This document shows, one piece after another, positions 1 through 64,000 of a stretch of 64,000 nucleotides of DNA; the stretch's first letter is position 1; each line of letters opens with the position of its first letter. Origin of the DNA: Epiperipatus broadwayi (lineage: Eukaryota > Animalia > Onychophora); assembly GCA_028023455.1 (NCBI GenBank), contig JAQFVV010000008.1, positions 15,748,001-15,812,000 of the forward strand, given 5' to 3'. The notes beneath the pieces are model-generated. The model searched no databases. It was given only the letters and a program-made list of their open reading frames with translations, and was not told the DNA's origin. The translations under genes and the position numbers were made by a program.

Positions 1-1365
1 CATAGTGAGAAATTTTGGCACCTAAAGACAGGAAAAAAATTGCACCATTCTAAAAAAAAAAAAAAAATCACATATTTTTATACTTTTTATTTCAATAAAA
101 TAACACATTTTTGCAATAATTTTATTTTCAGAGTTCTTTGAGCAAATTATCAATTACAAAAGGTATGTTGAGACTGTTTTTGACAGATATTTGCTGTTGA
201 ATTGCATTTTGTATTTCAAAGGCTTCTATGAAATTCAATTTTACTAGATTTTTTTATATGTGCAGTATTTTTATTTTCATTATAGTTTTTATTTTCATGA
301 AAACAATTTTAATTGATTAAAAAATGTACATATTTCAACATTACATAAAAATTACTGCAAAAAAAAACTAATGAAGCATTATTTTGAATTTATCATATGT
401 ATGACTATCAGCATAGTGAAAAAAAGCGGGTATCATTATCACCAGTACCTGAAATAAAATTTGTCACAAAATACAAACAAAGATGAGAGATGTTTTACAA
501 AAATATTTTGTGAATGAATATTAAATAATTAACTACTACTATATTTTTGCAAATTATCAAAAATATAAAAATGTATCAAAAATTTTTTTTATGTCTCTAT
601 CATTTTCAATTTTTTTAATAATATATTTTGCAGTTAAAAATCTCAATTTTTGCATCTATGTAAAATTAGTGTCTATGGTCAGGGTCACATTGGCCATAAC
701 CTCACTATGTGAATGGCTCTGAATTCATAAATAAAGAAAGATATCAGATACAAAAAATCCAGTGTATGTCTATAATTTATTGTACATAGAATTATAGTTA
801 TATATGATAGTGAATATGTTTTGTGAGGTTATATTGATATAATGCTAATGAATATGTAGATACATAAAAATAAGTAGATAAATATATATATTAGTGATTG
901 ATTTGATTTATATATGTGTTTTTTAAATTGGTTTTAATTTCATCAGACTATGATTATGTGCAATTGTAATAAAAATGAAATGCATTGAAGTTGATAACAA
1001 CTTATAATGCAATATTATAAAATATTTACAAATTTCTGGAAAAGATTGTAGCTTTAACTGAAAGTGAAAATTGTTTAAAAAGTGTAAAGAAGAGAAGATG
1101 AATTATTGTAATAATATGGACAATATAAAAATAGTGAAAATACTGAATACCTTGAAACAAAGTGGGCATCATATAGTTATATTAATGAAAGTAATCAGTA
1201 TACAGATTTGTAAAATAATAAATCCTTATAATATACATCTTGCACACTAATTAAAATATTGATAAAAATTTGTTATATATATTATCTACTTTATACATAT
1301 AACTATAAATGAACTTATTTTAATACAGAAAATTGAAATCTTTTAAAATATAGTAAATAATTTTT

Positions 1366-2033
1366 GGTACTAATTACATAGCCAGGCTTGGCCGCTTGAT
1401 AGCATTGTTGCCAGTCAAAAACAATACAATGCAACATTACCGGACCCTGATTTTTAAAATACGGCAATTTCTATTTTGAGATTTTTAAAAACAACTTTTA
1501 CTATTAATTATTAATTATTTCTATTTTGCATTTTTAAAAACAACTTTTAATTATTCAAAACAACTTTTAACTATATGGCGATTATTTTTTTGGCTTTATT
1601 TGTATTACGTGATTTCTATTTTGAGATTTTTTAAAAAATCTCGTAATACAAATAAAGTCAAAAAAAAAAAGCACTGTAAGTCGCCGTATAGTTAAAAGTT
1701 ATTTTGAGTACTTAAAAATTGTTTTTAAAAATCGCAAAATAGAAATAATTAATAATTAATAGTAAAAGTTGTTTTTAAAAATCTCAAAATAGAAATTGCC
1801 GTATTTTAAAAATCGCATCCTGGTAACCTTGCATTGTATTGTTTTTGACTGGCAACAATGCCATCAAGCGAGCCGTAATATTTCTGTGCAATGCCATCAA
1901 GCAGCCTGCAATGGCTAAGATAAACAGAACTGTTTTCTTAACCATAAGTCAGGCCGCGTAAATGGCATTTGCAGCTGTTCTTGGCTAGAGAGAACGCTAT
2001 CAAGCGGCCAAGTCCGGCTATGTAATTAGTACC
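1366..2033. mobile_element. MITE-like fold-back element (668 bp, long terminal inverted repeats)
   Basis: Starts GGTACTAATTACATAGCC (1366) and ends GGCTATGTAATTAGTACC (2033). The arms stay complementary for most of their length around a centre near 1630; the right arm has an extra ~110-bp block (~1870-1995). No ORF; no clean TSD (tt vs ta). Confidence 0.75.
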
Positions 2034-2117
2034 TACTTTTTTAATCAAATATATATAGAAAAAAGGCATAGATAAATAACCAAATAAATTAAATTAGAAT
2101 ATTAAAACAAGTCTTAC

Positions 2118-2294
2118 CTGTACCAAGACAGGGAAATGCAATACTAGTAGCAGAAAGAGAATCTGCCATCTTTAAACAGTTAGTAATTCTTTGAATCCAT
2201 AGTTTTAGGGAATCATTAGAAGCAAAATGAATAATATAGTTAAACTGTAAATTACCTGCAGTAGTGTAAGCTAGACCATCAGAATTAGTGCCAC
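2118..2294 (-). CDS. PARP14-like: Internal exon (177 nt, phase 1-1) of a tandem-macrodomain PARP14/PARP15-like protein
   Basis: Acceptor ttatag|, donor |gtaaga. Encodes (G)GTNSDGLAYTTAGNLQFNYIIHFASNDSLKLWIQRITNCLKMADSLSATSIAFPCLGT(G), with the macrodomain TxxGNL..IIH and SIAFPxxGTG motifs. Splices in frame after 13732-13803. The catalytic PARP domain is not in the window, so the symbol is a family-level call. Confidence 0.9.
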
Positions 2295-4622
2295 CTATAA
2301 ATATAATCATTACAAATTTGCTATATATATGCAAAATTAATTTATCAATTTAAAATAATTAAATTTCTAACCTAGCCCACAAGATTTTAATCATCCTAGA
2401 AATGACAATATTTATTTTAAAAAAACAAACAATGATATTTAATAAATTATAGTTATTTTTTGATAGTGTGATCATACTTATTTAGATATCCAAACCTTTT
2501 ATTAGCCATTATGACTTTTAAAAGCCCTTGTATAATATTTACTCTTTAAATTAAAGATTAATTTTAAATCAATCCTGATAAACAAATGATAGACTGTAAA
2601 CTAATTTTCATTCACAACTATTACACAATAAATTATTGCAGAATATACAATACATTTTACAATTATCAATATATTCTTTAAATAAATATGCTTTTTAAAC
2701 TATAATTGGGTAGGGTAGCAAAATAAATATATATTTTCTATTTAGTTTTCATCAAAAAAAAAAAAAAATAAGAACTCAATTATATTTATTCATAAAAAAA
2801 AAACATCACCGTCAACAGCTTACACAATGATTTTTGGGAAAAAATTCCATTTATGCAACTCCTATTCAGTCATTTAGTGTAAGTTTTATAATCAATAGAT
2901 GTTAGATGACAGCAATTATTAATTCCCATCCAGAATTATTTTATCCATACTACCAAATTAATTTTTTGTGATCCATATCGTTTTGAATCTAATACAACTT
3001 TCATCTAGTACCATCTTTTAAGATTTTTAGTATTAACAATCCACCAGTCAAAAATTAAAAAAAAAACTTACTATTTTGAATCCAAACTAACTTGCTTGCA
3101 TAATTATGTAGAACTGAAGTCACTTTAGGAAATATATATTTTGGTGTTCTCAGTTTTTTAATAACCATCTGAACCTTTATCCTTTAATCATGATTTGTAT
3201 AAAAAAAAAAAAATAGCACAACTTCAATTTATATGTTTTTAATTCTTTATTAATTTTTATAATTTAATTTAATAAATTGTTTATATTGTATTTAAAAAAA
3301 ACAAAAAACACCAGTTTGTAATAGTGAATATTGACTTTACATTAAAAGGCCTAATTGGTAGTTATTTATAGTTTCTGTAGTATTTTTAAGTGCAAAAAAT
3401 ATTATAGATAAAAAAGATCAATAAGAATACTCCAATGATAATGAAAACTAATTAAAAGATTTCATCAGACTTAATGAAAAGAATGGAAACACAAATGTTG
3501 AATGGATTAGTAAAGATAAAATCTTAATGGAAATAGTAGATCCAGAAAGTGCAATTAAGTAAATGCTTCACAAAGGAATTTTAAGAAATGGAAATTGCAG
3601 ATAAGAGAACAAACTGAAAACTATAAAAACTTGGGATAGTAGAGTTAAGCCTCTTTTTGCTCTTTTCGTACTTTGTATTGGCGAAGTGTTTTGTGCGCAA
3701 CAAGTATCGTCAGTAACCAGTCAACATCTGTGAAGGAATAAACCCAAATATTTTGGAATCTGAAGGGATAAAAATCCGACTAAATTTAAATCAGATCGTC
3801 CCGATCTTAGGGCTTTTAGGTATTAATTTGGGAACTGTTATTTATTTAGCCTAGTTGTAAAAAAGTTCATGCATTAAATGAGACAGTAACTGTCATATTA
3901 TATTTAGAGAGTGTTTATTATTATTTTGTGTATATATTATTTATAATTGAGCTTGTATATATTCTACTTTTGTGTTGTATAACTTGTAATAATTCTTTCA
4001 GTCTAAATTTACTTTTAGGTATTAATTAATTGTGGTTTACCTTATGCAAGTCATGGGTGAATACACTACAGTTTCTTATCCACTTACTTTAGAATTTTGT
4101 CATACTCTTTTTAAAATATCTAAAAAAAACCAAATGTGCGGTCAGCTGAATGAATATTGTTGTGTTTAACATGTCACTTAATTTCTGAAAATTGTCAATA
4201 TGATTAAAAATCATAATTTATGGCTGATTTTTTTTTATATAATCAAAAATTATTTATCATCTTCTTTACTAAAACATCTGATAAAAAGATTAGGCTTTTA
4301 TTAGTAAATTAAATAAAGAAAAATGCAATCAAATAATAATGAGTTGGAGAACATAGAAAGTTGGCAGCAGACCTTAAATAAAAAAAATAAAACAGTAAAC
4401 ATAAAAGTAAATAAAATTAATTACAATTATGGTAAATATGAGGAAAAGCAAATAGACATTATAATCCAACAGTAGGGGGGAAAAACAGAATAAAAATATT
4501 AATAATATTACTAAAAATTAAATTTAATAATTAAATGTATAACCAGACTCTTAACAACCAAAGAAGAATGTCTAACAAATTAAAAAAATCTAGACAAAAC
4601 TCCTAACTCAGTAATACAATTT

Positions 4623-4885
4623 AAACCACTAAATATCACATGATCACCATTTCTTATGCTTGCACATAACTGTTATTAAAACAGGCAAAACTCTCCATAC
4701 TGAAGTGCCACTCAGAGTAATCAATGGATGCCAGAAGGCTTGTGCATAAAACCCCCATCTAGTGCCTACTCATCCAATATCCCCACTCCTAGATGGGGAT
4801 TTTATGCACAAGCCTTCTGGCATCCATTGATTATTCTGGCTGGCACTGAGTGGCACTTTTATATGGAGAGTTTTGCCTGTTTTAG
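4623..4885. mobile_element. Non-autonomous Penelope-type inverted-arm insertion, hammerhead family A (short copy)
   Basis: Homologous to 63127-63909. Left arm antisense (4623-4785), right arm sense (4790-4885). 8-bp TSD TACAATTT at 4615-4622 and 4886-4893. Confidence 0.75.
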
Positions 4886-4909
4886 TACAATTTTGAGATA
4901 ATTATGAAG

Positions 4910-5020
4910 AAAAGTTAGCCGAGAGGTCATCGCATCCGCCTTGCAAGGGAGTAGTTGGTTGCAGACGATTGTCGGTTCGCGTCCCGGCTATGCCATGCCA
5001 TATGAGAAAAAAAAAAAAAG
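4910..5020 (+). mobile_element. tRNA-derived SINE
   Basis: A-box-like TAGCCGAGAGG (4916-4926), B-box-like GGTTCGCGTCC (4974-4984) and an A-rich tail. A related copy lies at ~19525-19620. Confidence 0.6.
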
Positions 5021-8000
5021 TTAAACAATTTGATAGTTGCTATGACATGCTACAAGCATCCCTAAAAATTAAATATTGATAGTATTATTTAGCAAATCAA
5101 TGTTCAGTTTTAAAAAAAATAAATTGAACTCAGAAACATATCAGAATAACCACAGAAGATGAGAGAACTAGAAATAAATTGTTAGTTCCAACATTTTTAT
5201 TTAAAATTAAAAAATTTTTCAAATAAATATATTAAAAAAAAAACATGAAACATAAAAATGGGGGAAAAAAACCTGCTTTGATATATTAAACATATATTAA
5301 TGATTAATAATGAATGCAAAAATGAATGAGAAAAACAAAAAAAAATCCTTAGAAATAATGAAATGAATAAATTAACTAAATAATTAAAAATAAAAAATAA
5401 AAATGGACATTGAGACAGAAGAGAAAAGGAAAAGAATTACGATAACAACTATATTTCTATATTTAAGGTGAAAAGTCATAATATCAGAGATTGCAAAATG
5501 GAATAATACATTACAGTCTAATGAAGCAGAATATCATTTGCCAGAAATATATTGCAACAGGGCAGGTATAATCAAACCCTGTTGCGATAATTAGACAAAT
5601 ACGTATTCGTATACTTAACGCATTATTAAAAATATATATAGATCTTATTACTAACGTATTATTAAAAATATATATTACTTTACTAACAAAATTAATATTT
5701 ACAGCTTGATGTACAATCAACGGTCATTTGCGTGGTTGTACAGAATTGATTTAGTTATTTTAATTAAAAAAGAACTCATAGAAGAGGTATGGGGGGTTAT
5801 ACACTTGCTCTGATTTTTTTCTCTCTTTTGCCAAACCCAGCTATACTCCTATGTATATGTGTGAGTGCGTTTTTGAATCATTAAAAATGAAAAATTCACA
5901 AAATAAAAATAAATAATATTTTGTTTGATAAACTTTTAAATATATACATATTAAGTCAACAAAAGAACTTTAAATATCAAGATGGAAGACTAATTTTGCA
6001 GAACAATGGAAGTAATTATTATAAAAATCGTGGAATGTCTAATACTAATTAAATATTAATTGGAAAGAAATAGGTGTAAAAAGCTTTTGTGGTGCATTTT
6101 AACAAAGGCATACGGAATGTGAATGGAAATATAATTGAAAATGAATGAAAAGAAAGATAAATTGGATAATTAAAAAAAAAAAAGAATTAAGGATTAGTAT
6201 AAGTTTGGAGGTAGAAGAAAGCGGACAGAACGTGATGTACATTTTGATAAAATATGGTCAGGCTGGGGTAGAGGCTTCAAGGTGCGGAGGGTCCGAATCC
6301 TTTGCCCCCGAATGTATAGCAGCTGCCGATAGCGGAGAAGGACGTCAATCCCGGAGAATTCGCCTCAATAAGCAACAATATTGAATTGCCAGAAGAGAAA
6401 GAAAATAAATAAATAAACAGACTTTAGCCATGGAACCCGAACTTCAAAGAAGAAAAAAAACAAAGTTCGTTCACCAACAAAGGACCGGAGATTCCATTTT
6501 CACCAAGAGGATTTGATCAATTCCCTGGGGAAACCAGGTATTTTCTTTCTAATTACATCTATATTTCACTTTTAGTAAGCTTACTCCACAAATTTGAGAA
6601 AACTTTCATTTGACACAATTGTGAACTTAAAATTTATTTTCTTTGCCCGGAGAGGTCAAACTATTTACTACGAATTCATTAGTGTATAAATTAGTCCAAT
6701 TAAATCTTTGCAAAATACATATAATAGCATATTTGTGTGTGGGGAGTTTTGCAAAAGAAAAAGAGCAAACAAAAGAAAAACTGATATGATTTTGATTTAA
6801 AAGAGAAAAGAGACACTGATTTAACTTAAGTGAATAATATATATTTTTTTTATACATACGTAAATATCATAGCTAATAAATGTATATAAAATGAATGGTT
6901 TTTTTTTTTTTTTTATTTATGAGTTTTTTTTAAAATAAAAAAAAGAGAGAGTTAGATCTACTGCCGTAAATCTTACCACCAGCCCTGAGACTAGTCCAGG
7001 GCATTTCCATATGTTTCTCTCCAATTTTTATAAAATATGATTGGCTTGAGGTCATATTTCTCTAAATATTGGAATAAAATGAATATTTAAGAATAAATTT
7101 CTTTAAACCATTCCATATATTTCTTATTATACATACACCTTCAAGACAACATATATAAAATATATATGAAAACGCAAATCCCGTACAATATATTATAAGT
7201 GATTTATTTTTAAAAATGTACTTAAATAAAGTATTAATGTTTAAAAGTTAGTAGTAGATATAGAAATGAATAAAAATTATTAAAGAGAAAAGATTACATA
7301 AGAAAAATTTAATATTACCAAAGAAAATTGAAACTACTGAAAAATATCGCATGAATGGAGATTCAGATCTAAATCTGAGTGAAAAAATGTATATATAAAA
7401 TTTAACAGAAAAATGAGGTTGAAAATATATTGAAAAATTTAATATTTTAATAAAGAAATATATTGAATTATACTTTATATTATGAAAAAGAAAATTGAAA
7501 ACACAAATTAAGCCATCCATATATTGTAATACACAACTCATGCTTGAATTAGAGTAAAAAAAAAGAGATTTAATTTAAGAATAATTATATTGAATCACAA
7601 TAGAAATTAAATATGCTAGGTTGATGTAAAATAGATAAAAGCAATAATTATGAGATATAAAAGTATTTGTAGGTAGAAGAGCTAAATATAATCTGATACT
7701 GGGATTTAAAATCATAAAGCAAATTAGATTAAAAATTGAAGCAAATCAAATACATGTAAGATGCTATGATCTATAAAAGGAAAATCAGCACTGGAAATAA
7801 TGGAATCTATCATTAGGTCTGCCCATGTAGAACTCCCATCCTAACAAAAAAAGTAATTATCAATAATGAACACACATCTTCACAATTGTTAAGGATATGA
7901 AGGTTAGTATGAAGAATGATGATGAAAAACACTAGATTAACAAGAATGACTGAGAATTAATCAGCTGTCCAAGTTGTTGGCTATCTTAGGAGATAGGGAA

Positions 8001-8104
8001 TTATCTTACCTTTTATGGAAAATATAGAAGCCTTGACAGAAATGAATATTATTCCATACCTAATTGAATTAAACACATCTGCTGCCTTTATAACCATTCC
8101 ATTT

Positions 8105-9333
8105 ACATGAATAAACATTTATTTTATAACGTCTTGCGTGCGATTATAATTACGATAGAATGACAGCCTGTTAAGCTAATTGCGCAGACGCTGTGAGAAT
8201 GTTATTAATAAATGAATACCTTCAAACAACCACATGATATAGTATTTGTATAAGAGTAAAAAAGAATCCTCTTACCCTTACGACTCAAATGTTTATATAT
8301 GAGCAAATCTAAAGTAGTTGTAACGAAGGCGTGACTACATAATAGTCACTTTAAATCACTATATATAATGTCTGTATGAATGACGCCGATGAAATTTTCT
8401 AGAATTTACTAAACGCCACTCTAAACGAAACTAAATCATATACATGAATAAACATTTATTTTATAACGTCTTGCGTGCGATTATAATTACGATAGAATGA
8501 CAGCCTGTTAAGCTAATTGTGCAGACGCTGTGAGAATGTTATTAATAAATGAATACCTTCAAACAACCACATGATATAGTATTTGTATAAGAGTAAAAAG
8601 GAATCCTCTTACCCTTACGACTCAAATGTTTATTAGCTTAACAGGCTATCATTCTATCGTAATTATAATCGCACGCAAGACGTTATAAAATAAATGTTTA
8701 TTCATGTATATGATTTAGTTTCGTTTAGAGTGGCGTTTAGTAAATTCTAGAAAATTTCATCGGCATCATTCATACAGACATTATATATAGTGATTTAAAG
8801 TGACTATTATGTAGTCACGCCTTCGTTACAACTACTTTAGATTTGCTCATATATAAACATTTGAGTCGTAAGGGTAAGAGGATTCCTTTTTACTCTTATA
8901 CAAATACTATATCATGTGGTTGTTCGAAGGTATTCATTTATTAATAACATTCTCACAGCGTCTGCGCAATTAGCTTAACAGGCTGTCATTCTATCGTAAT
9001 TATAATCGCACGCAAGACGTTATAAAATAAATGTTTATTCATGTATATGATTTAGTTTCGTTTAGAGTGGCGTTTAGTAAATTCTAGAAAATTTCATCGG
9101 CGTCATTCATACAGACATTATATATAGTGATTTAAAGTGACTATTATGTAGTCACGCCTTCGTTACAACTACTTTAGATTTGCTCATATATAAACATTTG
9201 AGTCGTAAGGGTAAGAGGATTCCTTTTTACTCTTATACAAATACTATATCATGTGGTTGTTCGAAGGTATTCATTTATTAATAACATTCTCACAGCGTCT
9301 GCGCAATTAGCTTAACAGGCTGTCATTCTATCG
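8105..9333. mobile_element. Concatemeric 337-bp-unit retroposed repeat with internal inversion (family F1)
   Basis: About 1.6 units forward (period 8105->8442), then about 2.1 units inverted (TTAGC at 8633, 8970, 9307; period 337). 14-bp TSD TAACCATTCCATTT at 8091-8104 and 9334-9347. The units differ at only a handful of sites, mostly CpG transitions. Confidence 0.85.
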
Positions 9334-9777
9334 TAACCATTCCATTTGTAACAAAAAAAAAAAATTAAAAAATTTTATATCATAAAATGTTAAGAGGCTG
9401 AATCCTTACAGTAGACCAAGGTCATTATTTTCCAAGGCTTCAGAAGAAATTCAAAATGATTAATTAGAAGGGGAAAGTAGTTATTACCTCTTCTCACAAA
9501 CTAACCTGTGCCTAAAAACAAAGCATAACAGAAGCTAAATGGTACCCAATGGTTCACCAATATTAAATTTAAGTTTTAGATATATTATATTCCTTTAGAC
9601 GGTATGTATACATAGCATATCACCTTTCTATCTTAAGTTAAAGAAATCAGCTTATTTGTCTACCACAAAAGAATAAAAACAACTAATTTCAGAGTATGGT
9701 AACAGAACTATGTATTATATGGAGAGGAATAATTATAATTAAAAAAAGGGCTGCACAAATTAAGAAGGATGAAGCTG

Positions 9778-9936
9778 ATCACATGATCACCATTTCTTAT
9801 GCTAGCACATAACTAGTCTGGGGATATTGGATGAGTAGGCACTAGATGGGGATTTTATGCACAAGCCTTCTGGCATCCATTGATTACTCTGGTTGGCACT
9901 GAGTGGCACTACTGTATGGAGAGTTTTGCCTGTGTT
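9778..9936. mobile_element. Hammerhead family A, minimal copy
   Basis: Antisense tail segment joined to the sense segment beginning ACTAGTCTGGGG and ending GCCTGTGTT. 13-bp TSD AAGGATGAAGCTG at 9765-9777 and 9937-9949. Confidence 0.8.
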
Positions 9937-10058
9937 AAGGATGAAGCTGGTTATCAAACCTAGTACTGTAATGCAAAATTTTGTTTCAATAGAGAATTTA
10001 GTTGACTAGTTCTAGTATTGATAAAAAAAAAAAGTAGTAGACATCCTTGAAAAGTTTT

Positions 10059-10176
10059 AATACTTCCAAAATTCCAAGTTATCTGATCCTTCAATATTAT
10101 GCCTAATTGTTATAGAATACTTCCAAAACACCAAATCATCTGATCCTTCAATATTATGTCTAATTGCTATAGAATA
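10059..10176. repeat. 57-bp tandem duplication (2 copies)
   Basis: AATACTTCCAAAA...ATCTGATCCTTCAATATTATG.CTAATTG.TATAG starts at 10059 and 10116. Confidence 0.8.
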
Positions 10177-11214
10177 TTCTCACCTAAACTAAATAAGGAA
10201 AGTAAACTTCTATATTCAATAACAAAGGAGGAATTAATTAAATGAATGCCTCATTGTGAGAAATGTTGAGTGTGTCATCAAGATTAAAGAAACTTGATGA
10301 ACTGGCAAAACATGTTAGACTTTCTGTACACATATTTATGATTATGTAAATAAAGTTTATTATATGATCTGAATAATATATACAGACAGTACTTTGTGTT
10401 GTATATTCCCTTGGAAAGTAGAACACTCTAGAAAACGTTGTTAAAAGAAACTGAATATTAAGCACATGCCCCAAAATTATTTGTCATGTTTTATTAAACT
10501 TGTTCTTTCTTGAAAATTCTATAATATCTGTATCATTGGATTCAAAATTATAAGATCTTTAGATATAATAATAATGCCATAACTAGATCATCAGTCTTAC
10601 ATAAACATATCAACTATGGGGCATGTATTCCATTTGCACTGATTTTCATTTTTGTTATTGGGAATTTATATATACCTAAACACAAAAGCAAACTAGTGCT
10701 GAATTCTATGAAATACCTCTCATGAGAATAAAATAATCTGATATCTACATTTAATTTAAAATAGTAGTTTTAATTTTAATGGTAAATGTTTGTTCTCAAG
10801 TTTTATTGCATTTTAATATATGCAGTAAGAATTAAATTAACTAAATCAATGGCACATTTAAACTCAATTTAAAAAGCATAATAGTGTTTATGTGAAACTT
10901 TGTGATTATGGCATTTACTTGTAATTATAGGCTAGAATATTTCCATCATTTTAAATTAAATGTTAAATGTCTAGAAAAATTCAAACTTTATTTAAACTTT
11001 ACATTTAACTGTGAGAAATAGCTTACTGGTTAATATATAATACAATGTCAGGTGTTGATGGCCTGACTATTGCAATACTAGCATAAAAATCAAACTAAAG
11101 CATTCTGTCAAAAGTAAGTCAAGAAAAATTTTCATTAAATACTAAAATGAAAAAACTGATAACTCTCTGTGAAAAATTCCAAAGTAAAAAAACCCATCTA
11201 AAATGATAACCATG

Positions 11215-12952
11215 AAGATACTTAGTAGTTTGCCTGCCAGAAGCTTGCCATCCATTTTTTTAAAATAATCGGATTACAACACATGGTATAAACAATATGG
11301 TCGAACTCTAAGTTATTGTATTCAATAATTATGTTTTTTTTATTTCTTAAAATAATAAAAAAACACAGAAATCAAAGGACTGGAGTTCAAACAATTTTTA
11401 ATATAAATACAGTAAATAAAATTAAAAAAAAAAACAGCATTTAGTAGACTATAACAAAAGGGCAAACAGACATCACTTTTCGGATGTGCACTATCCTGTA
11501 ACTTTGAAAATATTCTACTGAAACACACAAAAATTCAAAGGGTTGTAATTAACATTTTATTAAAATGTAAAATCATTACACCAGCTGTAAAGTAATGTCA
11601 GTGCAGTCACAAACGATGCTTTGCAGTCTTATAACTGCGTTCCTTTCCAAACAGAGAGGCACTTAAAACGTGCGACATTGCATCTCCATTTGCACATTAA
11701 GTGCAATTTCATGGTCATTATGACATACTTTTTAGACAGGCAATATCCTGTAATTTTGAAAATATTCCACTGCATCTTGTTCTGTCAATGAAATATTCCA
11801 AATTTTAATCATATTTCCAAAAATGATACGGTAAAGAAGGAATGTTACAAAAATCACCATGTGTAAAACAATGTTACAAAAAAATTACGATAATTTTAGT
11901 CACAGCAGGGCAAACTATGGAAATATTCCACTGCATCTTGTTCTATTGACGGCAGATTCCAAATTGTGATCATATTTAAAAAACTGACTGAGCAAAAAAA
12001 GGAATTTAAAAAAAATCACTACAATTTTACACACGGGTTACCGAATGCTTAAAAAAAATGATAATTTTAGCGCCATGTGTTCTAAATGGAATTTATTGAA
12101 AAATATTTTTGAATTTTCTTAAAATTAACATTCAATTTGGAATTGTGAATGGAATTTATTTAAAAAATTGAAATTAGCCCTGACCATAAATTTCATTCAC
12201 AAGATAACGTCAAAATGTTAACACTCGATGAACACTTAGCATGGGGCTAACAGATAACACATAATTACAATTATCGTAATTTTTTTTTAATATTGTTTTA
12301 CATGTGGTGATTTTTTTTAACATTCCTTCTTCACTATATCATTTTTGGAAATATGATTAAAATTTGGGGAATATTTCATTGAGAGAACAAAATGCAGTGA
12401 AATATTTTCAAAATTACAGGATAGAGCCTGCCTAAAAAGTATGCAATAATGAGCAGGAAATTACACTTTATGTGTGAATGGAGATGCAATGTTGCACATG
12501 TTCTAAGTGCCTATCTGTTTGGAAAGAAACATAATTATAAGGCTCCAAAATATCATTTGTGACCGCACTGACATTAGTTTACAGCTGGTGTAGTGAATTT
12601 CCATTTTAAAAAATGTTAATTACTACTCTTGATTTTTATGTGTTTCAGAGGAATATTTTCAAAATTACAGAATAATGCACACCCGAAAAATGATGCCTGA
12701 CTGCCCTTTTGTTATATCTATTAAATGCTGTGGGGTTTTTTTTAAATTTTATACTGTATTTACATTAAAAAATTTTTGAATTACAACCCTTTGGACTTCC
12801 GTGTTTCTTTATCATTTTAAAAAAATTAAAAAAAAAACATAAATATTGAATATGATAATTTAGAGTCAGCCATATTGTAAGCCTTTGAAAATGAATTATT
12901 TTAAAAAAACCAATGGCAAGCTTCCAGCAGGCAAACTATATATAAGTATTTC
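11215..12952. mobile_element. Old fold-back / non-autonomous DNA transposon with ~680-bp inverted arms
   Basis: ~11215-11900 is reverse-complementary (diverged, with indels) to ~12270-12952, e.g. TTTGCCTGCCAGAAGCTTGCCAT vs ATGGCAAGCTTCCAGCAGGCAAA and ACACCAGCTGTAAA vs TTTACAGCTGGTGT. The spacer duplicates part of the arm. Termini are approximate. Confidence 0.7.
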
Positions 12953-13731
12953 AATGACAATTAATTTCTTGTTAATTTTAAAGCAAATTTGTTGATTATA
13001 TAAAATACAATTTACCTTTATACAAAGATGTTATTTTATATAATACAAAAAGATTATATAAAAAAATTTCTTTCCCAATATAATAATTTACACAAACAAT
13101 TTGGTAATTTTATATAAATGCATACAAAATTCAGAATTAAATTAAATAAATAATAATAATTCAGCAAAAATCACATAAAAAAATTTAAAAAAATCTTAAA
13201 TCCATACAATTATTGTAATTACCAATGTATATACATAAGAAAAATTATAAAAGATCTAGAAGACCACGTGGATATGTATAAAAAGAAATTTCAATGATAT
13301 GGAGAAAAGAGGTTAAGGTTAGTGCATGAGAAAGATGTGTAACTGAACAAGTGGTTAAGCAGAAATCTGGGCCAATGTTAAAATGACCTATTATTCTTTT
13401 GTTTGATTGACAAGTATTAGAGTTGGCAATTCCTACTATTGAGATGGAAACGTTAAGGTAAAAAAAAAATGGATAAGATTTAAGACAGAACAAAATGATA
13501 GAGAAATTAGGAATAAAATTAAAAAAGAAACCAAAAAGTAGTCTTGAAAAATGGAATAAAATGTATAGAAATAATTAAGATTTTTAGAGAAATATACATT
13601 ATATATATATATATAAATTGGGAATAAGTAACACCTATTACAAATGATATCATTCAAAAAGAGGCTATATTATATCATATCAAATATATGTGTATATGTA
13701 AAAAAAAAAAAAACTATTATTAAAAGATTAC

Positions 13732-13803
13732 CTTTATTTAGACATTCCTGAATCACTGAAGGTCCACCATAATTTCTTATTCCTTGTGAAATAGCACCGT
13801 TAG
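13732..13803 (-). CDS. PARP14-like: Internal exon (72 nt, phase 1-1) of the macrodomain gene
   Basis: Acceptor tatttag|, donor |gtaatc. Encodes (A)NGAISQGIRNYGGPSVIQECLNK(G), the GxVS.A....G..l..EC segment expected between the flanking macrodomain exons. Too short for the ORF track. Confidence 0.85.
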
Positions 13804-14859
13804 CTAAATAACACAAGTATAAGGCATAATTATTTAATAATTTATGGCAATATCAAAATAATAAAAAAATTATATTATAAATTTTATGCATTTGAAATTA
13901 CAGTATATATATAAATTGGTGAATATTATAATATGTAAATTAATTTACAAAAGAAAAAAAATCTAAAAATTAAAAATGTTATCATGAATTACTACAATTG
14001 TGATAAATAACTAATTATTCAAAATTAATAACAAATTATTGTGTAAAATCTTGCCAAAATTATATAAGAAAAAAACATAAAATTCACAATAAGCATAAAT
14101 CTATAAAATATATATGCAGGCTAATTCTCTTCTTATATGATTTTTTTTGCACAATTTTAAAATAACAAGAGTTTTAAAAATATATATTTCTCTTTTTACA
14201 CAACAGCTACTGTAATGTATTCATGATTAAAATGAAGAAATGAATGTTATCTTCTGGAAGGCTTAAAAAAAAAAAAAAATCAGCTTACCTTCTCAAAATA
14301 ATTCTCAGATTGTCTTAAGTTGTTATTAAACATTTTTTAAAAATTTTAAATAATTTCATGTAAGTAATACAAAATAATTTTGTTTCCTTTTTACAAAATT
14401 GTAAAGGTTTTTAATTCAGTCATTATTTAGATTTGTTTCTAAGGTTGAGTTCGTCATGATCACATCACAAAACTATAAAAAAAAAATTTATGTCTGTTAT
14501 TATCTTTCATACTTCTTTATTTTTCATTACTTTAAATACAAAAATCTCTTTTTTGGCAATATTCCTACAAATGGAGAAATTTGTTTCTCTGCATTGTAAT
14601 GTTTTGTTTTGAAAGGGAAGTACCTTTTTGGTATTAATGCCTTATTTACATTATGACATTTGGTTTTTAAAAAAAATTCCTTGTTGATATTTTGTTTAAA
14701 ATTAATTGATTAATTTATTTAAATTTATATTTATTAATTTTGCCAAAAATCAATAGATGGTAAGTTATACATTGCAAGTTTTAGTGATAGCAATGGTATT
14801 CCAATCATGCGTAAATGTATGCATCTATTGCCAGACAGTGACAATGAATTAAATCTTGG

Positions 14860-15666
14860 ATACTGTTGTATCTTGTAAAAGTTTTATACAAATTTGTGCT
14901 CTCCAGAAAAACTAGAATTTATTAGAGAGAGATTTTTTTTAAATCGCGAGCTGATAACTGATAAAAATTTAATTAAAGAATTAACGTAATGGCGATCGAT
15001 AAAATTCCAAGAAATATTTGCTGATTGCAAATATTTCTAGATAAGATATCTTACCTTATTGGAGAAGGTAATTAATTGTAACAGTTATCAGAAAGCTATA
15101 AAAGGGGTATGTAAGGCCATTTTTGAGTGCATCTCCAGTTTACTTTCCTGTTCAATTCCGGTGTAGGAGAGATTAGTATCAGTGCTTTGGTTAATGTCCA
15201 GCACTCAGTGGAAATGTAGTTCACGAGCATAGCTGAATAGGCCCACAGAGATTGGGAGACTATAACCTGAGGAAACTGTCTGGATAGCAGCCAAATGTAG
15301 AGTTGAGTTTCCAGCGGTTTTCAAGTCGAGTTATTGGTGGACTGTTGCAGAGACGAAAGCTGTAAGGAGCTTATAGTCGGTCACAGTGCTACAGTACAAT
15401 GTGCTCGTGTGCAGTTAAACTGGTCTGGGCCAAGGTGTGCATAAACCTAGCCCATTTGTGAACCGTTTTTGTAGCAGCCAGCCTGAAAGTACATTGTTGG
15501 AATTAAACATTAGTAAACTGTTGAGTTAGTGTTGTTGCAGACTATTCGCTATTCTGATTCCCTAAAATATTGTGAGTTTTTTATGTATATATTCATTTGC
15601 TGGCCACCCAGTCATACTTGCGGACTCAGCAGTTACTTTTCTGTTTTATGAATAAGCAAGATAACA
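14860..15666 (+). mobile_element. Possible solo LTR (unclassified)
   Basis: GC-richer island with a TATA-like CTATAAAAGGGG (~15098), ending ...GATAACA. No TSD or partner LTR found; left boundary is a guess. Confidence 0.3.
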
Positions 15667-17168
15667 CCCACATTTTTGATAAATGTACAGTTCCAGAGAT
15701 CTACAATTTCTCTTTTCGAATGTGTTAATTGTTAAATTAAAAAAAAAAGCACAAGTTAAATGAAATAAAAGTAATAAATTCCGATAAATTACATTAATAA
15801 TCTTTATTTATACATATATATATATATGCTTTTACTTATAACGTGGAAGTGATGATATCCTTTTAATTGTAAAGTTTTCGATGGCTTATGTAGAGAAAGC
15901 AATGAGTGTTTCATCATAAGTGTTATGACTTTCAGGTTTTTTTATTTTTCAAATAAAATTTATGTTCCTGTAACTCATTTTTTATTTATGTTCAATGTGT
16001 ATGAAGTAAAATTTATTAGCACACAAAAAATATAACATTATAATGAAACTTTTCAGATGATTTATTTTTGTTGATTTCTTAAGTCTGGAACCAATCTTCT
16101 TATTTTCCATATATACAATGTGTTTTTTTACACGAATTTATTTTACACATAATTTTCAGGAACCAATCTATTGTGTAGAAAGAGAATTAGGTGTATATTA
16201 AAATGAACTATACAATCCCTCTTAATTTATATGCATTACTAGCAGTAATACACCTTACAACAATCTACAGTCATATTCATGAAGATAATTTGCTTGAAAT
16301 TAAATTAAATTTATTAACTGTTTTATAAATGTATGCAAATATTCCAAATAAAAAAAAAATCATTTTGGAAAAAAAAACCAATTTTGCTTCCAGTTCTTAA
16401 ACCCCCCCCCCCCCAATGATGACGATAAGAAATGGGGGGGAAAATATAAAACTCATAATAAATTGATCTCGCCTAAAAATTCTCAGGATTATTTATTTAA
16501 AAATCATAAATAATTATTTGTAACTTAATTGAAATAGTTATTTTGATGTATAATTATTAATCTCTCTATTAAGAAATGTGTATTTATTAATTATATCTTT
16601 TAATTTCTATAGATTTATTAAATTACATAACATATCAACATGCATGAGTTTATGTTCAATAGACCTATTTTCAATGGTATATATATATTAAAAAATAATA
16701 ATATTTAAGGGATTTTGTGACAAAATATCTTCTTTAGCTAATAAAAAAGTGATGAATAATCTTTAAATAATCATAAGAGATGGCATGGTTCTTTAATATA
16801 AAGTATTTTTTGACTAAGAATGTCATAAATTTATTCATGGAAATATAATTATATAACAAAGACATCCTGCTCTTTCCTGTCATTCTGATTATTGGAATCA
16901 ATATTGTTATTTGTATTTTTGTTGTTTTCACTTGTGATGATAATTGTCATTACTACTGGTATTATTATCAGTTAATAGATATATACTATTGCCTTATAAT
17001 CACTTCAATATTTCTTCAGTTACATATAAAATATTGCACTAATGTTTGTGGCTATTTACTTATACATATGTTAACTTCATTCTTTAGTTAATTATCAATC
17101 AATAATTTTCTATTAAAACATACAGATATCTTTATATATATATACCAATTGTAATAATAATGATATAC

Positions 17169-17279
17169 CTGAAGACAAATTCAAGTTATTTCCAATACTA
17201 TTGACTAGTATGTCTGTATTTTCTTTAAATATATCACCAGTTTTCAATTCTACATTTATACCATTGATGCGGTACACAC
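17169..17279 (-). CDS. PARP14-like: Internal exon (111 nt, phase 1-1): start of the second macrodomain
   Basis: Acceptor tttttaag|, donor |gtatat. Encodes (G)VYRINGINVELKTGDIFKENTDILVNSIGNNLNLSS, with the GDI..E..D.LVNS macrodomain N-terminal motif. Confidence 0.9.
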
Positions 17280-17739
17280 CTTAAAAACACAAAATAAATA
17301 TATATATATATGGAGATGATGGATATTGACAGATAAATATATAGATAGATAAAATGAATTATATTACAATTTACAACATATACTTGTTTTCAAGATTTAA
17401 AATTTTTCCATGCAAATAAAAATTCTTATATTCTATACATGCTAATTAATAATAAAACTATGTAAAGCTTATAGTATTAAACACTTTTCTTTCTCTTTTC
17501 TTTTTTGAGATGATTAAATTACTGATAAATTTAAAGAATAATAATTCCTCTCATTTGTTGTACTTCTCACTGCTTGAAAAGTTTACTAGATGGTTATAGC
17601 AAAATGATATTCCTACAATAATCATTAGAATTGATATAAAAATAAGATTTATGTTAATAAGCTACATATATAAATCTACATGATGATAGAAAAACCAGTA
17701 TTTATAAATAAGGATATTTGAGTAATATTACATTTTTAC

Positions 17740-18770
17740 AGAAAATACTGATTTCAATGCCTATCCATCTGTTCATCCATACATATATTGCAGTGTATAA
17801 TGTCATATTTTAAAGAATATTTATAAAAATGCAACAGCAACAATTAGATTACATAATGATACTAGGAAAGTCAACATTGAAAAGGGTATAAGACAGGCTG
17901 ACTCCATTTCTCCAAAACTTTTTACAGCAGTGCTGCAATAAGTATTTTGTGGATTAAAATAGGAAATTAAAGGAGTGAAAGTAAATGGGGATTATTTAAG
18001 TCATTTATATTTTACAGATGATGTAGTTGTTTTTGCAAATAATGCTTTAGGGCTTCAGGAAATGTTGCAGGAGTTATCAGATGAAAGTGGGACTAAAGAT
18101 AAATGTCAATAAAACTAAAGTAATGTTCAATGGATTTTCTCAAAATATGAAATAAAGATTGACTAAGATGAGTTAGAAAAAGTTAACAGCTACAAATACC
18201 TTTGTCAGATTATTAATACAGATGAAAACGTAATGGATGAAATTAATCATAGAATTAAACTTGGTTGGAGTGTTTTTGGTAGAAATAACTTGATACTAAA
18301 AGGAAATATGCCTATGTGTTTGAAAAGGAAGGTTTTTAATGTGTTTTACCAGTTCTTACTTATGGATCTGAGACTTGGACACTTAATAGAAGAGCAATAC
18401 AGAGACTTTAGACAACTCAAAGAAGTATGAAGATATACATGTTAGGAGTAACAAGAAGAGATCGAAAATGCAATGTATGGGTAAGAGAACAAACAGGTGT
18501 TACTGATGTCATTGAAAAAATTGAAAAATTGAAGTGGAATTGGGCTGGATATTTTGCTAGAAGAGATGATAATAGATGGACAATTAAATCTTAAACGGGA
18601 TTCCAAGAGATTGTAAAAGATCCAGAATGAGACCACATGTGAGATGGATGGATGAAATAAAACTGTGCAGGGTGATGTGGAGAAGAGAAGCTAAAGATCG
18701 GAGAAGATGGATTGAACTTGGAGTGACCTTCATCCTGCAGTGGATTGATAATGGTTGATGATGATGATAA
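17740..18770 (+). mobile_element. 5'-truncated RTE-like LINE (decayed RT C-half)
   Basis: Disrupted frames read YKNATATIRLHNDTRKVNIEKGIRQADSISPKLF, YFTDDVVVFA and EINHRIKLGWSVFG...MPMCLKRKVFN. Ends in a (TGA)n microsatellite tail. Confidence 0.8.
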
Positions 18771-19524
18771 TCTAAATAATTATTTTCTAATATAATTCCA
18801 AGAAAGCAACACTTAACACGTAAATGTAATTTTTTTATATTTAAGAAAATAGTATTATTAAGAGGAATCTTATGTCTGAAAAAATAAATAAGCCGGATAA
18901 AAATATATAACGCAATAAAAAATAAAATTCACACCAAATAAAAAATTGAATCTGATGAAATATTATAAATTTCTTCAAAATTCTTAGTAGCTTTATCAAA
19001 ATAAACCAAAAAATTACACTGGGAGTCTTAGTACAAAAAAAATTAAAACTCAAACATATGCTGATGGTAAGATTAAAAACTAATCATATAGATAGACTGC
19101 TATTATTACAAACTGTGCAAATTAAAAATCTACTTTGCAACTATCTTTAGATCAGTCAACATGTTGTCCCAAAAATATACACAAAGTTATAATTTCTATA
19201 GCATGTATGTAAATAAAAAAAAGTTGAACTATTAAAAATCAGATCAAAGTAAATTTATCCTTTCTTCAAAACATAGGAAATCAAAAAAATTTCAATTCTC
19301 TGATAAAAGTTTATTCCCAAACAAATAATAATACTACAGCTTTTAATATCAGAATACTATTACATCAGCTTAGATGCAAAAAATTGGTCAAATAGTATAA
19401 TAAATAACACATTTTTATAAATAAGTTTAATTTATCCATAAGATGTAGGAATAATTGCATTGATCACCTGTGTATGATATACAAAAGCAATAAATTTGCA
19501 CTTTCATGCTAAAAAATCATTTTC

Positions 19525-19620
19525 ATGTCAAGCGCAGCAGCCTTGCAGGCAAGCAATTGCTTGCAGACAGTTGTCACGGGTTCGCTTCCCACCGATGCTT
19601 TGACATATGGAAAAATAAAA
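19525..19620 (+). mobile_element. Degenerate tRNA-SINE copy related to 4910-5020
   Basis: Shares GCCTTGCA...TTGCAGAC..TTGTC..GGTTCGC.TCCC and an A-rich end with the 4.9-kb copy. Confidence 0.45.
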
Positions 19621-22529
19621 ATCATTTTTATAACAACTGAAGCAGAAAAAATATGAGAGTTTTAATATTACACAATTGTCAAAAACTATTACATCTATAA
19701 TATATCTCTAATATACTCATTTATGAATAAGTTCAATAATGTCTGAAAGCAAAAATTATCAGACTATGCTAAAAGTTCATTTTAAAATCAAATCAGAAAA
19801 GAAAACAATATAGTGGAAGACTGATGTTAAAGCACAATATTGCCATTCTAATTGGACAAATAAAAACGTGCTCAGAATGTAGTTCTTTTATGAAAAAGTT
19901 GATTTGTAATAAGTTAAGTTAATTAATTCATTATTGATTCTCAAGTATGTATAAAATATAAAAGTTTAAGCTTATTCATGGAGCAAATAATTCCAAACAC
20001 ATTTTATAATAACTTCCATATCATATTTTTAAGGAATAATGCAAACCATTCCCACCTTCAGTGTGAATGCCCATTCATTGGTCAGATTTTAAAAAATAAC
20101 TACTTTTATCTGATTCCCAGTTTGTTAAATGATAAATGAAATAAGATTCAATATTTTGAAAATGTGAAATTTTTATATTATCAATCATTTTTATAATTTC
20201 ACATTGTATTAATCAAACCAGTTCACAGTTTCAAATAACAAACTAGAAGAAATTTTAATAATTTTACTAAGTTTGTAAATAAATCATAGCTATTAAATAT
20301 GTAACATTAAGAACATAAATTTATTCGTGGAACAAGAAATACCAAAAATGTAACTACAAATCACAAGTCACTTCTTAACATTAATAAACTTGTAAACAAC
20401 ACCCATTATCTTGTATTAATATTAATTCATTGGTTAAATAATATGTTGAGAGTTAATTGCTCCATGAATAAGTTTTTATATTCTCAACATTACATATTTA
20501 ATGGATATGATTTATTTATAGACTTACTAAAATTATTATAATTTCATATGGTTTGTTATTTAAAACTCTAAGTTAGTTAGCTTAATTAAAAATTACAAAA
20601 ATTGCCATTGGGCTGTTATCAGATAAAAGTTATCATTTTTCATCTGATCAACAAATTAATAATAATTTGTAACTTTACTAATGATTCTTTAAGAATCTGA
20701 CTTGTAAATGGTTGCAGGAATATAATCGGAGTTACTTGCTCCATAAATAAGTTTGTATATGCTCAGTGTTACATATTTAAAATAATTGTAATTTATTTAG
20801 GGACTTGTTAAAACTTATAATATATACACAAAAAGATTGCAATTCAACATTAAATGTTTATCTCCAAAATGTCAACAGAAAAACAATTATGAAGTGGTTA
20901 TTCTTATGTTATTTATACTGTAATTTCTGAAAAAAAAATATACAAAAAAAAACAAAAACATAACTTTTATTATGAATTTTCTGCCATATATACATTTCAA
21001 TTTTTTTTTATAATAATCAATCAAATGCAATTAAGTAATGATTTTTTTTTTTAATTTTTAAAGGAATATTCACTAATAAATTAAACAATAAGTATAGACA
21101 AACTTTTTTAAACATTTCACGGATAAATTTTACGTAGCAACAATTTATGAAATATATAAAAATTATGTAATTTTTATTACTCCCAATTTCTGGCACAATA
21201 GCAATGTAAAATATTTTCACATTCATGTAAATACAGTAATAAATTTACATTATTCATTTTAATTTTTATTTTTTTAAGAAATATTTATTAATAAGTTACA
21301 TTTAAATCATGCTAATATATTATGATTAATTTTAAGCACGTTCATATTTTATCAGCATAGGTAGACCCCTACGCTTTGAAAATATTTATTGTCATGAAAG
21401 CATGTCCAATTAATAAGCCAGTATGTATGAAGAATAGTTCCTTTCATAATATTTCATTATAATTATATATATTGTAACCTTCCGCTTAGCTAGATAGAGA
21501 CAGATGTGGATAGGAAGTGCCAGAGAGATGCATTTGTAATAATGTATTCACCAGGGCGCCAAATTGTAACTATATCCATCAGCTGCTGTGCCAACTCAAG
21601 ATCATCATCACTTGACAAATTGTAAGTCCATGAGGAAAGCAAGTTTTCAAAATTTTTCAAAAAAAAAATTATAATAATAATTTAAGTTATAAATAGTATG
21701 TTTAGTTCTCATTTTGAATCCCATAATTATTAAATAAATGAATTAATTTGACAAATTATTGAAATCTGAAAACAACTCTCCACCACAGACTCAAGTCATA
21801 CAAACTCAACACAGCTATATGATCCCTCATGGCAGCTACAACAATTCCAGTTCTCTATTTCTTATGTTTAGATTGGTGTGAATGGATTGGTAATCCATGT
21901 AGAACCTCAAGAATCAGGCTCACAAGAAATATTAAAAGTTTTACTACCCACATAAAAGAAGAGAAGTCTTAACTCACCCCCCCCCCCCAACATATTAATT
22001 ATCTCTTTAGTCTCCACATAAACCACCTTCCAAAGTTACAATTAATTTCTTTTAAATGTTTATGTTTTTCCCCATCATATCTCTACCACAAATATTGCTC
22101 TCCACAATGCCATCTCTCTCACATGCATACAGGAGTGGAATGTACAATATTCTGAACTCAATAACTCTTCATTGTGATAGTATAACCGCAATGATAACGT
22201 CATCATTTAAAAGTTTCTGATTGTAAAACCTCTTGTTCTCAGGGTCCTGATTTATAGTGTGGAGTTAGAACTAATCACTTCCAAATTTATTGCAGACCAT
22301 TGAACACTATCCCAACGAATTTAACTCGAATAGACATACACTCATTTTAGAAGCTAAAATCTACTCTCAACTAAGGATAATAATCCTAATCATAATACTA
22401 ATAATAATAAACATTAGAAACTACTAAACAGTAAAAACAGTGAGGATTGCCAATTCCTCTACAAGCTTTATGATAAATGCTTAGCCAGAGCCAGCACTTA
22501 AAATATCTCTGTCAGGAACTCCTCCCCAA

Positions 22530-22573
22530 ACCCCTAACCCATGGTTTCGTGCTTTGGCACTCCTCAGAAAGGT
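22530..22573 (-). ncRNA. Type-I hammerhead ribozyme (family B, host-sense copy)
   Basis: Minus strand reads accttt CTGAGGA GTGC-CAAA-GCAC GAAA CC-ATG-GG TT^ aggggt. Core complete, perfect helix II, 3-bp helix III, GUU site, helix I with two G-U pairs. Confidence 0.7.
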
Positions 22574-22900
22574 GGTTCAGACATTAGATATAAAAATACC
22601 AACCCAAAGCCAAGCACTTATCTAAAAGTTATCTATTGAGTGGAAAATCTGAAATTTTCAGACATCTACATGTCTTCAAACCCAGCTATCCAACCCAAAT
22701 AGCTATATGGGGCTGATAGATTTTCAGCCATACCCCGCTGAAGATCTATCAGCCCCATATAGCTATTTGAGTTGGATAGCTGGGTTTGATGACATGTAGA
22801 TGTCTGAAAATTTCAGATTTTCCACTCAATAGATAACTTTTAGATAATTGCTTGGCTTTGGGTTGGTATTTTTAGATCTAGTGTCTGAACCTACCCTGAC

Positions 22901-22943
22901 ACCTCTCTGAGGAGAGCCAAAGCACGAAACCATGGTCAGGGGT
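22901..22943 (+). ncRNA. Type-I hammerhead ribozyme (family B, plus copy)
   Basis: acctct CTGAGGA GAGC-CAAA-GCAC GAAA C-CATG-G TC^ aggggt. Canonical core and GUC site (cleavage after 22937), palindromic ACCATGGT helix III, one helix-II mismatch. Confidence 0.8.
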
Positions 22944-23807
22944 TTGGGGAGGGGTTCCTGTCAGAGATATTTTAAGTGCTGGCTCTGGCTAAGCATTTAT
23001 CATAAAGCTTGTAGAGGAATTGGCAATCCTCATTGTTTATAACTTACAAGCTTAAGAGATAGAGTCATGTGATCCACGACTTATTTTGACTACTAAACGG
23101 TTACTTAAATGAAATATTTGTTTATAATAAATTTTGACTAGAATCTTAGCGACTAGGAAGGTATAGTGCAATAAACTTAACAAATTAAATATTAAATTTA
23201 AAATTAAATTATTCTATTAGATGTTTGCCATATGATCATCATAATTTCAAATATGAGTAAATATTTCAGCAAATTAATTCTCAAATCTCCACAAACAAAA
23301 AAAATATATATATATTAATTTAATAGCAATATTTAATAAAGATATTTTGTGACACATCTGCACTGGAAAACATGGAATATTTTCTATAACTTTTCTATAT
23401 ATCGGATTTCTGGAATCAATGAATACCCAAGCATTAAGACACAACACCAAAGTATAAATTCAAAACAAAATATTTATTAACATATTAACGATAAATACTA
23501 CAATATAAAACACAAACATCATAGCGATCCAAACAGGAAAAGAAAATAATGAAATAATAATTACAAAATATATCTATAATAGATCTACACTGGCTACGGA
23601 TTACAAATTCTTTCCGGGTTCATCCCATCTTGGATAGAACCCTCGTCCCAACATTGGTACTCATATTCTAGTACTGGGGACAAATAACTCATATTATAGA
23701 CTATTCAATAAGCTGTTTTGACCCATGATATATTAATTTTAAAATGCCAATTATTTTCTTCTCTGAAGCAGCACTTCATCAATACTAATATTACAATAAA
23801 TATAATT

Positions 23808-24837
23808 GAGATATTTATTTTATATAGCATGATGTTTATGAATTGTAATAAACTAAAGATCAGCTTTTCAAGCTAATTCACATGCGCTTTAGGAATCTTA
23901 TTAAAAAATAAATACTTTCACTTCCAACACAAGATAAAGTCTTTGCGAAAGAATAGAATGAATCCACCTATTCTTTCAACCCAAATACTTAAGTATGGGC
24001 AAATCTTAAGCACTGGAAAGCGTGAAGATAAAGCAATCACTTTAAATTACTTTTTACTATGTCTGAATGAATGACGCCATCGAAATTTTCTAGAATTTAC
24101 AATACGTCATTCTTAAATGAAACTAAACATATGTAAATGAGACCTTTCTTTTATATAGCGCGATGTTTATGAATTGTAATAAACTAAAGATCAGCTTTTC
24201 AAGCTAATTCACATGCGCTTATGAATCTTATTGATAAATGAATACTTTCACTTCCAACACAAGATAAAGTTTCATTTAAGAATGATGTATAGTAAATTCT
24301 ACAAAATTTTGCTGGCATCATTCATTCAGACATTGTAAAAAGTAATTTAAAGTGATTTGTTTATCTTCACGCTTTCATTTCCAGTGCTTAAGATTTGCCC
24401 ATATTTAAGCATTTGGGTTGAAAGAATAGGTGGATTCAATCTATTCTTTCGCAAAGACTTTATCTTGTGTTAGAAGTGAAAGTATTCATTTATTAATAAG
24501 ATTCATAAAGCGCATGTGAATTAGCTTGAAAAGCCGATTTTTAGTTTATTACAATTCATAAACATCATGCTATATAAAATAAATGTCTCATTTACATATG
24601 TTTAGTTTCATTTAAGAATGACATATCGTAAATTCTACAAAATAATTGGTTTATCTTCACACTTTCATTTCCAGTGCTTAAGATTTGCCCATACTTAAGC
24701 ATTTGGGTTGAAAAAATAGGTGGATTCATTCTATTCTTTTGCAAAGACTTTATCTTGTGTTGGAAGCGAAAGTATTCATTTATTAATAAGATTCATAAAG
24801 CACATGTGAATTAGCTAGAAAAACTGATCTTTAGTTT
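23808..24837. mobile_element. Concatemeric ~336-bp-unit retroposed repeat with internal inversion (family F2, homologous to F1)
   Basis: About 1.4 units forward (23808-24270), then inverted units (period 336, 24269->24605; the second has a ~50-bp deletion). 13-bp TSD AATAAATATAATT at 23795-23807 and 24838-24850. Collinear with F1 over the whole unit. Confidence 0.8.
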
Positions 24838-27080
24838 AATAAATATAATTATTATTGGAACAATTAGCTTTAGCTTTTAGCCCTTATCAAATTAAATCAA
24901 TATTTCATTCCCTCCACTAAAATATTCACATATATTATAAATTACTCTAATTTGGTATTTAAACTTATAACTAATTTTACAAGCTATTACTCCCTATAAA
25001 CTTAATGCTTAACTTCTATTTTATAATTGTATAATAATTTAAGAAGTTACAACATTCTGCACACACACTTGTATTGCATACTAGAGCCCCAATATGAGTT
25101 TCTCTACCACTATTTTACCAGTCCAGGGGTGACTTGCTTTAATATGAACTAGATGTGGTGCACATTGCTTGTCCAGGTTCAAATTATTAACCTTAAATTT
25201 GGAATAATTATCGGTTCAATAACAAGCTATGATCTAAGCTCAGTTATACTATACATCAATTTCTAGAAATATGTTTTTACTTATAATTCCCTAACGCAAA
25301 TATTGTGTTCATTTTGCCTTGAAATCATATATAAATGATGAAATAGATGTTACATTATTTAAATTCAAGTATACAAAATATCTTTTCAGCATGAATCAGC
25401 TATTTACTTAAATGATACTTTGGTTATCAATTTAGTTATTATGTAAAATTGATCAACATTGTTGATGAAAGAATTTAGTTACAATTTAATAAGTATGATT
25501 AATTAGATTTTTGTGAGATATAGAATTAAGTTTTTTCCTTTGTTATAATATGAATTATCTACCTATTACTTGCAAGATATTGACAAAAAGAAATCATCAA
25601 GAATTGGTTTTTTAATAGGTGGAAAACAAAATATTTTTTTATTTATTACAACTAATAATAATTTTATTATTAGAATAACATATCATTTGTTTTTTCAAAT
25701 TGTTCAAAAGCATATTTATTATTTTAATGATAGAATCCATCCATCTTATTGCCAGTTGTCCTCTATTCTTTTCCAAGCATTTTCCAACAAATATACTAAT
25801 ATACAAATTTGTATGCAGATCAGGCTTAAATAAATTTCTTTCTATAATTATTAGCTTTACTAACTGTATTAATTATAATACAAAACATAATCAAATTATG
25901 ATTATATAATAACTAGCTACAAACTTATAACTATATACTTTGAAGCTCCTATGAACTTTCTATTTTGATAAAAAATAAAACTAAGATTTTTTTTCATTTC
26001 TTTTCAACACAATTGATGCCATGGATTTACACCTTTCACACATTGAAATTGTATTGTGATTGTAATAATATCATCAAAGATTGCCATTTAAATACTAACA
26101 ATAGTAAAAGCATTATCATCAGCTTTAAATATATATTGTAAAGAGTACAAATGAATAGGGATAATATGGAGGAATGACAATTATTATCATCCCTACTGAA
26201 AAATCACAATAATCTCAATTAACAGTAACAACAAATGGTCATCAACAAATATAAAAAGAGCCGGGGAGAATTGGTATAAAGTAAAATAAATAGTTATACA
26301 ACTATGAGTTACATTACCAATACTAAACATGAATAATGAACAGTCATCCCTTGTGACTGAATTTAAGAGAGATTTAATGCCAACATGTAAATTATCTAGT
26401 CAATTCAGACTTATGACATACTGTAACTGTTGGAATTTCACAGTCTACATGCAAATTACCCGAGGGCAATTCACATGTGCATTACACATTCTGAATCACA
26501 GAATACCAACTTTTCTTTTACAGCCTGCTAAGGTCAGGGAGAAACAAGAAACTCATAAAACTGTCAAAAATAACAAGACAACATTATTTATTCATGTATA
26601 TACAACACAACACATACACTGGCATGACTTTAGTTAATTAGTTCATAAATAAACTTAAGGTAAATAAACCTTTCCAATTTTTTTTTTAATTTTGATTATG
26701 CTCACATATGGTACACGGTGGTATATTAATTCAATACTTTAAAATGTCCTATTTTATACTATTAATGTTAAGTATTTGAATTGATTCTAATCTATTGCAT
26801 AGACACCTAAGTGCTCTCAACTAATATCACCGCTGTCCTAATACTAATTGATAAAGCATATAAATTAAGGCTAGTCTTACTACTGTCTGTTGTGATCAAT
26901 TACAGGTTATGATAGTAGTATGCAATAAATAATAAAATATAATCAGAGATTCACATCTGTATTACAATAGTTATATAAGAATAAATACATGTGGTAATTG
27001 TATGCCTGTGGTAGGAATTAACCTTCTACTGCATGTAGAGCATACAGTGACGGGTAGTCGCATAGTATCACTATGACATA

Positions 27081-27139
27081 CCTTCTAGCATCCATTGACT
27101 ACTCTGTCTTGCACTGGGTGGAGAATTTTGCCTGTTTTA
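27081..27139 (+). mobile_element. Hammerhead family A 3' fragment
   Basis: CCTTCTAGCATCCATTGACTACTCTG...GAGAATTTTGCCTGTTTTAA matches the right-arm end of the other family A copies. Confidence 0.6.
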
Positions 27140-27149
27140 AGAACAGTAT

Positions 27150-28170
27150 TCAAGACAATAAAATGAAAAGTTGCAGCACTTTTGTGTTTTTTGGGGAAAA
27201 AAAGTTATAGAAATTGTTAATAAGTTTTATGACTCCCTCTCTCCCACAACTGATAGTATAGAATACAAGGAGCTAGCTAAGAAACTAACAGAATATTTTA
27301 GTCCTCGGCCACCCTGTCACATAGCTTATTTAAAACTGAAGAATAGGAAACAATTTAAAGGTGAATCAATAAAAGATTATAATTCAGCTCTTAGAGAGTT
27401 AACTAAGGATTTGAGGTAAAAAGATTATGTAGAAGAGATACTCCTTGATCAATTACTCTGGGGTATGTACAATGATAGATTGCGAGAACAACTATTAATT
27501 GTTACTGATTTAAAATACCAGAGTGCTATTCAAAAAGGCATGGCTTACAAGCTAATAAGCAAGAAAGCTCAAGGTTTTAAAAATAAAATTGAAGATAGTC
27601 TAAATATGCATATTTTTAAAATGGAGAAAACATGTAATCCACACAAACCCAAATTTGAAAAGGGAATCAAAATGGTATGTTACTGCTGTGGTAAAAATGA
27701 TCATAGAGCAAAAGAGTGTAAATGGAGAGAAATGTTTTAAATGTGGTTTTAATGGGCACATTGAGTTAAACCAAGAAAAAATGTGGCCAAAAGAATAGGG
27801 GAGGTAAACCCAATAAAAAAATTCCTGTTAAAAATATGATATAGAGGGTCAGCAACAATTAATGAATAAATTCAAAGTTTGCAGAGTAAATATAAAAACG
27901 GAAATAGATAAAGGCTCGGGGATATCTATAATATCAGGCATAGACTAAAGAGCACTATCAGCAGCGGACACTAGGTTGGCTCATGATGTAAGTGGCAGTG
28001 CATTATACTTATTGGGGCAAGTACAAACACTGGTTAGATACGATGATAAAATAATTAGATTGCCTTTACACAGAGTACAAGGTAGATTCAGCCCTATAAT
28101 AGGAGGGAGGGACTGGTTTAAAGCAATTGGAATTCAAGTTACTGTAATAAAAAAAAATTCCCTCAAAAGA
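27150..28170 (+). pseudogene. Decayed Ty3/Gypsy gag-protease fragment
   Basis: KVIEIVNK...LTEYFSPRPP..A..K.KNRKQ..GESIKDY..ALREL is homologous to the gags at 33.1-33.5 and 58.7-59.1 kb. Also a CCHC knuckle (CYCCGKNDHRAKEC) and protease remnants (IDKGSGISII; ...SPIIGGRDWF). Confidence 0.75.
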
Positions 28171-28279
28171 GAAGTTAAAAATAAATACCCAGACTCAGGG
28201 CCTTTCAGAGAAAATATGAGACCTGGAGCAACTAATATTTTAGAGGCCCTTCAAAATTTAAAATAAGAACTTGAGGAGA

Positions 28280-28790
28280 GAGAGAAGAAATGAGAGTTGT
28301 ACAGGGCCAAAAACAGGACTTCAGGAGCAGTTATAAGAGTCGCAAAACAAGCAAGCAGATCAGATCCAAATAGCACTTGGATAGGGTAGATGACAGACAA
28401 AATAAAAATGAAGAATGGAAAACATTATATCCATTCCATAAGACTGATAGGAGATTTTTCAAATCATCTCGAATGAGGATATCAATAATTCTAAAGGAAT
28501 ATCTGGAGGAAAATCAAATATAGTCTTCGTACAAATAAGGATGGCCTTCTATATTTTAACAACCATGGATCTGCTTTCCAGATAAATGATTTCCAAAAAT
28601 GCTGAATTGCCTAAATAAACACATCATTTGGAAAATAGCTAATGATGCAAATATTGAAAGTGACCACCCAAAAATAGAAATCAAGATATTTACCAGCTTG
28701 CTATTAAAAAAATGTTTTACAAAAGTGATTAATCACCAAAAGATGAATATTAAAAGTGTAAATAATAAACTACTCCAAAGATTATGATGC
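28280..28790 (+). pseudogene. Possible decayed non-LTR RT fragment
   Basis: Frame-broken similarity to early RT motifs (..FRTNK..; DFQK...LNKHIIWKI). Cut on the right by the Gypsy insertion. Weak. Confidence 0.3.
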
Positions 28791-28794
28791 CAAC

Positions 28795-31700
28795 TGTTAT
28801 ATCTTCCAGTTATAATACTCACTGGCGAACAATCTATGCAGTAAGCTAATCCTTGCCCTGACTATATATGCATACAATAATTTTATCACAAAGACTAACG
28901 CCGGTGGAATAAGAAAAACAGATTTAATTATAATACACTAATATATACATATTTACAGTGATACATTAAAACAATCATAATCTATTTATATTAACAAACC
29001 CGAAGCGACCTACTTTATAGTCCCTATTCTGACTCTTGGACGTTCGGAGGCCAGCTGTCCGCTCTGGGGCTACCGTGCTAAATAAGTGACATTCAGCACC
29101 TTTCCCAGTTCATCTGCATCGGTAGAGCTCCCAATTTTTAGTGTCAAATGCTTTACACTTTCACTCATTTTTTCAGTCCTGATTTTCTGGATTTGATTGG
29201 TCAAATCTTGTCCGTCCTGGTCGGATCAATCCCTCCCAGTTTTCCTTTTGGCTTAAGTTTTACTTTGATTGATTACCCTTTGCAGTTCGATTGCTTTTTA
29301 ATTAATCATCTTGTTTGTCTGCAAAGTTCCTTTGTTAATTAACCTTCCTATCTAAAAGGATATGTTTACATGTTGTTTTAAAAAATAACACAGCTATTAA
29401 AGTATAATATTATTTTAAATTAACGAAGTATTTTTATCTTCATGTATAAATATAACTTACGTATGAATATGCGATACATTATACACATACATACGTTTAA
29501 ATATTAAATACCTATTTACAACATTTACTATTATTATTCTGTGTGTATGTGTATTTTAATTATACACATACATAACAATACTTCCCCCAAGTTTGAAGAT
29601 TATTTGTTAGTCTTCGAACTTAAAATATAATCATTTAAATATTTGGGAGAGTTTATTTTCCTTTTTAGTCATTGCCGTGAATTATTTTCCATTTGTAGAG
29701 ATGATTTCTCTGAAGGCAAAATGTTTAATTGAAAATCAGTTTCTCGAGTGGCGCAAATTTCTGGTTTATTACCATTTTTTAGAGTCTCGTCGGTTTCTGT
29801 TGTGCAGAGATTTGGAATCCAGTCATCACTTTCATTTCTCCGTAGCTGGTTCACATGTTTTTTTAGTATCTTACCATCGCCCATGCAAACTGTCACGACT
29901 TGTTTTGACAGATGGCGAATAACGACCCCTGGAAACCATCGATTTTTTAGTGTGTTCTTTACCCACACTCTCTCTTGCGGCTGGAATTTATACAAACAAC
30001 TCTGTTGTTTGTCTCATTGTTTTGTTGGCACTATTTTTGCAAGTTTTGTTCGCAGTTTTCTGCCTAAATATATTTCCGCTGGTGATTTGCCAGATTTGGC
30101 CACTGGGGTAGAATGCTGGTGCAGAAGAGCAGTCAATACAGCTTTGTCGATTTTCATTTCACCCATTTTTTTTATAGCTGACTTGAGGCTTTGCATTGCT
30201 CTTTCAGTCAGTCCATTTGATTGGGGGTGGGAGGGAGTACATGTTTTATTCCCCAATCTTGCATGGCCTCTGCGAACTTTTCCGATGTGAAACTTGTTCC
30301 ATTATCTGAGATTAAAGTTTCTGGGAATCCGTGATGAACAAAAATCTCATACAGAGTGCTAACTGTTACCTCTATGCTGGTATTTTTCATTGTTTTATAC
30401 TCAGCCCACCCTGAATACGAGTCGACTACAACTAGAAATAAATGGCCTTCGAATGGACCACAGTGGTCTATATGGATTCGTTGCCATGGGTTGTCTGCCT
30501 TTGGCCATGTTTCAAAAGTCGATAGGGGTGCTTTAGCGCACTGTTGGCAGTTCTCACATTTCTTTATATATCTTTCTATATCTACATTGATGTTTGGTCA
30601 CCATATGATGCTACGAGCTAGGGCTTTTGCCCTCACAATGTCCGGATGTCCTTCATGAAACAATTTTAATATTTGTTGTCTCCCCACCACAGGTACCAGC
30701 ACTTGGTCGCTCCTCAAAATGCATCCTTTACATATGGATAGCTGTTCGCGGGCGTTCCATAATCGTTTGTGGAGAAAACTTGGGCATTTGTTCGGCCATC
30801 TTCCTCTTATCTTATTTATTATCCACTGATAGCCGTCATCTTCTTCTGTCCATCAAGCTACAATTTTGCTATTTAAGTTTTGCTTTTGAAGTTCTCTTTC
30901 TAATACTGCTGTTTCATCAAGATCGGTCATGCGTGATAACGCGTCTGCGTGTCCAATTTGTTTTCCCTTTTTGTATTGCAAACTGTAATCATAGCCTGCA
31001 AGAATGTTAAGCCAACATAACAATCGGGGGCTTAAATGATCAGGTGTATGTTTATTTCCGAATATTCCCAGCAGTGGTTTGTGATCAGTTATATTAGTAA
31101 ATTTCCTCCCATATAGATATTGGTGGAATTTTTTCACTCTGAACAAAAATTGTGAGCGCTTCCTTGTCCAATTGGCTATAGTTTTTTCTGCCTTGGACCA
31201 TGTGCGTGAAGCATATGCTATAGGTCGCTCTTCCGACTGGGCTGGATGACTTAGTACTGCCCCGACCCCAAATTCAGATGCGTCGGTGGTCAACATAATT
31301 TCCAGATCAGTTATAGTGTACTAATAATTTCTCTGAAGTAAGCAGCACTTTAGTGCGAATAAACACTGTTTCATCTTGCCCATCCCATTTCCATTTCTGG
31401 TTTTTTCCTCAGTAGATTATATAAAAAAGTGGCCACATGGGCTTTTCATTTTAAAAAAGATTCAAAAAATTCACCAAGCCTAGGAAAGCTTGTAGTTGCT
31501 TCACGTTTGTGGGTCTTGCTGCTTCTGCTACTGATTTAGCCTTTTCGGGGGAAGGGGATGTGCCGCTTCTCGATATAATGTGGCCCAGGAATTTAATTTC
31601 CTTAGTTTTCCAAATGCACTTTCCAGTATTCAGCTTTGCACCAAACTCATTTAACCATTCACATATCTTATCTACTCAGTTTCTAAGTTCTTTGTCTGTG

Positions 31701-34388
31701 GTCGCTGTTACAAGGATGTCGTCAAAATATGGTATGACGCCATCTAATCCATTGAGGAGAGTTTCGATTTTCGACTGAAATATGCTAGGGGCCGATGTTA
31801 TTCCGAATGGTAGTCTTTTACATTTGTATAGCCCAAGATGCGTAGTAATTGTCAGTATTCTGGACGCTTCCTCTGTAACTGGTATTTGATGGAATGTAGC
31901 GTTAAGGTCTAACTTCGCAAAGAAATTAGATTTTTGCAATGAAGCGATAACTTCTCTAGCAATTGGTACAGGGTATGCACTCTTGTTTAATGCTTTATTT
32001 ACAGTTACCCTATAATACCCACATAAGCGTATCTGACCATTAGGTTTAGTTACAATTACTACTGCAGTGGCCCAATCTGACTTTTTCGTGGGTTCCAACA
32101 CCCCTTTCTTGACGAGGTCATCAATTTCTTTTTCTACTTTTACTTTCTGAGCGAACGATACCTTTCTATGTTTGTAAATTATGGGTAGAGCTGATGTGTT
32201 CATTTCTAATGATACCGGCTCAGTTTTAATAATTCCCGGCTCCCCATTAAATAAATTTGGAATTTTATTTTCCATTTCTTTTTCCAACTCAACATTTTGT
32301 AAGAATGTCAATCTAATCCCTAATTTATTAAACCACTCATGGCCGATTAATGGACTTATCGGGGCATGTACTATATATAATGGTAAATTGACAATTTTAC
32401 CCTCTACTCTATTTACTGGAGCATTAACCATGCCCTTTATTTTAATAGCATTGCCATTTACGTCTAACACTTTCATGTCAGTTTTTACTATTTCGGGTTT
32501 TTGCTTACAATTTTCTGTAATGGTCTGCCAATCGCGTAGTGAAATTAGGGTTATACCGCTCCCACTGTCCACTTCCATGTCTATAGGGCGATCGTATATT
32601 TTAACTTTTATAATTATTTTCTCATTAAGACTGGTTGCTGTACTGTTAATCATTGTAAACTGTTTTTCTTTTCCCTGTAATTTATGGTTAGGACTGTTTC
32701 TTGTGTGTAGTGTTTCATTTTGGTCTCTCCAACACGTTTTGCCTATACCCTTTCTTATTACATAATTTACATTGTTCGTGTCTAAAATAGAACGCCTTTT
32801 TTTTCCACAACAAAAACAGATAACAGGGTTTCTATTATTACTGCCATTACTTTCATTATTTTCTGTGGATTTCTGTTCCACTGTTTTGAAAGTTTTGTAA
32901 ACTTCGTTCTGCTTATTCCCCCCATTATTGAATTCTGCGTATTTTTTGGACTGTTCCAAGACGAGCTCGTAGGCTTCGCTACGTTTGACTGCCTCCATGT
33001 AATCGAGATTCGTTACTGACAGTAGCTGTTGCCATAAGATGTTGCTGTTTATGCCTGTCAGGAACTGTTCAAGGAGAGCTTCATCTAAGTAAAAACCATA
33101 CACGAAGTCTTTAGCAAACACTCACAGTGCACAATCAAAATCCTTAATCGTTTCATTTCTAGCTTGCAGACGATGGCGGAACTGTAGTCTAGCAACGTAA
33201 CGTGAAGGAGTGGGGTTAAAATAATTACCCAATTGCTCTTTGAAGTCACTGTATGAGCATTGCTCGGGGGTTAAAGGCGCTACTAACCGATTTGCGATTT
33301 CTATAACCGCTTTACCTGCGAAACATAATACGGCGGCTATTTTATACTTATCATCTTCGACTCTATTAATAAAAAGATACTTTTCTATGTGTTCACCATA
33401 CTTTCGGCCAACTGCTCATCTCGTTTATGTCAAATTTGCCAATGGCCATATGCAATTTATCCATTATACCCAAATATTGTACTTAAAAAATTTCTGCTTT
33501 GTGTAAATGGTGAATATCAGCAATTTTAATACACACTACTCTAGCTTTACCAGGTTCGAACTCTTGACTGCGCAAAATGTTATATCCGCCAGTTATAATA
33601 CTTACTGGGGAACAATCTATGCAGTAAGCTAACCCTTGCCCTGACTATATATGCATACAATAATTTTATCACAAAGACTAACGCCGGTGAAATAAGAAAA
33701 ACAGATTTAATTATAATACACTAATACATACATACTTACAGTAATACATTAAAACAATCATAATCTATTTATATTAACAAACCCGAAGATATACAAAAAC
33801 AATAATGAAGATCTATGCGACCTACTTTATAGTCCCATGCTGACTCTTGGACGTTCGGAGGCCAGCTGAAGGCTCTGGGGCTACCGTGCTAAATAAGTGA
33901 TGTTCAGCGCCTTTCCCAGTTCATCTGCATCGGTAGAGCTCCCAGTTTTTAGTGTCAAATGCTTTACACTTTCACTCATTTTTTCAGTCCTGATTTTCTG
34001 GATTTGATTGGTCAAATCTTGTCCGTCCTGGTCGGATCAATCCCTCCCAGTTTACCTTTTGGCTTAAGTTTTACTTTGATTGATTACCCTTTGCAGTTCG
34101 ATTGCTTTTTAATTAATCATTTTGTTTGTCTGCAAAGTTCCTTCGTTAATTAACCTTCCTATCTAAAAGGATTTGTTTACATGTTGTTTTAAAAAATAAC
34201 ACAGCTATTAAAGTATAATATTATTTTAAATTAACGAAGTATTTTTATGTTCACATATATATATAACTTACATATGTATATGCGATACATTATACACATA
34301 CATATGTTTAAATATTAAATCCCTATTTACAACATTTACTATTATTATTTTGTGTGTATGTGTATTTTAATTATACACATACATAACA
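28795..34388 (-). mobile_element. Full-length Ty3/Gypsy LTR retrotransposon (Mag-like single gag-pol architecture), inactivated
   Basis: LTRs 28795-29577 and 33578-34388 (TG...CA; 9 mismatches in the first ~210 bp plus a 29-bp indel). 5-bp TSD CCAAC at 28790-28794 and 34389-34393. PBS-like at 33551-33575; PPT TTGGGGGAAG next to 29578. Domain order gag-CCHC-PR-RT-RH-INT. Confidence 0.95.
29669..33464 (-). pseudogene. gag-pol of the 28795-34388 element (frameshifts and stops)
   Basis: ATG at 33464. Motifs: PR MEVDSGSG, RT PYFDDIL, RNase H TTDASEFGVGAVL and TDHKPL, integrase HIDHCGP / SDNGTSF / SNGLTERA, and a C-terminal SH3-like KFQPQERVWVKN...HVNQLR. Broken by a +1 shift near 33400, a TGA near 33125 and further lesions. 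Confidence 0.92.
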
Positions 34389-36149
34389 CCAACCAAGTAA
34401 GTAAAATAAAAGATAATAAATTTTATAATTGTAGCATCTTAAGGAAAGAAACCTCGATGTGATTTAGAGATGATGAGGGATGCTAGTAGGTCCTCATTTT
34501 ATAATAAAGAAATTGTTTAGAAATAACACTAGAATACTAAAAACATTCTGTAGTGAAACACAAAGTAATGAAACAAAATAGTTGGTTGGTATGTCAATTT
34601 CCACCATCATCTGGGAGACAAGGGTAGATCATGTTAAGGTACATTTCTCAAGTATATGTTTACATTGAATTGAGTAATCAGATGTGCATACTTTATTATT
34701 TATATTGACTTATTTTTATTATAGTTTTATATGGCACCTTTCTCTGGAATAAAACTGCAGTTGAAACTTTTCTGTGGCTATCTGGATACCAACTGAATAC
34801 TCCTGATACTTATGGTTAATTGGAGCAACACTTGAAGCAGATGATCCTGTGTATAGCAATAATCTACTTGTTTCTTATATGGTACTAAATGCACATTACT
34901 GTAGCACTGATTCTCAACTCTTATGCATGTCAGATTGCTTCTATGAATATATCATGGCATAGTTGTGCATGCAATTAATTGGTGGCCTGGGAATGATACA
35001 GCACCAGCAATAAGATGCCTATTAATAGCATAAATTTGTGTTACTGTGAAGCTAAGTCCTTGGTAACAACGGATATATAATAGAAAACTTTAAATAATGA
35101 AAAATGTTCATTTCCATTTCATTCTCACCATTTTAAGAAATGGATATTGTAATATGGTAGATGATGATTCTGGCCATGTCAGATATTACAAAGAAGGTCA
35201 ATAATAGTTCAGAAAGTGAGGATAACCTGAACAGAAGTTCACAACCATCTTATCTCAAGTCTCAGCTCTACTAAGGATAAGATAAATTAATAATTTATTC
35301 TTAATAGATAAATGAAAAAAAAAAAACTATTTCTTTTCATGCTTTTTTCTTAGAATAGCAATTATTAAACTAATAAAAATAATAGCATGCATTAAATGAT
35401 AATATGATAAATTTCAGATATTTTAAAATGATAAGAATATGAATAATCAATATTTAAGATTAGTTGTAAAAGTAAGAAAAGTATAAAAAAAGAATAAAGT
35501 AAATATTTTTTTCTCTCTCTCTTTTCAGTAATTTTATATATTTATCTTTTTTCTAAGAAAAAAAATAATAATAATGTATTAACAATTTTTAAAAGAATGC
35601 TGTTTTTAATTAATTAAAATTGGATTTTTTTTTTTTGTTTTCTCTCTAAAGAAATAACACATATTTGGAAAATTTAAAGGATTATCCTTCTTCTAGTAAT
35701 TAAAAAAAAAAACTACATAGGAATTTTTCAAAAAATATATGACTGGAAATCTTAATGGGAAAAAAAATATTTTTGTAAAAGAGAATCAATTAGTCAAGGT
35801 TTAATGCTATCATTTCTGAAATAGTGTATGATTAGATAGATAAGATTTTCAAAAAAATAAATATTGTGATGAAGTTAGACCATTTCAAATCTGCTCAGTA
35901 AGTCAGTCTCATTCCAACTATTGAAAAAAGAAAAAAAGTAGCAGCTGAGATCTTGCAAAAAACAGTGAAAAGTTAAGCTTGTAGTCCAAAGTTAAACTAA
36001 CCTTATTTCTAGTTTTGAAAAATGATTTTTGAAAGAATTGCAGGAAATTATGTGTTAAGCATTACCTAAAACCTGAGCAACATCAATCCAAATGTAGCCT
36101 TGATCACTAAAAGAAAATGTAGAACATACCTGAAATAACTTTGTGACAA

Positions 36150-36500
36150 ACCTTCCAAAATTACGATTATCTCTAGCCTATGCTAACCTGTCCTGGAAAT
36201 CTGTGATACTCTGAAAATTATATTGTGAAATGGATAAACTTAGTCAGTGCTAATCTGACTTGGAAATTGTATTACTCTGACAATTATTACTGCAAAATTG
36301 ATAAACCTAACTTATGCTAACCTGATCTAAAAATCTGGGTAAATCTGGACATTTTTATTATCATTTTAAACTGAACAAACACTTGAAGCCACAAAAGTAA
36401 GTTAATGATAAAAACTTCTAATGAAAACAATGAATAGATTTAAATGGTGCTAACTTATCCTGGAAATGATTATAATTTTAAACTGAACATTTAGAGAAAC
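36150..36500. repeat. Degenerate ~67-bp minisatellite
   Basis: TGCTAA(C/T)CTG..CTGGAAAT motif at 36181, 36248, 36315 and 36447. Confidence 0.55.
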
Positions 36501-39051
36501 AAGAAGGAAAAGCTGACCTGAAAAAAACTGAAAATTATAATTACAAAAGAAAAACTAGGAAAATAAAATTAATGCTAATGAGGTATTGTAATGTGCACAT
36601 CTATATTTACAAATAATTTTTTTATATTAATAAGTCACTATGACGAATAATTTTAATATTTTGTTAAGTTTCTGAAATTATTTTTTGTGTTAATGTCTTT
36701 ATTCCTCTAGCTATCTGCTCTGTGAATTGGCAGTGTATGCCCTTATTTCATCAGTATTGTACTGTAAAGAGTTTGTAAATTATTCCAGTAAAACTATTTA
36801 AGATAAAATGGATTAAACTTATGCATCTATATTTCCTCTTGTTCACTATCATGGTCTCTAGGATCCTAGTGATCCTGAGCTAGTTCATAAGCCATAACAA
36901 TTAATTTGTATAGATGTAGGGATATATGCTTGCATCTGGGCATCAAGTTGGTTTTCTGGATGAACAAAGATCAAGATCATCTTTAAAGTACATTGTCCAA
37001 CTATTTATACAGATTGGAAATTAGTTTATTGTTGGCCTATACATTCATGGTACCATATGGCCAAAAAATTTATGATCAGCATATATCAGGATCCCAACAA
37101 TTTTTAATTATTATAGATACTTTGGAACTTAAGTATGTATCTGTAGATGATTGTTTTCATATTACACCCTGGGTTTAACATTGGCTACATAAATGGTCTT
37201 TATGTTCATACTGGACCTCTTTTGAATTCAATCACAAAGAATGACTGTTGATTATTCATGTTTAGTGATGGTGATGGAACTTATTATTGTAACTACTTAT
37301 TTCATTGTTTGTTGATTATCTCATGCTCCATTTATAACTGTTGATAACTATTCAGGGATAATGATTTCCCATTTTCTCATATACCCCACACTTTGTATCA
37401 TTACAAAAGACATCCAATTTTAATTCATTAAAAAAAGCATTCTTTAACAAAATGTTGATAACTTTTTTTTTTCTTTTTTAAAAATTGATAAACATATAGA
37501 TAGATAAAAATTATTGAATAGAAAGAAAAAAAATTATTTAATTTTTTCTTTACACATTTTCTTCTCATTTACAACTACCCTTAACAAACATTTATTATTT
37601 GTATTCTTATTATTTAAAATATCTTTAATTTGCTGTCTTATTTAATGAATGCTACTATTTTCATAAATTTAATAATTGCTATTCTGAGGCAAAAAAAATG
37701 TAAAGAAATAATTACTCTCATTTACCTATTAAATACAAATTATTATTAATCTATTTTAACCCGAGTAAAGTTAAGACTAAGATGAAAAATGATGGTAAAC
37801 TCCTGATCAGATTATTTCTATTCTCTTAACAATATTATTCTTAATTGTAATACCTGACTAGACCAAAGTTGGCCACTATCTAACATATTACAATATATAT
37901 GCAGACATCTAATAGTTTTAATGAAAAATGTAATTTATTAAAATTTTATTTATGCAGCAATATATTTGGCTGTATGTTTGATTATAATAAAAACAGCATA
38001 TTAATAAATGTGAACTTTCATACTATCAAATACAATCTCTGACAGCAAATCTTATATAAATTTATTCTGTTCCAACTCTATTGTAAAAAAATAATGCTTA
38101 GAAGATACATCAGCCTAAACAGGCATTTTCCAAAGCTAAAGATTTAATACTGGACTTTTCATGGTTATCTTTTCAATCACTAACAGTATGTAAGATATAA
38201 AAGATGTGCTTTAATTTTTAGTTATAATATATTCATAAGTTTAATAACTGATTATTACACAATTATAATTTATTTTCGGTACACCTTATCTTCAAATAAG
38301 GCTTTTTGTTAAACATTTATACACAGATAGTACTGATTTTTAATGAACATGTAAACAATTTATGACTGATTCTATATTTAGCACTAAGAACATAAACCTA
38401 TTTCACAGTACAAACAAGTCCAAATGTGTTACAAAGATAATTTTCATGAAAAGTCTCTAATAAATCATTTAAATAAATTTGTAAATAATATTATGCCAAT
38501 GCTGATCTATTTTATCTGACAAAGTAGATGAGCAATGATATATCAAAAAGAAACTTTTTATAGATTAAATAATTATTTGGGGTTGTATTCAGACTTATAG
38601 GCAATGATATATCAAAAAGTGGATATTATTTATAAATTTATTTATTAAATGATTTTTGGAGAATTTTTTCTGATATGTTTGCTCTGTGTTAAGAAATAAA
38701 ATAAAATAACCTGGTAAATGTTAAAATAAAAAACTGATGTTAAAGATTATTCATAACTCTCAAAGTGAGATGGTTAAATTAAATGGCATCAAAACAAAAT
38801 TGTAAGTTCAATGAAAATAATGCTATAAATTTAAAAATCAATCTATACAAAAAAACCTGTCTATAACCAAAAATTCTCACTACCTGAAATGAAGCGAAGA
38901 AAAACATAATGAGAGCAATATAAACAAGACATATATTTTTATCAGTTTGCAACAGAAATCAAACTTTATGAATTTTGTTTTTTATGAATGTGAATTCTGG
39001 AAAACAACTCATTGAGTGATTCAAAATTTATAAATATTTATATGATAACAA

Positions 39052-39137
39052 TCAATCCTTAAGCTATCAACGATCTCAACCTGTAGTCAAGGCAACCTCC
39101 TTTAACAGGATGAGATTGTTGATGGCTTAGGGGTTGA
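39052..39137 (+). ncRNA. Isolated 86-nt hairpin, pre-miRNA-like
   Basis: 39052-39078 pairs with 39111-39137 over 27 bp with four G-U pairs and no mismatch on the plus strand, then an A-A mismatch, 5 bp (CCTGT/ACAGG) and a 20-nt loop. Expression unknown. Confidence 0.35.
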
Positions 39138-39954
39138 CTGTTGTCATCTAAATTTATAACTTATTAAAGCCTTAAGTAATTGGCTTTACTGTCTTAATAA
39201 ACATTTATAAACAAATGCTTTTATATTTTCAACATGTGATAGGCAAGAGGTACATCAAACAATTTACATTTAATCTCCAATTAGAGATTAAATGTTAGAA
39301 ATAACTATAGATGAATAAGAAACTATGAAGAACTGAAAATATTGTGAAGCTCTGGTAACAATATGAATGTTGGCATTGAGCAGATTTAAAACAATATAAA
39401 AAACGGTTCAGTAAAGAGATTAAAGCAGATGCAGAAAATCAAACTGCATAGAGAAAATTTGTTATTGTCTTTTAACATAAAATTTTTTAAAAAAAATGGC
39501 AGTCTGATTGATTATAATTATTAATATAAATAAGCACAACTGATTATCAAAGCTTTATTATAACTGTTAGCTTTAAATATCTAAGCATGTAACGGTCAAT
39601 TATTTAATGTTTTTTCATGTAATGGATGAGTTCAAATCCATTGCTATAAGTTCATAATTCTTCAATGTTTCTCAGTAATATTAATCTACATTCTACAATC
39701 CCATAGTTGCAAAAAAAACATTGACAGAAAAAACAACAACTTATATTCAAACTTTTACCAGAGCTAATAATATATCAAATGTAATTTTTTTCCCCACCAT
39801 TTTTATTATCCTTTAAATTTTCTTATTTTAGATAAATGCTAGAAATATTATAGTTTAAGTTTCCATTCCGTTCTTAACAAAAACACATATGATCCAAGTA
39901 GATTATTACTTTAAAAAATTGCTAAAAATAAGATTTTAAACAAGTCTTTCTTAC

Positions 39955-40143
39955 CTGAATCACTAACTTGCTGTTGAGAAAGAATTCTCTTATTTACTTC
40001 TTCAGTAAATTCTTGAAACACGTTTTCATCATATAATACAATTATGATATCAGTTAGATATTTATGACCTTGATTATTATTGTACTGATCCACTGCATTA
40101 AAAAATATCTGCACCAGTTTACTAATAGAGAAACCATACAAAC
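39955..40143 (-). CDS. PARP14-like: Internal exon (189 nt, phase 1-1): end of the first macrodomain and linker
   Basis: Acceptor ttgtcag|, donor |gtaaga. Encodes (G)LYGFSISKLVQIFFNAVDQYNNNQGHKYLTDIIIVLYDENVFQEFTEEVNKRILSQQQVSDS, continuing AFPAFGT-G from 60829-60996. Confidence 0.9.
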
Positions 40144-41164
40144 CTGACAATATATATATATTAAAAAGTAAACAATGATTTAAAAAAAATTTTTTTTTAA
40201 TAATTAATCTTAAAATGCTAAATTAAAAGCACTATGCTTATTATTTTCATGTCAAGCTTAATTATACATTATTGATTAAATAAAGATTAGTCTTAAATTT
40301 AATAAAACTGATTAAAAGTTTACCTCAACATCTTGGTTCAAATGTGGATAAAAACTAAAAATTTTCATACCACTAGCAGAGAAGATAATAGCAATGCAAT
40401 ATTATTCTTTTATTAAGGTTTAGCATATGAGATGACAAAGCAATAAATATCACAAATGTATGACAATAGCTTTCTTCCCCATATCTGCATAACTCAGAAA
40501 ATAAAAAAATTAACAAAGATTCATTTGGATAATTACTTATTTATATATCTGCATAACTCAGAAAATAGAATACAGATTTGGATAATTGCTTATATATATC
40601 CTTTTAGTCACTTTATTGATTCAGTGACAATAGTTGTAGATTATTATGTTTAGAAGAACTTACTGTAGTTAAGGCAGTCATAAATTTGAATATCATCATT
40701 GAATGAGTGCAAAGTATTTACAACAGATGATAAGAAGCAGGTTATTAACAGATGATGAAAAGTAGGTTATTTCTGACATTTCCACAAATAATAAAAACTA
40801 ATTATTACAAACAAAACAGTCCCATCCAGAAACTAGCAAATTATTGTAAAAAGTTCTTGAAAATTAAATATTCTGATATGCAGTGGTTTTGTTAATGATC
40901 ATTCTATATATTTTCATAATGGTGATTCAATATTTTTGAGACCTTACAGTTTTGATATGTGTTAAGTCTTTAAAATGACATTGCTACTATTATATTATTG
41001 TTGCTTAACATGGCATTTGCAATTATGTTTGATCTTGTATATGACTCTAGAGTGTTCTTCTTTACAATAACAGTTTTAATCGCAAATCTTTTTTTTTTGT
41101 TTTGATTTTAAAGTCTTCAAGTTTGTAATCTTACATATTAATTCTAGTTAAATTTAGCTATGGA

Positions 41165-41290
41165 TATTGCTATGTTTGGTAGTGTAATTCTTGCTTTCCA
41201 GACCACATTAGCTCAAAATTTATTCCTTGATAAAAACCACAAAAAATAGAGTTAAAATTTAGTATTTACTATAATGTTATGGAACAAAAC
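41165..41290 (-). mobile_element. LTR fragment related to the LTR end at 54500-54600
   Basis: TCTTGCT.TCCAGACC.CAT...AAATTTAT.CCTTG.TAAAAACCAC...TTAAAATTTAGTATTTA is shared by both sites. Confidence 0.5.
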
Positions 41291-43447
41291 CTAGTCTTGC
41301 TTGACAGAATACATAGTAGGTCATCAAATTGGGTGAGAAGGGAAAACTTAAAATTTCTAAGATCCTCAACTCATGGCCAACTTTGATCTCAAATATGTAA
41401 GAAAGGGATAAACCTATATGGGAGTCTCAGGATACCTCCATATAGTTTCATTCATTCTTCCACATCTTTATTTCCATTTCGTCTCAGGATTTGAGCTCAG
41501 GATATAGGAATGGTATTCTACTTCAGCATATGATATAATACTACTTTTAGAAAAAGATGAGTATGATGAATTGATAATCAAATAAGACAATACCCCGATA
41601 AATGAATTTACTTTAAAATAATATGTTTAACAATTTTATTCACAAAAAAAAAATAGCAGTTTATTGACTTTGGACATCCATGCTTATTTTTTTGATTTAT
41701 TATATTAATTATCCCAAATCTCTTTTCCCCTTTTAAAGGATAATCATTTGACATCCTATTGTACAGTTGAAGTTACATCAAAAAAAAAAAGGGGGGGGGT
41801 TAAATTTTTATTAATATTTATATACTGCTTACTTTCTAATTTAGAGTCATTGAAATTATTATTCCAAAAAAAATATATATGTATATTAATTAACTACTTC
41901 AACCTATGGAGATCGTGATTTTAAGACCCTCCTCCTGCCGTTATTTGTTTCAGTTATAAGAGAGTAAAGCTCATTTATATTAAGAGTTTTTAGTCATTCA
42001 TACCGAAAAATAAATAAAATAATAAACAGAATTGGTACGGACAAACAAATAACATTGTTCCTTTGTTAGTGAAGGCAGTTAATGTTTTACAAAATAGACT
42101 TTTACCTTCATCTTTAATGATGATATTCTCTTCTGCAAGCAGCTGTTATCTAGATCTATATTTCATTTTCAATTGAAAAAATTCAAACGGTAGTTTTTTC
42201 CTTTTCCTTTTTAAATACCTAAACAATAGATTGACTCATATAAAGGAGAGATATAAAATAAAGAAATAATATATGCATGTGATTAATTATACAATATCAA
42301 CTTAAAATTATTGCTCATCCAAGAAGGAAAAAATTTTGTGAATATTGAGAATGTCCATATTTTACAATTTCCAATTCAGTTAGTTGGGTTTGAATACTTT
42401 AGAACATTCCTCCTGATGATTCAAATTTCACTTTATTATATGATTCGCTTGATTTGGTGAGATGGAATCCTAAGGTTTGAATAGTGTGTTTCATGCAATC
42501 TGCAGCATAGGTGGATATCTGTCGGTTTAAGTTGAATATAATTATTTTTTTCTTTCTGCAATTATAGATTCATAGTTGATAGATTCTTCCCCACAAAGTC
42601 ACTTTATACTTAGCCACACCATATTTATCTGAATATTTAGTCTTTGAATTTACTGGGTGGCTAAATGTTCTTCTGTTGAGAATCTCAAGATAGAATTGAT
42701 ATGCTTCTTCAGTTAGGGGTTTCAAGATATTCTTGAAATGGGGAGTAGATTTAAAATTTGTCTTTGGATTTTCTAGTTTAAAATTCTCAATTGGTAAAAT
42801 TGAGTTCCCTTTGTTTTTCAAAGTTTCCTTGTTGTTTTATAGTTTTGCTTTTGATGGTTTTTGATCATTATTTTCAACCACAATGATCAATCACAACTTT
42901 CATGGAGTGGAGGTTGATTAGTCAAAAGTTTTTTTTTACTTTATTCACTTTTTAAGAAAAATGTCATTCAAAATATATCTTTTTCCCAATTACTCAAAAT
43001 GAGATTGTTCTTTTTTTATATGTGATAATTTGATTCTTTTAAGTCACGAGTTCATGTATTGAGTTGATTATTGCCATCCATAAAGTTTTAAGATGCATAT
43101 ATATATATGTATAAAGCATTAATGGTAAAGATTTTTAATTATTATTTCTTTCCTTTAAATTTGTATAGTTTTGTTACTTGTGTTTGAATTCGGTCATTTT
43201 TATTCTTATGTTATTATGAAGCATGTGTTGCATAGTCGTTTACGACAAAGTTGTTAATAAAGAAAAATAAATATATATTTCCTTATAAATTTTGTCAATT
43301 TTGAATGTTTAATTTGGTATATGAGTTTTGTTATGTCTGTTTTATATATAAATTATATAAGTAATTAAATATTTCCTTATGTAATAATGTTCATGGGTAT
43401 TATGGTCCTTCCCCAAATCATATTTTATTTGGATTACTTTTACTACA

Positions 43448-44154
43448 TTTATAATAAAAAACACACAATTACTTCTCTATAAAGCAGCTCTAATATTTCG
43501 ACCAGCAAACTGTTTTTCATCACAAAGCACAGCAAAATGGCTATTTCCAGAATTTAAATGCTAAAGCATTACAAACAGTTACATATCAGATAACAAAACT
43601 AATTCCTATAGACTAAAAATCTTTACAAAACTTTGTATAAAAAATACAAAAAAACTCTTTCACAAAAAGCTTTTTTTAAAAAATTAAAACCATACATATA
43701 TTATTATTATATAGTAAAATATATCAAAAAACAATAAAATATACTATTATACATGTACACACCAAAAAAAACCTATATATATATTCTCCTATATGTATTT
43801 TACTATACCCATATATATATATTCCCCTATATGCTAATCCACCTATACAATAATTACATAGGAAACAAAAAACCAAAAAACAAATCCACAGGTAATTCAA
43901 GGATGTGATAGTACCTATATTCATATTCATACCATGAGGATTTAAAAATAAAAAAACTCTCCTGTTTTCTTTCTCTCATGGAAGAAAAAAATATCTTCCA
44001 ATATAACTACTCTTAAATAATCAATCGAGTGATCAGGTAAATTGAAATGTTTGGAAACTGGTCTATCTTCATTTTTATGTAAAACATCAAACCTATGGTT
44101 GGTAACTAATATGTAGATTGTTTGCTGACTCATCTATGTAACAACTCAAGCATC
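43448..44154 (-). mobile_element. Penelope-like element 3' fragment (GIY-YIG endonuclease C-terminus plus tail)
   Basis: NHRFDV....RPVSKHFNLPDHSIDYLRVVILE...LNPHGMN is typical of PLE GIY-YIG ends. Absent from the sister repeat at 52740. Possible 7-bp TSD TACTACA at 43441-43447 and 44155-44161. Degenerate hammerhead-like GTGATGA..CAGTTTGCTGGTC-GAAA at ~43490-43525. Confidence 0.75.
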
Positions 44155-44399
44155 TACTACAATCTATTAAATATACCATAGTCTATAGTGGCTTCTATAT
44201 CAAAAAGGTTGGTGTGCTGAGTTATAATGTTTTGATTGATGAGAGGGTTTAATGTTTTATGTGGATATGTAAGATGCAATATTACATTTTCTTCTGCCAA
44301 AAAAATTTAAAGAGTAATTAATATATTTAATTCTATATCCTTATTTTAAAAAAAAATTTTTTTTTAAAAAAAAATGAAGGTGTTCTATAGAATCTATAC

Positions 44400-47100
44400 A
44401 TATGCATATATATATTTTCTTGATATGGTTTTCTTGTATTATAAATTCCTTGGATTCCATTCTCGCAATCTAACTAATATGCATTTGGACTGGCACATTT
44501 AGTGTTAGTAATGTACAGATTGCAGAATTTGTGGAAAATAATTCCTTTGGATTGCTTACATGCAGGGTTTTGACAAATACCCTGTCTCCAATTTTAAATT
44601 AGTATTTGGATTTCTTTTTGTTTTTGACTCATCTTTTCTCATTTGTATTAATTTTTGATATGTTTTCATTTGATCACTTTCCAGATTTATGGGTGATTCT
44701 GTTAGTATTGGTATGGGCATTTTGATAGGATTAGAGTGTTTTTACCCAAGTGTAATCTAATGGATGTGAATCCAGTGGATTCACTTACACTCTAGTTTAT
44801 GAAGTTTATTACATACTGTGTATGTTTCACCCAATCTTTATGTTTATCCTTTAAATAAGTCCTGAACAAATGTCCAAGTTCTGACTGTGGATTTCTAAAA
44901 GAGATTAGTACATGTATTATTTGATACTTTTCTACCCATTTGATCCATTCTTTGGATGGGAAAGGAGCACCGTGATCGGTTAAGGTCATCCCTGATTTTC
45001 CAACTTTTTCAAAATGGAGTGTCTCTAATATGTTGATAGTATGTTTAGTGTTAGCTTGAGGTATTTGGTAAGCTGACACAAATTTTGAGAAAAGATCATA
45101 GACTACTAGTAAGTATTTTTTCTTGTTGATTAATGGACAATAAAAGTCCAGAGCTAAGACCTTGTTTGATCTTTCTGGGATAATTGACTTCATTGAACTT
45201 ATATAACTTTTTGTTTAATGGCTTGGTACTTAAGCATATGCAATAACCTTGGATTTCATTCATTATGTTTTTGTATATTCTAGGCCAGTAAAACCAGTTC
45301 TTTAATATTTGTTCAGTTTTGTGGACTTTGTAGTGCCCATATTGTGTGAATGGACCTTTCAAGATTTCAGGTATTTCAGGTACTATTATCCTCCATTCAT
45401 CTTTGTCATTATTTAATTTGTATTTTAAGACCTGTTTATCTAATTGGTAATATTTAAGATTGTTGGCTTTATAAAGAATTTTCTCTTTTTTTTTAGTTTT
45501 AATAATGGGAAACAGATCTTTATCTTTGTTTTGAAGGTTCTGAATATTTTTTGAGTTGTTATCTACATTTTCATTAATCAGGAAATTAATGTTTAAAATA
45601 TAGGTATTGTCTACCTTAGATGTTGTTCTAGCTGAAATGGATTTCGACTTAGCACATCGGCTACAATGTTTCCAGGTCTTTTACAGTATTGTACTGTGTA
45701 AATGGATTCTTGTACCAGAAAACTCCATTTAACAAGATGATTATTACTTAAGTAGCTGTGATTTAAGAATTCAAGACTTTTATGTTCAGTGATCACTATC
45801 ATCTCTGATCCGAGAAGTATTTGTCAAAATTTTTGGAAAGCCCACACTATTGCCAGTATTTCTTACTCAGTAACCATATAATTTATTTCTGGAGCTTTTA
45901 ACAGGCGGCTAATGACAGAGAACTCTTGTTTGGCCAGCCTCTTGAATTTGGGATATGGTTATTCCCAATCCATATCCATTACTATCAGTTTGAATGATGA
46001 GGGGTTTATCAAAATCAGGAAAAGCTAGCATAACTTGCTCTAAAAATTTTGTTTTAATTTTATCAAACACTTTGACTTGTTCTTCACCCCAATCCCATCA
46101 TAAATCTTTTCTGATTAGTTTTAACAACGGTTCCATGTGATAAGCAAATTTTGGGTAGAAACAGTTATAAAAATCACATAATCCCAGAAATGATCTGATT
46201 TTCTTTTTGTTTTTAGGCTTAGGAAAATTCTGTATCGTACTAATCTTATCAGGATGAGGCCTTATTCCATTACAACCAATAATATGACCTAAGAAGATTA
46301 CTTCATTGCATACTAATGTACTCTTCTTAAAATTGACTTTTATCCCTTTGTTGGAATATTCAAGTTCTAAATTTCATATTCTATGGTTAACAGAAAGGTT
46401 GATAGTTTCAACTTCATTTTGTAGAGTATCATGGCTCTTAATTAATTTTTCAATACTACTTTTGTTTTGCATCACTTGTGTTCCGATTAAACCTTGTTTT
46501 ATTTCAATACATTTAGAATCGTATTTTATTGCATTGATTTTCTTTCCTTGAATTTCCAGTTTATTTTTTAAGTCTTCCTTAGATTGATTCATCTCTAATT
46601 GTGACTCTCCTAGTTTATTATCTGCCTTTATTTGATATTTTCTTTGATCTTGTTCTATTTCTGATTTGAACATATTATGGTTTTGTTTCATTTCTAAGAA
46701 CTTACTATCTAATTTACTTATATTTTTTTTTTTAGTTTGTTAAAACCTTTATTCACATTTACTGTCCTTTTCCTCATTGTCTTCTTTTATTTCTACCAAT
46801 TTAATATTGATATCCAACTGCAAATGGTTTATGGCAGTATTTTGTTTTGCTATGTCAGTTTTTAATTCAGATAATTCTGATTTCAATTCCGTTTTGAGTT
46901 CAATACATTCAACAGTTTATTTTTCCATTTTAGTGGATAATTCAGCATTTCATTTTTCCATTTTCCATTTTAGTGGATAATTCAGCATTTCATTTTTCCA
47001 TTTTTGATAGTTCAGTTGTTATATTTACTGACATTTGTTGAATCATTACCCTCAATTGATTAAACATCATTCATGCTTGTTTTTTCTTCTTTTGTATCTG
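44400..47100 (-). pseudogene. Gypsy remnants: coiled-coil gag N-terminus joined to RT C-end, RNase H and integrase
   Basis: Coiled-coil ORF 46374-46691 and upstream. Then GIKVNFKK...EVIFLGHII...PDKISTIQNFPKPKNKKKIRSFLGLC, QTDSNGYGLG, TEHKSLEFL, H..YGH...HKT...LKNWFYWP..CCIC, LALDFYCPL and LTDHGAPF. Confidence 0.85.
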
Positions 47101-47566
47101 TGGGATCAGTGATTTTTCAGAGGATTGAATATTTTCTAGTATAGCCCTCCCCCTGTCCCCATTTTTTAAAGGTATTGTTTAATTCAACTTTTTTATTTTT
47201 CCTACTTTTAGGTCTTAGGATTTAGATTGTTTAAGTGACTGACTACATACTATTTCATTTTGTTTAATTTTATTACTCTTCAGTAATCTTTAATAAGTTA
47301 ATATCAATTCATCATATTGTAATAATAATTAATATTTGTGTATAAGAGAATAAATTTTTATAGTCTCTAAAGTTGGTAAGATCATCACTATGAGATCAAA
47401 TATCCAATATCATTTATTTGTCCATAATGTTGTCATAAACACCTAAATAAATAATCAATCAAATAAGATTGAAATAAACAACTATTAATAAGTATATTTA
47501 AATATTTATCAAACTGGCTTTCATCTCCATTGAGACCTTCTCAAGATATTATACTATATAATTCAC

Positions 47567-50150
47567 ATGTGATGTGATGTACTGTGACTTTTCCTTAAAC
47601 GGAGTCAGGAATCTCTCAGCAGCTATGCCCAGAGAAACCTGTTAGCCACTTTACCTTCCTTTTCCATTGTCCACCCTAAGTTTTCCCATAATCTGCTCCA
47701 TCCCATTTCCACAACATAATCTTTGTCAACTCCATGACCTTCATATCTAAATCCCCCTTATTTTTCCCCAAACCCAGCATAAAAACCAATAACTCTCTGT
47801 ATAATCACTTTGTTCATATTTAACCTTCCATAACTTCATTATTTGTACCCTTTCTGCTTCCAAACATTTACATTGAAGTAACAGATGCCTAATATTTTCT
47901 ATGCCTTCTTTACACAACTTACAGACTAAATAACCCATATTTTTCCATTTACGTGTATATTCCCTTGTTGCTAAAGATCCTGTTCGAGCCTTAAACAATA
48001 AACTACTTTCCTTACTATTATCGTAAATTAACTCACAACCAATGTTCCGTTTACTTATATATATATTTAAACTCGTTTTACTCTTCCATACTAGTTCTTC
48101 ATCTGTCCAACTCCCTATTTTTTATTAAAGCATCTATTCTTCTATCCCACTCCTTCCCACTATAACACTCAACAATCCTCCTAACACAATCATCCCATCT
48201 TTTGTACAAGTATACTGACATAACTTCTTTATCCAATTCTTCTGCATACCGCATTACCTTTCTCACCCATCTTGTTGGCTGCCCTTTACTTGTAACCCAA
48301 TTAAATACTATTTTGGCTATTCTTTTATTATCCATGAACTGCAATCTACCGAACATTTTCAATTTGCTTTTTGCATCCCTCATATAAAAACTTGACCATC
48401 CCATTTCTCCTTGAATTGCCTCTTTTGCTGTCCACACCTCAGCATCTAATGCATGTCTTCCTACTTCCCTTTGTACTTTTTCTAAGCAATCTAATACCCC
48501 TTTACTAACACATAATGCATCATTGCCGTATGTTAACCCTGCTACTGCCACTCCCTTCCAGACAATTCTAGCTACATCATATTTATTATATGAAAACAGT
48601 GTTAATTTCTTTATCAATCCCTTTCTTTTCTTTGCTTCATTTATCAATTTTTTCTCCCATTCATCCAAGCAATTTTTCTTATTACTCAAGATGATTCCCA
48701 AATAACTATATCTATTCACCACACTTAACTTTATATTCCCCAATAAGAAATCTTTGTCTTCTCTTTCCCCAGTATTCACTATCATTATATTTGATTTTTC
48801 TTCACTAAATTTAATCCCCATATCTTTACCCACCCTTGCGCATGTCCTCAGCATAACTTCCATATCTTCTCTTCTTTCTGCACACAAAAAGACATCATCC
48901 GCAAAAAAAAAGTCCGGACAATGTATATACTCTCTTGCCACCTGTTAACGGTATCTCTATCCCTCTTCCTAGTCTTTCTATTGCTCTCTCCATTTCACTC
49001 AAATACAACACGAACAAAATAGGTGACATAGGGCATCCTTGCCTCAGTCCCACCCCATTTTTAACTTTAACTGATTCTATATCCCCTAATTGGTATGTAT
49101 AGTAATTATTTTCATATAATTTCTTAATAACACCCACTAAAGCTTCATCCATTCCCAGATTTGTTAAACTTATCCATAATCTATTTCTATTCACTCTATC
49201 ATATGCCTTCTCTATATCTATAAAACTATATACAACTGTCTACCTGAATTCCTACTCATATCTATAAGTTGTGTAACTACAAATAAACTATCTCCTATAA
49301 GCCTATCTGACCTAAAACCTCCTTGCATTTCCCCCACTACATTATTTTCTTCCATCCATTTTCCAACTCTTCCAGCCACCATATATGAAAAACTTTATAT
49401 AAAACTGATGTTACTGCTATTGGTCTATAATTATTTAACTTTCTATGATCCTTACCTTTTCCTTTAAATAATAATCTTACTCTTGTATTACTCCAACTAC
49501 CCGGAAAAACTCTCTTCTGTGCCATCTTATTAAAACATGATAGTAACTTTACTTTTGCCCTATGCCCCAAATTCATTACCATCTCTGTTGCCCATCCATC
49601 TAATCCTCTTGTCTTACCACTTCTCAATTACTTCACTGCCTCATTCAGTTCATTTTCTGTAAATGCAATATTCCCATTACTATATGCTTTCATATTTACT
49701 ATCCCTCTGTCCTTCACATCTAACATCTTTTCTATATCCATTACATAACTATTCAATATTCTAATTCTTCTCTAGAGCTACACTCTATTCCCTCCTCATC
49801 CAGTAATACTATCTCTCTCTCCCCTAAATTTCTCCTTTTAATGTAATTCCAAAATTTTTTACTCCCATCTCTTCCACTTTTATTAATATCATCCAATAAT
49901 TTACTATTTAGTTTCATTCTCGCTCTATAATTATCTATTTTAGCTAACTTCTTCTTTTCTAAGTACTTTTCCCATTTAGCATTAATATCTTTTTCACTTT
50001 CTTTGTTCTTAATAGCACACTTATATTCTCTGCATGCTTTTTTCCTCTCTTTTACACTTTTACTAACTCTCATTTTTCTATTACTTTTATTCACTCCATC
50101 TACTGGATACAATTTACATTACATTTCCTTTTAAACATGTACCCATATAT
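47567..50150 (-). mobile_element. 5'-truncated non-LTR retrotransposon (RT plus C-terminal CCHC; clade unassigned)
   Basis: Consecutive broken ORFs: RSGKTRGLDG, NYRPIAVTSVLYK, GLRQGCPMSPILF, FFADDVFL, YSYLGI, GEMGWSSF and CKLCKEGIENIRHLLLQC. The 3' end has a short (CACAT)n tail at 47567-47580. No endonuclease domain retained. Confidence 0.9.
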
Positions 50151-50535
50151 TATAAATAAATAAATTTAACATATTATACATCTAAAAAAAAATTTGCCTT
50201 TGGATTTTCTAGTTTGAAATTCTCAATCGGTTGAATTGAGTTCCCTTCATTTTTCAAGGTTTCTTTGTTGTTTATAGTTTTGCTTTTGATGATTGTTGAT
50301 CATTATTTTCGACCACGAAGATCGATCACAACTTTCACAGAGCAGATGTTGATTAGTCAAAGGACTTTTTTTCTTTATCCATTTTTTAAAAAAAATGCCA
50401 TTCAAAACCTATCTTTTTCCGATTACCCAAAACGAGGTTGTTCTTTTTTTAGTGTATGTTAATGCGATTCTTTTATATCATGAGTTTAAGTTCATGTATT
50501 GAGTTGATTGACATAATGTTTTAAGTCATATATAT

Positions 50536-52448
50536 TGTACTGCTATTATAGCACTACATATTTATAATAATTTATCTAAAATTATTAAAATAAAAAAAAT
50601 TCATAAACGTAAAGATTTTAAAATTAAAATTTTAATAAATAAAAATCACTGCAGAATAAAGTTACCAATAAATGACTAAAATAAGTTTTGTCAAAAGAAA
50701 TGATTAAAAGTTCAATAAATAAAAAAATATAATTTACAATAAGTTTAAAAAAGAGGTGTTATTTAGAAAGTTAAAGAGTTTTCTTTTAAAAAATGCAGTT
50801 TGCCAGGGGAATGAAATGCTGCATTATTCATAAAATTTTACAAATTAAAGAGCGATTAGAATGGGAGAAAATTTAACTTAGTAAAATTTAAAAAACTTAA
50901 AAACTAAAATCTCTCCTTCCATTTATTTAAGAATGAGGGATATATGTGTAAAGTAAAGCTAATTTTAAATTTGTAAAGGAACAAAATGTATGCTTATTAA
51001 AGAAAAAGAAAATGAAAGTAAAGGAAATCTTATAATATGAACTTAAAATTCACTCAAAGATTGCTTGTCCGATAAATAAAGAATGGGAATTAGTATTTAT
51101 AAACTGCTACAAATATAAACAATGGGAATAATTTAAAAAACTGTATCTTATCCAAAGTTAGATTGGTCTAGACATTGGCAAAATAATTAATAAAATTTAA
51201 TTAAATTTATAAATTAATTAAACTGATTCAGAAAGATAAGAAAATGAACAACAAGAAGGGATCATATAAATAGGCCAAAAAAAAAAAATCTATTCAATTG
51301 GTTCTTTTCACTTCGGACTCTTCTTTTCTTAACTTGTCACTGTATTTTGATTTATGAGTGTCAATTAAAATCACGTCGTGCTAAGCAGAAGTCAGAACAT
51401 GCGATCGAGCTCCAACCTTCATCCATAAGATCAGCATTCTATCCTATATAAGCCATGCCCCTCTAATAATTTGGAGTTGCCAAGAATATCTATCTGCTCG
51501 AAGTAAGATGCAGCCCAGATCTACAATCATCAGGTCATCATCAGAAACCTAAAATCCAACCGGTTGATAAATCATCCATACAGCAAGACAGCGAGAAGCC
51601 ACATCTCCCAGAATACAATGTGTCCAAAAATCCTAGGTAATATAAATTTCTTATTCCCATTCATAGATTAATACTAACTTTATTGAATGATAGTAGCAAT
51701 AGCAATCTTTGAGTGGTCTTGATATTCAGCATATAGATGAACTATAATATGTGCGTGTATATCAATCGCCCAGTGTATTAGCCAAATGTTTCGCAAAGCT
51801 TTCCTGAAATCCTGAAATAATTAGTATTTATAGTCCGAGTATGTATACACATTTAGATGTATATTAATTATATTATTTCATTATCAAGTGTTTATTAAGA
51901 ATATGTGTGTATAGAATTGATATCATTTTATTGTTATATGTTTTATTGAGAGTATGTGTGCATAAAAGTGTGACAATTATATTATTATTAAAGGTGTAAT
52001 AAAATTAACTTATAAATTTCTAGTAACAAATTTATTTAAAATATATTACAAAAAAACATTGTCTGCTAATTAGTGTTGAGTAGTTCTTTTCTAGTTATAC
52101 CACTAATAAACAATTTTCTTAAATAGGTCACTGGGTAATCTATTAGATTTATTCTTGGTAATTTCATTATTGAGCTAGTGGGATAAATCAGGCGCTAAAT
52201 TAGTAGTCGTCATTCAGGGCATGTTAATTACTTTGCGTAATTTGTTGGCACCTGAGGTTCTCCTCAAAACAAATAAAGTTCTTTGGATGACAGGTGTTTG
52301 AATTTAGCAGCCGAGAAGTTCTGTAGCCTGGAAATGTGGCTGTAGGTTATACCTTGTGTAACCTGTCTGGTTACAGGTACCCCCGGGTATCACTTCAATA
52401 TAACAGGTAATTTATAGGATAGTAGCGATCATATTCCCACCCGGTTCA
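50536..52448 (+). mobile_element. Putative 1.9-kb solo LTR inserted in the 5' repeat of the 42.3-52.9-kb element
   Basis: Starts TG (50536), ends CA (52448), 4-bp TSD ATAT. The flanks rejoin into sequence contiguous in the sister repeat (~43085-43105). TATA-like CTATATAAG ~51445 and AATAAA ~52273. Confidence 0.6.
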
Positions 52449-52914
52449 ATATGTATAAGGGATTAATGATAAAGGTTTTTAATTATTATTTCTTTCCTTT
52501 AAATTTTTATAATTTTGTTGCTTGCATTTAAATTTGGTCATCTTTATTCTTATATTGTTATGATGCATGTGTTGTATAGTCGTTTACAACAAAAGAAAAA
52601 TAAATATAAATTTTGTCAATTTTCAATGTTTAATTTGGTATGTGTCCGTTTTAAAATAATTAAATATTTCCTTATGCAATACTGTTCATGGGTATTATTG
52701 TAACTTTTGGAAATATTTTATTTGGATTACTTTTACTATATATATATAGTCTATAGTGGCTTCTATATCAAGAAGGTTGGTGTGCTGAGTTATAACATTT
52801 TGATTGATGAGGGGGTTTAATGGTTTATGTGGGCATGTAAAATGCAATATTACAAAATATATATATATAGTTAACGATATATAAATAGTCCCATAGGCAA
52901 ACATAAATAACAAT

Positions 52915-54900
52915 TAAGATCTATAAGACCTGTTCAATCCCTAATTTGCTTTGGCACTTTTGGAGGCAGGTTCTCCACACTGGAAGCTTAAGGTGTATAT
53001 AGTGATGTCCAGCACCAAAATTAAATGTCCATCTGCTTACCGGAAGCTTCCATCAACAAGGGTTTGTTTCTTTTTGCCACCTGGCTTCTATCCATTGATT
53101 ATCCAATTACTCTTCTGATTGATTCTTTTTTCAGATCCTGCTGATAAGATCATTATATTATTTATTCAAGATACATCCTAGTCACAGGGATTATTTCTAA
53201 TGATACAGGTGTCATTTTAATTTTACCTGGTTCCCCAATTAAACAACCTAGGATATTTGTCTCATTTCCATTTTTAATTCAATCTTTTTTATGAATGCAA
53301 GTTTTATGCCCAATTTTCTGAAATGGTCCTGGCCTATTAAGTATAGAGGTAACTTAAATACTTTTCCTTCTATTCTATTGATAAGGACTTTAACCACATC
53401 TTTAATTTTGATAGCATTTCTGTTACACCCAAGGCTTTTAGTGCAGTTTTCTCAATTGTCCAGGATTTTGTACAATTTACAACTACAGAGAACCATTCCT
53501 GGACTGAAATTAGAGATATGCCACTATCTCTGTTAATCTCTATGGATATAGGCTGTTGCACAGTTTTAATTTTAGAATTATTTTATCATCTTCAGTGGTC
53601 AACATATTTTTAATATTGGTTAACTGATTTTCCTGACTACTGAATGCACCCCTATGCCTATTTCTTTCTTTACCAGGTTCTTTTTTTTTTTTACTTACAC
53701 ATTGTTTCGATGTGACTTTTTTTTTTAAAAAAAATTTTGCAATGTTCATCTTTCTGGAAACAGTTTCTGGCCTTGAGGTTATTTTCCCCACAACAAAAAC
53801 AATCAAATAGATTTTTACAGGTAGCATTATTGTCTTTTCTATCAGTAATTCTTTTTTAATCACCTTATAAGTTTTGAAAATGTCAGTTTGCACATTACCA
53901 TTGCATTTGTTTCGAGATTTGTGAGAACTAGTTTGTAGGTTATCTGTTTTATAACTTCATTATAATTTATGCCATTATTGGCTGATAATTGTTGTCTTAA
54001 ATTGTCATTAATCACACCCCTCAGAAATTGCTCTAGGAGGGCCTCATCAAGGAAGGGCCCATAGATACAAATTTTTTGCCAGATTACGAAGAGCAATATC
54101 ATAATCTTTTACTCTTTCATACCTTTCATGATAACAGATATGGAAATGAAGTTTGGCAACACGTCTAATGGAATGGGGATTAAAATAATTTAATAATCGA
54201 TCTTTAATTTGATTGTATAAAAAATCTTCAAGAGTATGAGATTCTGAAAGCCTGGTTGTTATTTCTATAATTCTTTTACCAGCAAAGCACAATAATGTTG
54301 CTAATTTAATTTTATTCTCTTGAACTCTATTAATGAAGAGATATTTTTTGACATGTTGGACATACAAATGGCCAACTACTAGCCTCACTGACTTCGAACT
54401 CTCCAATTGACAATTGCATTTTAGCCAATAGTTCTATACACCTAAATCTAACTGTTAAAACATTAATTGATTCAATGTTCAAATCAGAACTGTGCCAATT
54501 TCTATGTCTGGAAGCATAACTCTTGCTCTCCAGACCCCATGAGATCTAAATTTATCCCCTTGTAAAAACCACAACTAATATGATTAAAATTTAGTATTTA
54601 ATATGGATATACAGATGTTTACATTATTAATTTCCATATATACAATTTAATGATAAATAGCCCTGTAGGTACACATAAATGATAATTAAAATCTACACAT
54701 TTGCAAGCAAGTTCTCCACACTGCAAACATAAGATATACATGGTGACATCCAGCACCAAAGTTAAATGTCCATCTGCCCACTAGATGCATTTCTTTTTGT
54801 CATCTGGGTTCTATCCATTGATTGTCCAATTATTTTTCTGAGTGGCCCTGATTTCAGATTCTGCCGATAAGGTAATTATTTCATTTATTCAAGCTACGTA
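52915..54900 (-). mobile_element. Heavily decayed, internally deleted Gypsy element (gag-PR remnant between LTR-like repeats)
   Basis: gag ORF 54047-54406 is homologous to the 33.1-33.5-kb gag; protease remnant IEINRDSGISLIS. PBS-like TGGCACAGTTCTGATTTGAAC at 54477-54497. 52915-53180 and 54680-54900 are homologous direct repeats. Confidence 0.7.
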
Positions 54901-55703
54901 CTGGACCAGAAAATTTTACTTCTATTAAAATGCATTAAAAAATTATTTTTGGATTTCTAAAGTTGTTATCAATGAATGAATCAGGAAATCACAATCATTT
55001 ACTTGCTAATGATATATATTTTTACTGAAAGAATTTAATTACTTATCTCTAGAGATTTTAATTAATTGTTCTTTTCAGCTACTTAGAAAATAATATTTTC
55101 TGATCACATAAACTTTTATATTTTTAGTTATTCATCATCCTATTACAATTAACCATTTTATGTATATGTATTTAAACATATACACACATACATAACAGAT
55201 ACACAATAAACAAAGGAACTTTCTGTACTTTTGTAATTATTTAGCAATACCGTAAAACCAATTTTTAACACAGTACTTATCTATTATTCACACATCCATT
55301 TTAACATTTAAAGACCTAAAAAGTTCATTCTTACATCCCATTTGCTGTTCAATAAAAAAAAAAGACATAGTACATTTTATTGTTTAATGTTCCTAAAGAT
55401 GGAGAACTTCACAGAAATAAAAACCTATTCACATCTCAGATATGAATTGTGAATATACTTAAAGTAAAAATATTTTTGATGATGAACTAATGACTGATAA
55501 TAAATCAAGTGCTATCATAGTACTTGCTCAAAAGGAGGTCAATAGAGCTAAGATTAAGCTCAAGTTATAGATCTCTTTTTATTTGTATAACAAATATAAC
55601 TCTCATAGATAAGTTTAAATATTACAATACAAATCTCAAAAGAAGATTATATTATATAATGAGAGTGCCAATAGCTCTTAATAAGCTTTTCCGAATATTC
55701 CTA

Positions 55704-55746
55704 TCTTCAGACCGGTTTGTAGCTGTTAGCTTTCATCAGTGAGATA
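55704..55746 (-). ncRNA. Degenerate hammerhead (family C, minus copy)
   Basis: atctca CTGATGA A-AGC-TAACA-GCT-A CAAA C-CG-G TC tgaagat. G12 changed to C; palindromic ACCGGT helix III. Confidence 0.6.
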
Positions 55747-55923
55747 CTAGGATATTCAGGCATTAGATTTAAAAATACCAGGTCAAGCCCAGCTTTATCT
55801 AATACTTAACTATTAAGTAAAAAATCTGAAATATTCAGAAATCCATATATCTTCAAATCCAGCTATTTAACAAATACACCATATATTAATAGCTTAAGCA
55901 ATAGAACAGCAACAAAGCCTAGC

Positions 55924-55965
55924 ACCTCACTGACAAAAGCTAACTGCTAGAAACCAGTCTGAAGA
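55924..55965 (+). ncRNA. Degenerate hammerhead (family C, plus copy)
   Basis: cctca CTGACAA A-AGC-TAACT-GCT-A GAAA C-CA-G TC tgaaga. G8 changed to A. The consensus of the two C copies is a complete core. Confidence 0.6.
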
Positions 55966-57597
55966 TAGGGATATTCAGAAAAGTTTGTTAAGAGCTATTG
56001 GCACACTCATTATACAACTTTTGTAATACAAGCTTATTAAAACTAAGTCACTTGATGAATGACTTTATTTCATTGCAATTATAGTTTTGCTTTTGAAGCT
56101 TTGGTGATGTTATATCGTTAAAGCTATTAATATATGGTGTATCTGAATTTAGTTTAGTCCCATAAGGCTATTTAAGTTAGATAGTTGGATTTGAAGATAT
56201 ATGTATGTCTGAAAAATTTCAGATTTTCTTCTTAATTGTTAACTATTAGATAAATGCTGGGCTTGACCTGGTATTTTTAAATCTAATTCCTGAATATGAC
56301 TTGATTTCCTTGCAAAACTCAAAAAAAAAGACTTCAGTAAAGACTGCTTGCACAATATTACTTTATTTAAAAGCATGCCAAAATGAATTTCAAACAAATT
56401 TTGTTATCTATTTATTGTAGAAGCTGTCATTTTCAAATATAGTTTTATTATAAGAACCATAAAATGGCACCTGAATACTGATCCAATTACATGATACATA
56501 AAAGTAACTTATGAAATAATATACAACAATTAAGCATACATGACACCAGATATTCTGACATTAGTTTCCATGGAATAAATATATTAAAAATAAATGTCAA
56601 TTACTGTTTATTTTTAAAATTTTACTTATGCAAGTGTGGTTAAAAAAAATTTAATAGAAAATATTATGACAAAATTGTCTTTTATATAAAAATGCATATA
56701 CAGGAATTGGCCAATGAAATCATCAAAGTTTACTAACACAACAGCAAATTTATATAATAAATATGTCAGGGTTAAAATGAAGACATTTGAATGGGTCACA
56801 GAAATATAATGCCTTCACCCCTAAATTTTTCAGAGGAGTATAACAGAACATACAATCCGGTATATAAACACAAACGAAGACAAGAAATTTAGATAAATAT
56901 ATGGAACTTGGCTACACAGCTAAAAACAATTATTAAACAGTTGTGATGCAAATAGCTCTAACAGCTTGAGACACGTATATACAACTTCTTCTGGTAAACA
57001 AAAATGTAACAAGTGCACGATGGTTTTTCATTCGCAGTTTTTATATCCCTCTGTGTTCTTTTGTTTAAGTCTTATCTGCTACAGTTCTCCAAATTCTTTA
57101 TCGCATGTTTTCCAAAACCCTGCTTTTGATTGTTCTTAACTTTTAATCTCCGCGGCTTTGTTTGGAATTATAATTATTTCTATTATAATTATTTAACTTT
57201 AATTAGTTATTTTTATCTGTAATAAAAATAAATATCCACAGCTTGTTTAATTATTTCCGTTATAATTATTTAACTTTAATTAGTTATTTTTATCTTTAAT
57301 AAAAATAAATCTCTGCAGTTTTGTTTGGAATTATAATTATTTCCATTATAATTTTTTGATTTTATATTAGTTATTTTTATTTCCAAATAAAATAAGAGAA
57401 AACTTCTGGAGTAAATTGTTCCTCGAAACTTCGCTATTTATTTCTCAGCAAATGAATACAACACTTCCTCCCTCACTCCAAAAGTTAGAGTTTATTTATG
57501 TTACACATAATCATCCATTCTGCACAGTTTTCTTTTATCCCATACGAGTCTGGGCGGTTTCTCTTTTTCAGCTTGAAGAAACACTTGATTTTTCCGA

Positions 57598-58330
57598 TTA
57601 ATCGATATAACCTTGAAATTTGTGTGTACTCTTCTTTTTCCTTGCCGCCCTGCGTGCTTTTTTCTCCCACTTGGAGAAACTCTGGATTCCCTTTTGCTCT
57701 TCGGTTTTTGTCTCTGGCAGCTCACTATCTAAAGATTGCCGTTCTTCTAAAAAATCTTCGAAAGTGTTCATTTCATTTTCACTTACAGCCATCCTTTCTT
57801 GTAGTTCCATTTCATACTGTTGCCAACTCTCTAGCTGTTTGAATAATTCTGACATTGCGAGTTTACTTTTTAAATCTTCATCCAATCTTTCAAAACTCTG
57901 ACATTCTGAAAGTTTGCTTTGTAATTTTCCACTAAGTTCTGAATTTTGTTGTTCAAATTCTTCTTTTAATTTATTTGATTTATAAACATCCAGTTTTAAT
58001 TTGTGCACTTATTTTGATAGTTCTTTTGTCATCTTTTCATATTGTTGACTAGAAATGCTCGTATTGGTTACACTACATTCTAATTCTGTTACTCGTTGTC
58101 TAGAAGCCTTCAATCTTACTTGAAATTCTTCCAGGTCATTTTGTAATTTGTAATTATAACTTTTCAGTTCTTGTAACTGTAAGTTGAGTTGTAGCTCAGA
58201 TTGTGTCTTTTTCTGTAGCATTATAGCTAATTCTTGGTTCCTTGACTCCAATTCTTATAGTTTAGTGATATCTCTTTGTCCTTGCAAAATGGTCCTATAA
58301 TGCTTTTCCCCTTAGTTGATACATAATTAA
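57598..58330 (-). pseudogene. Coiled-coil ORF (~240 codons, two in-frame TAA stops) with basic C-terminal patch
   Basis: ORFs 58009-58251 and 57598-58008 are in one frame separated by a single TAA. The frame extends upstream past another TAA to ~58330. Heptad-rich E/Q/K/L sequence ending KWEKKARRAARKKK. Confidence 0.65.
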
Positions 58331-58379
58331 TGGTATACGTTGTACCATCTGTGCCTGGATTACATTTTGTTGTCATGGT

Positions 58380-59116
58380 TTTTTGCATACAGCTGCTCAA
58401 TGCCCTTTAAATCCGCAGCTAAAACAGTTTTCCTTCCTCCATTTGCAATTCTTAGAAACATGGCCAATTTTACCACAGCAAAAACATTTCACTGCTAACA
58501 CTGTCTCTCTCTTTATATTTTCATTCTTCGGCTGCTGTCTTTGATCCATTTTATAAACTGCCATTTTGCTGGTCTCTTCTGAGTTGTTTCTATAAGCTAG
58601 GGCTTGCTCAATTACTGCTTCATACGCTCTTCCTTTTTTAATAGCCACTTCGTATGATAAGTCACTTTCCGTTAATAATGTCTGTCATAATCTTTCGTCA
58701 TACATGCCCCACAATAACTGATCCAGCAAAACTTGTTCTAAAAATTCACCATAATTGCAGTTTTTTGCCAACTGTTTTAATACTATGTCATAGTCTTTAA
58801 TTTGTTCCTCCCTGTCTTGTTTTCTATTTCTAAAAGTTAATCCAGCTACATGTCTAGACAGCCTCGGGCTAAAATAGTCCATTAATTTTTTAACTATATC
58901 TTCAAACTGTACTCCATCGGTTATCAGTCCGTCCCATAATTTATTAACAATTTCTATGACTTTATGTCCTGCTAAACATAAAAGTGTGGCCACTTTTTTC
59001 TCATTATCTTTTATCCCATTCAACTTGAAAAAATTTTCCAATTGCATAATATAGAGAGGCCATTCCTCGGCATTTTCCATACTAAATTCGGGAATACTGC
59101 TTTGTCCTAACGACAT
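58380..59116 (-). pseudogene. gag with two CCHC knuckles (disrupted)
   Basis: MSLGQSSIPEF...WPLYIMQLENFFKLN...LLCLAG...YFSP, then [14 protein letters not shown] and [13 protein letters not shown]. Confidence 0.9.
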
Positions 59117-60828
59117 TTTACTTGTTTCAAAAAGTATCGGTTGACTTTCTCGTCTGGCCTATTTTTTCAAGCTTCACTAGGTTCGAACATTTTGACTGCA
59201 CCAATCTTGTAATGTCTTCACCCCTAAATTTTTCAGAGGGGTAGAATAGAACATACAATCCGGTATATAAACACAAATGAAGACAAAAAATTTAGATAAA
59301 TATATGGAACTTGGCTACATGGCTAAAACCAATTATTAAACAGTTGTGACGCAAATAACTCTAACAGCTTGATACACGTATCCAACTTCTTCTGGTAAAC
59401 AAAAATGTAACAAGTGTGCGATGGTTCTTTTGTTTAAGTCTTATCTGCTACACTTCTCCAAATTCTTTATCGCATGTTTTCCAAAACCCCGTTTTTGATT
59501 GTTCTTAACTTTTAATCTCTGCGGCTTTGTTTGTAATTATAATTATTTCCATTATAATTATTTAACTTTAATTAGTTATTTTTATCTTTAATAAAAATAA
59601 ATCTCTGCAGTTTTGTTTGGAATTATAATTATTTCCATTATAATTTTTTGACTTTATATTCATTGTTTTTATTTTCAAATATAATAAGAAAAAACTTCTG
59701 GAGTAAATTGTTCCTTGAAACTTCGCTATTTATTTCTCAGCAAACGAATACAAGAAGAAAATAAATAATTGCTTTGATAATACAACTTCTTTTAATCAAT
59801 TTGTTTGATATAAAAAAAAACTTCACAAAAATTGACTAGACTTAAAAAAGAAAGTGGTTGCTTAATATTAATGCTTGAGATTGTTTGATTCTGGTAAGGG
59901 TTTAATGCTGTTAGTATCCAGGATTTATAGCTCTTGTACATCGTATGAGCAGTTGTTCATTTAAGTTGAGCACTAATTTTTAAAAACAACTGCAGACTTC
60001 TTGGGTTTAAGCTCCATAATAAAATTACCCTCATTCATAGATAAGACTAATATCAAGTATATTGGGCTCAGAAACTATTCCATATGTAAGAATATTAATC
60101 TTATCTAAGCTAGTACGATTTTAGAAATTTTATATTTATCACAATTTGATTGTAAGATTTAATTTTGTAGTTTGTGGATAAAAAGCTTTCCTTAAATAAA
60201 TATCTATTCTAATATGCAGTGAAATTCATCCTCAGTTACCTACCTAATTGTGTAATTACACTGATGTAGATTGATAGGTAATTATGGTAGCATTCTTTGC
60301 AAGTGATAATATAAATTCGGATATTAATAATGTCATTAATAGTTTTTAAAAAAAGTTTGACAAATATGACATTAGAGAAAGAAAGGGTCAACTTCAATAA
60401 AATATGAATAGTTATAAAAATAGATCAATAAATTACAGCAAATCTTTCTTTATGATAATAATTTGTTGATACTTGAGCTGATCCTTGAACTCTAGTGACA
60501 TATTTAAACATTTTTTTAATAATAAAAAAATGTTGCTTTGCATAAGTTTTAGATTTATTTCAATAGATTTAAGTAAAAATATTATTGACAAATTTGGTTT
60601 TAATCTAATTTGTACAAATCTAGTATTGCAGTCAAAATTCTTATGAAAATAACATGAATATCATTTTCTATAGAAAATATCTTTAAAAGAAGATAAAAGT
60701 TGAACACTGTTAATAAGCAGAATATGAAGATTATGTTTGTATGATGAAAGAAAACTGATATTGGACAGAATATTTAAAATATTGAAACATTACTCATATA
60801 AAACTAAAATAATAATACAAATACAAAC

Positions 60829-60996
60829 CTGTACCAAATGCAGGAAAAGCAATGCTTGTACACTGTAAGCTATTTGCCATCATTAAAGATTCAAGAATAT
60901 TAGTTTCAAATGTATGATCAAAATTTAAATTTATATGAATAATTTTGGAACATAAAAGATTTCCACCAGTAGTAACTGTTATAGACTGTGGAAAAG
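60829..60996 (-). CDS. PARP14-like: Internal exon (168 nt, phase 1-1) of the first macrodomain
   Basis: Acceptor tttaatag|, donor |gtttgt. Encodes xFPQSITVTTGGNLLCSKIIHINLNFDHTFETNILESLMMANSLQCTSIAFPAFGT(G), paralogous to 2118-2294. An alternative acceptor 11 nt downstream (cttttccacag|, phase 0) cannot be excluded. Missed by the ORF track. Confidence 0.88.
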
Positions 60997-62084
60997 CTAT
61001 TAAATAAAATAATTAAAAAAAAACTTAAGTGCAATCAAAAAAACATTTTACAAATAGATAATATAAATATAAACAAGTTTATAAATTAGCAACAAAACTA
61101 AAAATTGGACAAATATTAACTAATTCCCTTTTATTTGTTCACTCAATGATAAAATAGTCATTTAAAAAGTTTCAAACTGCTTAGTGATAAGATGTCTATT
61201 TTATAAGATGCTTATTTAATAAGACAAATATTACAATGAAAAGTAATTACATATATCAATAAGGAGGATATAAATATCAGTGAATAAAATTCTAAGTTAA
61301 GAACAGGCCTATTGAATGTTAAAACAAAACTTATCAAACTAAAATAAATAGCTTTAAATAACCAAGATTAAAATAATTTTTTAAGACTTTTTTATTTGAA
61401 GAAAAAAGAAACAAGCAATTGGAATATAACTAATAAATTATCATGTATAGTATACCATTGTGGCCTGAGTTTAAATTTGGAATCATTATATTTATAAAAA
61501 AAAAAAAATTGTTAGCTTATTTTATTTTAATTCTAAATTAATTTAAAATAATCAAATAGTTTAGACAACACATTCTAATGTAAAATGGTATATGTATTTT
61601 CTAAAAAAACTTGGTGTATCAAAATTATCTCACAGCAAAAAATTTGAAAATATTTTATTCTTAGATGATATAATAAATTTAATAATGAGTATATATATTA
61701 TGTTAGGAATATATTAACAGGGATATATAAATGATTTTATATAATAGTAATAATAATGTAAAGTACTTATTAAAGAATTCACTTGTTGACATTTTATTTA
61801 CTGCATACATTTGAAAAATAAATATGTAAACATAAACAAACAAAACACTAAATTATTATTAAAGTATGTGTATGCATGTGTTAGTATGATTAGGCAATAC
61901 TGAATTATATGTATTTAAAAACATTGTTTTAAAATATTTAATTCATTTAAAATGGGTATTTAAAAAAATATGTTGATTATAGTATATAAAATAAATAAAT
62001 AAATGAATATCTATATTTTATTTAAGATATGATTTTATATGGTTATTAAATTTTTTTTTGATTTGTAAATATATAGATATATAT

Positions 62085-62180
62085 TTACATTATCTTAGAA
62101 CGTATTACATTCAAATATTAGCCTTTCAAGCTAATTGTGCATACGCTTTGCGAGTGTTAATAATAAATAATTACTTTGTA
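62085..62180 (+). repeat. Fragment of a third diverged member of the F1/F2 337-bp family
   Basis: TTAGCCTTTCAAGCTAATTGTGCATACGCTTTGCGAGTGTTAATAATAAATAATTACTTT aligns with F1 CAGCCTGTTAAGCTAATTGCGCAGACGCTGTGAGAATGTTATTAATAAATGAATACCTT. Confidence 0.55.
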
Positions 62181-63126
62181 ATATTTATTATTATAAAGTT
62201 AAGAAAATATTTTAATGGCATGAAACACTGAGATATTCACAAAAACATTTTATTGAGTGGATATATGAATAAATTTAACTCTTAATAACAGAATCCTTGG
62301 AGATGAACTGAATTTGAATTATTGTGTCATGGTAACAGTATCTAGGATAATGGTATAAATATGATATCATCAAAAAAAAAAAAAAACTATATAAACCCCA
62401 GATCTTAGTTTGGAAGTTCTCAATTTTCACTTCAATAGATAGCTACATAAAGTTTATGTGGTATGAATATTAATAATATTCTTCAAAATTTTAATTATGA
62501 ATATGATAGATTAAGCTAATAAACATTTGCTCAAAAGACATCATGTCTTTTGAAAATCTGCATACCATCAGATAAAATCATCTCATTGTGGAATATAATT
62601 TAAGTGCTACAATTCAACTCATGGAATACACAAAAATTGATAAATGCTGTAAATCAATATTAACATTGTGATATTTTATTAGGGAATATTTTGTTTAAAA
62701 ATTGGAAGCATCGTAAAAAAAAAAAAATGAATAAAATTTTCAATGCTATTAAGTTGAATATACCTGAATTTAAAAGCAACATCTATCTATGTAATACAGG
62801 AAATATGGGATTTCTAACAGATTCTTCAAAGAATTTTAAAATTTAAATTTATTGTTTTGTTTGTATTTATATAAAAATATATAAATTAATGATAAAAGTT
62901 TGATGTATCTAATAAATATTATTTCAATGGAATTATACTTTAAAAAATATTCCATGTAGGTATTAAAATAAATTCAACAGGTAGATTTTTTTTTATCCTT
63001 TATTTTTTTTTTTTAGTATGCATATATTTGTTTATAGTACAGAAAATATAATATTATCATTAAAAAAAGAGGTTAAATTATATAGTAAATAAAATTAAAA
63101 TATTTTTTAATGATAATATTAATTTA

Positions 63127-63909
63127 AGCCAATAAATATCACATGATCATCATTTCTTATGCCTGCTTATAACTGTTACTAAAACAGGCAAAACTCTCCA
63201 TTTAGTAATGCCACTCAGTGCAAGCCAGAGTAATCAATGGATGCCAGAAAGCTTGTGCATAAAATCCCCATCTAGTGCCTACTCATCTAACATCCCCAGA
63301 CTAGTTTCTGTCTTGTGGCCTTTGTCAGTGAGGAGCCTTGAATCTGAGAGCAATGTGCCTACTCCAGCAGCCATCTTTTATCTCTACTTAACTACAAAAC
63401 TGAGTCTTAAATTGAAAACCCAATAATATTTTCAATCCAAGCTCATTAGCCTATATAGTCATATAGGTCTGAAATCATAAAAAATGATGATCATGTGATG
63501 TTTATTGGCTTAAAACCAATCCTACCTAATAGGATAATAGTGGCTATGGTTATTAAAAAATCAAAGACACCAAAATTTATTGGTACTGAACTGAGTTCAG
63601 ACCTATATGACTATATAAGCTAATGAGCTTTGATTAAAAATATTATTGTGTTTTCAATTTAGACTCATAGTTTTGTAGTTAAGTAGAGATAAAAGATGAC
63701 TGCTGGAGGTTGCATTAGATCATAAGATCTAGGTGCAGTGCTCTCAGATCCAAGGCTCCTCACTGACGAAGGCCACAAGCCAGAAACTAGTCTGCGGATG
63801 TTGGATGTGTAGGCACTAGATGGAGATTTTATGCACAAGCCTTCTGGCATAAATTGATTACTCTGGCTTGCACTGAGTGGCAATACTGTATGGAGAGTTT
63901 TGCCTGTTT
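63127..63909. mobile_element. Penelope-type inverted-arm insertion, hammerhead family A (longest copy)
   Basis: Antisense arm 63180-63473 with a ~55-nt tail to its left, sense arm 63596-63909. An inverted copy of the tail end lies at 63483-63513. 13-bp TSD TAATATTAATTTA at 63114-63126 and 63910-63922. Confidence 0.85.
63755..63800 (+). ncRNA. Type-I minimal hammerhead ribozyme (family A)
   Basis: tcctca CTGACGA A-GGC-CACAA-GCC-A GAAA C-TA-G TC^ tgcgga (cleavage after 63792), palindromic ACTAGT helix III. The mirror copy at ~63292-63334 (minus) has CTGACAA and a helix-II mismatch. Confidence 0.75.
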
Positions 63910-64000
63910 TAATATTAATTTATTTATATGAAAGTATGTTTATTTGTTTTCATTAAATATATATTTGAAAGAAATAAGTTTTACATACAAATATTTACGG

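Follow-up and report, generated by a model that had tools for sequence, protein, structure and literature searches.

The window analysed here, a 64,000-nt stretch of the genome of the onychophoran Epiperipatus broadwayi (assembly GCA_028023455.1, contig JAQFVV010000008.1, positions 15,748,001 to 15,812,000), contains at positions 8105–9333 an array of a short repeat that runs head to tail on each side of an inversion. This locus raises the question of how such a repeat is copied and inserted, and in particular whether its template was a circular RNA processed by an undescribed ribozyme or enzyme, as its preliminary description had proposed. Our analysis revealed that 8105–9333 arose by a single recent insertion and consists of a non-coding 337-nt repeat that is abundant in the genome, here called family F1. 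About 3.65 copies of the unit, with a period of exactly 337 nt, are arranged as two inverted tandem arms and enclosed by a single pair of target-site duplications, in agreement with the single insertion, the 14-bp duplication and the roughly 3.7 head-to-tail copies flanking an inversion that had been described. The duplication, TAACCATTCCATTT, is a direct repeat of 14 bp at 8091–8104 on the left and 9334–9347 on the right, identical at 14/14 positions.

We define the R-sense of the unit as the plus strand of the right arm; read in this sense, the 3′ ends of both arms are outer and the 5′ ends central. The left arm (8105–8633, RNA sense minus) contains 1.57 units; it extends from its 5′ end at 8633 (unit position 222) to its 3′ end at 8105 (unit position 76). 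The right arm (8632–9333, RNA sense plus) contains 2.08 units, from unit position 1 at its 5′ end to unit position 28–31, the short end point, at its 3′ end. The two arms are 99.2% (left) and 99.7% (right) identical to the F1 consensus and meet head to head at 8632–8633 with a 2-nt overlap (microhomology). A full 337-nt unit that serves as reference lies at 8969–9305 on the plus strand and is predicted to adopt a branched fold. No open reading frame of at least 110 aa is present within 8105–9333, and the locus thus does not carry the reverse transcriptase and GIY-YIG ORF of an autonomous Penelope-like element (PLE).

The left arm outruns the right arm by 48 nt (8105–8152, minus strand). This one-sided tail runs from unit 76, the long end point, down to unit 29 and occurs only at the outer end of the left arm. 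It includes AATAAA, and an AATAAA-containing outer tail of about 47 nt had been reported previously. The tail is present as reported, but it is the stretch between two initiation sites, as in insertions of the Penelope type, rather than a polyadenylation tail.

A search of the 5.6-Gb genome with one unit as query gave at least 1,552 first-look candidate places for F1. The matches listed are 96–100% identical, and among them, wherever both strands occur at one place, a minus arm is always followed by a plus arm. From these more than 1,500 candidates, 17 distinct loci were read together with their flanks, comprising 13 with two arms and four with a single arm. Target-site duplications, first described at the window copy, were found at all 13 two-arm loci, with lengths of 12–16 bp (median 13) and with unrelated AT-rich DNA as targets. 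In 13/13 of these loci one outer end lies at unit 24–31 and the other at unit 66–80, and a one-sided tail of 38–52 nt is present (13/13). Each arm is 0.4–4.6 units long, and at the central joins the RNA-sense 5′ ends meet in mid-insertion with an overlap of 0–10 nt and no filler (13 loci). The inversion is no accident of the window copy; it is the standard shape, seen in 13/13 two-arm F1 loci and also in the sister families F2 and F3. All four single-arm loci have their 3′ end at the short end point and start at unit 194–202. A short end was paired with a long end in every two-arm locus, 13/13 for F1 and 15/15 with F2 and F3 included (P ≤ 3e-5 if the ends were independent), indicating that the two priming events are coupled.

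The mean divergence of F1 from its consensus is only 1.2%, which shows that the family is very young. Among the variants that recur between F1 loci (L001–L030), 18 out of 22 are CpG transitions, while the unit has only 14 CpG sites. CpG is strongly hypermutable in F1, and the host probably methylates CpG in these repeats. The F1 repeat is also deep in four small sequencing runs (contigs only, two organisms), in which its flanks are uncovered and which are silent on transcription, strand and ends.

Folding predictions separated the two strands of the unit clearly. The R-sense (plus) unit folds at −85.7 kcal/mol (z −5.6), an energy as low as which was given by 0/100 dinucleotide shuffles, against −59.4 kcal/mol (z −1.5) for the complement, and F2 and F3, folded as circles, gave the same strand asymmetry. 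The predicted F1 fold comprises a hairpin at 3–17, a closing helix at 44–53/326–334, a long hairpin at 73–155, a hairpin at 170–187 and an arm at 188–300. A consensus fold of F1, F2 and F3 has 95 pairs with 94.7% of cells paired, and the fold energy of the alignment is −52.4, compared with −17.3 ± 3.8 for column shuffles and −26.1 for the opposite strand. Double-sided changes were found at 18 pairs, against 0–3 when the 3′ partners were slid by 1–3 columns; this covariation comes from three sequences (F1, F2 and F3), two of them 87% alike. Read on the opposite strand, the same pairs are only 79% paired because 49 cells are G.U. The stem between AGTGGCG (9066–9072) and CGTCATT (9101–9107) singled out in the preliminary description is real, with two G.U pairs in the plus-strand RNA that become A-C on the other strand; it corresponds to unit 98–104/133–139, lies within the consensus fold, and its two G.U pairs are A-U in F2. 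The better fold and the compensatory changes on one strand indicate that the RNA strand is the one whose 3′ ends point outward, since both folding energies and covariation favour it over the complement, as had been suggested. On this strand F1 is predicted to be a conserved branched RNA, and the outward 3′ ends fit the orientation expected of target-primed reverse transcription.

The target sites carry a further signature. Alignment of 13 F1 empty sites, oriented with the tail arm on the left, revealed TTAC outside the duplication at the left and G/T-W-A-A outside it at the right, with A in 12/13 and 11/13 sites at two neighbouring positions; position −1 is C in 7/13. The two flank motifs are reverse complements of each other (TTAC/GTAA), so both strands are apparently nicked in the same context and the 3′ overhangs each prime a cDNA. 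It has been shown in vitro that a PLE enzyme cleaves and extends both strands, prefers AT-rich DNA and is a predicted dimer, and that it starts reverse transcription from two internal sites whose spacing corresponds to the genomic tail (PMC11167929). PLE insertions are tandem or inverted and have a tail of 30–40 bp, often at one end only; Naiad PLEs have no hammerheads, yet make tandem and inverted copies; and among Chlamys elements non-autonomous multicopy forms exist (PMC8557442).

PLEs are abundant in the same genome, where GIY-YIG gave 10,243 first-look candidates, many of them as inverted pairs, and the coding PLE copies that were read share the insertion shape of F1. The copy at L034:876-3029 is head to head; its two arms do not differ at any position (100% identity), 12 bp are duplicated at the target (TTGAGCAATTAA), and a tail of 46 nt extends one arm but not the other. 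Its target (ATAC, N12, ATAA) agrees with the F1 motif. The identity of its arms suggests a very recent insertion, and the PLE machinery may still be active in this genome. In two other coding copies the duplication is again 12 bp long, and the tail measures 54 nt in L059 and 58 nt in L060; the tail of L060 is family sequence, present in L055 and L056 too. The duplication and tail of F1 match those of these three coding copies, so that a Penelope-type layout, already suspected for the locus, is upheld. BLAST and nhmmer searches with F1, F2 and F3 as queries found no autonomous PLE sharing the F1 sequence among the 30 PLE loci read, out of more than 10,000 GIY-YIG candidates. A weak similarity of F2 positions 270–320 to several PLE coding regions (E ~0.04) is not significant. 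The sole apparent link between these families and a PLE, a match at L050, proved to be a separate F3 insertion beside the PLE, flanked by a duplication of its own; F3 also adjoins a PLE in L061. Within the window, pieces of LTR-type retrotransposons (protease, reverse transcriptase, RNase H and integrase) and a separate reverse-transcriptase fragment were seen at 29748–33121, 44792–45193 and 48099–48941.

Taking the layout, the fold and the target sites together, we consider it likely that F1 is a non-coding element copied from a folded RNA by Penelope-like machinery, retrozyme-like but without a known ribozyme. In the scheme that follows, the enzyme acting on F1, the order of events and the origin of the multimeric template are what we infer. 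Both target strands would be nicked, with some 13 bp between the nicks and a loosely palindromic sequence around them (TTAC, N12–16, GTAA), and each freed 3′ end would prime a cDNA on a structured F1 RNA longer than one unit. The cDNA of one strand would always start near unit 28, just 3′ of a conserved hairpin, and that of the other always near unit 66–80, at the foot of the long hairpin. Each cDNA would extend for 0.4–4.6 units, tending to stop just 3′ of stable helices, and the two would then be joined in mid-insertion through 0–10 nt of microhomology. The expected outcome would be two inverted tandem arms, a one-sided tail of about 40–50 nt and a duplication of 12–16 bp; the inversion would arise because reverse transcription is primed from both nicked target strands. 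Possible sources of the multimeric template are read-through of an array, strand transfer on an RNA with terminal redundancy, and a circle.

The inner 5′ ends of the arms bear on where copying would stop. Of the 17 short-end arms, seven start at unit 186–202 and are n+0.5 units long, the four single-arm copies all being among them, and 8/13 long-end arms start at unit 287–328. Both clusters are located just 3′ of stable helices, namely the 8-bp hairpin at 170–187 and the arm at 188–300 (base pairs 198–204/285–291). Our preferred reading of these ends is pausing of the polymerase, followed by a join at microhomology.

Whether F1 contains a ribozyme was addressed with Rfam models and with a pattern search. 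A search of the whole 64-kb window gave nothing at the gathering score and no ribozyme at E ≤ 1, and it missed minimal hammerheads located elsewhere in the window; at that size it is therefore too insensitive, and a size-matched control was run. The control region (21850–23300, same size) gave Hammerhead_1 at 22530–22573 on the minus strand (24.2 bits, E 0.004) and, as its inverted partner, HH9 at 22889–22959 on the plus strand (20.5 bits, E 0.046). By contrast, 8000–9450 (F1) and 23700–24900 (F2), searched on both strands at E ≤ 10, gave no ribozyme; specifically, the Rfam models for twister, pistol, hatchet, HDV-like, hairpin and VS ribozymes had no match in F1 or F2 on either strand at this threshold. 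The arrays of F1 and F2 hold every circular permutation of the unit, so all were covered. Given that the control search detects a minimal hammerhead (E 0.004), the negative Rfam result for F1 is meaningful. In addition, a search for CUGANGA followed by a helix II of at least 3 pairs and GAA (or GAAA in a relaxed run) found no hammerhead pattern in any of the three families F1, F2 and F3, whichever strand was read and even when one mismatch in the core was allowed. The absence of a CUGANGA...GAAA core and of any other known ribozyme, which had been noted from the sequence alone, is thus borne out. No tRNA-like structure was found in F1, and a scan for bacterial promoters and terminators was at chance level.

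The hammerhead families said to occur elsewhere in the window were found as well, although only below the Rfam gathering score. At 22530–22573 and 22889–22959, one hammerhead lies in each arm of a head-to-head element built around a near-perfect 100-nt palindrome (22681–22784); this element is about 1 kb upstream of the F2 insertion, and both its hammerheads fall below the gathering thresholds. A second, GC-richer element with inverted arms occupies 63177–63914 (arms 63177–63361 and 63730–63914, 91% complementary) and contains a hammerhead-like core, CUGACGA...GAAAC, near 63755–63790; according to nhmmer it is unrelated to F1.

In the strongest alternative, PLE machinery would copy F1 as a rolling circle from an RNA circle one unit long, and an undescribed ribozyme or a host enzyme would cut and ligate that RNA. 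Several features are compatible with such a circle. Since very young loci have arms of up to 4.6 units, there must be some way in which multimers are regenerated. The marker variants of a subfamily are uniform across all units and both arms of a locus, as a homogeneous template would give, and differences within a locus are mostly CpG transitions, as expected if the units were identical at birth. The F1 RNA is predicted to be compact and highly structured, and the clustering of inner 5′ ends at unit 186–202 in copies of n+0.5 units could mark a site of processing in each unit. However, the sequence just 5′ of unit 198 is unconserved, with a 5-nt deletion there in F2, and the position of both 5′-end clusters, immediately 3′ of stable helices, is consistent with a pausing polymerase. 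In F3 the cluster is shifted to about 164–181. The ribozyme search, with its working positive control, also speaks against the circle, since it found no known ribozyme in F1. Moreover, at locus L030 two neighbouring units, and no others, carry a double change outside CpG (103T/104C); a monomer circle would not yield this pattern at birth, and later conversion would be needed. Variants within loci do not separate a circle from a linear multimer consistently: they are ambiguous overall, and L018 has partly mirrored CpG variants.

The layout itself had been put forward as evidence for a circular RNA and an undescribed ribozyme. That argument falls, because PLEs with or without hammerheads, the hammerhead-less Naiad elements among them, produce tandem and inverted copies (PMC8557442), and the layout alone is therefore no evidence for a circle or for a new ribozyme. 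Neither a new ribozyme nor a ribozyme-free circle is needed to explain anything seen here, and we regard a circular template as unlikely. Its most specific form would make the F1 RNA a genome-encoded circle of viroid size (337 nt) without a known ribozyme, cut near unit 198 by a new self-cleaving motif or a host enzyme, then ligated and copied by a Penelope-like enzyme in rolling-circle fashion; this is less probable still, although, if true, it would parallel in an animal the processing of viroids without ribozymes, here coupled to retrotransposition.

Two further explanations fare much worse. Mobilisation of F1 as a SINE-like element by a LINE, with the inversion arising by twin priming, would account for the duplications of 12–16 bp and the microhomology at the junctions, both of which also occur in twin priming of the L1 type. 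We nevertheless hold it to be highly improbable, since F1 has neither a poly(A) or simple-repeat 3′ tail nor a tRNA, 7SL or 5S head; its inversion is the rule (13/17 loci) and always goes with the pairing of a short and a long end; the palindromic target motif implies equivalent nicks on both strands; and the shape is identical to that of coding PLE copies. Hardest of all to credit is an origin at the DNA level with no RNA step, as a dispersed satellite, a Helitron-borne repeat or a fold-back element, for although errors of replication or repair can give tandem plus palindromic DNA, at every two-arm locus a different AT-rich target, unrelated to the others, is duplicated over a variable length (12–16 bp, whereas Helitrons make no duplication), the end points are fixed to the phase of the unit without terminal inverted repeats, and the folding asymmetry due to G.U pairs points to selection on one RNA strand.

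Copying from a folded RNA by Penelope-like machinery, the reading that we prefer, places F1 close to several known systems. Like the metazoan non-LTR retrozymes (Cervera and de la Pena 2020, PMC7229834; bioRxiv 10.64898/2026.07.22.740005), F1 is non-coding and AT-rich, falls within the size range of retrozyme repeats and circRNAs, and shows dispersed short tandem arrays, a duplication of more than 4 bp and a strongly folded RNA; it also co-occurs with PLEs, which are thought to mobilise retrozymes. A retrozyme, however, has by definition a type I hammerhead in every unit, and circular RNAs of retrozymes have been shown to exist, whereas F1, F2 and F3 have no hammerhead on either strand. F1 thus works like an animal retrozyme yet fails the defining hammerhead test. 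With PLEs, including Naiad (Craig et al. 2021, PMC8557442) and the PAc enzyme studied in vitro (PMC11167929), F1 shares tandem and inverted 5′-truncated copies, a one-sided tail, two internal initiation sites, AT-rich targets and priming on both strands; it differs in that it encodes no protein and is not detectably similar to any of the 30 PLE copies inspected. Like F1, non-autonomous Chlamys elements (MRC1 of Chlamydomonas, for example) are PLE dependants without ORFs, with pseudo-LTRs and multicopy head-to-tail forms, but they belong to green algae and have 3′ ends in common with identified autonomous families (PMC8557442), while F1 had no match in 30 PLE loci; the F1 genome also has type I hammerhead repeats of the animal-retrozyme kind. 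L1 twin priming likewise gives an inversion with facing RNA 5′ ends, microhomology at the junction and a flanking duplication, although F1 differs from it in the absence of poly(A), a near-obligatory inversion, two fixed internal starts and a palindromic target.

The fact that hammerhead-free F1 still builds tandem and inverted arrays suggests that a ribozyme is dispensable for the Penelope-type insertion shape, and F1 therefore has a bearing on the role, still to be established, that hammerheads play in these elements. Its insertions constitute a natural record of the pairing of short and long starts, the palindromic context of the nicks, the microhomology joins and the stops beside stable helices, in line with the single in vitro study of a PLE enzyme (PMC11167929) and going beyond it.

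F1 is accompanied by related families. F2 and F3 are 66–68% identical to F1 and 87% identical to each other, and their insertions have the same head-to-head two-arm form and pairing of short and long ends. In the window, F2 is represented by a two-arm insertion at 23809–24837 with a 13-bp duplication (AATAAATATAATT), the long end on the left and the short end on the right; one of its units carries a deletion (spacing 290 instead of about 331–336). F3 gave 1,733 first-look candidates in the genome, in minus-then-plus order as in F1. Several such families exist, each with more than 1,500 candidate places, and they are easily mis-annotated as satellites or fold-back DNA. Short 5′-truncated fragments of a fourth related family, located at about 62090–62175 of the window (minus strand) and at L049:1-68, retain the conserved ATTAGCTTGAAAGGCT hairpin and the short end point. 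Finally, L012:972-2395 contains two adjoining F1 insertions, in which the second set of arms begins about 50 nt past the end of the first, suggesting insertion beside or into an existing F1 copy.

Follow-up and report, generated by a model that had tools for sequence, protein, structure and literature searches.

An abundant ~336-nt non-coding repeat of Epiperipatus broadwayi with Penelope-type insertion anatomy and no recognisable hammerhead

Positions 23808 to 24837 of the window, the whole 64-kb stretch of Epiperipatus broadwayi DNA analysed here, are occupied by copies of a short repeat (F2) that resembles a second repeat at another locus of the window (F1). An earlier note, made from the letters alone, had proposed that F1 and F2 belong to a structured, non-coding mobile RNA family, in which selection maintains RNA structure, unit size and a precise processing or priming site. 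The locus thus raises the question of what kind of element F2 is, which strand carries its functional RNA, and what the common end point represents.

Anatomy, relatives and mobility of the insertion

F2 is a single insertion of a very abundant, non-coding repeat of ~336 nt (Table 1). On reading of the sequence, the whole of 23808-24837 is one insertion and both limits are exact insertion ends, each flanked by the 13-mer AATAAATATAATT. The borders proposed earlier therefore hold to the base, and every coordinate and motif quoted with them was located in the sequence. ATT terminates both strands of the duplication, as at an AT-rich target of the type used by Penelope-like elements (PLEs). In the '+' orientation of the earlier note, the left arm runs from unit position 1 through one 331-nt unit and ~130 nt of a second. 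The right arm, mapped by k-mers on the element's own unit, terminates at unit position 42-43. The outer ends read GAGAT... on one side and ...TTTAGTTT on the other, and no poly(A), A-run or simple repeat was found at either outer end of F2 or F1.

Table 1. Positions of the features discussed in the text, numbered from the first letter of the window.
Feature	Position	Strand	Description and basis
Left target-site duplication copy	23795..23807	none	13-bp AATAAATATAATT, ends in ATT
F2 left arm	23808..24270	minus (probable RNA sense)	1.4 units, starts at L; k-mer self-map and alignments
F2 tail within left arm	23808-23849		42 nt by which the left arm outreaches the right
F2 inner junction	24268..24270	none	3-nt microhomology AGT; sequence reading
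F2 right arm	24271..24837	plus (probable RNA sense)	1.7 inverted units, ends at S
Right target-site duplication copy	24838..24850	none	identical 13-mer; complement also ends in ATT
Small hairpin AGCUU-N3-AAGCU	23862..23874	-	predicted; permuted alifold and single folds
Two adjacent central hairpins (stems of the earlier note)	23947..23999	-	predicted within a long-range helix; RNAalifold
Central hairpin copies	24398-24450	+	F2 right arm
Long hairpin HP1	24069..24112	-	conserved apex AAAUU-CUAGAA-AAUUU; MFE folds of both families
HP1, second copy	24280-24323	+	F2 right arm
F1 sister insertion	8105..9336	none	F2-like architecture, young; 13-bp duplication AACCATTCCATTT at 8092-8104 / 9335-9347
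Third relative, decayed fragment	62061..62177	+	covers tail, S site and ~75 nt beyond
Rep-A hammerhead insertion	63127-63909		13-bp duplication
Rep-A hammerhead insertion	4624-4885		one long and one short end
Rep-A hammerhead insertion	9780-9937		12-13-bp duplication
Insertion of second hammerhead family	22431-23088		650-nt fold-back insertion, 10-12-bp duplication

The unit length of 336-337 nt given for both families holds for F1, the units of which are 337 nt long, but the only complete unit of F2 has 331 nt owing to a 5-nt deletion. A second F2 unit would be ~336 nt long if complete, and the third, the outer unit of the right arm, bears a 46-nt deletion after 24638. With 331-337 nt, the tandem, non-coding units are within the 170-400-nt range of retrozyme-type repeats. 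No stop-free stretch longer than 65 aa and no notable open reading frame was found in the repeat family.

F1 consists of 1.6 units followed by 2.1 inverted units. The units are 99.1-99.7 % alike within F1 and 92-94 % within F2, and F2 is therefore the older insertion. F2 is collinear with F1 yet diverged, as had been described, with 70-74 % identity over 241-323 aligned nt. The block said to be well conserved contains a 19-mer identical in F1 and F2. With up to 3 mismatches allowed, this 19-mer matches five times in the window, where 0.26 matches would be expected. The relative reported at ~62.1 kb is genuine, but it is a fragment only, in which 74 nt align at 76-77 % to F1, or ~117 nt (62061-62177) at 72 % to F2. 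A profile scan of the 64-kb window detected no family members beyond F1 and F2. The conserved 19-mer also retrieved 12 metagenome contigs, none of which (0/12) was a family member by nhmmer, the matches being due to chance, and no viral contigs.

Mobility and abundance were analysed by comparison of public contigs over 23600-25050; all runs consist of contigs, in which direction is unreadable. Alignment to this interval was found for 9,881 contigs of one DNA run. The summed word depth, which is not a copy number and is taken only as "thousands of contigs", was 1e5-1e6 on the element versus 4e2-1.7e3 on the flanks, and its steps coincide with the bins that hold the insertion ends of F2. An empty site was found in one contig with paralogous flanks (~88-90 % identical), in which 23806 is joined to 24870 and the 13-mer AATAAATATAATT occurs once; a paralogue of the F2 flanks sought inside the window was not found. 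The contigs also contain numerous, differing 'skip' and 'opposite strand' joints, and the inner junctions therefore vary among copies. The 13-bp duplication, the empty site, the thousands of copies and the covariation above controls described below all support the proposal of a structured, non-coding mobile RNA family.

The flanks of F2 (23600-23807 and 24851-25050) are themselves moderately repeated, their depth comparing with ~30-50 for single contigs, and F2 was therefore inserted into another repeat. Runs X6 and X7, labelled as a second organism (B), contain a third of the 31-mers of F1 and few of those of F2. Either the two species labels overlap, or a close relative shares the young F1 subfamily in nearly unchanged form.

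Two fixed outer ends

The outer ends of F1 and F2 fall at two common unit positions 42-48 nt apart, the short end S, at which the right arm terminates, and the long end L, at which the left arm starts. The tail beyond the right-arm end (42 nt in F2, 44-48 nt in F1) is present in the left arm only. A right end 11 nt from the conserved CAGC had been claimed for both families. This distance is correct for F2. In F1 it is 12-14 nt, since the element end and the target duplication have 1-2 bases in common, and the site is the same within 1-3 nt. The left ends coincide within ~3-6 alignment columns and form a second common end point, absent from the earlier description. The inner junctions differ, unit position 191 being joined to 75 in F1 versus alignment columns ~106 to 296 in F2.

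The fixed ends are common to F1, F2 and the DNA contigs of the family. Divergence just upstream of the long-end position was found in 17 contigs. In 16 DNA contigs a boundary falls exactly at S (24547), with the tail on the retained side and a polarity opposite to that of an outer end. This opposite-polarity boundary probably reflects arms that consist of the tail only and have various partners, such as the arm at 9780-9812.

The window is AT-rich (~27 % G+C) and full of repeats; a tRNA search of the window detected none. Four of its insertions bear hammerheads, and in each of them one arm ends at a short site, the other reaches ~50 nt further out and the hammerhead points toward the outer end. 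Three belong to the family Rep-A, with the core CTGACGA...GAAACTAGTC, a palindromic ACTAGT helix III and duplications of 12-13 bp where legible; the long arm of the Rep-A insertion 9780-9937 is a tail-only piece of ~33 nt (9780-9812). The insertion of the second family has CTGAGGA...GAAACCATGGTC once per arm, pointing outward, and the duplication ACTACTAAAC at 22420-22429 and 23089-23098; its short end is on the left and its long end on the right, unlike in the other five insertions. These families resemble F1 and F2 in the 10-13-bp duplication, the inverted arms and the combination of one S end with one L end. Unlike F1 and F2, they bear minimal type I hammerheads, the helix III loops of which are palindromic (ACTAGT, CCATGG), and comparison by eye found no sequence similarity in the S/L regions. 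All six insertions of the window (F1, F2 and the four hammerhead-bearing ones) combine one S end with one L end, for which the probability is ~0.016 if each end chose independently.

Further inverted-repeat structures, nested or simple, lie at 11450-12716, 1393-1870 and 55652-56017, the last of which (55.7-56.0 kb) has CTGAAGA...GAAAAG motifs in both arms. They could be additional fold-back insertions of this class.

Fixed ends of this kind have a precedent in PLEs. In vitro, both strands of the DNA are nicked and then extended by a purified PLE protein, with a cut preference after 5'-ATT-3'; reverse transcription begins at two adjacent internal RNA sites, the interval between which is the genomic tail, and hammerhead mutants leave insertion unaffected (PMC11167929). 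In genomes, PLEs are marked by partially tandem copies beside an inverted, 5'-truncated one and by a tail of 30-40 bp that only one end carries, and the hammerhead-less Naiads are known as very successful (PMC8557442). Both F2 and F1 show the partial tandem with an adjacent inverted truncated copy and a tail of 30-50 nt at one end only, and the pairing of S with L in six of six insertions agrees with the one-ended tail of the literature. By its anatomy, F2 would thus be the product of a twin-primed PLE-type integration, and the fixed end is best read as one of two PLE reverse-transcription start sites 42-48 nt apart. As for the "processing or priming site" of the earlier note, the site is indeed precise and fixed and the priming reading is favoured; nothing indicates self-cleavage. 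Priming, not self-cleavage, is therefore the most likely role of the common end point.

An autonomous PLE (RT plus GIY-YIG) was absent from the window, the RT ORFs of which belong to LTR elements. An LTR retrotransposon lies at 28789-34133, with protease, RT and RNase H ORFs on the minus strand and LTRs (28789-29322 and 33572-34133) that are ~95 % identical. RT and integrase fragments were also found at 44.8-48.9 kb.

The same anatomy bears on two other explanations. One is that F2 moved or arose at the DNA level, as a foldback/MITE-type DNA transposon, a Helitron derivative or a local satellite with palindromic rearrangement. Its long inverted arms of tandem units look foldback-like, and no poly(A) tail is present; foldback (FB-type) DNA transposons likewise have long inverted arms built of tandem subrepeats. 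FB transposons, however, have symmetric termini, move by cut-and-paste and leave ~9-bp duplications, whereas the termini of F2 are offset by 42-48 nt and are not mutually inverted copies. The inner junction is arbitrary and different in each insertion, the 13-bp duplication matches no common cut-and-paste superfamily, and the architecture is common to the hammerhead-bearing RNA elements of the window. Helitrons leave no duplication, and the 5'-TC...CTRR-3' ends of a Helitron are not those of F2. The dispersal of thousands of copies, like the empty site, is at variance with a local satellite. An origin at the DNA level is thus very improbable.

The other explanation is a SINE-like element moved by the reverse transcriptase of a LINE (non-LTR) element and inverted by classical twin priming. 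Twin-primed target-primed reverse transcription can yield both inverted arms and 7-20-bp duplications. F2, however, has no poly(A) or microsatellite 3' tail, its arms begin at two fixed internal start sites instead of a 3'-terminal start, and Pol III A/B boxes were not recognised by eye. Tandem multimeric arms and a one-sided tail, moreover, are traits of PLEs and not of LINEs. We give this explanation very little credence.

Predicted RNA structure, covariation and sense

Six minus-sense units from two independent lineages, F1 and F2, were used as input for RNAalifold. The program predicted 55 pairs, 97 % of them canonical and 10 of the 55 compensatory, with both sides changed. When the 3' partners were slid by 1-3 columns as a control, 38-46 % of the pairs were canonical and 0-2 were compensatory. 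Five of the compensatory pairs (147/164, 169/198, 174/193, 177/190 and 179/188) lie in the two central hairpins (columns 145-166 and 168-199), and five more in the enclosing helix (columns 119-135/216-232). Circularity was avoided by projecting the MFE structure of F1 alone onto F2. In the minus sense, 12 of the 14 doubly substituted pairs are canonical in F2 and two are not; the null expectation is 3.65 canonical pairs, and none of 2000 permutations reached 12. In the slid controls of this projection, at most five pairs were kept versus six broken (5/11). With the plus-sense structure of F1 the signal was weaker or absent. Judged from these predicted structures and the two lineages available, the covariation between F1 and F2 is real, with its strongest signal on the complement of the orientation used in the earlier note.

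Two of the three stems that had been said to covary are compensatory by RNAalifold as well (CTCA/TGAG versus CCCA/TGGG, and TAAGAG/CTCTTA versus GAAAGAATAG/CTATTCTTTC). The third, AATGACG/CGTCATT versus AATGATG/CATCATT within F2, did not hold up, since it amounts to two CpG-type transitions (CG->TG, CG->CA). On the sequence, this stem appears to be weak evidence, explained by CpG decay. Within F2, nine of the 30 variable columns are CpG-type, and single changes broke predicted pairs 15 times and kept them 7 times. The F2 copies are therefore decaying, as expected of inserted DNA.

In target-primed reverse transcription, the 3' region of the RNA of an element abuts the target, a rule to which the hammerhead families of the window conform. 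The RNA sense of F1 and F2 would therefore be the complement of the orientation in which the repeat was first read. Folding is asymmetric in the same direction. Against dinucleotide shuffles, the minus-sense fold has z = -3.5 (F1) and -3.8 (F2), and the fold of the opposite strand z = -1.2 (F1) and -2.7 (F2). From the geometry and the folding asymmetry, the functional RNA is most likely this complement.

The long predicted hairpin over the conserved block, HP1, begins ~10 nt beyond L and sits 10-70 nt 3' of L in the RNA sense. Its apical 19-mer is identical in F1 and F2. In the predicted folds of F1 it closes only through G-U pairs, which are possible on the minus-sense strand alone, and a subfamily seen in the contigs retains the apical stem with an altered loop. 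In the Anolis system, activity requires RNA that continues past the start sites, on their 3' side, for some tens of nucleotides (PMC11167929). HP1 is therefore proposed as a candidate reverse-transcriptase or protein-binding element. The predicted small hairpin lies 12-13 nt 5' of S in the RNA sense, inside a G+C-rich helix that would enclose S and most of the tail. This helix is CGUCU/AGACG versus GCAUG/CAUGC in the two families, an equivalence that holds only with the register shifted by 1 nt. Together with HP1, the structured domain around S is proposed to provide the protein-recognition and start-site elements.

The palindromic loop TTCTAGAA was also considered as a helix III for dimerisation. 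This candidate was rejected, as the contig subfamily has a non-palindromic loop on a stem that is kept.

The family also occurs in two RNA-labelled runs, which consist of directionless contigs and contain 0.36 of the sampled words for F1 and 0.04-0.07 for F2. The element-to-flank ratio in these runs is no higher than in the DNA run. Depth in the RNA-labelled runs peaks at the HP1 block (24041-24089 and 24335-24383), and in the DNA run at the central hairpins (23943-23991 and 24384-24432), the two profiles differing ~20-fold. Other transcribed elements may contain HP1 too, or HP1 may give rise to a stable RNA fragment.

Ribozyme search, template and known systems

At gathering thresholds, Rfam detected no ribozyme and no Rfam gene in the whole window. 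At E <= 10, F1 and F2 gave only chance miRNA- or snoRNA-like matches and no ribozyme family; Rfam also misses a minimal hammerhead used as control (63763-63798, at 63.76 kb). Because Rfam overlooks this control, a regular-expression scan for the core was added. NUGANNA followed by GAAA within 45 nt was not found on either strand of F1 or F2, nor was the CUGANGA...GAAA core including 3:8 covariants, and the control hammerhead was recovered in the same scan. Over the whole window, the CUGANGA core was matched in other families only. A possible A3:U8 hammerhead variant, ATGAATGA...GAAA, was rejected, since G replaces A9 and no helix II is common to F1 and F2; the motif furthermore sits on the strand opposite to the probable RNA. 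The type I hammerhead per unit that defines retrozymes is thus absent from F1 and F2, a family that otherwise works like a retrozyme.

It could be supposed that F2 is nevertheless a true retrozyme-type circular-RNA element with a self-cleaving and ligating motif hidden in the conserved block or in the S/L region. In that case RNA processing would set the fixed ends, and rolling-circle reverse transcription of a circle would produce the concatemers. A circular template could explain arms of up to 2.1 tandem units; the predicted RNA is highly self-paired with conserved helices, a strongly conserved block adjoins L, and 16 DNA contigs are bounded exactly at S with opposite polarity. Tail-only arms such as 9780-9812, however, probably account for this boundary. 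No hammerhead core was found on either strand in scans that detected the control, and no Rfam ribozyme at E <= 10, although Rfam missed the minimal hammerhead control too. The hammerhead families of the window have their cleavage site ~120-170 nt upstream of the S and L ends, so that these ends are not cleavage sites there, which is further against reading the ends of F2 as processing sites. We consider a hidden motif of this kind unlikely.

The explanation that we find probable is that F2 is a non-autonomous, PLE-dependent retroelement, mobilised in trans and retrozyme-like without a ribozyme. F1 and F2 are then a new family of an already known kind of element, the non-autonomous Penelope-mobilised repeat. 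Within this explanation, we infer which enzyme acts, which RNA sense is used and what HP1 does. The template would be a multimeric or circular RNA, complementary in sense to the orientation of the earlier note, that folds into the conserved helices and is bound by a PLE protein (reverse transcriptase/GIY-YIG endonuclease). The endonuclease would introduce two nicks 13 bp apart, one in each strand of an AT-rich target and each following ATT, and each 3'-OH would prime cDNA at S or L, fixed internal RNA sites 42-48 nt apart. Priming at S and L would give two outward-in arms with a tail at one end only. The two cDNAs would be joined at an arbitrary inner point via 2-3 nt of microhomology, and gap repair would generate the 13-bp duplication.

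A multimeric or circular template is needed for arms of more than two units, such as the right arm of F1. Since such arms occur without a recognisable ribozyme, it is conceivable, if doubtful, that the family makes its template by an undescribed route. Such a route may be a new self-cleaving or ligating RNA motif, for which the invariant HP1 block and the structured S/L domain are candidates. It may also be obligatory template jumping, by which the PLE reverse transcriptase would connect the RNA 5' end with the internal start site. If true, either route would amount to a retrozyme life cycle that runs in nature without a ribozyme.

Among known systems, the metazoan non-LTR retrozymes likewise consist of non-coding units of 170-400 nt arranged in tandem. 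They are low in G+C, fold into strongly self-paired RNA, are present in many copies with duplications of >4 bp, and co-exist with, and are probably mobilised by, PLEs (Cervera & de la Pena 2020, PMC7229834; Li, Clavereau & Pollet 2026, preprint, 10.64898/2026.07.22.740005). F1 and F2 differ from them in lacking the defining type I hammerhead, and are known here from DNA and contigs instead of monomer RNAs. The second comparison is with PLEs, especially the hammerhead-less Naiad/Chlamys elements and their non-autonomous derivatives such as MRC1 (Craig et al. 2021, PMC8557442). These elements and the Anolis Poseidon (Frangieh et al. 2024, PMC11167929) share with F2 the partial tandems and the inverted 5'-truncated copy. 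PLEs also share with it the 30-50-nt one-ended tail, the two internal start sites and ATT nicking in AT-rich DNA, and the hammerhead-less PLEs resemble F1 and F2 in proliferating without a hammerhead. Autonomous PLEs differ in that F1 and F2 have no ORF and a unit of only ~336 nt, and the likeness described here is one of anatomy. The published examples of non-autonomous hammerhead-less PLEs that we found are from green algae.

The family is an in-vivo counterpart of the in-vitro findings on PLEs, in which two internal starts are used on both strands and the hammerhead is dispensable. It adds a short, ribozyme-less RNA family with the PLE signature at thousands of copies, beside hammerhead families in one genome. 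The pair F1/F2 offers a compact, covarying RNA structure for the mutational definition of recognition by the PLE protein. For annotation, it means that hammerhead-based searches will overlook retrozyme-like concatemers of this kind. The main interest of the family is that it is a natural ribozyme-less counterpart of the animal retrozymes.
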